Both the position numbers and the translations under genes were made by a program. From the human T2T-CHM13v2.0 reference genome, Homo sapiens, in the NCBI RefSeq assembly GCF_009914755.1, contig NC_060925.1: a DNA stretch of 64,000 nucleotides; one strand, 5' to 3'. The notes beneath the pieces were generated by a model. The model was not told the origin of the DNA. It searched no databases and saw only the letters and a program-made list of their open reading frames with translations. Shown piece after piece: positions 1-64,000 of this stretch. How positions within the stretch are numbered: the first letter of the stretch is position 1; the number at the start of each line of letters is the position of its first letter.

Positions 1-1029
1 GATATCTAATCCTTTGTAGCCACTGAAGGCATTAAATGTCTGAGTGTTTTGAGCCTGTACTAAAAGGGGAACTCCTATATATATTTTGTTATTACAGTGT
101 AATATTGAAGTGCTACTCTTTTTTGCCTCTTCATACCAGATTCTGTCCTGCTTCTGATTTTCCTGGCTATCTGAAATGTTGATGATAATTACTCTGTTTT
201 CATTTTTACTCCATATCTCAGGCTTGATACATACCACTGTTTTATGTCATATACCTTAGCTTCTTTTATTAAAATCATTTTCTTCCCTGGCTGTGCTTCA
301 GCCTGAGGACAAGACAGGCAAGGCTAATGTCTGGCTATAATTTCTTGGTTCTAGGAGCAAGGCCTGTCCCTCAGCACCAGCCTGATATCCAGCTAGCACT
401 CCTACCGTTCCTCCCGCCTCCTCCTCTCACTCCCATTGCCCCTGCCTTACAATATTACTCTCTGCTTCATCTCCTACTGCAACACCATTGACCCAGCTTT
501 GAAAAGATATAATGTCTTATTCAATTCTATACCTGGTATACCTAGTTTTTATAAATAATGAAAAAGGAAATCAAAGCACTCATCATTGACCGGTTGTTGA
601 CTTCATTTTTAACAAATGAGTTAAGATACTATTTGCCATCGCCCTCTGATTTAAGGAAGAATCTTAGAGAAAATAACATTTTAGTTGCTGCTTGAATGAT
701 GGAGGAAGAAAAGTAGATTATACAGGGATCTTTGTAGGGGTGTTTGAAGCTTAGAATCATTCTCAACTAATACTTGAATATTATCTGTAAGGCATGGAGG
801 ATACAAAAACTTAGTTCCTGTTTAACTCCAAATGACTGATATAGGGGCAAATAATAAAAAAGTTGAAAGAGAGACTGCCGAGGACTGGAGAAGCTGTCTT
901 TTGTCTTTTCTTGCTGTATAAAACCTCTCTAGGTGATTTCATATATTTGCTTGAGACCAAATTCTCTTGAAAATCTAGTAGCTTATCATAAAAGAATTTC
1001 ATTCAGTTTCTGGAATATAATGTGATTTT

Positions 1030-1340
1030 CTGTCTCTGGGCTTTTGCAGATGTTATTTCTGCCTGAAGTGATTCTTACTAATCTCTTAAAATATAATCAT
1101 AGAGTCCATAACTTCCAGAAAAGTTTTCTTGATCTTTCAGCACTGGAATAAGTGTTCCTGTGGTTCTCATAGTCCCTGTTCTTTCCCAATCATAGCCTTT
1201 CTTACACTATATTGTCTTTATTACACTGTGTTGTAATTGTCTTCACCAGATTGTTCAAGGAACACAGGAACTGTTTATATAACAATGCCTGGTGTATGGT
1301 TGGTGCTCCAAATATGTAAGTTGGTTGAGTGAATGAGTAG
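1030..1340 (+). mobile_element. L2 LINE 3' fragment
   Basis: Degenerate L2 terminus: acaatgcctggtgtatggttggtgctccaaatatgtaagttggttgagtgaatga. Confidence 0.55.
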
Positions 1341-1612
1341 GATACAGTAGAGAGGAGTTGGTCGTTCCAGGCAAGGGAAGAAGATCAATAAAAACAAGGA
1401 GTGTGGTATTGAATATTGCGGATTCTGAGGCAATGAGTATAACATTTGACTGGAGTATAATATTGAAAAGAGAGGTTGGAGCTTTAAATGCCACATTAGG
1501 GAGTACAAAGTTTATTTACTAAGAAAGAGTGATTGAAGCTTTTAGAGATAAAAATAATGATATGTGTTCTCATAAATTTTGTTAAGTAATATATCCGTGC
1601 ATCAGATATAAC

Positions 1613-1924
<312 letters not shown>

Positions 1925-2010
1925 TTTTTTCTAATTCTTATTTTCAAATTTTTGCAGTGCTCTTCGATGGATTAAACATATGATGATTGCCTATTTTATA
2001 GACTCCTGTC

Positions 2011-2292
2011 TTTTTTTTTTTTTTAGACAGTTTTGTTTTGTTGCTCAGGCTGGCACAATCTCGGCTCACTGCAGCCTCTGTCTCCCAGGTTCAAGCGATT
2101 CTCATGCCGTAGCCACCCAAGTAGCTGGGATTACAGGCATGTGCCACCATGCCAGGCTAATTTTTGCATTTTTAGTAGAGACAGGGTTTCACCATATTGG
2201 CCAGGCTCGTCTTGAGCTCTTGGCCTCAAGAGGTTCTCCCACTTGGCCTCCCACAGTGCTGGGATTACAGGTGTGAGCCACTGTGCCTGGCC
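2011..2292 (-). mobile_element. Alu (AluS-type), antisense, with TSD gactcctgtcttt
   Basis: Alu dimer; direct repeat at 2001-2013 and 2293-2305. Confidence 0.95.
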
Positions 2293-2555
2293 GACTCCTG
2301 TCTTTCTTTTAAGATTGTTCCTATGAATTTATAAGGAAACTTAGAAAATTTGAATGAATGCTGCTGAATGAATTGAACAACTGTCATCAAACTTTGCAGT
2401 TTGTTTTTCTTATAAACGAAACTGTTTTTAAACTATGACAATTAAAAAATATAATTCAAATAAGGTAGTAAGCTAACTTAATGTTTGGGGTTTCCTTCTT
2501 ATTTGTAGCTTAAAGAAAAATAAATGCTTACAGCTGTGACTTTTTTTTTCTCTAG

Positions 2556-2720
2556 TATCTCCAGAGGCAGTTGGATTTTTGTCAGCTGTTGGGGTGTTTA
2601 TTATCTTGATGCTGCTCCTTTTTCTCTATATTAATAAGAAGTTCTGTTTTGAAAATGTTGGCGGGTTTCCAGATCTTGGTTCAGAATACAGTACAAGGAA
2701 GAATTCACAAGATAAAATTT
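2556..2720 (+). CDS. SYT14: SYT14 coding exon encoding the N-terminal transmembrane segment ((V)SPEAVGFLSAVGVFIILMLLLFLYINKKFCFENVGGFPDLGSEYSTRKNSQDKI); 165 nt, phase 1-1
   Basis: Acceptor ttttttttctctag at 2542-2555 and donor gtaagt at 2721. Translation matches my recollection of human synaptotagmin-14 (hydrophobic TM followed by NKKFCF). Splices in frame to 9961 (T|AT = Tyr). Confidence 0.95.
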
Positions 2721-3789
2721 GTAAGTATCGTATTGCTGCTTCTCTTGTTTGTTCTTTTTATCCGTACTATTATTTACTTATTTTAATATATGCAATAAAA
2801 AGGTTGGTTGTGACATACAATAAACTAATATTTGAGCTACTGTTCTGTAAAAGATCTGTTAAGTAAATTATGTTCAGGTATTCTTCTGTTGTTTATGAAT
2901 TGCTGTTACATAAAGGTGAATTGTCTACTATGACAAAATGACATTTTAATTTTTCGTATGTAAGATATGCTTTTGAGCCTATAATAGGAGCAGATACACT
3001 TGAGGAAGAAGGAGGTATCTTGTTACTTTGTGTAGTGTACTTCCATTGTCCAAGTAGCTCTTTAGAGAGCTTTTTTTCTCCATATCCCTAGAATGCTTTT
3101 GAAAGTATTCACCCTTTTTCTTTACCTGCTATTTAATTTTCAGCTAATGGGTAATTTTATTGTTTGGAGGAGTTGGAGGTGGTTTTACTTAGTAACTTAA
3201 TTTATATATAAATTCCGATGATAAAAAATAGTGTTCCACTCCCTCCCTTGGCACCATATATTATAGTGTTACTAGATACTAGGAAAGATGAGGGCTGTAA
3301 TACCATTCTTTCTCCTATGGAAACATTTTCCTTGGAGTGTTTTTTTTTTTTTTAATTACTACAAGAGTTTTAAAAATTTTCTATTTCCAAAGACTGGTTT
3401 ATAAAAATGATAGCAGAAACAAATTGGAAATTATAAAAGCAAAGTGTTAATTTAGAAGAATGTGACAAAAAATAGCTGAGAAATCTGGCTTTACTTGTCT
3501 GTGTACCTGTGTTGGAGATATGCTTTTCTCTTACATTTGATAACTTAAAAGGCGATAGCCCCATTACTTATAAGACTCTATTAGTTATTGAATTATATTT
3601 TGTGACTTTTGCATTAAGAAACTATAAATAGTATTTTATACAGTTTTAATTTGGTTAAGTTCAGTGTTTCTCATATTCCACTCCAGTTCTGCTTTTTGAT
3701 CATTTGTGCAGAAAGAACTGGCTAAAAGTATCTCTTTACTGGCCTTTGGTAATTCTCTGGTTCAGCATTTCTGGTTTTTCCTTTGTTTA

Positions 3790-4280
3790 ATGACAACTTT
3801 GTACTTTTAAATTTTATTGAGTAGTCCCAAAGAGCTTTTTGTTTATGTGGATTATATCTATTGATATGTACCATATTAGAGTTAAAACTGAGAAAATTTA
3901 AAAATATTATTTACCAATTTAAAACAGAAAATTTAAAAATATTATTAATTTATTTTTTTAAAAAAACAAGACTATTACATGTTAATATAAATATCATCTT
4001 TAAATTTTACAAAACTATTTTCCAAAACAAAAAGAAAATGGGGAAAAAGTGGTGAGAAGAGTGATTTTGTTTTATACTTTTTACAAATCTTTTTAATGAC
4101 TAGCATAATGGAAGACAGCTGGATTCTCATTTCTGCCTCTACATTCAATCTGTCATGTAGCCTCTGGATAACTCCAGTGTTCACTTGTGAGCCAATGAGA
4201 ATGAAAAAGTTAAGTACTCCCTTGCTGTTATTGTAAAACTAGTCTTGACCTTGAGGATCCCTTGAAAATGTCTCAGGGAA
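3790..4280. mobile_element. hAT-Charlie DNA transposon relic (Charlie4a-like)
   Basis: ttattgagtagtcccaaagagctttttgtttatgtggattatatctattgatatgtaccatattagag resembles the recalled Charlie consensus; subfamily unverified. Confidence 0.5.
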
Positions 4281-4926
4281 CTTAATTTTTCTGAGCCTTG
4301 TTTTTCTTTCACTTATTAAATAGGAATAATAATATTTACCTCCTAGAATTACTGTAAAATCAAGTAGGATAAAATGTGTCAATTACAATGCCTTGCATAT
4401 AGTAGCCACTCAGCAGGTGTCCACACTTCCTCTCCCCTATTCTTACCACTATGCAAAATTGTTTAGATATTTCTCTTTAATATTTTTCTTAATGTGAAAT
4501 GATACTGGGTAGTTTATTAGTAAGATAGGGTAGTTCCCTTACGTAGACTGTTAATAAGCAAACTAAAAGTACATAATAAAAATCCTTTTTATACTTCTTT
4601 TTTCAGGTGTAGAATAAAAAACCAATAGTATTTGAGGGAAAAATATTGTCTTGCTGCTGTTATAATAGCTGTGGAGTGAGAAAAAATGTCATAACGTTTA
4701 AACCAAGTGGTTTGATTTTTTTTTTCCGGAAGAATCTTTACTTCAACATATTTCTTTCAATGCATAATGTATTTACAGAAAGATTAAAAGCTACAATGTG
4801 AATTGCTAATATTGAGCTGACGAATAGCAACATTTAAGTAAATGTTAAATTCAAGTTCCAAAGTGGTTGATATTTTCAGAAGAGAAAATTCCATTATTGC
4901 ACCTTTTAGGAACAAGGAATTAGAAA

Positions 4927-6022
4927 ATGGCATTTTTCAGAAATTTCCAACAGAATCTGCCTTCAGTGTCCTCTCTAGTAGACACAATCAGTAGTGCTGT
5001 AGAGGATTTGACCACTGCTGTTGGGGAGGTCAGCTATGCTTTAACTGACTCAGTTGCTGAGCAGGTAACAAGTATGATGAGTGGCTTTCGCCCAGAAGAG
5101 GAAAGCTCTGTAGCAGAAGAAGCTGTAGACACTTCTAAACAAAAAAATGCCGGGTTAACAGAAGTCTCCAAAAACACTAATTGTCAGAAAACACAAGCCA
5201 ATTTAGAGCATAGAGCAAAGCAAATAAATACTTGTAAAACTTCACTAAAGCAAGATCAAGGAATACATGAAGAAAGAGTATTTAAACATGTTAATGATAG
5301 GCAACAAACTCTATCAGAATATCAAGACACTGGTAATACTGGTGATTCTTCTTTGAAAGGCTACATGAATAATGGTGGGATATCAGTTATCAGACAGAAT
5401 ACAAGGGCTGGATCTATTTGTCAAGAACTTGAAAGTACTGACAGATGTAAAACAATTGGAGTAGGAATTTCCAATAATGGTAAGAATGATTTAAAGGAGG
5501 TAGGATATCAAGAAATGAAAGGAAATCAGAAGAATGCCAACGGAATAAACAAATTGTATGAGCAAAAGAAATATGTTGGTACAGATAATTGTAAAAAGGA
5601 GGAATATTCTAAATCTCGACATGTATATTTGGGAAGAGATCAAGAGAATATGGGGCATTTCAATAAATGTAAACATCTTCCCGATTTAGGGCATTCAGAT
5701 CATTTAAAGAAAGCTGAAAAATGTGTTAAAAGTAAAGCATCCAAAGGGAATGAGTGTTCAGGAAATGAATGTTCTTTAAAAGATATTTTGACAAGCAATA
5801 GGCATATGACACAGAAATCTATTATAAAAGAAGACATACATCCAGCACCATCAACTAATTCTAAAGATAAGTTATCTGGGAAAATTGAAGAACAAATAAA
5901 TTCAACGAAATACTGTAAAGTGAACGAAGACATAAAACCAAAGAAAACTGAGGCCATTTCTGCCAAGAAAGGAACAGCAAAGAGTAAAGATGAAAAATAT
6001 TCTAAGATAATACCAGAAAAAG
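4927..6022 (+). CDS. SYT14: Large alternative coding exon of SYT14 giving a new TM-less N-terminus (MAFFRNFQQNLPSVSS...IIPEK, 365 codons + 1 nt)
   Basis: 369-codon ORF in AT-rich non-repetitive DNA; Kozak aaaATGG; in-frame TAG at 4921-4923; donor AAG|gtgagg at 6022/6023 in phase 1, joining exon 9961 in frame (G|AT = Asp, then NSYMDKDE). Confidence 0.8.
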
Positions 6023-7053
6023 GTGAGGTCTCCTAATGTTGGTGTGAGTGATTAAATTTTCTCTTGATTTTTTTAAATTAGTAAAACATCATCCAAATTT
6101 CTCAGCTTTCCTGTTCATGTGTCTATATTTAAGACTTTCTTGAATCCTTTTACTGGGAAACATTTTTAAAGCCATTCAGTATTTTTTCTAAAATCATTTC
6201 AAGAGCATTCATGTTATTTGTCCCACTAAGTATTGCCCCTGGTCCCTGCATTATTTGGCCAACTTTTCAGCAGCCCTAGTTTTTCTTAATGTCCATTTAT
6301 TTTACAACCAGAAACTCCATGGTTTTCTTACCTGCTTTATTTGGAGTTTATTTGATGTGCTGTAGTTGCATTTGAAATTTTTATATAACTAACTCTGAAG
6401 CCCTTTATACAGTATTGCTCTTTGCATCTATCCAAATTTATATCAAATGTTTAATTATTTCTTTGAGAGCAATAGATTTTATTTTATTCAATAATGTGGT
6501 TCACAATGTATTTTTATTCATTTCGCCCATACATTAAAAATTTTATATTACTGCCCTGTTTACAATAAGTATACGTGAATAATCTATTATTATTCATGAG
6601 TTCTCTATGTAGAATTAGGATTCTGACTAAGCATTTATAGTTTTCAATCACAGTATTTGTGATAATTTTCATTATTCACAGTATATGTGATAATTTTCAA
6701 TATTCATTAGCAGCTCATACTGCTAATAATTACTTCTGGTAATCCCTTAGTCATATCCACTTATTGCTGATCTGATCACAAGGCCAAAAGTACACTGGCT
6801 TTTATTTATAAAATACACATCTGGAATTTTTCTCTAAGTTCATACTCTCGTAAAATAACAAAAAGCAGAATAGCGGTAATGAGGAAGACTTTTCAGTTCT
6901 GCTACGACTACATACATAATAGGGATCTGCTATTTATCTATTATATGAGTGGTTTTACAGTGATATAGGAGAGGCTAATCCAGGATGGATGAACTAACTT
7001 AAAAGAAATGTCAGTTTCTGAAAATGTATCCATTTTGGAGTCTATTTTTCTAG

Positions 7054-7354
<301 letters not shown>

Positions 7355-7777
7355 ATTCTAGCAGTTTTTTGATTGTCAGATTTAGTGATCTTTGGTAGGC
7401 CTAGTTTAGTTCTGGTAGACTTACTGCTTAAAGTAGCAAAAATTAAAAAATAATGTAAAATAGTTTACATATTATTTTATTCAGAAAATAATGATAGAAT
7501 GGATACTAGTAATAAGTACATTACAAATAGCATGTAGGGTTTTTAACTTTTTAAATTTGTTTTCATTAAGAAGCATGCTAGTACCTAAAGAAACCAAATA
7601 TTTCTAACATATTCCACAATATAGTCAGTACTAAACTTATACACGCAATGTTCCCAAATGATTTTCAAAAATTGTTTGACACATAGATTAACCCTTCATT
7701 TAGCTGAATGGTAATATTACTGGTACCTGTGTTCCAGGTTCTGACACAGGGTTTATAAGGTATAGAAAAAGGGGGAA

Positions 7778-8095
<318 letters not shown>

Positions 8096-8274
8096 TTATT
8101 TCTAAATGTAGGTTATGTTAGGTAATGTTTTTTAATAGGTGAAGTTTGACCACAGACTAGTTACCCTCCTCAAGAGACTCAAAACCCTCTGCTGGTTTAA
8201 GATCCCCACCATGGTATCCCAGAAAGTGCTAACAGCTCTGCACTGGGAGTCAGAGGTCTTAGGCTCGGCCATCT

Positions 8275-8479
8275 CATTGTTGTCTAATAGTATTTTCTGC
8301 AACAATGAAAAAGTCTTATATCTCTGCATTGTTCCATATAGTAACCGCTAGCTGCATGTGGCTGTTGAGCACTTCAAATGTGGCTAATAGCATGGGGAAC
8401 TGGGTTTTAATTTCTGTTTAATTTTAATTAGTTTAAATAGCCACATGTGACTATTGGCTACATATTGGGCAAGCACTGC
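8275..8479. mobile_element. MER3 (hAT-Charlie MITE), flanked by MIR-like remnants
   Basis: gctagctgcatgtggctgttgagcacttcaaatgtggcta...aaatagccacatgtgactattggctacatattgg matches the recalled MER3 internal inverted structure. Confidence 0.75.
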
Positions 8480-8879
8480 CACAATATATGACATTGGTGA
8501 TGGCGTTACCCATTTATGGCTTTATTTTACTGATTTAAAAACTAGGACTAGACTAGATGACATATAACCTCCTTCTAACTCTAAGCATTTAGTTTCTGTC
8601 CTGTATTTTAAAAATTACTTATCCTGTAACTCCCACTCAAATTTCAACCTCAATTTCTTTACTACAGATGCTTAACTGACTATAAAGAGAAAAATAACCA
8701 GATTGAACTAATGAATTTTAACTACTGTAGTCTCTTCACCTTTCTAGAATTGTTTAATAATTCTAAGAAAGTTACACCATTGTGCAGTTTCAAAGTGGTT
8801 ACCTTTTTAAAAAACTGGTAATAACTAGTGCTTTTTAGAACAATAAAAAATTTAGACCTCCTGAAAGTTTTGTTTGAAA

Positions 8880-9530
8880 TTTAGGTATATTTAAGTAAAG
8901 TTTTCCTAGAAATTCTGCCTTTCACAAGCAGTAAGTGTTAACAGTTTGGTGTATATCCTTCCAGATAGTTTTGTCTGTGCATACCTATGTATGCATTATG
9001 TGTGTGTATATGCCACATGTGTGTGTATATATATTTTTCAAATGGGAATATAATTATAACTTCTACTTTTTTACCTCCTTTTTTCTCATAACATGATATT
9101 GTAGTTATTCTTTCCCTGAGAGTTCTTTTAAATTCACATCCTCATTTTTAATGACTGCATAATATATCATTGAATAGATACATCATAATTTATTTAAACA
9201 AAGCTCACTGATGGACATTTAGGTTATCTCTTTTGCCATTAAATACAGTGCAGTGAATTGTCTCAAAAATATATCTTTATTCATCTGTTAATTAATTTCT
9301 TAGGCTGAATTCTTAGAAATAGAATTGGTAAATTCCTGGAAATGGATCAGATTATGCAGATTTAAAAGTTTGATATATTTTGCCAAATTGCTCTCTAGGA
9401 AAGTAGTATCAGTTATAATTTCACCAATAGTATATACCTGTCCATTGCTGTATTTTACTGCTAGCACTGAGCATTATCCGTTTTGAAAATTTTGACCAAA
9501 ACGAGAACCAGAAATGTGTCTTTTAATGTG
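8880..9530 (-). mobile_element. Old L1M 3' fragment
   Basis: Degenerate L1M 3' motifs (gatggacatttaggttat, ttgccaaattgctctc, gcactgagcattatc). Confidence 0.55.
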
Positions 9531-9769
9531 AGTTATTTGAATCAGAGCTATAGTACTGGCAATACTTAGAACTTCACTTGTGTGTTACTTATACTTTAAA
9601 AAATGTAAATTGGTATTATAATTTACTTTATATGTAACATGGTTGAAAAATCCCTGTGACTAACAAACATTATTTATATAATAGAATATACAAACTGATC
9701 TTTTTCCAAAGCTTGGGCTTCTTATGTGAAAAAATTGTATTTTTTTAAATCTGAAAATTCAGGTTGTGT

Positions 9770-9838
9770 ATAATATATATGTGTGTGTGTGTGTATATAT
9801 GTGTGCATATATGTATATGTGTGTGTTTATATATATAA
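9770..9838. repeat. (TG)n/(TA)n mixed dinucleotide tract
   Basis: Direct reading. Confidence 0.9.
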
Positions 9839-9960
9839 CTTCAGCAAATTTTCTATACTTTATTGTGTAAAAATTATCATTTGACGGGCCCAGTAGGGCC
9901 AGGTGAGGGGAGGGAATTTTTTTTTCAATTACCGTTTGTTCTTCATGTCATTCCAAATAG

Positions 9961-10176
9961 ATAATTCCTACATGGACAAAGATGAGCATGGTTCATCCTC
10001 TGAAAGTGAAGATGAAGCGCTGGGTAAATATCATGAGGCCTTATCCAGAACACACAATTCCAGACTACCACTGGCAGATTCTAGACAAAGGAACTATGCT
10101 TGGGAAACAAGGCAGAAATACAGTCCTCTATCGGCAGAGTATGATGGATACAGTAGTGAAGCATCAATAGATGAAG
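9961..10176 (+). CDS. SYT14: SYT14 coding exon, cytoplasmic linker (NSYMDKDEHGSSSESEDEALGKYHEALSRTHNSRLPLADSRQRNYAWETRQKYSPLSAEYDGYSSEASIDE); 216 nt, phase 1-1
   Basis: Acceptor ...gtcattccaaatag ending at 9960 and donor GAAG|gtaaga at 10177. Peptide matches recalled SYT14. Confidence 0.95.
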
Positions 10177-11429
10177 GTAAGATGGGCTGTTTTATTTTTT
10201 TTACATGACACACTATAGTATTTGATTACTTGTGCCTGAAATTCTAGGAATCTGTGGTTGCAGAATAAACAAGAGAGCACATACAGTACAGTCACATTTC
10301 TGGGAATGTAATTTATTCAAATTTGTATCTTTGGGCTCAGGCCAAAAATCAAAACCAATACCAAAACACCCCAAAGCAAAAACCAAATAATTTACGTAAT
10401 GTGTTAATTGTAGCTCTTATTTCACAGTGAACATATGCTTAGCAAGCATGATATGAAAGATGTGAATCTGCTGTTCTCTCAGATGGAATTGGTTTCTCTA
10501 TACCTGTTATAGGAACTGATAGAGTTTAAGTCTCTCACGGTGTTGAATATGATTCCAGTGTGTAAATGTATACTGTCTCATTCAATATGGCTCCTAAACA
10601 CCAGCCAAATGTTGCACATGGCAGACAGCGGAAGAAATGGTAATCTGTTTTGTGCAGAAGGGAAAACTGTCTGAGATGAATTTATTGAGAGCTAGTACTA
10701 TATTATACCATTCTTTAAAGGCAATTTAAGGTATTTTCAAGGATTTCAGTAATTTGAAGGATTATTTGTCTCTAACTGATTTTGTGTTATGTGCTGAAAT
10801 TGACTTTAGAACTCAACCTATATAGAAGATGTCAGTCCACTTATTCATGTTTTTACGTCTTTCTGTGACATAAATAAGACAGATTTTGCCATTAATTAAA
10901 GCATATTTATTTCCACATTTAAATAAATTATTCACTTGCTTAATAGAATGTATGGCTACTCATCATGATTATTATCTTTATACCCAGATATGAGGGACAG
11001 AATAATATATCCTAGATATCATTTTTATCATTATACATAAACACAAGCTATCCTTGATTTTGTAGCTGTGACTTAATGTTTTAGGGCCTATTACTATTGA
11101 TGACTTAAAGTTTTATCCCAGCATGTACAGTTGTCAAAGGGGGTAAATCACCTATTGCTGTATTTGGCTTCATGCCAACTAAAGATTAGTGCACCTCAAT
11201 TCTTATGTCTGCTAGTACACAGATATAATAATAAATTAATCAAATACTGAATGATTACTATATGGTCATTATGAGATTCAAGGGAAGAAGTAAAAAATAT
11301 CTGACAGGTACTCTACCCTCAAAAATACATTTTAGTACTAGGGAAAATAAGACATGTGCTTACTAAGTTAATTAAATAATACAAAGCAGTAAAACCAGTC
11401 CCCAAGTTATGTACACCCCTGGTACATGA

Positions 11430-11675
11430 ATAGTAGAGCAGGAAGAGAATGTGTTTTGAGATCTGGTCCTTGTTAACATTCTGGCCATATCTCTTAATAT
11501 ATTAGCTGTGAAACCTTTGGCAATATAGTTCATTGTTTTTAGATTTCTTTCATTGTCTGTAAAATATGAATAAAACTGAACTGGCAGGGTTGCCATGAAA
11601 ATTAAATGATATATGTGGTACAGTTTTTAGCATAGTGTCCGATAGCTAATAGGTAAGTGATCAGTAAATGTAGCC
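11430..11675 (+). mobile_element. MIR SINE
   Basis: ttagctgtgaaacctttggcaa...tctgtaaaat...agggttgccatgaaaattaaatga MIR core. Confidence 0.6.
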
Positions 11676-12233
11676 AATTATAATGGTAGTGAAAAGAGTG
11701 ACGGTCATGAGCAAGCCCTGAGTGTGCATTCCCTTTTTGCAGGTACGTTTCGGATTTATTTTCTATTCATTTCTCTTTCCTCTCACCCCAACTCCCCTCT
11801 GCTGTCTTGAGCACTTCTCGGTAGTTCTGTTAGTCTAGCCTGACTTTATAGCCTATGGAAAGAGCAGTGAGGAGAGAGGTACACAATCTAGGTGCTTCTA
11901 CTATTCTTGCCCTAACCTCTGCAAGTGGTCCAAGTGCCCCAGAATCACCTTCTCATTTTATTTTACCCATATATTTAGGACCTATCCTGTACTTTTTTAC
12001 ACATTTCTACCCTCAATTATTTGATGAAACACTTAATTTTAGGCATTCTGAGATTATATTTATTTATTTTGTAAACACAAAAAGCTTTCGTGAACGCTTT
12101 TTAGCAGTCATACACTGCTAGATACTGTGGATATGAAGATCATAAGCTTGTTTATCTCAAAAAACCTACTGACTGGAGGAGGAAAATCAGTGAGTATATA
12201 CGTAATATGATGAGAGGTCTGTTAGTCACATGA

Positions 12234-12563
<330 letters not shown>

Positions 12564-12800
12564 GACAAAACTTTAAAAATCAAAAATAAAAAAAGATACA
12601 GAGAGTAGGAGGTGATTTCGATTTTGGGAAGTAGGAATCTGAGGAAGTCTAATGGGGTCTAGGTGAGTTAGACTTGAGTGAGAATTATTTCAACAAGCAT
12701 GGAATAGGGCTTTCATGCAATCATGAATCCAAAAGAAAGTGTATTTCAGTGCCTGTAACTTGGGATCTTTGTTTGAAGAAGGGGATTGCCTTGCTCAGTA

Positions 12801-13011
12801 GTTTTTAAGCAGGAGAGTGTGATAAAATGTAGCGAATATTTCAGGGATAGAGAGAAATCCACTTGACTCCAACATAGGTGCATTTATACACATACTATCT
12901 GTATACATTAATCAAGGTTTTTAAGCAGGAGAGTGTGATAAAATGTAGAGAATGTTTCAGGGATGGAGAGAAATCCACTTGGCTCCAACATAGGTGCGTC
13001 TATACATATAC
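12801..13011. repeat. Local tandem duplication: two 95-bp copies (12801-12895, 12917-13011), 7 mismatches
   Basis: gtttttaagcaggagagtgtgataaaatgtag...tccaacataggtgc occurs twice with period 116. Confidence 0.95.
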
Positions 13012-13039
13012 ATCTGAGGGAATAGAAGATAAAATTGAA

Positions 13040-13940
13040 AGGAGAGATGAAGTCTAAGGCCTGGAGTGCCCCCTGACTAGGAAGATAGGGTTTAATTTGT
13101 TTGCCAGTGAGAATTTGCTGAAAAGTTTTTTACTAAGGAACCATAATCAGGGTTGTGCTTTAGAAAGATTAATTTAGCAGCAAGCAGACTATCAGAAAAG
13201 ATATCAGTTAAGGAGATCTTTGGGGTAGTATATGTGGAAAATGATAAAAGTCTGAATTACAGTAGTGGCAATAGAAATAAAGGAAGATAGGAGAGAGATT
13301 ATTGAGGTAGAACTTACTGGATTTAGGAACTGAATGTGTTTGGAACATTTGGAAGAAGAAAGGAAGCATCAGAGATGACTGATTTCCTCATGTATGATGA
13401 GGAGAATGATGATGTCATTAATATAAATATGAAATCCAGAGAGGGACCTGTGTTTGGTTGGAAGTGAGCAGTGAATAAGAGATATAATAAGTGATTTTAC
13501 ATATGTGATGAGGCAGGATATTTAAGCAGTTGGAAAGGGCTGTCAAGCTTGTAATCATGAATGCGTTTCAGGGAGAAGTTTTCAGATCGTATATGCTTAG
13601 AGAATAGAAACTATGGGCATGAATTAAATTGATGAAGGAGAATGTGTGGAGAGAAAAGATCAGAGAATCATTTCCTTTGACAGGAGAATTAAGGGCATCA
13701 TGTAAAGACACAAAGAAACAGTAAGAGATAAAGAGGAGAATCAGGAAAATGTTATATTTTATCAGCCATGGAAGAAAAGTTTTAGAAGAAGAAGGAAGGC
13801 AGCGTGGTTGGGGAGAATGATAATTCAGATAAACCCCTTTGTCCAGTAGAAGTTGAGCAATCATTTTCAATTAGAGTTTTAGGAGAGTAATAAGGAAGTC
13901 AGATTGAATGTTGTTAAGGAGAGTATAAGTGGTAAGGAAG
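13040..13940 (-). mobile_element. L2 LINE fragment(s)
   Basis: Purine-rich degenerate L2 antisense pattern (gaaagattaatttagcagc, agtagtggcaatagaaat, tcagattgaatgttgttaaggagag). Confidence 0.55.
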
Positions 13941-14103
13941 TATACATTTGCCGCCTTCACTTTCTTAGCATCTATTCTCTCCTTATCAACTTTGAGAGTC
14001 AGAGAGGTAGTTGGGGGGTTTTGTTTGTAACCCAACTGTTCACCTTCTTCCTGCCACCCACTGATACTCTCCTCTGGTATATATTTGGGAAGGAAGGGGA
14101 TTT

Positions 14104-14124
14104 GCGTCTCCACCTGGTGGTTGC
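14104..14124 (-). promoter_or_regulatory. Candidate CTCF-binding motif
   Basis: Minus strand reads GCAACCACCAGGTGGAGACGC, close to the CTCF core CCACCAGGTGGCAG; motif only. Confidence 0.4.
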
Positions 14125-15525
14125 CCCTTGGCAAAGCTGCGTCTGCAGAAACTGCTGCTTTGTGGCTGATCACCCACCTAAGAGAACTGCTGGGCACAGT
14201 TCTCTTGGTAGGACTTCATTCATTTTCCTGTGTGAATAGAAAATAAATGACACACAAGGAAAGAGATGAATAGAGTAAGTTACACTTCTTATTGCTGTGA
14301 CCCTTTGGTCTGCATGTGACCATCACACAAGTTTACAAAGGTTAAACTTGACTAATGTGAGTTAACTAAAGGGAATCACAAGGTAGAAGGAAAAATATTT
14401 TAAAATATACAGTTTTTACATGGCATAATATTTACCTCATTAATGCTAATAAGGAACCTTTAGTGTATTTCTCAACAGCCTGAGTAATTCCAGTTGAGAA
14501 GCTTTGGAACAGCCAAAGCTTCTCTACTCCTACAAATCTGCAGGAGTAGAGAAGATTAGAGAGGACCTGAAGAGGTATTAGGAGAGACCAGTGCAAGAGA
14601 ACTTTTACCAGGTAGCGAGTACTGCCATTTATTGAGTTCCTACTACGTGCCTCAGTCTGTTTCTGTTATGCTGTCATATTTAATTTTCATTGCCATGTAT
14701 TGTGGTAGGTAAGATTCTACAGAATTTAAGTGACTTTAAGTTGATTTTTTTAACCCAAAGTCACACAGCAAGATAAAAACTATACTTGTCAAGTTGACAG
14801 CGAAATTAATGTTATTTGGCTTTCATTAGGTCATCACTGCTACTTTAGTAGTCTCCCTAAGTCTATTTCATACAAGATGAATCCCTTCAGTTGGTCCTTT
14901 AGAGCAGGTTATATGTTATAAATCTGAAATACACATATTCTAGAAAAAGTAGGAAAATGTAATGGCATATTTGTTGATCATGTTTTCTCCTCTAGGTGGC
15001 CATATTAATCTTCTGGGTTTTTTTTTGGAACTACAAAAGGGATGATATCTGTAAGAAATTTTTCTAGAAAAAAGAAACATTAAAATAATTTATTAAATCC
15101 TTTTGTTCACAGTTTTAATTTATTTTTACTGTGTTGTGCTTAAAATTAAGGGCATTTTCTGATAAACCTCTCTTATTTTTAAAAAGGTCAGTGTCAAAAT
15201 ATGGTTCGTGGATATCCCATTTAATTGATGAGCTAGACCAACCTCTGAAATTTCACTCATGCTAATTAATACTTTCTATTTTTATATTAGGAGAAGCTTA
15301 TTAAAGATGATTCTATATGAAGATCAAGTTCAGTGTAAAATTACTAGAATGTCTTTTGTTATTGATAGCTTTTTATTATTAGTTTACCATAGAGATTACG
15401 TAGCTATACTTATGTATTATGGAAAGCTGTATTATTAAATTTACATTATTTATTTTGGGAGCAAGTTAATGTAAAACCCACTGAAAAATAATTTTCAGCA
15501 TCACTTATGTCTTAGGGTATATAGC

Positions 15526-15527
<2 letters not shown>

Positions 15528-15565
<38 letters not shown>
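15528..15565. repeat. (CA)n microsatellite, about 19 units
   Basis: Direct reading. Confidence 0.97.
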
Positions 15566-15569
<4 letters not shown>

Positions 15570-15893
15570 CCCTACTTGTCATTCTCTTTCTGTTATAGCT
15601 ATATCACAAACTTCATTCTATTAATTTTGTTATCTTAAAATTAGGACTACCAAAATACATTTATTTATTCCTTTTATTTATATTTTGCTTTTATAATAAT
15701 TTAATATTTAAGAGTAATAGATTGTTTATATTTCCTTTAAGTCCATTTTAACTGTTATATTAAAAATTGTTTTATTAATTTTCGTAATTTCTTTGCAAAG
15801 TGGAAAAGTACTAAAAATTCTCTCTGTATTTTCCAGAATTCTTTGATATAAAAATAGTGTAGTGACTTTGCATAGTTAAAGTTAGGTATATTA

Positions 15894-16554
15894 CATTTGA
15901 CTCTTGAATAACCCAGGAGTTAGAGGCACTGATCCCCCCATTCAGTCAGAAATTCACATATAATTTTTGATTCACCAGAAACTTAACTACTGATAGCCAG
16001 CTGTTGACTGGAAGCCTTTATTGATAATATTAAGTCAATTAATGCATATTTTTAATTTTATCTGTATTTATGCTGTATTATTACAGTAAAGTAAGCTAGA
16101 AAAAAGAAAATGTTATTAAGAAAATTATAAGGGGACTTGGGCGCAGTGGCTCATGCCTATAATGTCTCTACAAAAAATTTTGAAAAACTAGCCGAGCCTA
16201 GTGGCCCATGCCTGTAACCTTAATTTCTCAGGATGCCAAGTCGGGAGGACCACTTAAGCCCAGGAGTTTGAGGTTGCAGTGAACTGTGATCATGCAACTA
16301 CACTCCAGCATAGGCAACAGAGTGAGACCCTGTTCCCAAAAAAAAAAAAAGTCATAAGGAAAAGAAAATAAATTTACTGTTCATTAAGTGGACATGGATT
16401 ATCAAAAAGGTCTTCATTCTTGTCTTCATGTTGAGTAGGCTGAGGAGGAAGAGGAGGGGTTGGTCTTGCTGTCTCATCCATCCCAGAGATGGATGAAAAT
16501 CTATTCATAACTACACTCGCACAGTTCAAACTCCTGTTGTTCAAGGGTCAACCA
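15894..16554. mobile_element. Tigger2a-like TcMar DNA transposon interrupted by an Alu
   Basis: Terminal inverted repeats catttgactcttgaataac ... gttgttcaagggtcaacca, flanked by TA. Confidence 0.8.
16132..16350 (+). mobile_element. AluJ-like element with internal left-arm deletion, inserted in the Tigger
   Basis: gggcgcagtggctcatgcctataat joined directly to gtctctacaaaaaa; right arm and A tail present. Confidence 0.85.
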
Positions 16555-16799
16555 TACATGTTTATTTAGATTTTGGGTAAGCTTTTTTCTTAATTTCAGA
16601 TTTTTGTTTATGAACATCTCTCCTCTAAGGAATTCTTTATCGTGTGTATTATTTTTAAAATATGGCCAATTTGAAGGGGAAATAATCTTGACTCTTTTTA
16701 CTGCATCTTTGGTGTTTTGGAGATCTTTTTATGTGATGGGATTAATTCCTCCCAATAGTGTAGAATTTTATTTTATTTTTTACATCTACAGTATTTTTC

Positions 16800-19630
<2,831 letters not shown>

Positions 19631-19824
19631 AGGTGAGGAGTGTTTTAGGAAAGCATGTCAACTTTCTCTGTTGTTGGGATTCATGCATGTCTGTGTGTGG
19701 CTGTTGCACAGGGAGGAGCGTCTGAGAGAAGATCACTCACAAGAACAGTTTCTTGAGAGAGGTTTAGGAACCAGACATGGTGAACTTGGCTCAGTAATAA
19801 AACTAATTAGTATGGGAAGGCAGT

Positions 19825-20070
19825 GTTTTGTTTGTTTTGTTTTGTTTTGTTTTGTTTTGTTTTGTTGAGACAGGTTCTCACTCATTTGCCCAGGCTGGAG
19901 TGCAGTGGCACAATGATGGCTCACTGCAACCTTGACCTCCTGGGCTCAAGCAATCTTCCACCTTGGTCTCCTGAGTAACTAGGACTACAGGCGTGCACCA
20001 CCATGCCTGTCTTTTTTTTTTTTTTTTTTTTTGGTAGAGATTGGGGGTTTCTCCACGTTGCCCAGGATGG
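19825..20070 (-). mobile_element. 5'-truncated AluJ-like element with (TTTTG)n tail
   Basis: Right arm, T tract and partial left arm. Confidence 0.85.
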
Positions 20071-20079
20071 GGCAGTTTT

Positions 20080-20660
20080 CAATATAGCTTGCTATCTGTA
20101 TCTGTTGATAGTATCATATGGTTTTTCTTCTTCAGCCATATGTGATGGATAGATTACATTCATTCATTTTCAGATGTTGAACCAGCCTGGCATACCTGGA
20201 ATAAAACCCAGTTGGTTGTGGTTTTTATTCATTATTGGACTTGATTTGCTAATGATTTGTTTGGGATTTTTGAATCTTTCTTCATGGAGATATTGGTCTG
20301 TAGTTTTCTTTTCTTGTAATGTCTTTGGTATTAGGGTGATGCTGGCCTCATAGGATGAGTTAGGAAATATTCACTCTACTTCTCTCTTCTGAAAGAGAGT
20401 GTACAGAATTGAAGTAATTTTTCTCATAAATGCTTGGTAGAATTTACCACTGAATCCAAAATTTCTGCTTTGGAAAGTTATTAATAATTGATGCAATTTT
20501 TAAATAGATACATACCTATTCAGGTCGTCTGTTTCTTCTTGTGTGAGTTTTGGAATATTGTGTGTTTTAATGAATTGGTTTATTTCACCTAGGTCATCAA
20601 ATTTGTAGGCATAGAGTTGTTTATAATATTCCTTTGTTATCCTTTAATATCATTGTGGCC
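20080..20660 (-). mobile_element. Old L1M ORF2 fragment
   Basis: gagatattggtctgtagttttcttttcttgtaatgtc...gatgctggcctcataggatgagttagga L1 ORF2 antisense motifs. Confidence 0.7.
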
Positions 20661-22959
20661 AGTTGTGGTGGAGATTGCTATCTCTTTCTCAGGTTGTTTT
20701 CTTGTTATAGCTTTTACCTGATTAATGCCTGAGTTTTGTGAAGAGCAAGGGGGCCATTGTAAGACCTCAAAAACCTGTTTTAATAAATCCTGTAATGCCC
20801 ACCTATTGTTGTTTAGGGATTTTTTCTAAAAGAAGGTAACAAGAAGGAGGGGAATTTATTCTTTCTCTCTTTGCTATGGACTACTATGCACTTTAGCATC
20901 TTCAGGACAAATAAGGGACAACTAGCAGAGAATGACTATGCCCGGAAGTAGAACAGGAAAGTAATACCTGGTGGAGCATTTAAATGCCATGGCAGAGTTA
21001 AGTATCTTCCTTTTTTCTCTTCTTCATATGGTGATTTTTTTTTCACAGAGAAGGATATCATTGGAATCAACTGAAGATGCTAGATTAAGAAAGATTAAGT
21101 ACACTGCCATCTAACTCAGATATTTTTGTATAGTACCGACATAACAGAATGGTATCAATGCAGTTGAATTTCAGTAGCATACCAGCTGCTTCCATAGCCT
21201 TAGGAAAAATAATTAAATAAGCAGTGTTTTCTACCAGTTCTTCCTACTTTGGTCTCTTGTATTACCTTTTTATCACCATCTTTTACCTTTAGATTGCCCT
21301 AAGCACTTCATCAGGTTTGTCCCACACCAGGTATCTCTTACTCTCAAATCATGTTTTCCTCTCTTGCCAGTAGAAAGATTCTTTACCACTAGAAGTTTCC
21401 AAGTTATCATTTATTTCCTTTCTAAAAATGGAAGTAAAAAGGGGGAGCAGAGGAAAACCTAGCTTGAGTTAGAGTATTAAACCATGTGAAATCATACTTG
21501 TTTGTTTATGATATTAACTCCTCATACCTGCTTCTTTCATTTTTTCATTAAAGTGACTCTGACTCTAGTACCCAGTAAAAAAAAAAAACCCATCATTGAG
21601 AAGTAGAGTGTAAATATTAATAGTTACAAATAAATACTGTAGCAGAAGAATATATCAATTCTGTTTTTTTATTTAAATACTTACTATGAAGACAATAATT
21701 AGAAACTGATTAATTTAGCTATACTGTTCTCCTAGTTTACTCTTCCATGTTTTCCATTCTACTAATTGTGATAGAAGCGTACCTATACGTTTGCACTATT
21801 TATTTAAGTATTCTCTAAATTTGTTCATAGTACTCCCCAAATTATTGCATTTTCAATTTTTTTTTTGCCTTAAAACTGAGTTTTAATACGGGACAGGATC
21901 ATTCAGATATTCTTTCTTTCCAGTTACTGCTGTCGTACAAACTAGAATAAGAATTAGGGGAGACAAAAAAAGTAGAAGTCAGTTATAATAGCAAAAACCT
22001 ACACTGAAATGTTCAGATGATAATGTCAGAAGAACATGTCCTGTCTGTCCTCTCTTGAGGCAGATATTAATCATGGTTTGAGTTTTGAGAAGCAAAAAGA
22101 AAAGAGACCTGACTGAATGCAAATTTTATTGGACAATAGGGATAGACCATGAGAGTTGAGTTAAAGATATAAGTATATAAATTATACATTATGGTAATAT
22201 GTTTCTCTGGCTTCATTCATGTTAAATAATTACAGAGCCATTTTAAAGAGGTAAATATCAACTGAATATCATTAGTTTTGGGTGAAATGGAATTGAGGTT
22301 CTATTTATTTTAATGTGTAATTCTGAAAAATCTTTCGTCTAAGCAGTCTTCATGTGGAGCTCTCTTTTTGAGATTTCCTACCTTTGAGAAATAAATTACA
22401 TTGAAATCTTTGATGTGTGAGTCAAAAATTACCTTGAGAATATGAGGTGTTTTGACGCCTTAGAATATCTCTTTCATTTTGCTTGATATGTACTCATAAG
22501 GGTAAAGATTTTCCTAGAAGATCAGATTATATTTCAGTCTGAGTTGTTGAAATGCCATCCACCAAAAGTAAGATCATTTAAATGGATTTTGAGTCTCAGT
22601 AAGGCAGTTATTTACTATCCAGATAGTTATGAAAAAAGCTTTTAGCTTTTTATAATTTAACCAATCTTTTAGTCATTGTGCCTTGATTTTAGTAGGTAAG
22701 TGAAAAACGTATCATGGGATTTTGGTCATTGGTAACTTTGGAAATGCTTCTTTAAGTATAAATTTAATAAAGCATAACACTTTATAAGGAAAATATTTAC
22801 ACCCTTAAACATTTTTACTTGTTTCTCAAAGAAAGAATATACCCTTAAACTTTTTTATAATTTCATAGTGAACAGCTTTTTAAAGATGATGGATTACAAT
22901 ATTTTGGAAGTCTGAAAAATCTGTATTTTTAGTACACTAATAAAAAGTATAGTTCTGCA

Positions 22960-23210
22960 AATAACAATAGCTATAATTTATGAATGATTATGTGGTAAAC
23001 ACTATTGTAAACATTTTACATAAATTAACTAATTTAATCTTCATAATAACCGTTAAGAGACAAGTTCTGTTAGTGTCCATATTTTGAAGATGAGGAAACT
23101 GAAGCACAATGAGGTTAAGGAACTTAGGTCTAAGGTTAATACAAGTGTATGGCAGGGCCAAAATTTAAACACACAGTGTCTGCCCTCAGAGCTAATGCAC
23201 CAAACTTCTC
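22960..23210 (-). mobile_element. MIR SINE
   Basis: atttaatcttcataataacc...ttttgaagatgaggaaactgaagcacaatgaggttaaggaactt MIR core. Confidence 0.75.
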
Positions 23211-23359
23211 CACTGAAATAACTTAGATAACATAATATGAGAAAATGTTCTTTTGTGTAACTGTTACACCCAAGTAAATCTTTATTGCTGCTTTATTTTT
23301 ATTGTGTAAGTAGTACATGTTCATTATAGAAAAATCAGAAGTTAAATTTTATATAAATA

Positions 23360-28302
<4,943 letters not shown>

Positions 28303-29451
28303 CCAATCAAGATGGATTAAAGACTTAAACGTAAGACCTAAAACCATAAAAGCCCTAGAGGAAAACCTAGGCAATACCATTCAGGACATAGGCATGGGCA
28401 AAGATTTCATGACTAAAACACCAAAAGCAATGGCAACAGAAGCCAAAATTGACAAAAGGGATCTAATTAAACTAGAGAGCTTCTTCACAGCAAAAGAAAC
28501 TGTCATCAGAGTGAACAGGCACCCTACAGGATGGGAGAAAATTTTTGCAATCTGTCCATCTGACAAAGGACTAATATCCAGAATCTACAAAGCACTTAAA
28601 TTTACAAGAAAAAACAAACAACTTCATCGAAAACTGGGTGAAGGATATGAACAGACACTTCTCAAAAGAAGACATTTATGTGGCCAAAGAACATATGCAA
28701 AAAAGCTCATCATCACTCGTTATTAGAGAAATGCAAATCAAAACCACAATGAGATACCATTTCACGCCAGTTAGAATGGTGATCATTGAAAAGTCAGGAA
28801 ACAACAGATGCTGGAGAGGTTGTGGAGAAGTAGGAACACTTTTACACTGTTGGTGGGAGTGTAAATGCGTTCAACCATTGTGGAAGACAGTGTGGTGATT
28901 TCCTCAAGGATGTAGAACCAGAAATACCGTTAGACTCAGCAATCCCATTCCCAAAGGATTATAAATCATTCTACTATAAAGACACATGCACACATATGTT
29001 TATTGCAGCACTGTTCACAATAGCAAAGACTTGGAACCAACCCAGATACCCACCAATGATAGACTGGGTTAAGAAAATGTGGCACATATACACCATGGAA
29101 TACTATGCAGCCATAAAAAGGATGAGTTCATGTCCTTTGCAGGGACATGGATGAAGCTGGAAACCATCATTCTCAGCAAACTAACACAGGAACAGAAAAC
29201 CAAACACAGCATGTTCTCACTCATAAGTGGGAGTTAAACAATGAGAACACATGGACACAGGGAGGGGAACATCACACACTGGGATCTGTCGGGGGGTGAG
29301 GGGCTAGGGGAGGTCTAGCATTAGGAGAAATACCTAATGTAGAAGACGGGTTGATGGATGCAGCACACCACCATGGCACGTGTAAACCTATGCAACCTTC
29401 ACGTTCTGCACATGTAACCCAGAACTTAAAGTGTAATTTAAAAAAAAAAAA
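28303..29451 (+). mobile_element. 5'-truncated L1PA (L1PA7-10-like), sense, with poly(A)
   Basis: ORF2 C-terminal peptide [15 protein letters not shown]...; L1PA 3'UTR; A tail 29440-29451. Confidence 0.92.
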
Positions 29452-30667
29452 GAAACCAAAGTGATATTAGCTCTACATAGATGTTTATACATTGTTCATT
29501 TATACATGTTACATTGTCCTTATAAATAAATGGACGTAGGATCAGACTTTAAAATCTAATCTGTGTGTAACTATAGGAGTTTCTGAACTTAGTAAGAATT
29601 AATTCTATGTCTTTATGGTATGCATCTTCCAGCAGCACTGGTTCCTAAAGTCATTTAGTCAGGAATCCCCTGTAGTCAAAATGATCTTTGAAAATTCCTA
29701 AATGGGTTTGTGTATGTAACTGTATAATAATTCTAAAGTTTGAAGACTATTTGGTCTTCTAAAAATGAATAAAAATAAGCTCTCAATGCAAACAAATAAA
29801 TAAATAAAAAGGGGTTCTCTATTTAGGGCCTGTCTCCAGCCCCAGATAGCTGGGCTTCCATGATCTCTGTTCTTCTACGGGAGTGGCCTGCAGTGCAACA
29901 CCAATATGGTGCCTGTGGTGGCTTCCATTGCCACCTTTAGTTTTTTTCAGAGCCAGTAAAGGCTGCAGTTACCATAAGGAGCTACACAAAGGAAATGTGG
30001 GCAGTCAGCAGATGGCCTCAACCTGGGTAGGACAGATGGACATTGAACATTTGCCCACTGGGATGCCGGTGCCAAAGATGTCTCCTCTGATGTTGGGAAA
30101 ACATGTAAGGATAGGGCCTAGAGAACTGGTGAGTTTAACAGCAGTCCCTACCCAGGGCTCCTGAGGGAGCCAGATAGGAGGCTTTAGGTCAACCCTCTTG
30201 AGTCTTTGTGGTGTTCAGCAGGAGGGACTTATGGTGGCTACTTGCTTGGGCACCAAACAGCCTGAAAGAAGGTTTCCAAATGAGGAAATCAAAGCTATAC
30301 TCATACTGTGTGGCTGAATGTCAGCCCTGAGTTGATCACTGATTTTAATTTGATTATTAGTTAAATAGGTGAAGCCCTATAATTTACAAAAAATTTTCTA
30401 AAGGAAGCATGCATGTGGGATGCAGAGGTGAATATATGCAGTACATTAATGCTTAATATTAATAACTGTTACTAGGAGATGTATAGCATACACTAAGTGA
30501 AAAAAGCAAAGTGTAGAACAATTCGTATACTATACTACCTTTTATCTAGAAAGGGGGAATATGTTTGTATTTGCTTATTGTTAAAAACAGTAGAAGAAAT
30601 CATAAACTTAAAAATAAATACTCATGAGGGAGGAAACAAGGTGGAGGAGACAGCAGAGACCCTACTA

Positions 30668-31085
30668 CTTGGGTCTGGTGAGACAGAATACTCTTACAAG
30701 TTAGGCAAAGCAACTTTATTACTCACAGATAGGCAGCAGGATAAACAGAAGCCAGGGATCCATGGTGAGCCAGTCCCCCAGGATTTAGGAAAGCTGCCCT
30801 AGGTAGATAGAGTCTTGTCTGTGTATGCCTCTTGTTGCAGCACAACTGAGGGACCTCAAAAGCACTCTGCTCTGGGTTTTATATCCCAGCATGACTGGGA
30901 TCACTGAGCCAAGCGTTGCTTAGTGATAGGAGGAATGAGGAGCCTGGGTTTTTCTGGACAGTTTCTTACCTTAGGATGTTGCATTCTGAGTGCATTCTAC
31001 AGTTATTCTCACAACTGCAAGCAGGAGAGGCAGGGGAAGGGCTGAGTGGACCAAGGCCATCTGGGGACCTGTCCTCCTGCATGGA
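30668..31085 (-). mobile_element. LTR relic (MER54-like) within an old L1M fragment
   Basis: ggtgagacagaatactc...aaagcaactttattactcacagataggcagc...tctgggttttatatccc resembles recalled MER54; antisense poly(A) signal and TATA. Confidence 0.5.
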
Positions 31086-31259
31086 CAGGGATAGAAACTA
31101 GACTTCTGTGACAAACCTTGTTTACATAGTAATAAAGCAAAATTAAATTTACAAACACATTTCCTAAAACCAAAAGCACAGTGAAACAAATGAGCTTAAC
31201 CCTGTCTTGAATTACTTTAACCATACAGAGAAGGATGTTTAATTAAAAAATAAGTGGAA

Positions 31260-32075
31260 GTTTCTTTTGCTGTGCAGAAGCTCTTTAATTAGCTCCCATT
31301 TGTCAATTTGGCTTTTGTTGCCATTGCTTTTGGTGTTTTAGTCATGAAGTCTTTGTCCATGCCTATGTCCTGAATGGTATTGCCTAGGTTTTCTTCTAGA
31401 GTTTTTATGGTTTTAGGTCTTACATTTAAATCTTTAATCCATCTTGAGTTAATTTTTGTATAAGGTGTAAGGAAGGGATACAGTTTCAGTTTTCTGCTTA
31501 TGGCTAGCCAGTTTTCCCAACACCATTTATTAAATAGGGAATCCTTTCCCCATTGCTTGTTTTTGTCAGGTTTGTCAAAGATCAGATGGTTGTAGATGTA
31601 TGGCGTGAAGGCCTCTGTTCTGTTCCATTGGTCTATGTATCTGTTTTGGTACCAGTACCATGCTGTTTTGGTTACTGTAGCCTTGTAATATAGTTTGAAG
31701 TCAGGTAGCATGATGCCTCCAGCTTTGTTCTTTTTGCTTAGGATTGTCTTGGCTATACAGGCTCTTTTTTGGTTCCATATGAAATTTAAGTAGTTTTTTC
31801 TAATTCTGTGAAGAAAGTCAATGATAGCGTGATGAGGATAGCATTGAATCTATCAATTACTTTGGGCAATATGGCCATTTTCACGATATTGATTCTTCCT
31901 ATCCATGAGCATGGAATGTTTTTCCATTTGTTTGTGTCCTCTTTTATTTCCTTGAGTAGTGGTTTGTAGTTCTCCTTGAAGAGGTCCTTCACATCCCTTG
32001 TAAGTTGTATTCCTAGGTATTTTATTCTCTTTGTAGCAGTTGTGAATGGGAGTTCACTCATGATTTGGCTCTCTG
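31260..32075 (-). mobile_element. L1PA internal ORF2 fragment, antisense, without 3'UTR or poly(A)
   Basis: ORFs 31289-31711 ([23 protein letters not shown]) and 31786-32103 are L1 ORF2. Confidence 0.92.
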
Positions 32076-33606
32076 CAGGGGCAGATTGTAGAACCTTTTT
32101 CAATTCATTTCTTTTATTCTGCTTTCAAAGGATTTGATCCAATACAAAGCATGAAGCTACATGTGGTGTGTACAGAAATGATACCTTTCCATTAAAGGAG
32201 AAAGGCTTCAGTAGGTAACCATGGAAACAGCCTAGTATCTGTTCCAATTTCTAAGAGAAAATCTTAGTCTTCTAATGAAAACCTACCAGATAGATATATT
32301 TCTACTCCAACTCTCTAGTTCTAACATTCTAAAAAGTTTTGGAATCTTTGTTTTACTGAAAAAAAAAAGTAAAATATGTGTGTAAAAAAAAATAAGTGCA
32401 AGTTGGGTTAATTGGAAAATGTTGTTATGGTAATCCAAATGGCATATAGTTGTCTCTACTACCGTGGTAACACTGGGGATAGAAGTAAGAATTTGAAATA
32501 TATTTTGGAACCAGAATTAACAAGCTTGGATGCAGTATGGGGGCTGACAGAAATTGAGAAATCCAGGATAGATTTCTGGGTTTTTGTTTGAGCAACAAAC
32601 ATAGTATGAGAAAGAGTAGGGTAGGCATAAGGATTTTCTGGACATGTTAGGACTTTGAGATACTCACATAGGATATGAAGTTGGAAGTTCACTGTGAGTC
32701 TGTTTACTCAGAGGGAATATCTGGTCTGGAGATAGGAATCTAATTATTATCACAGTATATATGGTATTTAAAACCAGGTACTCTATTTTTATTATATACT
32801 ACACTGCAGTTGAATCTGTCTCACAGACTATTCCAGATTTTTTATTAGGATAATACCGAGAATTTCTGTAATATGGGCATGGAGTGTATTTTTTCAGAAA
32901 TCGTTTAAAATATACTTTTGCATTGGTTTCTCAACTTAAAGCAGTTCCCCATTCTTTAGGAACTATCTTTTAATTTCTAGCAGTAGACCCCAGAAGTTAT
33001 GTCTGTATTTCATGGCCTTATCTCCACTGCTGTAATTGGCTGGTTGGTGCCAATGTCGTAAATAGAAGGTGCATAAACATCTACTTTTGGATCCCTGGAG
33101 AAGTCTTGGTTCAAGCACTTTTTGAGGCTTAGTTTTTTAATCATTTACTGGATTGCATGATGCACCTTCCATTTTTCTCATACTTTTATTTCCTTTGTGT
33201 TAGAATTCTAGTTCAAGTTGGTTTTGTTTTATTTAGTTTTACTAATACAGAAATAAATGTAAAGACCCTTGTGTTTTACTACCCGGAACTCATAATAAGT
33301 TTAGATAATGTTTTGAAATCTCTAGAAATTTCACTTCAACTTTTTACTCCATTTTAAGCCACTGCTGGCATCTTTCCTTTTGTGGAAAGCTTATTCGAAA
33401 CAGTCTTTTAATGAATCAAAGCCATAGGAATCTTGTTTCAGCATCGAAACTTATTAGGGTGCTTCTGCCAGGCAATGTGATAGATATGTTCTTTCTGGAT
33501 CTTGTAGTTTTGATATTAAAGCTATCTCGCTCCTTACACATTTTTCTTCCAAGAATAAAAGTATCTCTGAAGATTTCTCTTTTCTTGGAATTTCCAGATA
33601 ATGATT

Positions 33607-33987
33607 TGTATTAGGCTCTTCTCATATTACTATAAAGGAATACCTGGGAGTAGGTAATTTATAAAGAAAAGAAGTTCAATTGGCTTACAGCTCTGCAGGC
33701 TGTGCAAGCATGGCACCAACATCTGCTCGGCTTCTGCTGAGGCCTCAGGGAGCTTTTACTTACGGTGGAGCATGAAGTGGGAGCAGGCACATCACATGGT
33801 GAGAATGGGAGCAAGACAGTGAGTTGGCAGGGATGTCCCAGACTTTTATTACCAAGGGGATGGTACTAAACCATTCATGAAGGATCTGTCCTTATGATCC
33901 AGTCACCTTGCATCAGGCCCCACCTTCAACACTGGGAATCACTTTTCAATACGAGATTTGAGGGGGACAGACATCCAAATCATGTTA
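33607..33987 (-). mobile_element. MST (MSTB-like) MaLR solo LTR, TSD tgatt
   Basis: tgtattagg...gacagacatccaaatcatgtta; 5-bp repeat at 33602-33606 and 33988-33992. Confidence 0.85.
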
Positions 33988-35012
33988 TGATTCTCTTTAT
34001 TAATAATAATATATCTACTTTCAGAATATTTACAAATTTTCCAGGTATTTAGACTTGAATAGACTCATTTCATTCGGTGCTATACACATTTAGTTCAAAG
34101 TTTACAATGTAGAAATTAATTCATCAGTGTAAGTTAGTCAACAAAATATTTTCTTAATGCATTGTAAAACCTTGTCAAACTAAGATCTGTTTATTCATAA
34201 TAGTGCTAAATACAAAGTAAATGCTTCCCCAAAATTAATTCGATTTGTGTAAAAAATATATGAGATGCTTTGAATGTAGTTAATTTGTAGTTCATTTATT
34301 TCAGACCCTTACATTTCAAATTAACACACTTAAAAATTTATAAGTTTAGTACACTTTAATGGAGGACATATTCTTTTTTTGTTGTTGTTTTTGCGTTCAG
34401 ATAAAATTAACTTTAAATACAGAATAATGCTACTAGCGGTTTTGAAGGAATATTCTTTCCTATAAGATGAAGGCATTGAAAAGAGCCGCCTCCAGCCATT
34501 TCTTATCTCTGAATTAATAGTATAGTTACATTAATAAATAAGGACTTTAACCAAATGAAAATGCAACTTCTTATCTTCCTGTACTTTCATTTAGAATAAC
34601 ATTTGGAGATATATTTATCAGAAGTAAATAGGAGACTGTATAAAACCAAATGAAATATTAGTAATAAATGAGTAAAATCATGTTAAAACAAACTATTTTT
34701 AAGTCTGTAGGGAAAATTTATGTTTCTATTCTAGGTATAATATTTTTATGTCACTTTAGAACTTCTAAATCTTCAGGAAATTATCGTTATATATTTTCAT
34801 TAATTCTCAGAAATTTAACAATTTTATTGTATGTTCTGTTTGTCCTTGGAAAATATATTATTTTTGTATCTTGATTATATTTGATATTATAAATCACATA
34901 ATACAAAGAAAATTACTTTATCTTAATAATTGCTAACACATTGAACACATTTTTCACTAAGTATTTTTAAATTGCTTTATGGAGTTATGTTTTTTCTTTA
35001 AAATTTACTCAT

Positions 35013-35317
<305 letters not shown>

Positions 35318-36268
35318 TTACTCATTTCAAGTGTACAAGTCAATGATTTTTTTTTTTGTAACTTTACTGAATGGTATAGCTATTACCGTAAGTTATTTTT
35401 GGAACATTTCCATTAGCCATTCAGATCTGCCATGCCTATTTACAGTTAATCCCTACTCTCACCCTCAGTATCAGGCAACCACTCATCTACTTTATATAAA
35501 TTCGCCTATTTTGGACATTTTATATAATTGGGATCATACAACGTGAAGTCTCTTGTGTCTGGCTTCTTTCACTTAGCATGTTTTTGAGGTTCATCTGTAG
35601 ACTTAGCAGGGTCAGTATTTCCTTTTTATTACTGAATGGTACTTCATTGTATAAATATACCACATATTGTCTATCCACTTAACCACTGATGAACTTTTAG
35701 GGCATTTCCAGTTTTTTACTATTAGGAATAATGCTGCTATGAACATTCACTTGCAAGTCTTTGTGTGGTTGCTTGTAAGTATTCTAAAATCTCTGTGTAC
35801 ATTAATACCTTTAATCTTCACAGCATCTCCAGAGTTAAATAGTATTATCATCCCCATTCTATAAAAGAGGAAACTGTAAAATTATATTAACATCATATAG
35901 CTACTAAGTGATGGACCCAGAAATCAAACCAGTCTGATTCCAGATCTCCTGTTTTTAATTCTATAATTAATTAATTTTATATTAATGTGTCTATCATATT
36001 GATAGGTATAGTTAAATAATTATTCTAATTAACTTAGATCCACCATTATATAGTCCTTTTAAACCGGAATTTAAGTAAATATTACTTTATCATTAGATTT
36101 ATTATTAGAAATTTTTATGAAAAGGATAAAGGTGGCCTTATTCATCCTTCTTTGTCTAGCACCTGTCAAAGAGTATGGCACATAGAAAGGTAGCCAATAA
36201 ATGTTTATTGAATTAATATAGCCAAAAAATAAAAAAATTATGTGGATTTTTCTGTTGCTTAGGTATAG

Positions 36269-36620
<352 letters not shown>

Positions 36621-37220
36621 TTGCAGAATTTAATGTAGATTATATTTTCAATGCATTTCTGATTAAATATCCTGAGACTACTACAGATGTTTTAAGATAC
36701 TATAATTGGCAAACAGGTTGACTGTAGCTCAAGAATTGGGAATCCAAGTTATATGTTATGCAAAATATGAATAAAAAAGATGTCCACTTTTTTCAGGTTG
36801 ATTTTTGGCAGGAATACTATGTCAGTGAGATGTCTTCAGTGTGTTACATCAGGGACCACATGATCTCAGATATTATTGGTGCTACTAACTTTGCTTGTTT
36901 AAGTGGTGTGGTGTCCACTAGATTGCTCCATTTTGGAAGACCTTTTTCCACTTTTTCGGGAGTAAATAATTTCTGGATTGATACTTTGAGACTGTGTGAA
37001 TATCCTGTTCCCCAATACCTAGTGGTTTTAACATTCATTGATGATTCTTGACTAAATCAATTATTACCTTTTTCTTTAGTATTGATACTCATAGATTCTT
37101 TTTCTATTCAGTGTTATCCACTCCTGTCATTTTTTATTTGGATCCCCAAATTGTCTCAAATTGGGCTATCAATTGTTCACTCAAACCGACTCCCACATCT
37201 TTTTGATCTGTATGTGTCCC

Positions 37221-39840
37221 TGTATTAGTCCATTTTCACACCACTGATAAAGACATACCCAAGACTGGGCAATTTACAAAAGAAAGGTTTATTGGACTTA
37301 CAGTTCCACATCACTGGGGAGGCCTCATAATCATGGCAGAAGGTGAAAGGCACATCTTACATGGTGGCAGACAAGACAAGAGAGCTGCTGCGGGAAAGTC
37401 CCCCTTTTAAAACCATCAGATCTCATGAGTGAGACTCAGTCACTATCACAAGAACAGCGCAGGAAAGATGCACCCCCATAATTCAGTCACCTCCCATCGA
37501 GTGCCTCCCATGTCACATGGAACTTGTGAGAGTTAAAATTCAAGATGAGATTTGGGTTGGGACATAGCCAAACCACGTCATTTCGCCCCTGGCCCCTCCC
37601 AAATCTCATACCCTCACATTTGAAAACCAATCATGCTTTCCCAACGGTCCCCCAGAGTCTTGTCTTATTTCAGCATTAACTCGGAAGTCCACAGTCCAGC
37701 ATCTCATCTGACACAAGTCAAGTCCCCTCTGCCTATGACGCAGTAAAATCAAAAGCAAGTTAGTTACTTCCTAGATACAATGGGGGTACAGGCATTAGGT
37801 AAATACAGCTTTTCCAAATGGGAGAAATTCACCAAAACAAAGGGGCTACAGGCCCCATGCAAGTTTATAATCCAGCAGGGCAGTCAAATCTTAAAGCTCC
37901 GAAATTATCTCCTTTGACTCCATGTCTCGCATCTGGGTCATGCTGATGCAAGGGGTGGGTTCCTGTGGTTTTGGGCATCTCCGCCCCTGTGGCTCTGCAG
38001 GGTACAGCCTCCTTCCTGGCTGCTTTCACAGGATGGTGTTGAGTGTCTGCGGCTTTTCCAGGCACACTGTGCAAGCCATTGGTGGATCTCCCATTCTGGG
38101 GTCTGGAGGACAGTGGCCCTTTTCTCACAGCTCCACTAGGCAGTGCCCCAGTAGGGACTCTGTGTGGGTGCTTCGACCCCACATTTTCCTTCTGCCCTGC
38201 CCTAGCAGAGGATCTCCATGAGAGCCCCACCTCTGCAGCAAACTTCTGCCTGAACATCCAGGTATTTCCATACATCTTCTGAAATCTAGGCGGAGGTTCT
38301 CAAACACCAATTCTTTTTTTTTTTTTAATCTTTTATGTGGATTTTGATTTTTTTTCTTTTTTTTTTTAAATTATACTTTAAGTCCTGGGATACATGTGCA
38401 GGACATGCAGGTTTGTTACATAGGTATACATGTGCCATGATGGTTTGCTGTGTCCATCAACTTGTCATCTACGTTAGGTATTTCTCCTAATGCTATCCCT
38501 CCCCTTACACCCCACCCTGCTGACAGGCCCCAGTGTGTGATGTTCCCCTCCCTGTGCCCATATGTTCTCATTGTTCAACTCCCACTTATGAGTGAGAACA
38601 TGTGGTGTTTGGTTTTCTGTTCCTGCCCAAACACCAGTTCTTGACTTCCGTGTACTCACAGGCTCAACACCACGTGGAAGCTGCCAGGGGTTGTGGCTTG
38701 CACCCTCTGAAGCCACGGCCCGAGCTCTGTGGTGGCCCCTTTCAGCCACGGATGGAGCAGCTGTGATGCAGGGTATTGAGTCCCTAGGCTGCAGACAGCA
38801 CAGAGACCCTGGGCCTGGCCCACAAAACCACTTTTTCTTCCTTGGCCTTCTGGACTGTGATGGTAGGGGCTGCGGTGAAGACCTCTGACATGCCCTGGAG
38901 ACATTTTCCCCATTGTCTTGAGTTTTAACGTTTGGTTCCTCATTACTCATGCAAATTTCTACAGCTGGTTTGAATTTCACCTCAGAAAATGGGATTTTCT
39001 TTTCTGTCACATTGTCAGGCTGCAAATTTTCCAAACTTTTATGCTCTGTTTCCCTTTTAAAACTGCCTTTAACAGCACAAAGTCACGTCTTGAATGCTTT
39101 TCTGCTTAGAAATTTCTTCCGCCAGATACCCTAAATCATCTCTCTCAAGTTCAAATTTCCACAAATCTCTGGGGCAGGGGCAAGATGCCGCCAGTCTCTT
39201 TGCTAAAACATAACAAGAGTCACCTTTGCTCTGGTTCTCAACAAGTTCCTCATCACTGGAGACCACCTCAGCCTGGATCTTATTGTCCATATCACTATCA
39301 GCATTTTGGGCAAAGCCATTCAACAAGTCTATAGGAAGTTCCAAACTTTCCCACATTTTTCTGTCGTCTTCTGAGCCCTCCAAACTATTCCAACCTTTGC
39401 CTGTTACCCAGTTCTAAAGTTGCTTCCACATTTTTGGTTATCTTTTCAGCAGGACCCCACTCTAACTGGTAGCAATTTACTGCATTAGTCCGTTTTTACA
39501 CCACTGATAAAGACATACCTGAGACTGGACAGTTTACAAAAGAAAGAGGTTTATTGGACGTACAGTATCACATCGTTTGGGAGGCCTCACAATCATGGCA
39601 GAAGGTGAAAGGCACGTCTCACATGGTGGCAGACAAGAGAAGAGAGCTTGTACAGGGAAACTCCCCTTCTAAAACCACCAGATCTTGTGAGACTCACTCA
39701 CTATCATGAGAACAGTGCAGGAAAGACCCACTCCCATATAATTCAATCCCTTTCCATTGAGTTCCTCCCATGACACACAGGAATTGTGGGAGTTACCATT
39801 CAAGATGAGATTTGGATGGAGACACAGCCAAACCATATCA
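37221..39840 (-). mobile_element. Complete THE1 (THE1B-like) MaLR element: LTR 37221-37580, internal region, LTR 39481-39840; TSD gtccc
   Basis: Two similar LTRs (tg[tc]attagtcc...aaacca[ct][ga]tca), THE1-int sequence between them, GTCCC at 37216-37220 and 39841-39845. Confidence 0.93.
38314..38627 (-). mobile_element. Short L1PA 3'-end insertion inside THE1-int, TSD caaacacca(a/g)ttctt
   Basis: T tail and L1PA 3'UTR; direct repeat at 38301-38315 and 38628-38642. Confidence 0.9.
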
Positions 39841-41148
39841 GTCCCAATCAGGTCTTGAGTCCTTTCTTCCTTTTAATCCTTTTGTGAGGAAGGACATTTA
39901 GAAATGAAGATCTAGGTGTGCTTGTTACTGCTGGGTATCATTTCATCTAGGCTCTTTTAGTGAACAGTTTATTTTGATACCACGCATTCAATCCAGTACC
40001 AGAGTTCTTCCTCTTATTTCTCTTTTCTGTATTTGTATCTCTCTTCACCCATAGAACTGTGGTTCCTAGCAAAATTCATGTATGTATTAATTTGCTCAGT
40101 CCTACGATACATATAAAATAGTTTAGGTATTGCTACTTAAATGCCAGTACCAATAATAAATCTATTACATAAAATTCAAGAATTTTGGTTGCGTAATGTT
40201 TGTCCTCAGAATATATCCAATAAGGTTGTACAGTATACTGTGTTCAAAAGTTATTTGCATTAATTCTTTTTTGTGGTTATCTGTTTGCTATGAATATAGT
40301 TCACTTCACACTTTTTATTTCATTCGATGTTGAGTTTTTCAATTTGTTTTTGAATATGTAAAACATTAGTCTAAATTAAAAGCTAAATAAAAACATATAC
40401 TCAGATAAATCCCATTTCTTTTTTATTTCTTCTGCTTCATTCCCACTCACCTGTGTAGATAACCACTTTTTTTAGTTTCTGGCTTATCATTCCTGTGTTT
40501 TGTTTTGAAAAAATAATTATGTGTGTCTTGTTATTTTCCCTTCACATAGAATACTACATATGTGTGTATGTGTGTATATGTATTTTTTCTTTTGCATTTT
40601 TCTTTTGTTACTTATTTTGGAAACCACTCCATATGAATTCACAGAAATCTCCTTCCTTCTTTTTTACATCTGCAGGTTATACTTCTGAATAAGCTCCTAA
40701 CTTATATTCAGCCAGTATCCCACGTTCATGAGAAATACCTACCTTTCAGACCACTTTTTATAGGATATTAATATCAGATTCTTTGAAAGCATAATTAGCC
40801 TCATATCTGTGTTACTTTCTCTCCTTTACATTTAATATGATTGAGACTGCTAACAAAATCTTAATTGTTTTTAGAAGATTGTTGGATTTCTTGTCTGCTA
40901 CTTATGTTAACTTTTGGACCCTTTTTTGCATATGTATAGTCAAATTTCTTGATTTGTATCCTGAACTGAAGTCAATCAGGAACACACTGTTGTCGAATTG
41001 TTAACAATAACTTGTTAAATTCTTTTTGAGCTCTTGGTTAAGTTACTCTTTAAGAGCAATTTATTTGGATTCTAATTATAGAATTTTCAGTATATTCTGG
41101 CTGTTTGAGTTTTTTCCCCCATGACAAAGTGTTTGGAGCAAATTTTAG

Positions 41149-41608
<460 letters not shown>

Positions 41609-42649
41609 GCTCTCCAAGCACAGAAACAACGGCATTCTAAAGCAATTTATTAAATATTAAAGAGTTGACAGGCAGAAAACATTATAAATGCTTAGGAGTC
41701 CATTTAATAAGTTGCTAACAGGAAATTATTGAGGTGTTTAAATTTTTTAAATAAAAAATAGTTCCATATACCCATTATAAGCTTATTTTCCTTTTATTAA
41801 AATTTAATTCACCTTTAATGTTACCTTTAAATTTTAGATGTGATATTAAATGCCAAGATCATTCTGCCATATTCTCTACATTTTCTTATGACTACTACTA
41901 GTATTACAATTTTATACAATATCCTACATGACTACAAATTTTCTTTCCTTTATTTGTACATAAGGACAAAGCCCAGATCAAAGAAGGGCAAATTACACCA
42001 GAACATGGAAATAATTGTATCCATACAATATCAATATAGATCAACATTTTAATTTAACTTTTTATGTTCATGCATAGAAGGTAGAATTATATTGTAGTAG
42101 AATCTCCTTTGGTTTTTTATTACAGTGAATCACTAATTTATGCCACTGTAATTTTATTTTTGAATGCCTGCTATGCTATGCACAGAGATAGAAAAAGAGC
42201 TGTTTAAGAGAAGATTAACGTCTTTCTGCCAAGTTGAGAAGCAACAGGTGGTTTGTGTGCTGAAGTAATAGTAGTGGTAAAATATAAGACTGAAAAGTTA
42301 AATTGGTATAGATCATTTAGGGTCTTAACTGATGGGCCAAGCAATTAGGACTGCTTTTTAGGCAGTGAAGGCCATTAGAAGATTTTAAACTAAAAGCTTT
42401 ACATGACCTGACTTTTGCTTTAGGAAGATAACCCTATTAAGTCTATGAAGAATGGATTGGAGCTGGTGGAAATGAGAGGCAGGAAGATGAGTTAACTGTT
42501 GAGGCAGGAAAATTGTTTGGTTTAGTTGAACAGTAATAGGTAGCTTGTCAAATAGGTAAATGTAACAATTCCTAGCATTCATTAGGTAATTTTGTGGATT
42601 GTGTCTATAGTTTGAGTGCTTACATGTTCAACTTCTGGTACCAATCTCA

Positions 42650-44040
42650 TTGAAATCTAGAGCCGTTAACTGTTATCCTAACTCTGGTCTTATCATCACA
42701 GCACCTTTAATTTTCTATTAATTTATGTATGTAAGTATATTACAAACTCAACAGTCTTTTTTGTTTGTTTTTTTACTTTCTCATTTTGGTATAAAGCCTA
42801 TCTTCCAGTAGCTTCCAGAGAAATAGTGTATAGCAAGTGAGCTTTTTGAGATGCTGCACATTTGAAAATCTCTTTATTCTAACTTGTAATTGATTAATGG
42901 TTTGGCCAGGTATAGAATGTCAGTTTGGAAATCATTTTCCTATAGAATTTTGAAGTCATTGCTCTATTGTCTTCTCACTAATAGTGTTGCTATTTTGGTT
43001 CTCATTTATTTTTAGATATTTTATTTTCTCTGCAAGTTTTAATTATTATTCTTCCTGTGTTGGGAAATTTTGTAACATTGTACCTGGGGTACAACTTTCA
43101 TTGTTGATGCCAGGTATTTGGTGGACACTTTCAGTTTGAATATTCATCTCTTAAGATGTAAAAAAAAATTGAATCATTTATTTCATAGTTCCTTCCATTT
43201 TCTCCTTTGTTTCTGGCAAGATTATTCATTTGATATTGAAAAGCCTAGTTTCCTCCCATACTGTAACTTTCTGCTATCACATTTTAAAATATCGAGTTGC
43301 TTCTCAGTCTCTGATGGTTTCTTACTTTAAGTAATTGTTCCTATTTTATGATTGTAATATCTTTTCATCACTAAGGATATTCTTTTCTTCCATCTTAAGC
43401 CTTTTTCTTGTTCTTATATTACATTTTCTTTTTTTTAAGTCTCTTGTCTTTTATATTGGAGGTTTTCTCACATATGTAGAGATTGTCATATGTAACAGTG
43501 ATACGTAGAAAAGTAGATTAGAAACTGTGTGCCTGGACTGAGTTTGTTATCAGTGACTTCACTGCTAGTTGATTGGGAAGGAATATGACCATTTCATTTC
43601 AGACTCCCACATGTCAGTGTTTATAACTGTTGTCTCTTAGGCCCCTTAATTTTTCGGAATAATCCTCCATTATCCTCATTATCCTGCTTTTGTTGAGAAG
43701 TGTGATATACTGCTTGGCTGCAGCACTCTTGGAACTGAGTAATAAAAGGTAGCTGAGCATTTAACTGTTCATCAGATTTTCACTTAATTCTCTGTTTTCA
43801 GAGGGGGAGTGCTTATCCCTGTTTCCTCTTATGCCTGATGTTCCTTAATTGGATTCTTGGGTGCCTATTATAGAGGACACAGTTTGGGGTGGGAGTGTTG
43901 ATATTGCTTACTGGGCAAGCTTTCATCTGCCTACTCTTGTTTTAGCATACTTCTTACCCACTACCTTCTAAGGTACTAATGCCTTCAATTCCTGAGCCTT
44001 TCTGGACCTCTGTTGAGTGAAAGGGCTTGTTTCTCATCAT
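42650..44040 (-). mobile_element. Ancient L1M fragment(s)
   Basis: gaaaatctctttattct...ggtttggccaggtatagaatgtcagtttggaaatcattttcc is typical of the L1M ORF1 region, antisense. Confidence 0.55.
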
Positions 44041-44458
44041 ATTCTGATTTTCACATGAGTCAAGAGATGAATAAGCTGTGGAAAAACTTAATTCTGATCC
44101 TGTCTTCAGTGATTATTATCTATGTGATATAATAAACTTTTCAGAGTCTTTTCTTAAATGTAAATTGTCTAAAAATACTTGCCCTAAAGAGTTAGTGTGA
44201 GGACTAGAAATACTGCATGTCTTGGGATATGATAGTTCTGAATAAATGGTAGCTATTAACATATTTGTATTTATGAAAAGTCTTTATGTATAAAATTAAA
44301 TAGGTATGCCCATTGATAATTTGTTGAAAAAAGTAAAAGTTAATGAACTTCAAACTATCTAAAAAATGGGAACAGCTAGCTTTTAATTGATGTTTTATTG
44401 ATTGAGAGGGCAAAATATGTTTTTTTTCCTATTAGAATGTCTTAAAAATAGAATTGTT

Positions 44459-44716
44459 GGCCAGACACGGTGGCTCATGCCTATATTCCCAACACTTTGG
44501 GAGGCTAAGTCAGGAAGATTCCTTGAAGCCAGGAGTTCGAGACCAGCCTGGTCAACATAATGAAACCGCATCTCTACAAAAAAAAAAATACAAAGAATTA
44601 GCTGGGTATGGTGGCGTGCTTGGGAGGCTAAGGCAGGAGGATCACTTAAGCCCAGGAGCTCAAGACTACAGTGAGCTATGATTGTTCCACTGAACTCGAA
44701 ATTAAAAAAAAAAAAA
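44459..44716 (+). mobile_element. AluJ-like element with internal deletions
   Basis: ggccagacacggtggctcatgcc...gaggatcacttaagcccaggag; A tail. Confidence 0.88.
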
Positions 44717-45457
44717 GGATTGTCTCCCATATAAAAAGTTAATTTGTTATAGTTATTGGTTATATATCAACTAAAATTTAAGTCAAAGTGAGTTCTCAGT
44801 TACCATCTCCAGTTCACCTTTAACCATTTAGAAATCTCTTCTAAGTAGGTGTTTTACTTCTCACAGAACATTTAGAAACATCATGTAAATAAGATTTTTG
44901 ATGCTATTTTTAAAAAATGCTATTTTGCCTAAGACTAATCCTCATTTCAGATTTAAAACTCTGTAATTATACAGTTAGAGGCAAACTTTATTTTATATTC
45001 ACTTTAAAAATTGATATAAATTAGCACCCAATGTGAAACTTACCTTTATAAGTTTATGTTCTTTAAAGTACATTTGATGACATCGTATTATAAAAGCTGT
45101 ACTCAACTAAATATTTCCAACATTTATCCTTATGGAGCTGTTGTCTCTCAAGAGCTTTCAGTGAAACTGTGGGTGAAGGAATCTATAGGGCATGCAACTA
45201 GATGAGAATTGAACCAACTAAAAGGTAATTGAGACCTCACCCCCCACCAAAAAAATATTCCACAAGTTTTAAACATGTTTTTCATTAAGGGGTTCTGTGG
45301 ATCCTTGGTAGGGGTTTGTTCTAGGAGTAAGATAAAATGAGGGTCAGGGAATCAGAATGAGGAGGCAGAGCTCGAGCTCCTTATTTCTTCTTTTATTAGT
45401 TTAAATAGATTAGATTTTATTTGAACAAAAGGTTCTATAACTAAAAAGTTTTTTTGG

Positions 45458-45725
45458 GGCCGGGCACAGTGGCTCATGCCTGTAATCCCAGCACTTTGGG
45501 AGGCCAAGGCAGGCAGATCATGAGGTCAGGAGATAGAAACCATCCTGGCTAACATGATGAAACCCCGTCTCTACTAAAAATACAAAAAAAAAAAAAAAAA
45601 TTAGCCGGGTGTGGTGGCATGTGCCTGTAGTCCCAGCTACTCAGGAGGCTGAGGCAGGAGAATCACGCCACTGCACTCCAGCCTGGGCAACAGAGCGAAA
45701 CTCCGTATCAAACAACAACAACAAC
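45458..45725 (+). mobile_element. Alu, sense, right-arm deletion, (AAC)n tail, TSD aaaagtttttttg
   Basis: Direct repeat at 45444-45456 and 45726-45738; ggagaatc joined to acgccactgcac. Confidence 0.93.
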
Positions 45726-45754
45726 AAAAGTTTTTTTGAAAGCTTCCAGTTGTT

Positions 45755-46123
<369 letters not shown>

Positions 46124-48351
46124 TAGTATAAATATCTAAATTAACCTTTCCTTGTTCTCCCATTGTTTAAAACCTTCTCTAGTTGGCCAGTTCTTTGCAG
46201 AGGTAATTTGGTCATCATGCATCATGGCTGACTTTGTACCTTTGTTAATATTGTACCCCAGTTTGAAACATTGAACCCTCTTTCAACCTATTTAGCACTG
46301 CATTTCAAGGCCAAAGTTAAGGCCAACTCCTGCCATGAAGTTTTCTTGCCAACACTCTCACAGATTAATCTTTCTATTTTCAGAATTTCTATAGACCTCG
46401 GTTGCTTTGGATATTCTTTTGTTATGTACAGTAACTTGTTTCACTTCACTTTGGTATGAGTTCCCCGTATCTCACATAGTGCTTGCTGGATGCAAATTTA
46501 ATAAATCAATAATTTTTTTATTTAATTGGAACAAAGTTATGAACTTGATTTTTCTAATTAAAACCTCTCTTGCCCTTATTACCATTAGCCTTTGATTTTG
46601 TTAATGATTTATATATTTGGACTTCTTGAGTTTCTTGAGTTTGATTCTTTAACATTCCTTATGATCTCTTTCATTTTGCATTCATCTTGATATGGCCACA
46701 AAATGGAGTAATAAATCATTCATGTTTGACAGCTAGCTATACTCCTACTTCCCCATAGCCTGACAACAGAATACTCCTTCCATATGCAGATTTCTTGTGA
46801 CTATTTGGGGGTAAGGAGGACCATCTCTCAGAATATACAGAACACATAAACTTTCTCTCCCTGTGTGTTCTTACATAGGCATTTGATTAGGTTGTACATT
46901 TAGGTCTATACCTACCACAGATTATAGTGATGTATAAGAAAGATTGTTTGTCCCTATATTAATTGTGTTTGTATCAGGATGTTTAATGGGACTTTTCTTG
47001 AGGGTTTTGTTATTCTGGAATCGGTGACTAGGGACCGAAAGCTGGAATAAAGAGGTAATAGTAATTCATCTCTCTATCTAAAATCTTGAGCTAACAGCCA
47101 TTGACATTCTGGGTCAGAGACTTCCCTACGTATTTATTATGAGGTAGTCCAAACTGGTTTTATTGCTCCCAAATATCAGTCTAACTGCTGTGCTCCCACT
47201 CCCACACCATATCAAATAAGCAGGAGATGAGGTAGGGGGAGAAAGAGAGTTGGAGTTTTGAAGTTGGGAGGTACTGTGGTTACAGCTCTTCTGCCTCATC
47301 GTCTTTTTCAGTGGGCACTTGAGATTTGTGAAGAACACGGAGATATTTTTGAGGCTCCCTTTGAAGGAGCATGGAAAATAGAGGAGGCAAGAGTTATAGG
47401 GCTAATCAGGCAACCAGCAAACCAGGGAATTTGTTACCTAATTAGGGGATTAGGAGTATGGACTGCTGACCACAGGGGAAGACTTGGCTGCCCTCCTCTT
47501 GGTAGTTCCTCCGTGACTGCAGAGGCTGAGATGAAGCTGAATATCACCCAAATGAATTATCTGCGTAATTTATGAAGAAACCACCATATCAGCAAAAGCT
47601 ACCACAGCCAACCAGTGCTAGAGTGAGGTTTAGGGTACCTTTCTACTACCTGCATGCAAACAGTAAGGCAGTCTCAGCAATTTCTGCTATTCCTGTTCCT
47701 TACCCCAACACATCAGAGTAATTAGAGGTGGAAGAGAGGGGAAAATGTTCCCGAATGAAGTCATTCAAGGTGCTGGATGGAGTAAAGAGGATTAAAAGTG
47801 CAGACCTCACTTTGTCTCCCACTCAAAAGTTCCATGAACAGAAGCTTAGCTGGCATCAGAGGGAGGGAGTAACAAAAGCAAATACATATATAGTGCTTGC
47901 GATGTAACAGGCACTGTTTTAAGCCCTTTACTTATATTAGTTCATTTAATGTTTTGACAGCACTGTGAACTATGAACTATTATTAATTCTGTTTTACAAG
48001 TTAGAAACTTAGATATAGAGAGGAAATTAAGTTAGACCTGGGAATGGAGTTTTAAATTCTACTAGCTTTAAATTCTACTAGATTCTTTACTAACAGAAAG
48101 TGACTGGTAATGAATGAACTCTGCCTTAGGATCAAATTAAGGGCAGGATGAGAGAAATTCACTATCATACAATTAAAACATAAGGATTAGAATAAAAATT
48201 TCCCATGCAAAAAATTCCTGGGAATTTCCCATGCTAAAGTCCCATACTAATTTGGGAATTAATTTGATGGCTAAGAGTTGACAAATTCTCTTACTCAACC
48301 TGAGTAAGATAAATTATATATATACCTGTATATGCATGATGACAAGAAAGA

Positions 48352-48412
<61 letters not shown>
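48352..48412. repeat. Compound microsatellite (TA)n(GA)n
   Basis: Direct reading. Confidence 0.97.
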
Positions 48413-48415
<3 letters not shown>

Positions 48416-51400
48416 GAATAGGATTACATTAACATTATTTCCAAAATAATGGCAACTGAAATAATTACTGTCAGAGTTGTGGGCCCTAGGATGTAAAGAG
48501 GCTGTTCTTTCAGTTCATGCACTGCATGTTTTCTTCCCAGGGTGTGAATGCATTGCCAGAATTGGCAGGATAAAATAATTTATTAGCCACCACATTGCAC
48601 TAGGGGTCCATACTCTTCTCTGACCTCAGGCCCGATAGCCTGATATGGCTTTCTGTGAAAGATATCTCCTTTTCTTATTGTGAGTGTTAAGAGTCTCATT
48701 GCACTTTTCAGAAATTTGGATTGTTACATTCACTTCACCCTCTAATTTGCAAGACATGTTTATATATAGTCTTAGTTTAAGATGCTTTCTCTGAAGGCAT
48801 CTCACCCTCCCATATAAATCAGTGGATGCAAGTTTATCTACAGTGGGTGGAGAATGAGGAAATGGGGTGGGAACTGGGAAGTGGGAAATTGAAGGATATG
48901 GGTGCCATCTAATTCCATTGTATGAGAGGTATCTGCATCTCAGCTCTAGTCTAGCATTGGTCCTTGCTACATCTGTTTCAGCATTGGAATTATATGCAAC
49001 TTCATTTGTTTTTTCTTAAGCATAACTTAGACGTAGTTAGAGCCAATGGGTATGGTTGTATAGGTCTGTACTCAGGAGACTTGTAAATAGCAGACATGGT
49101 TTCTAATCTTACCCTTTGTATAAACTATTACCTTAGGCATGTCACAGGCTCACGTTTCCTTTTGCACAAATGTTAAGGTTAGGCAATGCGATCTAAGGTA
49201 AGGTCCATTCCACTTCTCACATTTTGAGTTCCTATGTTCCTAAGTAGAGCTACTAAAATTGCATTTTATTGCCTTTATAATTGCCAGCATAATATGTAAA
49301 GTTAACTTCAAAAAATAAACTGGTATGCGGTTTATATTCTGTAATCTTTCTTTTAGTTCTTTTATATAGCTACTTTTCTAAAATTTATCATTTGTCTCTA
49401 TGTCAGGATTAACGTGAGAATTCTGTGTGCTTTGAACTTTGGTGCTGTATTACAAATATTCCAAAGTAGGTTTGTAAAGGAAGAAAACTCTGAGCCAATT
49501 ACTTATTTACCTTTAGAGAGGTTTAAAATATTCATTGGTTGTACTTGTGGGCAAAAAATATGGAAATTTAAAGGGAAACAGCCCTCTAATAGAAAGGAAA
49601 AAATATATATATTCAATCCATGGGCCATGCTGCTATTATTGCTGAGTGAGATCACATGTCCTTTTTTAGGGCAATTTTCCATTTGCTGTTGCTGTTATGA
49701 TGTTAAATTTCTATGCATCATTTTCTCCAGCTTTAATTGGCAGTTGAATTGCTATAAAACATGTTTTTCTGCTATTTTCTTACAGAATACTTGGTGAATA
49801 GATTTGATCAACAGCGTTATCTATAAACTCCTAATTAAATTCAGGGCTTAATCAATTAAGACATCTTTGATTTATCTACTCTGTCATCGTTATTTAAGTT
49901 TTTTATCTTTGCAAGAAAACTGAAAAGATATGTTTTGTTTACCTGAACTAGATTCTCTGTCTTCACTGAAAGGACTTCCATGCCTTTATTGTATTTCCCA
50001 AAGGCCTGCCATTTAATCTTTTTTTTCATTATCTCAGATACCATTGAATCCTTTTTCTCTATCCCATTAATTTCATCCTTCATATTACTACACCTTGACA
50101 TTAATGGCCTGTCATTGTAGAGGATATTATGTTTGGTATGTCAGTAATACTGAATAGGACTAATACGAAATTTTCATAATTGAGTTGGGTTGCATGAGCA
50201 ATGATGTTCGTATCTGGAGGGTTTCTTTAAATGTTGAGTCAAATTTGAAGCTTCTGGGAAGAAAAATTATCAAAATATATGCGTTTATTCTTGCCTATGC
50301 GAATTTTAAATCAGAGGCTAATCAACTGTGTGTTACATTTCAAGTTATTGGTAAACATTTATGTTCTTAGTAGCCTCAAAAATAGATGTTTATAGACTAA
50401 GGTTCAGTTATCTTTTTTTCCTTATTCTTTTAAAAGCAAATATCCACAGTAAAGGTGACATAAACTAGAGTCTGGTATAATGGATATTCAATGCTGTATC
50501 TTGACATGCTTAACTAAGAAAACTCAATTTAAGTTTGATAGACTTGAGCTTTTACAGATGAGGGTCACTTCTAGACATGTAACTAGTTATGGAAATTTAG
50601 TAGTGGGGTTTATACTTAAGGAATTTAAATGAAACTAACTTTACTGATACAAAAATAGTAATCTGAATTTAAGTATTAAAAGTATTCTCAATTCACAATA
50701 TAACTTAGAACTTTGATTTTGTAATTTTATGTACATGTTGTTTGTTGGCTAAACTTCATATAATCTATTGTTATATTGTGAGCTTTGCTATTTGAATCTT
50801 ATTCAGCTTTGTCTCTTTCAGTATTTAGAGTTAATTTTCTAAGACTACTGTAGTTGCCTTATTTTTTCAATTATCTCTTTTTTTCAATAGTGTAAAGATC
50901 TATTATACAGTGGCTTTGCATTTTTGGCATTCCATTGCAGAAAGTATCAATTTGTCACATAAAAAGAAAAATTAGATATACTTTATTCATGTTAAAGTAA
51001 CACCCTAGCTTTTTTAAAGGCAGCTTTGACTTAGACTTCCAAGCCTGAGGATATTGATTTGAATTATGCATGACTGTCTGGTGTGCAGTTGCATTAGCCT
51101 GCTGGATGGATAATGTAAACATGTTCTGAATTTTAAGTACACGACAGTATATGAGTGGCAGGTTAAAAATAGAACTAATAACCAAGTGCATATTTGGAAA
51201 TTTGATTCTTACAGTGTAAAACTATCCAGGGATGATCTCTGCAAATGGTTGACTGCAAATATAATAACTTGTTTTGTATTCTACAAATATAAAAGATAGT
51301 GTCTGATAAGTATACTGGGTCAATGATTTTTTTTCTAATTTGTCAAACTTTTGACACTAGAAAACAAAAGCACAATAATGTGCAAATGAATAAGGATTAC

Positions 51401-54121
51401 CTTTCACAGATTATTAGTTGATTGCTCAGCCATGCTGTTTCTAACATATTTTTCAATAAATAGGCAGGAAGATTTGATGCTTGTTATACCACTTTGCCAT
51501 CAACACGTCCATTTTGAATTCTAGAATTGCAGTGGGTACAACTAAACGTTGTAGTTTACAAATGAAATTTGACATTCTATTCTCATGAATTCCTGTACCT
51601 TTCACTCCCATTTCAAATTGGTAGAAAACAGTTCATTCTAACTACAATCTGTATCTTTGACACTTATATTTTAATTTACATTTCCAACTATACATTTTTC
51701 CTAACGTTTTAATTGTTCTTTAATTGTGAAAATAATTTCTAGTTTTAAAGTTTAATATTAAATGTTTTAGTTTTTTATAGTTTATGTGCTTGTATTATAT
51801 ATGCTGTGTGTATGCATGTATATTTATTTGTGCATGTTGGTAAATTTGACCGTTTTTCTTTTGCGTTGATGGTATTTTTCTTCTTGATTCATAATTCATG
51901 AATATTAAGAATATTAGCCTTTGTTGCATGTAATATTTTTTCTAGTTTTTTTTTTTTTAACATTGATGGTGATTTTGTTGACCCAAAATTTTTATATTAT
52001 CTCAGATTTTTTGTTTTTTTCATTTATAGCTTCTGGATTATATGTCACGTTCAGAAAGACCTTTCCTGTTTTGAGATTTGGAAAATTTTGTTCATGTTTT
52101 CTTCTAGTATTTTTATGGGTTCATCTTTTTTACCTGTAAATCTTTGAGCTAGCTTTGATTTTTGTTGCAAGAACTGAAGTGGAGATCTAGCATTCTTCTT
52201 TTCCAAATTGCTGCCATTTATCACTATGTTATTGCTGGAAAATCTAATTTATTAATCACTGATTTGAAATACTGCTTTTATCCTATATTAAATTCCTTTT
52301 TGGACTTGTATCTATTTCTGAACTTTATTGTGTTCCAATTAATTTCTCTATGACAGTGTCTAATGCTGTAACATCATATTCCTTGTCAAATCTTTTATGG
52401 TTATTCTTATTCAATAATTTTTTCAGCTGAACTTTTAGAATAATTCTGGTGCAATTTTGAATGAGATCACATTGAGTTTATGTTGAGTGTTTCTTGATTA
52501 CTTTTAATGCAGATTTTAATTACCGTTGTGAAGTTTTTTGATGCCCTTCCTTTCCATTTCAAAATATTCTTATGTTTTTATCCATCATTTCTACGTTGTA
52601 TTCTAGAGGCCAGATACTTCTCTTATGCCTTAACTGCTGTCTTCATTTGGCCACAGCTGGAATTGGTTATTAGTAATCACTTATTCTTTTTTATTGTGTG
52701 ATGGACTTCTTTTTTCTCCATGATTCACATTCTTCCATTCTTAAACACTCCTAGGTTTCCCTATATGAAGAGTACCCTCCCTCTAATCTTAATTTTTTTT
52801 AGTATTTTTTTAAAAATCAACTTGAGATATAACAGCCTTCTAATCTTTTAAAGTCCTTTTAACACCCTCTTTCCGTTTCTTATAAATCTCTTTAGAAGGC
52901 TAGCTGACAATGCTTTCATATTTTCACGATCCATTTTTCCAAATCATTTGAAAGCTGACTTTTAGTTATCCCACACTAGTGAATTTTTTCTATTTAGTTT
53001 TTCACTGTGGTAAAATATATACGCAGCATACAATTTATCTTGTATAAGTGGGACTGCATATAACTTAAATCATAATATATGCCTTTTTGTGTCTGATTTA
53101 TTTCACTTAGCATAAAGTTTTCAAAGTTCATTCATGTTATGGCATGTATCAGAATTTCATCCTTTTAAAAATCTGTTATTTATTTCTTTTAATTTTGGTA
53201 AAATATGTAAAATAAAATTTACCATCTTTAAAGTATGCAGGTCTTTGACACTAAGCACATTCACAATGTTATGCAACCATCACTATTAACTATTTCCAGA
53301 ACTTTTTTATCTTCCCAAATAGAAACTCTGCCTATTAAAAAATAACTCATTTCCTCTACCCCTTAGTCCTTGGTAACCACTATTCTATCTTCTGTCTCTA
53401 TGAATTTATATGTTACAAATAACTGATGTAAATGGAATCATACAATATTTGTCCTTCTGTGTTTGGTTTATTTCATTTAGCATAATGTCTCCAAGGTTCA
53501 TCCATATTGTACCAGGTATTATTTCTTTTTGTGGCTGAATAATATTCTGCTGTATGTATATACCACATTTTGCCTATCCATTCATCCTCTGATGGATTCT
53601 TGAGTTGCTTCTACCTTTTGGCTATTGTGAATAATACTACTATAAACACTGATGTGCAAGTGTCTGATTGAGTTGCTGCTTTCAGTTATTTTGGGTGTAT
53701 ACCTAGGAATAGAATTGTAGGGTCACATGCTAATTCTATGTTTAACTTTCCTCAGAACTGCCAAACTGTTTTCTACGATGGCTGAACCCTTTTACACTCC
53801 ACCAGCAATGCATGAGGGTTCCAATTCCTCCACACCCTCGCCAACACTTGTTATTCCTTGCTTAGTTTTGTTTTTAATGGTAGCCATTCTAGTGGGTATA
53901 AACTAGTATCTCATTATGGTTTTGATTTGCATTTCCTTAATGACTAATGGTGTTAGGCGTCTTTTCATGTGCTTACTAGCCACTTGTCTATCTTCTTCTG
54001 AGAAATGTATATTCAAGTCCTTTGCCCAGTTTTGAATTGGGTTGTTTTGAGTTGTTTCATATTTTCTTCCATTCTGTGGACTATCTTTTCTTGGTAGTGT
54101 GCTTTGATGCACAAAAGTGCT

Positions 54122-55724
54122 TGCTATGGTTTCGCTTTGTCCCCACCCAAATCTCATCTTGAATTGTAGTTCCTGTAATCCCCACATGTCATGGGAGGAA
54201 CCCAGTGGGAGGTAATTTAATCATGGGGGCGGTTACCTCTCATGCTGTTCTTGTGATACTGAATGAGTTCTCATGAGATCTGATGGTTTTATAAGGGGCT
54301 TTTCTCCCTTTTGTTTGGCACTTCTTGCTGCTGCCATGTGAAGAAGGATGTGTTTGCTTCCACCTTCTGCCATGTTTGTGAGTTTCCTGAGGCCTCCCCA
54401 GCTGTGCTGAACTGTGAGTCAGTTAAACCTCTTTCCTTTATAAATTACCCAGTCTCAGGTATGTCTTTTTTTTTTAAGTTTTATTTAAATTTTTATTTAA
54501 AATTGAGACAATTATATTTTGTCTTTTAAAAAATAATTTTGAATATTTTAAAAGGCAACTTTTTTGAAAACATGAAAATAATTTTTAATATTTACTTAAC
54601 TTTTCATTTTCAATGAAATGTATGTAAATATACATTTGAAATACTTTTTTAAATTTAATTTTATTATTATTTAAGTTTTAGGGTACATGTGCACAACGTG
54701 CAGGTTTGTTACATATGTATACATGTGCCATGTTGGTGTGCTGCACCCATTAACTCGTCATTTAGCATTAGGTATATCTCCTAATGCTTTCCCTCCCCCT
54801 TCCCCCCACCCCACAACAGTCCCCGGTGTGTGATGTTCCCCTTCCTGTGTCCATGTGTTCTCATTGTTCAATTCCCACCTATGAGTGAGAACGTGTGGCG
54901 TTTGGTTTTTTGTCCTTGTGATAGTTTGCTGAGAATGATGGTTTCCAGCTTCATCCATGTCCCTACAAAGGACATGAACTCATCATTTTTTATGGCTGCA
55001 TAGTATTCCATGGTGTATATGTGCCACATTTTCTTAATCCAGTCTATCATTGTTGGACATTTGGGTTGGTTCCAAGTCTTTGCTATTGTGAATAGTGCCG
55101 CAATAAATATACCTGTGCATGTGTCTTTATAGCAGCATGATTTATAATCCTTTGGGTATATACCCAGTAATGGGATGGCTGGGTCAAATGGTATTTCTAG
55201 TTCTAGATCCCTGAGGAATCGCCACACTGACTTCCACAATGGTTGAACTAGTTTACAGTCCCACCAACAGTGTAAAAGTGTTCCTATTTCTCCACACCTT
55301 CTCCAGCACCTGTTGTTTCCTGACTTTTTAATGATTGCCATTCTAACTGGTGTGAGATGCTATCTCATTGTGGTTTTGATTTGCATTTCTCTGATGGCCA
55401 GTGATGATGAGCATTTTTTCATGTATCTGTTGGCTGCATAAATGTCTTCTTTTGAGAAGTGTCTGTTCATATCCTTCGCTCACTTTTTGATGGGGTTGTT
55501 TGTTTTTTTCTTGTAAATTTGTTTGAGTTCATTGTATTCCGGATGTTAGCCCGTTGTCAGATGAGTAGGTTGCAAAAATGTTCTCCCATTCTGTAGGTTG
55601 CCTGTTCACTCTGATGGTAATTTCTTTTGCTGTGCAGAAGCTTTTTAGTTTAATTAGATCCCATTTGTCAATTTTGGCTTTTGTAGGTATGTCTTTATTA
55701 GCAGCGTGAGAACGGACTAATACA
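54122..55724 (+). mobile_element. THE1 (THE1D-like) solo LTR, TSD gtgct, split by an L1PA
   Basis: tgctatggtttcgctttgtccccacccaaatctc...ggtatgtcttt / attagcagcgtgagaacggactaataca; GTGCT at 54117-54121 and 55725-55729. Confidence 0.92.
54469..55684 (-). mobile_element. Young 5'-truncated L1PA (L1PA3/4-like) carrying a 3' transduction, TSD aggtatgtcttt
   Basis: Intact ORF2 C-terminal ORF 54868-55341 (...[14 protein letters not shown]...FSLIGGN); direct repeat at 54457-54468 and 55685-55696. Confidence 0.92.
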
Positions 55725-56559
55725 GTGCTCAATGAAAAGTGTTTGATGAATTTCAATTTATCTCTTGGTCCTTTTGTTGCCTGTGTTTTGTTAGTTGTAT
55801 CCAAGAAATAATTCCCAAAACCAGTGTCATAAAAAATTTTTCATTTTCTTCCAAGAGTTTTATACTTTAAGCTCTTATATTTAGGTATTTAATTTTGAGT
55901 TAATTTCTATATATAGTATAAGATAAGGGTCTAATTTCATTCTTTTGCATGTGAATAACCACTTAGCACCATTTGTTGAAGACTGTTCTTTCCCCATTGA
56001 ATGGCCTTGGCACCCTTATCAGTTGACCATACACATATGGTTTTGTTTCTGGACTGTCAAGTATATGTCATTGATCTACGTGTCTGTCCTCTTGCCAGTA
56101 CCACACTCTCTTGATTACAGTTGCTTTTACTAAGCTTGAAATCATAAAGTGTGAGTCTTCCTACTGTATTCTTCTTTTTCTTTATTGTTTTAGCTATTCT
56201 GGTTATCCTTGCAATTCCGTATGGATTTTAGAATCAACTTGACAATTTTTACAAAGAATTCGTCTGAGATCCTTATGGAGATTGTGTTGAATCTGTAGAT
56301 TACTTTGGAGGATATTGCCATCTTAATATTAAGTCTTCTAATTCATGAACATGAGATGTTTGTCCAGTTATTCAAGTCTTCTTTAATTTCTTTCAACGAT
56401 GTTTTTCAGTTTTCAGATGTTTTATTCATGTTGTGTCATGCGTTAGAATTTCATATTACTATATTCTGAGAACTTTTTTAGGACTTGAAACATTATATAG
56501 ATTTGAAGACCTCTCTCTATATATCACCATATTCTAGAATTTGGTATTTATGCATCTTA

Positions 56560-58750
56560 AACGTATTTTTAAAATTTACCCTCCCATTAACAGCCTTCTT
56601 ACTGATCTTTTATGTCCTCATCAATGCTTACATTTGCTAGATTTTTGCATTTTTGGCAATCTGATAGGTGGTATTTCACATTTTTGTGGAGTTCCTAGGA
56701 AAAGCTGATAATATAGAAATGTGAGATGTAAAGATTGAAAAGGAAGAAATAAAACAGGAATTGCTTGGAAATGATATGGTTGTCTTATCTAGAAGAGGAA
56801 AGAGATTCTACAGGCAAATTATTAGGAAAGGTATCTTGTTCAACAATCTTGTTCATTATTTCTAATAAATTCTAATAATTTACCTCTAGCTCTGGCTAGG
56901 AACTCACATACAATGTTTAATACCAGTGAATATGCCTCTTGTTTCTGTTTTAAAGAGAATGCTTCTAATGTTTGCCTTTTATGATGTTTGCTCTGGTTAT
57001 TTGGAAGATACCTCTTATTGAATTAAGGAAATTCCCTTTTGTTCCTAGTTTGCTAAAATGATAATCATTAATTGATGTTTAATTTTATTATTTTCTCTTT
57101 CTAATCTTTGGAAATCACATGGATTTTATCTTTTAATCTGTTCATGTTGTGAATTACATTAAAAGATATCCCTTTGCTAAACTAACCTTGTGTTTCTGAA
57201 ATAAAACCCAATTTGTCATGCTGTCTTTTGATTACCTCTTGTGTTCCCTTTATAAAGGGGTTTCCCAGAGAAGCTTACTATACACTATTTCTTCTCTTGC
57301 TATCTTTGTTTGAGTCTTAGGATCAAGGTTTTACAAAATTGTAAAGCAAGTTTTGGATTATTTGCTTTTTTTCATTTCTCTAGACCATTATACGAGATTA
57401 AGAGTATCTGTTCTCTGTTTGGTAGAATCAACCTATGAAATCACTTGTATCTTACGAGTTTTTTTATAGATAGATTTTTATTGATTTAATACTTTAATGT
57501 AGGTGTCATTGGATTCTCTATTTCTTCATGAGTCAGTTTTGGTAAATTATATTTTTCCAAAAATTTTTTATTGTATACATTTTTCAGAATTATGATTGTA
57601 AAGTTGTTAATAGCATTCTTTTGTTTACTTAATTCTTTCAGGGTTTTTAAAAAATAATTCTTTAATTATTTCAAGGAAACATTTTGGTTTTGTTAATCCT
57701 CTCTATAGAATTGGTTTTTTAAAAATTTTATTCTATCTACTTTCATTTTTCTTTTACTTAGATTTATACTTTAACTTCTTGAGCTGGATGCTTACTTCAT
57801 TGTTTTTCAGTCTTTTTTGGTTTCTAACATGTGGATTTAAGGCTATACATTCCTTTTAAAATACCATTTCAGTTGTATCCAACACATTTTAATATGCAAT
57901 ATCTTCATTTTTATTTGTTTTTATAATTTTTCTAATTGCTGTTATGATTTTTTTCAGTTGCTGGGTTTGGATATAAAATTCCAAATATTTAAGCTAAAAG
58001 AAATCTCTTCTTGTTTCTGAGTTCTAAGTTAAGTGTGTTGTGATCAGCTATCAAAATCTATGCAATTCAACTTTTCCTATTTGTTAAGACTTGCTTTATG
58101 CGGCTGGTGTATTTGTGTATGTGTGTGTCAAGGGGATTAATATCTATTGTATCCAACAAAAGAGTATGCATTCTCTAATTCTTCGTTATAAGTTTCAGTG
58201 AATGTCTTTTAGTTGAGCTTATTGAGTTCAACTCATCTGCTGTATCTTTCCTAAATATTCTTTCTGCTTTGCCTTTTAATCAGTAGGAGAGATATGTAAT
58301 ATCTTCCACTATGATTGTAGATTTTGTCAGCTTTTTCCTTGGAATTCTGTCTGTTTTTCTTAAATTATTTTAACATTGTGTTATAAGGGACTTACATGTT
58401 TACAAATTCATCTTTCTGGTGGATTGTCCCATATATCATTTTGTGGTAATAACCTTCTTTATGTATTTATATTTATGTCTCTTCAGAGAGGGCTCAAAAA
58501 CTATTTTATTTGTTATAATGTGCTTACACAGCTTTTAAAAATTGGTATTTGTTAAGTTATCTTTTTTATTCTTTAATATTCAACCTTTATTCTTAATTAT
58601 AAGTGTATATTGTAAACATTTACTTCCTATGTATTTATCGCAGTACTTTTTATAATTATTCTTATTTGAACGTGTTTTTGCTATATTATTTTCTTACATT
58701 TACCCCACTTTTTCTATGCTTTTTTTTCTCTCTGTTATACCTTTTTTTTT
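56560..58750 (-). mobile_element. Highly degraded ancient L1M sequence
   Basis: T-rich degenerate ORF2 antisense motifs (gagaatgcttctaatgtt, ttaaggctatacattcc, tcttccactatgattgtagatttt). Confidence 0.55.
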
Positions 58751-61700
58751 GTTTTTGCCTTTGTCATGATGTGACTTTCAGGAACGTGATAGTGTGCAAA
58801 ATTTTTTGATGGTTTCTGCATTTGATGGCATCTCTCTCTGGAAATAACCTCAGGAAAGATCACATTATGAACAGCTTTAGGAATTTAGAAACATTGAAGC
58901 AAAACATTATTCACATTAAAGTTGAGTTTACTAATGAGATCCTAGCATATTAATGTAAAATGTCTGCAAAATATAGTGGTCACTTAAACATCACTTAGCA
59001 TAAACATTTTATTCTGAGGAGGAAAAAATGTTTTTATTCTTTTCATGTTTTAACCTTTGCATACAACTTCTCTCGTTCCGCTCTCCATCTCCTCCCCGAC
59101 TGTGCCGTCACCATACATTTAAGGATCTTGGGAGCTTATGTAGTCTTGCAGGAAGGCCTGGATCTCAAATATGAAAAGGTAAAACTCTGTTAGAGTATCT
59201 AGACTTTCAAGAAATGAGGTTCTCTAGTTCCCTTTTATAATCCATTGCAGCAATAGCAGTTTTCACTTTTAGAAAATTAATCCCTTATTCTATTCCACTT
59301 TCAAAATGGAACTGTTAAATGTTATGGATTCATTGTAGTTAAAATTACACAGATCTTAGCAGTTTATGGACAAAAGCCCAGAGAGTTTAAATACTCACTT
59401 TGCTTTTTAGTAGCAGACCATGGGTTCAAACTCAGGTTTCTGCTCTCCCTGTTCAGTGTTCTTTATTGATTTTCCCTTTCCCTGTTATAAAAGCTTGACA
59501 AATTAGGCTTTCTTCTCAAGGCCTATGGAGTTTAGTAACTTGCATAATGCCTGGCACAAAATAGGTCTTAAAACAAATGCCCGTTGTTTACCATTTACTG
59601 GGAAAGACAGGTACACTTGGAGTTTTAAGTGGCTTGCGCTTTGTTGTATGTGGGCACAGAAGAGGCACACTGAAATCAGCTGAGTGTTTCTTGGTATAGG
59701 GTCGTCTGCTTTTCTCCAAACCACTCTTAACAGAACATGGGATTGTCTCCAGTAGCAGTCATGAGAGAAGCTGATTTAGGTGGATACATTTTCTCTGCTA
59801 GTCAGCTCAATTCAACAAAGATAGTTGGGTATAATTTTTTTTTTTTTTTTTTTTTTTTGGCTAGACTTTTGCTACAGTCCTTTGTGATGAGGAAAAACAG
59901 ACTAAACATTCACTGTGAGTCTTGATAAAAACTTCAGACATGTATTGTAATATTTTTCCTTCAACTGATTCTCATATAAGCCTAGTAATACCATTTTTTA
60001 CTATTTTTATGGTTTCTACTTAGAAACATTTCATAATCTTTCCAAAACAACAAAAGATGCCTTCCCCCTCTACAGATGGAAAAATTGAGGCATTGTGAGT
60101 GTTGAGTTGGAACCTCTGTGAAATTCACTGCATCAGACTGAATTTGTATATATATGTATTGCTTGTAAATTAAAGAGCTTTCCTTTAGTAAGTAGTATAT
60201 TTATATATTAGATAAAAATATTTATGTTTATTCACTCTATGATCTCTAAGTCACAAGTCCTTATAGAAGGAGTAATATGTGTTTCTACATTGTAATACAT
60301 ATCTTAATCATAAAATTTAAAATAACTAAACATTCACTAAAAGGACTTGCCTAGCCACATTGAATAATATAATTCCTGTGAATTGTTATGTCATGTGAAG
60401 TTTCTTATTATTTATGTGGGTACATGTGTCTTAAAAAGCAGAATTGTATCTCTCTGACAAGAAGTCTGCCTAACTGCTTCATACATATTTATGCTATTTT
60501 TAAAAGGATAAGTCACAAAAGGAGTTGTTGAAAAATATTTTTTGTAGGAGCTGAGTTTGATATTCAATTCCTGATTTTTTAAAAAGATCTCATATGTAGT
60601 AGAAGATATTAAATAGTGAAGAAAGATTTGGTTGCTACACTAAGAAAGAAGAAAGTAGGGGTAGAATGAGATGATTTCTGACATAATCCGAATAATTTTA
60701 CTGATAAAAAAAGCTTCGATTCCATTTTGCAGTGATGTTTTTATTACAAGTTAACACTTAACCTTGAACAATCTGCATATTCTCACAAATGACCTCTTTT
60801 GAAATTTTTTATTATGGGCTATATAATATGAATGTTCCTATGAGATATTGTCTTTCATATAATTAGAAGTTTTTATTACTGAAGAACTCAAAACTCAAGT
60901 TTACTTTCAGATTCAGGTTTTACTTTGAATCACAGATTGTCATATTGGCTTATTTTAATGTTTATACCTTTTTAAAAATAACTCATTTTCTATTCAATAA
61001 TTTGATGTCTATTCAGATTTTTTAAAATAATTAGCTGATTAGCTGGTTAATTAAAGATATATATATATATATATACTATTTTTTAAAAGCATGAACAGTG
61101 ATATAAACAATTAGAGATTCATAATGTCTTGATGCCTTGATTCCTGCCATGTCAGTTTTCTTGTGTTTGATGAGACACAGAGCAGTTATGGGAGAATACT
61201 TGTCACTGGTATCCATGGTAACTCCAAAGATACTTTGGAACTCAGAGGCATAGAGTGAGCCATAGTAATAGATCTCATTATAAGGGTAAAATACATAAAA
61301 GGTTCAGGCATATGCTTTTAATTAGTTGCCAAAAATAGAGCTGGAGAGGATGCAGTGAAATATTTTTCACTGTTAGAAATAGTATGGGCAGTGTTAAATT
61401 TTAAATGCTGCCCATAGTATTATATTTTTCTACTAAAGTAAGGGAGATGTACATTCTGAATACTCATAGTAGTGCAGTTTCTTAATCACAATTTGGACAT
61501 GGGAGTACAGGAGTACACATTCATAAAAGAGAAGACTTAGTTTCATACTGATACAAATATAGTATTTGCTTATCATTTTTAATTCTTAGTCCTACAACAT
61601 AGTTTATTCAGAAAAGCACTTCTTAAGACTTTTCCTTGTAGGTTCTAAACTACCCCTGAGATTTACTTTCTGTCTAAATAACATACAGAATATTATTCCA

Positions 61701-63109
61701 TGCATTTTTGTTTTAAAATGCAAATGATACAGTAGTTAAAATTCTTATTGTTCAGGTATATTAAATTTTCTGTATTTTTTGGGACATACTAAATTTAAAT
61801 TAGCAAAACAGGATTCAGGAAAAGTAGACAAGAATAATTAAGTATTTTCCATTAGAGAATTATGATGGATAAAAGATTAATAACTCTTTTAAGACAAAAT
61901 TCTTTAAAGATTTCCTTTTGAATTGCAATCTGTAAAAAAAAAAAAAAAATCTTGTATTGCATTGCAATTCAACACATTATTTCTTCCTGTTGCTATAGAA
62001 ACTAATTCTGGTGCAGCTGTGATTGCTAATCAAAATTCTAACATTATACAACCTTTTCCCCCTTAGTATTTCATTTTATTTTTAGTTACAAAATAATAAA
62101 TTTCAATGGTAAGTTCATAACAATGGTCAAAACATTAATGCAAAGATTTTTTAAAATGTAAGCCCTTTCCTTTGAAAATAAGGAGGTATTCTTACTGTGT
62201 AGTTTCAATATGAATAACAAGAAAACAAAGCATTTTAGCTGAATTACAAAGGTCTATAATTGCTGTATTACATCAACATTGTGAAGCACTTAACTGCTTC
62301 ATAATCCTAAATTGCTACTATTTCAACCATCTATTTTTGAAGTGTCTGGTTATTTGGTATTATAAAAATGAAAAAATAAAAAAAATCCTCAGAATGCCTG
62401 AAGTCTTTTAACACAAAATGGGAGTGAAACTTCCTTATTGTTTTATCTTCAAAGAATTGATATCACATCCCCAATTTATGTCATAAGTAAAAGCTAATTA
62501 GTTCTCATTCTTGCCTTTATTGATATATACTCCCCAACAAACTGTACTGTTAACATCATCCAATATAGTCCATGTATGTTTTACAGGCCAGAATGGAGTT
62601 ATGTTTTGGGTTTTTGTTTTTGTTTTTTTTTGTCTTTCTAAAATCATTTGTTCTTTTCTACTTCATAAAACAAATATAAAAACAAATCACCAATTTATAC
62701 ACAACAAAAAATGTATTCTGTCTCTATGTATATACACATTCAACAGGCCTTAAGCTGAATCTAAAATAAAATCTTTGGTATGTGTTATAGTATCAATTAT
62801 GGTATGTTATTTGCATATACTATCACAAAGCTTTAATTTGGTATATCAAGAAAACAGATGAAATTTATTATTTCAAGTTGTTGATTGAGTTTAATAAAAA
62901 CTCAGATGTAAAAACATAACATTTTTTATGGTTTAACAGGGTAGACTGTGTCCAAAATTAATCTGAAAACAAATTTAGAAGTTCCATGGCCTTTTCTCAA
63001 GAACACTAAATAAAAAATGAAAAATACAAATCTAATTTATCTATCCTTTCTGAGCCTCACCTACCTCAGGGGGTTACTGTATTGATTAATGCTAATATGA
63101 TCACTATAA

Positions 63110-63350
63110 TAACAACTAAATTTACCGACACTATGAAGCACTGCGCAAAGCACTTAAAACATTAACTGAGTTAATCTTCAAAAATTACAATAAGGTTGAT
63201 GCTATTACAATTCCTGATTTACAGATGAGCAAATAAAATCATCAGAGATGTAAATAAGTTGTCCACAGTCACATAGCTAGTGAATGGAAGAGGTAGAATT
63301 AGAACCAGGTAGTCTAATACCAAAACCCACATTCTTAGCTCCTGTTAAGT
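63110..63350 (-). mobile_element. MIR SINE
   Basis: gatttacagatgagcaaat...gtaaataagttgtccacagtcacatagctagt MIR core. Confidence 0.65.
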
Positions 63351-63598
63351 ACTGTATAGACCATAAATTATTATATGAGCATAAGGTATTGATACAAACA
63401 TAGGCACTCTGTCACCCAACTGCTGCCCTAAAATTTACATTGTTTATTAATAATGTTGGAAGAGGTATACTTCACTCTGTAAAAAAATTTCTGTTAGGAT
63501 GTTCTCAGGTGACTACAGTCCCAATTCTGTAAATTCTTTACTGTCGGAAGAAAATGCCCTCAGAAAGCAATACATTTTTTCCCAACTCTCCATAATAG

Positions 63599-64000
63599 TG
63601 AAATGGGAAAAGTTCCCTTGTCCCCCTCTCAGGGCGTGTGATGGTGGTGTGGATTGCTTCTTCAGTGCCCCGCTACTCAAACCTCTAGGGGAGCATACAG
63701 ACTGGCAGGCTGTGGGGCTCTGACCCCATGGCAGTGTCTAGAGATGAATGTTTACAACTGAAGCCCCAGTGGGCATGTGTTACAGGGTGCTCTTTTAGTT
63801 TAGCCATCCATAGGCGGCTTGTGTTAGTCAGCTCAATTAGACCCCTGCCTTATCGCAAGGACAGAGAGCTTTCTGTATCCCAGGGTTCTTGCCTTAGTGT
63901 ACTGGAAGAATCAGATTACACGTGGGCTTGGAGAATGAGTACAAGGTTTTATTGAGCGCAAGTAGCTCTCAGCAGATGGGATAGCCAGAAGGGAGATGGT
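63599..64000 (-). mobile_element. MER50-like ERV1 LTR, truncated by the window end
   Basis: tgaaatgggaaaagttcccttgtccccct...ggttttattgag matches the recalled MER50 terminus; antisense poly(A) signal. Confidence 0.7.

What the first reader, a model, noticed from the sequence alone, without database searches (positions are those of the whole stretch)
4927..5088. The alternative N-terminus looks like a long ALPS-type amphipathic helix, a possible swap of membrane-anchoring mode
Seen: in residues 1-54, hydrophobic residues fall at 3,4,7,11,14,17/18,21,25,28,32,35,39,43,47,50/51,54, a near-continuous 3-4 spacing. The other face is Ser/Thr/Gly/Asp/Glu, and there is no Lys or Arg between residues 6 and 54. 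Known: ALPS motifs (ArfGAP1, GMAP-210) and 11-mer-repeat helices (perilipins, synucleins) bind curved or packing-defect-rich membranes this way. Inference: exon choice switches SYT14 from an integral vesicle protein to a peripheral curvature or lipid-droplet sensor. The long polar spacer before the C2 domains would suit a tether.
Basis: partly seen in the sequence, partly recalled or inferred. Interest (0 to 1): 0.8.

Follow-up and report, generated by a model that had tools for sequence, protein, structure and literature searches.

The report
SYT14 alternative N-terminal amphipathic helix
An alternative first coding exon of human SYT14 leaves out the membrane-spanning segment and starts instead with a roughly 50-residue amphipathic helix kept since the common ancestor of sharks and mammals; it is probably a peripheral lipid-surface anchor, but this is untested.

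Summary
Window 4927-5088 (+) encodes residues 1-54 of a 365-codon alternative SYT14 exon. The listed hydrophobic positions are correct, and Lys/Arg occur only at residues 5 and 55. The hydrophobic moment beats all 2000 shuffles.

- **Conservation:** the N-terminus is conserved in SYT14 models from cartilaginous fish, teleosts, frogs, reptiles, birds and mammals. The spacer behind it is not.
- **Anatomy:** a short aromatic unit (residues 3-9), a Pro-Ser hinge, and a helix of about 40 residues.
- **Periodicity:** in all 22 orthologues tested the long helix peaks at 96.5-98.5 degrees per residue (about 11/3), not the 7/2 of ordinary coiled coils.
- **Strict ALPS is not met:** six acidic residues form a conserved ridge on the polar face (net charge -2 to -7). 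The polar face is as conserved as the hydrophobic one.

Best reading (0.45): a lysine-free, acidic, 11/3 lipid-surface helix that replaces the transmembrane anchor. It would be biased away from anionic membranes.

Main rival (0.35): a partner-binding helix.

SYT16's TM-less N-terminus is analogous, but homology is not detectable. No paper on this N-terminus was found in the held library. Function is inferred only.

The parts
4104..4926 (+). Annotated 5' untranslated part of the alternative exon. The start is 4104, or 4607 after an AG acceptor.
   Evidence: Exon starts come from the hub's gene table. The acceptor at 4607 and the AT-rich sequence (GC 0.29-0.32) were read. There are 15 upstream ATGs from 4104 and 5 from 4607. 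The last one, at 4842, opens a 50-codon uORF that overlaps the main start. An in-frame TAG lies at 4921-4923.
4927..4959 (+). Residues 1-11: a short N-terminal aromatic amphipathic unit (M-A-F-F-basic-x-F/L-Q-Q-x-L).
   Evidence: M1 and F3 are invariant, and A2, F4, F7 and L11 are at 90% or more in 22 orthologues. AF2 gives helix 3-9 and 2-9. By my reading of the N-termini printed, 173 of 179 named SYT14-type models start directly with M-(A/S/T)-(F/L)-(F/L).
4960..4965 (+). Residues 12-13: a Pro-Ser hinge and helix N-cap.
   Evidence: P12 is at 86% and S13 is invariant. AF2 breaks the helix at residues 10-13. Two-residue insertions sit on either side of it in many lineages. They put the two units out of phase: the moment at 100 degrees over the whole stretch falls to about 0.1-0.2.
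4966..5088 (+). Residues 14-54: a long amphipathic helix with 11/3 periodicity. It has a Val/Leu/Ile/Met stripe, Ser/Thr/Ala flanks, and a conserved acidic ridge (D19, E26, D27, E34, D41, E45) plus Y37.
   Evidence: AF2 gives helix 14-53 and 14-52. The best angle is 96.5-98.5 degrees in 22 of 22 orthologues. The mean moment is 0.425 at 11/3 phasing and 0.192 at 7/2 phasing.
5092..5136 (+). Residues 56-70: an acidic tail behind the helix (net -6 in human). It is poorly conserved in sequence.
   Evidence: Composition is. The mean majority-residue fraction is 0.32, against 0.66-0.67 in the helix.
5137..6022 (+). Residues 71-365: a Lys-rich polar spacer (net +17 in human). It is predicted to be disordered. 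The exon ends in phase 1 at a GT donor.
   Evidence: Composition is. pLDDT is 22-34 in the full-length model. Identity to non-mammalian spacers is 19-30%. No Pfam family matches.
9961..10176 (+). The shared downstream exon that both the TM exon and the alternative exon join in phase 1. The junction reads ...PEK|DNSYMDKDEH.
   Evidence: Reading. The same junction is seen in orthologue models P0005 and P0007.
2556..2720 (+). The canonical transmembrane exon, which the alternative isoform lacks.
   Evidence: Translation gives a KD19 maximum of 2.89. Joined to the 4607 acceptor, its frame meets TAA after three codons (my reading).

Best explanation
The alternative first coding exon makes a SYT14 without a transmembrane segment. 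Its extreme N-terminus is a two-part amphipathic module. The first part is a short aromatic unit (residues 3-9). A Pro-Ser hinge follows. The second part is a helix of about 40 residues whose hydrophobic stripe repeats every 11/3 residues.

I infer that this module is unfolded or weakly helical in solution. I also infer that it folds flat onto a lipid surface, inserting its Phe/Leu/Val/Ile/Met stripe into packing defects. This would give the isoform a reversible, peripheral anchor in place of the integral one. About 500 disordered residues would then separate the anchor from the C2 domains.

The helix has no Lys/Arg and carries a conserved acidic ridge (net -2 to -7). It should therefore avoid strongly anionic membranes such as the inner plasma-membrane leaflet. 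It should prefer weakly charged, defect-rich surfaces: small or curved early-secretory membranes, or lipid-droplet monolayers.

Shown: the sequence anatomy, periodicity, conservation and absence of a TM segment. Inferred: lipid binding, the target membrane, and the role of the acidic ridge.
For: - **No TM segment:** the TM exon is skipped and the isoform has no TM-like stretch.
- **Moment:** it is far above shuffles in human (0 of 2000) and in all 22 orthologues (0-4 of 500).
- **Periodicity of the long helix:** the best angle is 96.5-98.5 degrees in 22 of 22 rows. This includes rows with 2-, 4- and 6-residue insertions. The moment at 11/3 phasing (0.425) is twice that at 7/2 phasing (0.192). 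By established knowledge (recalled), a straight 11/3 stripe is what surface-lying helices of synucleins, apolipoproteins and perilipins show.
- **Composition:** 9-20 Ser/Thr/Gly in 42-48 residues, about one hydrophobic residue per turn, and many Val. This resembles the ALPS and PLIN4 chemistries described in PMC6164224 (passages).
- **Structure prediction:** AF2 predicts helices 3-9 and 14-53 at low confidence with no tertiary packing. This is what an isolated amphipathic helix usually gives.
- **Conservation:** residues 1-55 are conserved from cartilaginous fish to mammals, and the spacer is not.
- **Precedent for an acidic helix:** a net-negative amphipathic helix can still reach lipid droplets and is kept off the anionic plasma membrane (PLIN4 2K->Q mutants, PMC5889406, passages).
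- **Paralogue:** SYT16, whose usual form lacks a TM domain (PMC9393329, passage; Craxton's file S32), also starts with an FF..F unit. A strongly amphipathic helix follows it (0 of 2000 shuffles).
Against: - The polar face is as conserved as the hydrophobic face. The majority-residue fractions are 0.66 and 0.67, and the entropies are 1.29 and 1.16.
- The polar face carries six conserved acidic residues and a conserved Tyr. Generic lipid sensors need only composition, so this points to a specific partner.
- A net charge of -2 to -7 opposes binding to most cytosolic leaflets.
- The stripe is mostly Val, which is a weak membrane inserter.
- No experiment, localisation or binding datum exists in anything I could read.
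- The human 5' UTR holds 5-15 upstream ATGs, one of which overlaps the start. Translation may therefore be inefficient.
- The 207 and 84 matches are database gene models; of the 120 and 84 rows listed, many names carry isoform X numbers or 'PREDICTED'. Many of the shorter representatives run on past the exon end into intron-like sequence. None of this is transcript or protein evidence.
Confidence: 0.45

Rival explanations
1. The helix is a protein-binding element. Its hydrophobic stripe packs against a partner or against the rest of SYT14. Its conserved acidic ridge contacts a basic surface, for example the isoform's own Lys-rich spacer, a C2 polybasic patch, or another protein. The exon would then swap a membrane anchor for a docking or autoregulatory module.
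For: - Polar-face positions are as conserved as hydrophobic ones.
- D27 is invariant, and D41, E45 and Q46 are at 90% or more, in the 38-sequence full-length alignment.
- Y37 is at 82% although it lies on the polar face.
- S13 and S15 are invariant.
- In human, residues 1-70 are net -10 and the spacer is net +17.
- The weak best PDB and Pfam similarities are to helices that pack in bundles: Vps24 144-187 at E 0.064, and ApoLp-III at 3.6e-4 in 1 of 22 members. Neither is significant.
Against: - No partner is known.
- The pLDDT of the helix did not rise in the full-length model. It was 40-45, against 51-62 for the fragment alone. That model was poor overall (mean pLDDT 35), so this weighs little.
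- The spacer that would supply the basic counter-surface is not conserved in sequence.
- High Ser/Thr/Val/Gly content gives low intrinsic helix propensity, which is more typical of fold-on-surface helices.
Confidence: 0.35
2. The helix is an ordinary left-handed coiled coil that dimerises or oligomerises the TM-less isoform.
For: Residues 11-39 taken alone peak at 102 degrees, a period of 3.53. They read as three V-x-x-hydrophobic-x-x-A heptads (my reading). The Pfam LPP leucine-zipper family is touched by 6 of 22 members, but only at E 0.073 or worse.
Against: - Over the whole helix, 7/2 phasing halves the moment in 22 of 22 orthologues (0.192 against 0.425 at 11/3).
- The helix core (human residues 14-52) has no Lys/Arg in 14 of the 22 orthologues and one in the other 8, so there are no e/g salt bridges (my reading of the rows).
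- The core is Val-rich, with Ser/Thr at the flanking positions.
Confidence: 0.07
3. In human the ORF is an annotation by-product. The exon is transcribed but the N-terminus is little translated, or not at all, and has no present function.
For: The human protein is a model (isoform X3). The 5' UTR is AT-rich and has 5-15 upstream ATGs, one uORF overlapping the start. Craxton's manually curated 2010 set of human SYT14 variants does not contain it (supplementary file S33). No paper was found.
Against: The ORF stays open. Its first 55 residues are conserved from cartilaginous fish to mammals, while the adjacent spacer drifts. That pattern needs selection on the protein. The start has a strong context and an in-frame stop just upstream.
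Confidence: 0.05

Closest known systems
ALPS motifs (GMAP-210 residues 1-38, ArfGAP1)
   Same: A long amphipathic helix that is rich in Ser/Thr/Gly, has about one hydrophobic residue per turn and lacks Lys/Arg. Like GMAP-210, it sits at the extreme N-terminus, ahead of a long extended region (PMC6164224 passages).
   Different: ALPS polar faces lack charged residues. Here six conserved Asp/Glu form a ridge with net charge -2 to -7. The sequence, polar face included, is strongly conserved. The hydrophobic stripe is mostly Val rather than bulky residues.
11-mer-repeat lipid-surface helices (perilipins including PLIN4, alpha-synuclein, exchangeable apolipoproteins)
   Same: 11/3 periodicity over about four 11-residue turns. 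The chemistry is rich in Val/Thr/Ala, as in PLIN4 (PMC6164224 and PMC5889406 passages).
   Different: Those helices carry Lys at the polar/apolar boundary and have mixed charges. This one has almost no basic residues. It has only 42-48 residues, against hundreds in PLIN4. There is no significant sequence match to the Perilipin or Apolipoprotein Pfam families.
TM-less N-terminus of the paralogue SYT16 (Strep14)
   Same: It occupies the same place in the gene: an alternative exon joining, in phase 1, the exon that begins (D/V)-N-S-(Y/F). It also has an FF..F unit followed by a strongly amphipathic, highly conserved helix.
   Different: No detectable sequence homology: BLASTP E = 2.5, and hhalign probability is 1.1% (single sequence) and 0.8% (profile against profile). 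The SYT16 helix is shorter (about 30 residues), near neutral (2 K/R and 2 D/E in most rows), peaks at 99-100.5 degrees, and contains Trp and Tyr.
Hsp12 / class A amphipathic helices
   Same: Acidic residues are concentrated at the centre of the polar face (PMC6164224 figure legend).
   Different: Class A helices have basic 'wings' at the interface. Here the interface is Ser/Thr/Ala.

Membership tests
ALPS motif | An amphipathic helix with a significant hydrophobic moment | tested here: met
   18-residue windows give muH 0.28-0.53. No shuffle of 2000 reaches the observed moment. AF2 predicts a helix.
ALPS motif | [quoted passage not shown] | tested here: inconclusive
   The human polar face (14 positions) holds 6 Ser/Thr/Gly and 6 Asp/Glu. 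The interfacial positions hold 8 Ser/Thr/Gly of 13. Small polar residues are abundant but not dominant.
ALPS motif | [quoted passage not shown] | tested here: not met
   D19, E26, D27, E34, D41 and E45 are conserved as acidic in most of the 22 orthologues. Net charge is -2 to -7.
ALPS motif | Sparse hydrophobic residues, about one bulky residue per turn | tested here: inconclusive
   There is about one hydrophobic residue per turn. However, 7 of the 13 on the stripe are Val rather than bulky residues.
ALPS motif | Unfolded in solution, and folds on highly curved or loosely packed membranes | not testable with these tools
   This needs CD and liposome assays.
11-mer-repeat lipid-binding helices (perilipin / synuclein / apolipoprotein type) | 11/3 (3.67-residue) periodicity of the hydrophobic stripe | tested here: met
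   The best angle is 96.5-98.5 degrees in 22 of 22 orthologues. The moment at 11/3 exceeds that at 7/2 in 22 of 22.
11-mer-repeat lipid-binding helices (perilipin / synuclein / apolipoprotein type) | Sequence membership in the Pfam Perilipin, Synuclein or Apolipoprotein families | tested here: not met
   No family reaches its cut-off. ApoLp-III appears at E 3.6e-4 in 1 of 22 members and Apolipoprotein at 0.02 in 1 of 22.
11-mer-repeat lipid-binding helices (perilipin / synuclein / apolipoprotein type) | Basic residues at the polar/apolar boundary (feature recalled; for Hsp12 stated in PMC6164224) | tested here: not met
   There are 0-3 K/R in the 42-48 residues, and none in human.
Left-handed coiled coil | Heptad (7/2) phasing of the hydrophobic core over the whole helix | tested here: not met
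   The moment at 102.9 degrees is 0.192, against 0.425 at 98.2 degrees, in 22 of 22 rows.
Synaptotagmin-14 (isoform of the gene) | The N-terminus is joined to the SYT14 linker and C2 domains in the same protein | tested here: met
   P0007, P0011, P0027, P0029 and P0034 each match Pfam C2 in two stretches, and P0005 in one, downstream of the N-terminus. One search found 207 proteins at E <= 0.001. All 120 listed rows carry PF00168, and nearly all are named synaptotagmin-14.
Homologue of the SYT16 TM-less N-terminus | Detectable sequence similarity | tested here: not met
   BLASTP E = 2.5. hhalign probability is 1.1% and 0.8%. The own-genome search with residues 1-61 finds only the window itself.

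The most novel reading that the evidence does not exclude
The module is a distinct kind of synaptotagmin anchor: a lysine-free, acidic, 11/3 amphipathic helix kept since the jawed-vertebrate ancestor. It would steer a TM-less SYT14 to weakly charged, defect-rich lipid surfaces such as lipid droplets or small early-secretory vesicles. Its conserved acidic ridge would double as a docking site for a basic partner. Together with the analogous SYT16 helix, this would define helix-anchored synaptotagmins as a parallel branch to the TM-anchored ones.
Probability: 0.2. Interest if true: 0.7.

Novelty: new variant of a known kind. Interest (0 to 1): 0.45.

Why it matters
SYT14 and SYT16 are among the least understood synaptotagmins. 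Loss of SYT14 function has been linked to neurodevelopmental abnormalities (Craxton 2010, passage). By recall, it has also been linked to recessive ataxia.

If one promoter choice turns an integral vesicle protein into a reversibly bound peripheral one, the two isoforms would act on different membranes. Variants or knock-outs that hit only one first exon would then have different consequences.

The helix is short, sharply bounded and deeply conserved. Its role is therefore directly testable with peptide biophysics and GFP fusions. It also offers a natural example of an amphipathic helix with an acidic polar face, a chemistry that has so far been explored mainly through engineered PLIN4 mutants.

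Tried and rejected
- **Homodimer prediction** for residues 1-60, two copies. The verdict was 'no answer' (score 0.02, mark 0.32). It is evidence neither way.
- **Full-length AF2** of P0040 (866 aa) with a 38-row alignment, to see whether the helix docks on the C2 domains. The model was poor overall (mean pLDDT 35). Helix pLDDT was 40-45 with no rise, so nothing can be concluded.
- **Homology to the SYT16 N-terminus.** My by-eye alignment (FF..F, E-x-L-x-x-A-G-D) was not borne out: BLASTP E = 2.5 and hhalign probability 1.1% and 0.8%. The invertebrate TM-less Syt16 N-termini in Craxton's file S30 look unrelated.
- **Pfam** on the exon product (0 families) and on all 22 members of A1 (nothing at or near a cut-off).
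- **PDB profile search.** The best hit is Vps24 residues 144-187 at E 0.064, which is not significant.
- **ESM Atlas.** The best score is 0.82, below the 0.9 lead threshold. The hits are Rv1893-like and chlorosome envelope CsmB/CsmC clusters.
- **Own-genome search.** An alignment query was not accepted. A protein query found only the window itself.
- **Fukuda 2003**, the original Syt XIV/Strep14 paper, is not held. Whatever it says about N-terminal oligomerisation could bear on the rivals, and I could not read it.
- **FFAT motif (VAP binding).** Rejected by inspection. The residue after F-F is Lys/Arg in 73% and more of rows, and there is no acidic flank. The motif definition is recalled.
- **SNARE-like 16-layer heptad motif.** Rejected because heptad phasing fails beyond residue 39 and no SNARE family matched.
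- **Signal peptide or TM.** Rejected, since the KD19 maximum of the N-terminus is 0.73-1.2.
Full report
**What is there**

Window 4927-6022 (+) is the coding part of an alternative SYT14 exon. Its annotated starts are 4104 and 4607, taken from the hub's gene table.
- The ATG at 4927 has A at -3 and G at +4. An in-frame TAG lies at 4921-4923.
- The exon encodes 365 codons plus one base. It ends at a GT donor and joins exon 9961-10176 in phase 1, giving ...PEK|DNSYMDKDEH.
- The canonical exon 2556-2720 joins the same downstream exon in the same phase. It encodes the transmembrane segment, with a 19-residue Kyte-Doolittle maximum of 2.89.
- The alternative isoform therefore lacks the TM segment. 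In eight full-length models the N-terminal 60 residues reach only 0.73-1.2. The overall maximum (0.91-1.8) lies far downstream, in or behind the C2 region.
- If the TM exon were spliced to the 4607 acceptor, its frame would stop after three codons (my reading).

- The finding's coordinates (4927-5088) are residues 1-54.
- The listed hydrophobic positions are correct. Lys/Arg occur only at 5 and 55. Asp/Glu are at 19, 26, 27, 34, 41 and 45.
- The moment of residues 1-54 peaks at 100 degrees (0.386). No shuffle of 2000 reaches it, and z is 4.85.
- 18-residue windows give muH 0.28-0.53 up to window start 39.
- No other part of the 365-residue exon product comes close.

**Conservation**

- A full HMMER pass with residues 1-61 over 1.84 billion cluster representatives gave 36 hits at E <= 0.001.
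- Two of these (P0025, P0032) are internally repetitive proteins matched in several stretches. I set them aside as spurious after reading them.
- Of the other 34, 29 match from their own first residue. P0022, P0026 and P0030 carry upstream extensions, and P0006 and P0036 lack the first residues.
- Six of eight longer representatives scanned contain C2 domains downstream.
- A word-indexed search with names found 207 proteins of 640-2000 aa at E <= 0.001. Among the 120 listed, nearly all are named synaptotagmin-14. They come from primates, rodents, carnivores, bats, cetaceans, afrotherians, marsupials, birds, turtles, a crocodile and a lizard. The human entry is 'isoform X3', 694 aa.
- A third search started from the most divergent tetrapod-like representative, P0015. 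Its best matches were a catshark and three skates (79-85% identity). Further down the list came frogs, geckos and snakes.
- Teleost representatives carry the C2 region of syt14b (P0011, P0027, P0029, P0034) or the linker of syt14a (P0028). I judged this against Craxton's labelled alignment.
- The N-terminus therefore goes back at least to the jawed-vertebrate ancestor.
- Human residues 1-55 share 24-48 identities with 17 orthologues. The spacer shares 58-73% of aligned residues in three mammal-like rows and only 19-30% in the other fourteen.
- By my reading of the N-termini printed, 173 of 179 SYT14-type models start directly with M-(A/S/T)-(F/L)-(F/L). One (P0098) has the TM exon upstream. 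Five have short upstream extensions.

**Anatomy**

I aligned the human sequence with 21 of the 34 real hits (alignment A1). I left out 13:
- P0006 and P0036, which are N-terminally incomplete.
- P0008, which is near-identical to P0007.
- P0013, an aberrant C-to-T-like sequence.
- P0004, P0019, P0021, P0022, P0023, P0026, P0027, P0030 and P0033, which are close to rows already kept or carry upstream extensions.

What A1 shows:
- M1, F3, S13 and S15 are invariant. A2, F4, F7, L11, S16, V25, A31, E45 and V47 are at 90% or more.
- Insertions of two residues flank Pro12 in many lineages. Insertions of four residues occur inside the helix in four rows, all of which keep 3-4 spacing.
- AlphaFold2 on A1 gives helices 3-9 and 14-53 with a break at 10-13, at mean pLDDT 55.
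- Rows with a 2-residue insertion lose a common face across the hinge. The moment at 100 degrees falls to 0.1-0.2 over the whole stretch.
- The module is therefore two units, not one 54-residue helix.

**The long helix is 11/3, not heptad**

- For the stretch equivalent to human residues 13-54, the best angle is 96.5-98.5 degrees in all 22 rows (median 97.5).
- The mean moment is 0.425 at 98.2 degrees, 0.372 at 100 degrees and 0.192 at 102.9 degrees. The 11/3 value beats the 7/2 value in 22 of 22 rows.
- This speaks against an ordinary left-handed coiled coil. It fits a straight stripe lying on a surface.

**Why it is not a strict ALPS motif**

- I assigned faces from the local moment.
  - The 15 hydrophobic-face positions have a mean majority-residue fraction of 0.67.
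  - The 13 interfacial positions also have 0.67.
  - The 14 polar-face positions have 0.66.
  - Residues 56-70 have only 0.32.
- The polar face holds D19, E26, D27, E34, D41, E45 and Y37.
- Net charge of the helix is -2 to -7, with 0-3 K/R.
- The review PMC6164224 (passages) defines ALPS by a Ser/Thr/Gly polar face lacking charged residues. That feature is not met here.
- The same review describes PLIN4's Ala/Val/Thr stripe, and Hsp12's acidic centre with basic wings. This helix shares the first, and the acidic centre of the second, but has no basic wings.
- In PMC5889406 (passages) a PLIN4 helix made net negative lost plasma-membrane binding. Once made more hydrophobic, it could still reach lipid droplets.
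- This is the basis for my inference that the acidic ridge biases the helix away from anionic membranes.

**The paralogue**

- Craxton 2010 (passages; supplementary files S32 and S33) lists TM-less SYT16 forms.
- The paper also notes TM-less human SYT14 transcripts. Those in her alignment, however, start inside the TM exon, not with this exon.
- I located the human SYT16 exon in the window's own genome (L003).
- Its N-terminus also has an FF..F unit followed by an amphipathic helix. The moment is 0.48-0.53 at 100 degrees, and no shuffle of 2000 reaches it.
- It is highly conserved in mammals and snakes: one search found 106 proteins, whose N-termini are printed.
- It joins the homologous downstream exon.
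- Sequence homology with the SYT14 module is not detectable.
- The two modules are either very diverged or convergent, and I cannot tell which.

**Other searches**

- Pfam, the PDB sequence search and the ESM Atlas gave nothing significant.
- The homodimer job gave no verdict.
- The full-length fold was too poor to test docking. It did show the spacer and linker as disordered (pLDDT 22-34) and C2A as folded (64-83).

**Literature**

- Five full-text searches found no paper describing this N-terminus or any amphipathic helix in SYT14.
- Fukuda 2003 is not held.
- Subscription journals are mostly outside the library, so 'not in print' holds only for what was searched.

**Verdict**

- The general idea, that the exon swaps an integral anchor for an amphipathic helix, is the best-supported reading (0.45). 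The helix is an acidic 11/3 helix rather than an ALPS motif.
- The equal conservation of its polar face keeps a partner-binding role close behind (0.35).
- A canonical coiled coil (0.07) and a non-functional ORF (0.05) are unlikely.
- All functional statements are inference.

Noticed in passing
L003 1468-1599 (own genome, contig C14), with A2: The TM-less N-terminus of human SYT16 is itself a strongly amphipathic helix of about 30 residues behind an FF..F unit. It is nearly neutral and highly conserved in mammals and snakes. Three of 106 SYT16 models (P0197, P0215, P0240) place a TM-like stretch upstream of it in the same protein.
   Followed up: partly
P0019, P0021, P0023, P0026, P0027, P0033, P0034; and P0022, P0024, P0037, P0038: Fish-like spacers behind the helix share a second conserved, Trp-rich motif. 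One set has the form LEWEWRDGCWRVKK, and the other EEWEWCYAPSKGWYRKR. The human exon product has no Trp at all. Its function is unknown.
   Followed up: no
window 4104-4926: The annotated 5' UTR is AT-rich (GC 0.29-0.32) and holds 15 upstream ATGs, or 5 counting from 4607. The last, at 4842, opens a 50-codon uORF that overlaps the main start. This may throttle or regulate translation.
   Followed up: partly
P0013: This is an 89-aa library representative of the same N-terminus. In it Ser, Thr, Ala and Pro positions are systematically replaced by Phe/Leu, Ile and Val, as if translated from C-to-T converted (bisulfite-like) DNA. I left it out of the alignment.
   Followed up: no
window 4927-5109 against the whole own genome: Residues 1-61 match nowhere else in the assembly. 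The SYT14 retrocopy on chromosome 4 that Craxton mentions therefore gave no match to this exon.
   Followed up: partly
PDB chain 6zh3_B residues 144-187 against A1 positions 21-64: There is a weak resemblance (E 0.064, not significant) to the acidic helix region of the ESCRT-III protein Vps24. The two share a hydrophobic-DD-x-hydrophobic-x-x-V-G-D-V pattern. It is probably compositional.
   Followed up: no
P0098, P0131, P0132, P0134, P0137, P0099: A few SYT14 gene models extend upstream of the conserved Met. One rodent model includes the TM exon. Four grouse models add 22-23 residues, and one opossum model adds two. These are likely model artefacts, but they were not checked against DNA.
   Followed up: no

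What the first reader, a model, noticed from the sequence alone, without database searches (positions are those of the whole stretch)
4927..6022. Hidden 1.1-kb coding exon gives SYT14 an alternative, transmembrane-less N-terminus
Seen: a 369-codon ORF in AT-rich, repeat-free intron sequence. It has a strong Kozak context (A at -3, G at +4), an in-frame TAG 6 nt upstream, and an AAG|gtgagg donor at 6022/6023 whose phase (365 codons + 1 nt) fits exon 9961 exactly (G|AT AAT TCC = D-N-S). The upstream stop means it cannot extend the TM-exon frame, so translation must start at 4927. Known: canonical SYT14 is TM-linker-C2A-C2B, and its closest paralogue SYT16 lacks the TM. Inference: a long SYT16-like isoform in which 365 new residues replace the roughly 75-residue TM-bearing N-terminus. 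It is not in the canonical protein I recall, but it may already exist as a predicted GENCODE/RefSeq transcript; I cannot check this.
Basis: partly seen in the sequence, partly recalled or inferred. Interest (0 to 1): 0.85.

Follow-up and report, generated by a model that had tools for sequence, protein, structure and literature searches.

The report
Known alternative SYT14 start exon
This long open reading frame is a real, deeply conserved alternative first coding exon of the human SYT14 gene that replaces the membrane anchor with a long soluble head, but public gene annotation already lists it, so it is not a new discovery.

Summary
There is a 369-codon ORF at 4927-6036, with a Kozak A-3/G+4, an in-frame TAG 6 nt upstream, and a donor AAG|gtgagg at 6022/6023 in phase 1, matching exon 9961. 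Chance does not explain it: the longest open frame in 100 shuffles was 190 codons, and codon periodicity gave chi2 73 against at most 19 in 55 control windows.

It is not hidden. RefSeq already has exons 4104-6022 and 4607-6022, and a protein named 'synaptotagmin-14 isoform X3 [Homo sapiens]' carries the 365 residues at 100% identity. The same N-terminus is modelled in 74 listed mammalian and 46 listed sauropsid clusters, and in teleost syt14 and syt14b.

Only the first ~58 residues are strongly conserved (71-76% human to reptile/bird). They are predicted to form one long, acidic, Ser/Thr-rich amphipathic helix almost free of Lys/Arg. Residues 59-365 form a fast-evolving, indel-rich, Lys-rich, probably disordered spacer.

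SYT16 has the same exon order (TM exon, then TM-less start exon, then common exon, phase 1). Sequence homology between the two N-termini was not detectable.

I found no paper describing this isoform. Verdict: genuine, already annotated, functionally unstudied.

The parts
2556..2720 (+). Canonical SYT14 exon encoding the transmembrane segment. It ends in phase 1. Its reading frame cannot continue into the long exon.
   Evidence: Hub table. The translation is SPEAVGFLSAVGVFIILMLLLFLYINKK...QDKI|Y. One search shows that joining 2720->4607 stops after 3 codons.
4104..4926 (+). 5' leader of the RefSeq alternative exon 4104-6022, probably an alternative first exon. It has no coding signal and carries 15 upstream ATGs.
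   Evidence: Hub table (exons of other transcripts). One search lists the uATGs. One search gives a periodicity chi2 of 1.4. The region is CpG-poor (0-3 CpG per 250 nt).
4607..4926 (+). Shorter leader, used when the exon is entered through the acceptor ttttttcag|GT at 4606/4607. It has 5 upstream ATGs, and the one at 4842 overlaps the main start out of frame with a weak context.
   Evidence: Hub table (exon 4607-6022).
4921..4923 (+). In-frame TAG two codons upstream of the start codon.
4927..5100 (+). Start codon and codons 1-58: the conserved N-terminal module. It is predicted to be a helix (residues 2-9 and 11-53), amphipathic, acidic, Ser/Thr-rich and almost free of Lys/Arg.
   Evidence: conservation; AlphaFold2 helix; hydrophobic moment, heptads, composition.
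5101..6022 (+). Codons 59-365 plus 1 nt: a fast-evolving, Lys-rich spacer with lineage-specific indels and no predicted structure. It ends in phase 1.
   Evidence: divergence and length variation; composition: K 15%, net charge +14; no secondary structure, pLDDT < 50.
5745..5774 (+). In-frame 15-nt tandem duplication (GNECS GNECS) inside the spacer.
   Evidence: Both copies are also present in the gibbon, lemur, mouse and cat proteins, and one copy in marmot.
6023..6028 (+). Splice donor GTGAGG.
   Evidence: The exon end at 6022 appears in both RefSeq alternative exons (hub table).
9961..10176 (+). Common SYT14 exon, joined in phase 1 by either the TM exon or the long exon.
   Evidence: Hub table.

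Best explanation
Positions 4927-6022 are the coding part of a genuine, already annotated alternative 5' exon of SYT14. Transcripts that start at about 4104, or that enter through the acceptor at 4607, are translated from ATG 4927 and spliced 6022->9961. The product has the shared SYT14 linker and two C2 domains, but 365 different residues replace the ~75-residue N-terminus that carries the transmembrane segment. The new N-terminus has two parts. Residues 1-58 are a module conserved across bony vertebrates. They are predicted to be one long amphipathic helix with a Val/Leu/Ile/Ala face and a Ser/Thr/Asp/Glu face, and almost no Lys/Arg. Residues 59-365 are a weakly constrained, Lys-rich, disordered spacer. 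It is shown that the ORF, the splice phase, the annotated proteins, the conservation pattern and the helix prediction all exist. It is inferred that the helix is the functional element standing in for the membrane anchor. It could do so as a partner-binding or self-associating helix (my preference, about 0.45, because its acidic residues are conserved). Alternatively it could be a reversible membrane-binding amphipathic helix (about 0.3). In either case the spacer would hold the Ca2+-independent C2 pair at a distance.
For: ORF, Kozak context, upstream stop, donor and phase.

Non-random ORF length and codon periodicity confined to 4927-6021.

Annotation: the hub table lists exons 4104-6022 and 4607-6022. 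In one search, 211 proteins had E <= 0.001 among 4207 candidates. The top hit is 'synaptotagmin-14 isoform X3 [Homo sapiens]' at 100% identity and 100% cover. The 120 listed are 74 mammalian and 46 sauropsid clusters. The clear majority are named synaptotagmin-14; the rest carry generic or hypothetical-protein labels. Of these, 114 of 120 start MAFF at or near residue 1.

The junction and downstream SYT14 sequence are present in the stored proteins, and the C2 domains are confirmed.

Identity to human, as residues 1-58 / 59-365 / shared part 366-670: macaque 98/92/99.7%, mouse 86/52/94%, opossum 90/41/95%, turtle 76/21/93%, gecko 71/17/89%. The windowed profile agrees.

A profile of the first ~70 residues found 42 representatives at E <= 1e-3 among 1.84 billion, and 38 of them carry the motif. 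All 8 that also matched the C-terminal SYT14/SYT16 references were closer to SYT14 than to SYT16.

A profile of 14 non-amniote-like N-termini found 538 proteins. Every organism-named row among the 120 listed is a teleost syt14, syt14b or syt14-like protein, or a hypothetical or C2-domain protein. The zebrafish protein has the same junction to the common exon.

Helix: AlphaFold2 predicts a helix at 2-9 and 11-53 (mean pLDDT 61), and at 2-9 and 14-51 in the 694-aa model, with no structure from 55 to 549. The hydrophobic moment of residues 13-53 is 0.326 against a shuffle mean of ~0.10 (1 of 5000 shuffles reach it, 0 of 5000). There are five heptads of the form x-[VIL]-[ST]-[ST]-[AL]-[VL]-x, and opossum has an exact 7-residue insertion. 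In residues 8-52 of 24 sequences, K+R is 0.7%, D+E 13% and S+T 27.5%.
Against: I could examine no RNA-seq, CAGE, Ribo-seq or mass-spectrometry data. Transcription and translation rest on RefSeq models (the label 'isoform X' means a predicted model) and on conservation.

The leader is unfavourable for translation. It has 15 upstream ATGs from 4104 and 5 from 4607, and one overlaps the start out of frame.

Residues 59-365 evolve almost as fast as I would expect for unconstrained sequence (8.5% amino-acid difference human to macaque; the neutral rate is recalled, not computed).

The protein databases only show species in which a model could be built. The shorter versions in cetaceans (265-268 aa), dugong and tenrec (242 aa) could be deletions or partial decay patched over by gene predictors.

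The AlphaFold2 confidence for the helix is only moderate.

No known domain, solved structure or Atlas cluster matches the N-terminus, so its function is unsupported by homology.
Confidence: 0.88

Rival explanations
1. The exon is transcribed, but its transcripts are essentially non-productive: regulatory, decay-prone or poorly translated. On this view the ORF is annotated only because prediction pipelines choose the longest ORF.
For: The leader is rich in uATGs: 15 or 5, one of them overlapping the start. The human protein carries a predicted-model name. The 2010 manual synaptotagmin collection lists seven human SYT14 variants and none has this N-terminus.
Against: A 365-codon frame in 35% GC sequence cannot persist without selection. 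Residues 1-58 are 71-76% identical between human and turtle, emu or gecko, and are recognisable in teleosts. Codon periodicity is confined to the ORF.
Confidence: 0.06
2. The long exon is really an internal coding exon of a TM-containing protein (TM segment, then helix, then spacer, then C2 domains), not an alternative start.
For: Three models join the TM exon in frame to the MAFF exon or read through into it. They are a RefSeq model of Megalops cyprinoides (P0277), an ab initio Apodemus model (P0046) and one unnamed representative (P0270).
Against: In human both possible joins hit stops. Splicing 2720->4607 gives ...DKICVE then a stop. The AG at 4908-4909 gives TGA, followed by TAG at 4921. 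In addition, 114 of the 120 listed amniote proteins start at MAFF.
Confidence: 0.02
3. Sub-mechanism A: the conserved helix is a protein-binding or self-associating (coiled-coil-like) module that recruits or oligomerises the TM-less isoform.
For: The heptad pattern is regular, with hydrophobic residues at positions 2, 5 and 6 over five heptads. Opossum has a heptad-exact insertion. The acidic positions D19, D27, D41 and E45 are invariant among amniotes, which suggests a specific basic partner.
Against: There is an invariant Gly33 in mid-helix. No coiled-coil family match was significant (best PDB E-value 0.24). The dimer prediction could not be run.
Confidence: 0.45
4. Sub-mechanism B: the helix is a reversible membrane anchor, i.e. 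an amphipathic helix that inserts into lipid-packing defects, as in the ALPS type. It would give peripheral rather than integral attachment to vesicles.
For: It sits exactly where the TM anchor is replaced. It is a ~40-residue amphipathic helix with a Ser/Thr-rich polar face and almost no Lys/Arg (0.7%). The SYT16 N-terminus is also strongly amphipathic (moment 0.462, 0 of 5000 shuffles).
Against: Acidic residues make up 13% and are conserved. Bulky aromatic residues are only 3% of the core. The net charge of residues 1-58 is -6, which should repel anionic membranes.
Confidence: 0.3

Closest known systems
Predicted long SYT14 isoforms in RefSeq and Ensembl (for example 'synaptotagmin-14 isoform X3 [Homo sapiens]', and macaque, marmoset, horse and pig UniProt/Ensembl entries)
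   Same: They are identical to this finding. The 365 residues, the junction and the downstream sequence are all present.
   Different: Nothing differs. The finding is this annotation. These are computed models, and I found no paper that characterises them.
Canonical SYT14 (TM, linker, C2A, C2B; NM_001146262.4 in the hub table)
   Same: Same gene, same strand, same exon 9961 onward, and the same phase-1 join.
   Different: The first ~75 residues, including the TM segment, are replaced by 365 residues without a hydrophobic span.
SYT16 TM-less isoform (paralogue; Craxton 2010, PMC2823689, additional file 32)
   Same: The exon order in the human genome is the same: TM exon (chr14 contig ~56,177,391-56,177,663), then the TM-less start exon (56,203,277-56,203,799), then the common exon. 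The donor is in phase 1. The N-terminus is conserved and strongly amphipathic, and is followed by a variable acidic region.
   Different: No significant sequence similarity was found between the two N-termini. The HMM gave no hit to the exon (best E-value 2.8, elsewhere). hhalign probability was 0.2% and 1.8%. Local alignment against shuffles gave 361 of 2000 and 50 of 2000. The exon is half as long (174 against 365 codons), and the intron between the TM exon and the start exon is 26 kb against 2.2 kb.
Short TM-less human SYT14 variants in Craxton 2010 (starting MLLLFLY..., additional file 33)
   Same: They also lack an intact TM N-terminus, and they come from the same region (RefSeq alternative exon 2641-2720 in the hub table).
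   Different: They start inside the TM exon and add no new sequence. The long exon is absent from all seven human variants shown there.
ALPS-type amphipathic helices, such as the N-terminus of the golgin GMAP-210 (recalled, not tested by any search)
   Same: An N-terminal position, a long amphipathic helix, a Ser/Thr-rich polar face and near absence of cationic residues.
   Different: Here acidic residues are frequent and conserved, and bulky aromatic residues are rare. Membrane binding is untested.

Membership tests
SYT14 protein isoform | The exon lies inside the SYT14 gene on its strand and joins a constitutive SYT14 exon in frame. | tested here: met
   Hub table. One search shows phase 1 and 0 stops across the join. 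One search shows the exon-by-exon match of a long isoform to the chr1 contig.
SYT14 protein isoform | Tandem C2 domains downstream. | tested here: met
   Pfam C2 in 2 stretches, E 3.7e-25, in the full-length gibbon long isoform P0003. It is also found in zebrafish P0355.
SYT14 protein isoform | Transcript and protein evidence for the junction 6022->9961 in human tissue. | not testable with these tools
   Only the RefSeq exon table (hub) and predicted protein names were available. No read, CAGE, Ribo-seq or MS data were available.
Protein-coding exon under purifying selection | The open frame and sequence are kept across distant species. | tested here: met
   This was tested at the protein level only. 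No codon-level dN/dS was possible because no other vertebrate DNA is held.
SYT16-type TM-less N-terminus (homology by descent) | Same position and phase of the alternative start exon relative to the TM exon and the common exon. | tested here: met
   The SYT16 TM exon was found with E 1.9e-18, about 26 kb upstream of the start exon. The donor is G|GTAAGC in phase 1.
SYT16-type TM-less N-terminus (homology by descent) | Detectable sequence similarity between the N-terminal motifs. | tested here: not met
   the HMM against 5172 ORFs of the 200-kb SYT16 region gave no hit on the exon; hhalign probability 0.2% and 1.8%; 361 of 2000 and 50 of 2000 shuffles reach the observed score; the human genome holds no second copy at E <= 10.
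ALPS-type lipid-packing sensor helix | A long amphipathic helix with a Ser/Thr/Gly-rich, charge-poor polar face and bulky hydrophobic residues. | tested here: inconclusive
   It is amphipathic, with S+T 27.5% and K+R 0.7%. However, D+E is 13% and F+Y+W only 3%. The definition of the family is recalled.
ALPS-type lipid-packing sensor helix | Curvature-dependent binding to liposomes. | not testable with these tools
   This is a bench assay.
Coiled coil | Heptad periodicity of hydrophobic residues. | tested here: met
   One search shows five consecutive heptads. One search shows a 7-residue insertion in opossum. The angular scan peaks at 100 degrees (0.326) and is lower at 105 degrees (0.137).
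Coiled coil | Self-association. | not tested
   The complex-prediction job (two copies, alignment A1) was never accepted, because the queue was full.

The most novel reading that the evidence does not exclude
The first ~58 residues (the 'MAFF' helix) are an undescribed targeting or assembly module, conserved across bony vertebrates, that defines a peripheral, TM-less form of SYT14. In some cell types where SYT14 is expressed but unexplained (hair cells, Purkinje cells, endocrine cells, testis) this form, rather than the canonical TM protein, may be the working isoform. If so, variants in 4927-6022 would be coding variants that are currently read as intronic relative to the selected transcript.
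Probability: 0.3. Interest if true: 0.5.

Novelty: already known. Interest (0 to 1): 0.22.

Why it matters
SYT14 is a Ca2+-independent synaptotagmin with unknown function. [quoted passage not shown]

An isoform that drops the membrane anchor changes what the protein can do and where it can sit. Its conserved N-terminal helix is a concrete handle for experiments.

In practice, 1.1 kb that is intronic in the selected transcript NM_001146262.4 is coding sequence in other models. This matters for variant interpretation and for isoform-aware expression analysis.

None of this is a new discovery at the annotation level.

Tried and rejected
Chance ORF: rejected.

Repeat or transposon origin: nothing suggests it. 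The human genome holds no second copy at E <= 10, with 14 candidates scored. The chr4 SYT14 retrocopy matched only residues 680-836 of the long isoform.

Known domain in the 365 residues: Pfam gave 0 families at E <= 10, and only C2 in full-length proteins. A PDB profile search gave a best E-value of 0.24. The ESM Atlas gave no usable hit for residues 1-60 (one search had failed).

Homology to the SYT16 N-terminus: looked plausible by eye in Craxton's additional file 32 but failed every test.

Invertebrate TM-less Syt16 variants: the Ciona N-termini in Craxton's additional file 30, part 1 of 3, look unrelated by eye.

Homodimer prediction of the helix (complex prediction, two copies of A1) never ran. 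The queue was full at six real attempts, and eight other hand-ins were not sent on. There is therefore no result either way.

Literature. Six full-text searches found no paper that describes this N-terminus. 'Strep14' returned only pneumococcal papers. Doi et al. 2011 (PMC3155161) is not held. I could not see Quintero-Rivera 2007 or Fukuda 2003, and they may describe SYT14 transcripts. PMC8527475 reports differential splicing of 'exon 4 of Syt14-205' in mouse endocrine cells (passages). I could not tell whether that is this exon.

Supplements of Craxton 2010. Files 1-12 were searched for two short peptides with 0 hits. Files S33 (part 1 of 3), S32 (part 1 of 2) and S30 (part 1 of 3) were read. 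The large vertebrate spreadsheet S3 was not.
Full report
OBSERVATION

- The ORF listing finds a 369-aa ORF at 4927..6036 on the + strand.
- The start context is GAAAATGG, and the in-frame codons before it read AAT TAG AAA.
- The ORF runs through a consensus donor, AAAAAG|GTGAGG, at 6022/6023. The stretch 4927-6022 is 1096 nt, i.e. 365 codons plus one base.
- Joined by coordinates to exon 9961-10176, it reads on without a stop as ...IIPEK|DNSYMDKDEHGSSSESEDE....
- The canonical TM exon 2556-2720 ends in the same phase (...QDKI|YNSYMDK). The two exons are therefore interchangeable partners of exon 9961.

The ORF is not a chance product of AT-rich DNA.

- At 370 open codons it is the longest frame in the window; the next is 202.
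- The longest frame in 100 shuffles of the window was 190 (mean 132).
- The expectation from base composition is about 5e-8 per window.
- Base composition by codon position gives chi2 73.1. The maximum in 55 equally long control windows is 18.8.
- The signal stops at the ORF borders: the leader 4104-4926 gives 1.4 and the downstream intron gives 5.0.

NOT HIDDEN

The hub's RefSeq table already lists exons 4104-6022 and 4607-6022 among the 15 SYT14 transcripts.

A search of 5.8 billion proteins with the 365 residues (longer-length band) gave 211 proteins at E <= 0.001 among 4207 candidates.

- The best hit, at 100% identity and full cover, is named 'synaptotagmin-14 isoform X3 [Homo sapiens]' (P0002, 694 aa). 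Its sequence contains the junction and the shared SYT14 region.
- The 120 listed rows are 74 mammalian and 46 sauropsid clusters. The clear majority are named synaptotagmin-14; the rest carry generic, unnamed or hypothetical-protein labels.
- 114 of the 120 begin MAFF at or near residue 1. The other six are two with one substitution (MALF, MTFF), three Tupaia models that start at an internal Met, and one Apodemus model discussed below.
- Macaque, marmoset, horse, cat and pig entries come from UniProt, so Ensembl-derived annotation has the isoform too.
- The X in the human name marks a predicted model. I cannot tell from these tools whether a curated NM record exists.

CONSERVATION PATTERN

Identity to human, given for residues 1-58 / residues 59-365 / the shared part 366-670:

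- gibbon 97/96/99.7%
- macaque 98/92/99.7%
- marmoset 95/86/99%
- lemur 90/75/99%
- marmot 91/65/98%
- Mus caroli 86/52/94%
- cat 91/55/99.7% (58 residues unaligned)
- opossum 90/41/95%
- turtle 76/21/93%
- emu 72/20/92%
- gecko 71/17/89%

A windowed profile agrees. It covers 12 primate, 42 other placental, 6 marsupial and 26 sauropsid sequences. Of the 90 proteins that carried both anchors, three Peromyscus isoforms that use an internal donor were left out of the groups.

The length of the N-terminal part varies widely:

- about 375 residues in primates
- 361-370 in many rodents
- 317-322 in carnivores, bats and ruminants
- 265-268 in cetaceans
- 242 in dugong and tenrec
- 379-390 in marsupials
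- 278-333 in sauropsids

The exon therefore consists of a strongly constrained head and a weakly constrained, indel-tolerant body. The body's rate (8.5% amino-acid difference human to macaque) is not far below what I would expect for unconstrained sequence. That comparison rests on recalled neutral rates, not on a computation.

HOW FAR BACK IT GOES

A profile of the first ~70 residues from ten amniotes (A1) was run against 1.84 billion cluster representatives. It gave 42 hits at E <= 1e-3, of which 30 were at <= 1e-10.

- 38 of the 42 carry the motif, nearly all at residue 1. The other four are repetitive, unrelated proteins.
- Eight of the 42 also matched the C-terminal part of SYT14 and SYT16, and all eight were closer to SYT14.

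That library has no names, so I aligned 14 of the divergent N-termini (A4) and searched the named database.

- 538 proteins reached E <= 0.001 among 8000 scored candidates.
- Every listed row that names an organism is a teleost. The names are synaptotagmin-14, -14b or -14-like, or hypothetical or C2-domain proteins.
- They include Danio rerio 'synaptotagmin-14 isoform X1'. Its N-terminal exon joins the common exon at ...AEEK|SYVNADYHCSSSDSDDE. This is the same point as in Craxton's zebrafish syt14a.

The TM-less start exon and its head motif therefore predate the split of ray-finned fishes and tetrapods, and also the teleost duplication into syt14a and syt14b. Several divergent unnamed representatives (P0243, P0246, P0256, P0259, P0271) could not be placed.

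WHAT THE HEAD LOOKS LIKE

AlphaFold2 on the ten-sequence alignment predicts a helix at 2-9 and 11-53, with mean pLDDT 61 and blocks up to 80. In the 694-aa human model built with 41 sequences, the helix spans 2-9 and 14-51. Residues 55-549 have no secondary structure at pLDDT below 50, and the C2A sandwich follows at 550-671. That whole model is of low confidence (mean pLDDT 41).

Residues 13-47 can be laid out as five heptads: SVSSLVD / TISSAVE / DLTTAVG / EVSYALT / DSVAEQV. Hydrophobic residues fall at positions 2, 5 and 6.

- The helical hydrophobic moment of residues 13-53 is 0.326 against about 0.10 for shuffles. One of 5000 shuffles reaches it, and 0 of 5000.
- Opossum carries an exact seven-residue insertion. 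Some fish carry four-residue insertions.
- Over residues 8-52 of 24 sequences, Lys+Arg is 0.7%, Asp+Glu 13%, Ser+Thr 27.5%, Val/Ile/Leu/Met 30% and aromatics 3%.
- The net charge of residues 1-58 is -6.
- Among amniotes, D19, D27, D41, E45 and G33 are invariant.

The body (residues 61-365) is 15% Lys, has a net charge of +14 and contains ten Cys.

No Pfam family, solved structure or Atlas cluster matches the head.

MECHANISM

What is shown: an alternative 5' exon with its own start codon replaces the TM-bearing N-terminus, and only its first ~58 residues are under strong selection.

What is inferred: the helix is the functional replacement for the anchor.

- I favour a partner-binding or self-associating helix (about 0.45). 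The reasons are the conserved acidic positions and the heptad regularity.
- The alternative is a reversible membrane-binding amphipathic helix of the ALPS kind (about 0.3). Its position, the Ser/Thr face and the lack of cationic residues fit this. The conserved negative charge and the scarcity of bulky residues do not.
- A prediction of the dimer could not be obtained.

RELATION TO SYT16

Craxton 2010 (PMC2823689; main-text passages) groups Syt14 with Syt16. The paper states that vertebrate Syt16 has forms with and without the TM, and that human SYT14 transcripts include TM-less forms. The seven human SYT14 variants in additional file 33 lack the long exon. The TM-less ones start MLLLFLY inside the TM exon.

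In the human genome, SYT16 shows the following:

- The TM-less start exon lies at chr14-contig 56,203,277-56,203,799, with donor G|GTAAGC in phase 1.
- A TM exon lies about 26 kb upstream (phmmer E 1.9e-18 against the SYT14 TM exon).

The order TM exon, start exon, common exon, and the phase, are therefore the same in both paralogues.

The SYT16 head is also conserved from human to snakes and is strongly amphipathic (moment 0.462, 0 of 5000 shuffles).

Sequence homology of the two heads is not supported:

- The A1 HMM gave no hit on the SYT16 exon among 5172 ORFs of 200 kb. The best E-value, 2.8, was elsewhere.
- hhalign gave probabilities of 0.2% (A1 vs A2) and 1.8% (A4 vs A2).
- Local alignment scores were reached by 361 of 2000 shuffles (human pair) and by 50 of 2000 (turtle against snake).

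'SYT16-like' is thus right for architecture and probably for how the protein works. Common descent of the exon remains open.

POINTS AGAINST AND RIVALS

- The leader is poor for translation: 15 upstream ATGs from 4104 and five from 4607. The last, at 4842, overlaps the start out of frame but has a weak context.
- Three models place the exon behind the TM exon in one frame: a Megalops cyprinoides RefSeq model, an Apodemus ab initio model and one unnamed representative.
- In human this is impossible. Splicing 2720->4607 stops after three codons. The AG at 4908-4909 would create TGA and is followed by TAG.
- I saw no expression, ribosome or peptide data.

LITERATURE

Six full-text searches turned up no description of this N-terminus.

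- Passages in PMC13069148 and PMC8164606 confirm that SYT14's function is unknown. They also report that it is expressed in hair cells and Purkinje cells and is linked to ataxia.
- PMC8527475 reports regulated Syt14 splicing in mouse endocrine cells. I could not map its 'exon 4' to this exon.
- Fukuda 2003, Quintero-Rivera 2007 and Doi 2011 were not available (for the last).

VERDICT

However, it is already in RefSeq and Ensembl-derived annotation across vertebrates.

- the two-part anatomy of the exon;
- the depth of conservation of the head, back to the bony-vertebrate ancestor;
- its physicochemical character;
- the matching exon layout in SYT16, without detectable sequence homology.

Noticed in passing
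L013:5277-5799 (G000 C14:56,203,277-56,203,799) and C14:~56,177,391-56,177,663: Human SYT16 has the same layout as SYT14. A TM exon is followed, 26 kb downstream, by a TM-less start exon that ends in phase 1. The two start exons show no detectable sequence similarity.
   Followed up: yes
window 5745-5774: There is an in-frame 15-nt tandem duplication (GNECS GNECS) in the variable spacer. Both copies are present in gibbon, lemur, mouse and cat, and one copy in marmot, so it is old rather than human-specific.
   Followed up: partly
proteins P0083, P0079 and other bird models of 717-744 aa: Some bird isoforms join the long N-terminal exon directly to the ...ANCIQRMR exon. They skip the exon that corresponds to window 9961-10176.
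   Followed up: partly
proteins P0073-P0075 (Peromyscus): Some rodent models use a donor inside the long exon (...HPDK|DNSYMDRD). This gives a 182-residue version that keeps the helix but drops half of the spacer.
   Followed up: no
proteins P0277 (Megalops cyprinoides), P0046 (Apodemus speciosus), P0270 (unnamed): These models have the TM exon and the MAFF exon in one reading frame, so in some species the exon might be internal. Human has two stops that forbid this.
   Followed up: partly
proteins P0259 and P0271 (unnamed representatives, 276 and 282 aa): These are divergent copies of the head motif, followed by a Gly/Ala/Pro-rich sequence with no SYT14-like part. Their origin and meaning are unknown. 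The human genome has no such second copy.
   Followed up: no
window 5062-5070: A strong donor-like CAG|GTAACA lies inside the conserved helix, between codons 46 and 47. No protein model I saw uses it.
   Followed up: no
G000 C4:71,505,757-71,506,221 (- strand): The chr4 SYT14 retrocopy (SYT14L in Craxton 2010) matched only the C2B part, residues 680-836 of the long isoform. It does not contain the long exon.
   Followed up: partly
window 4070-4077: A TATA-like TTTATAC lies about 30 nt upstream of the RefSeq exon start at 4104, in CpG-poor sequence. This is compatible with a tissue-restricted internal promoter but is untested.
   Followed up: no
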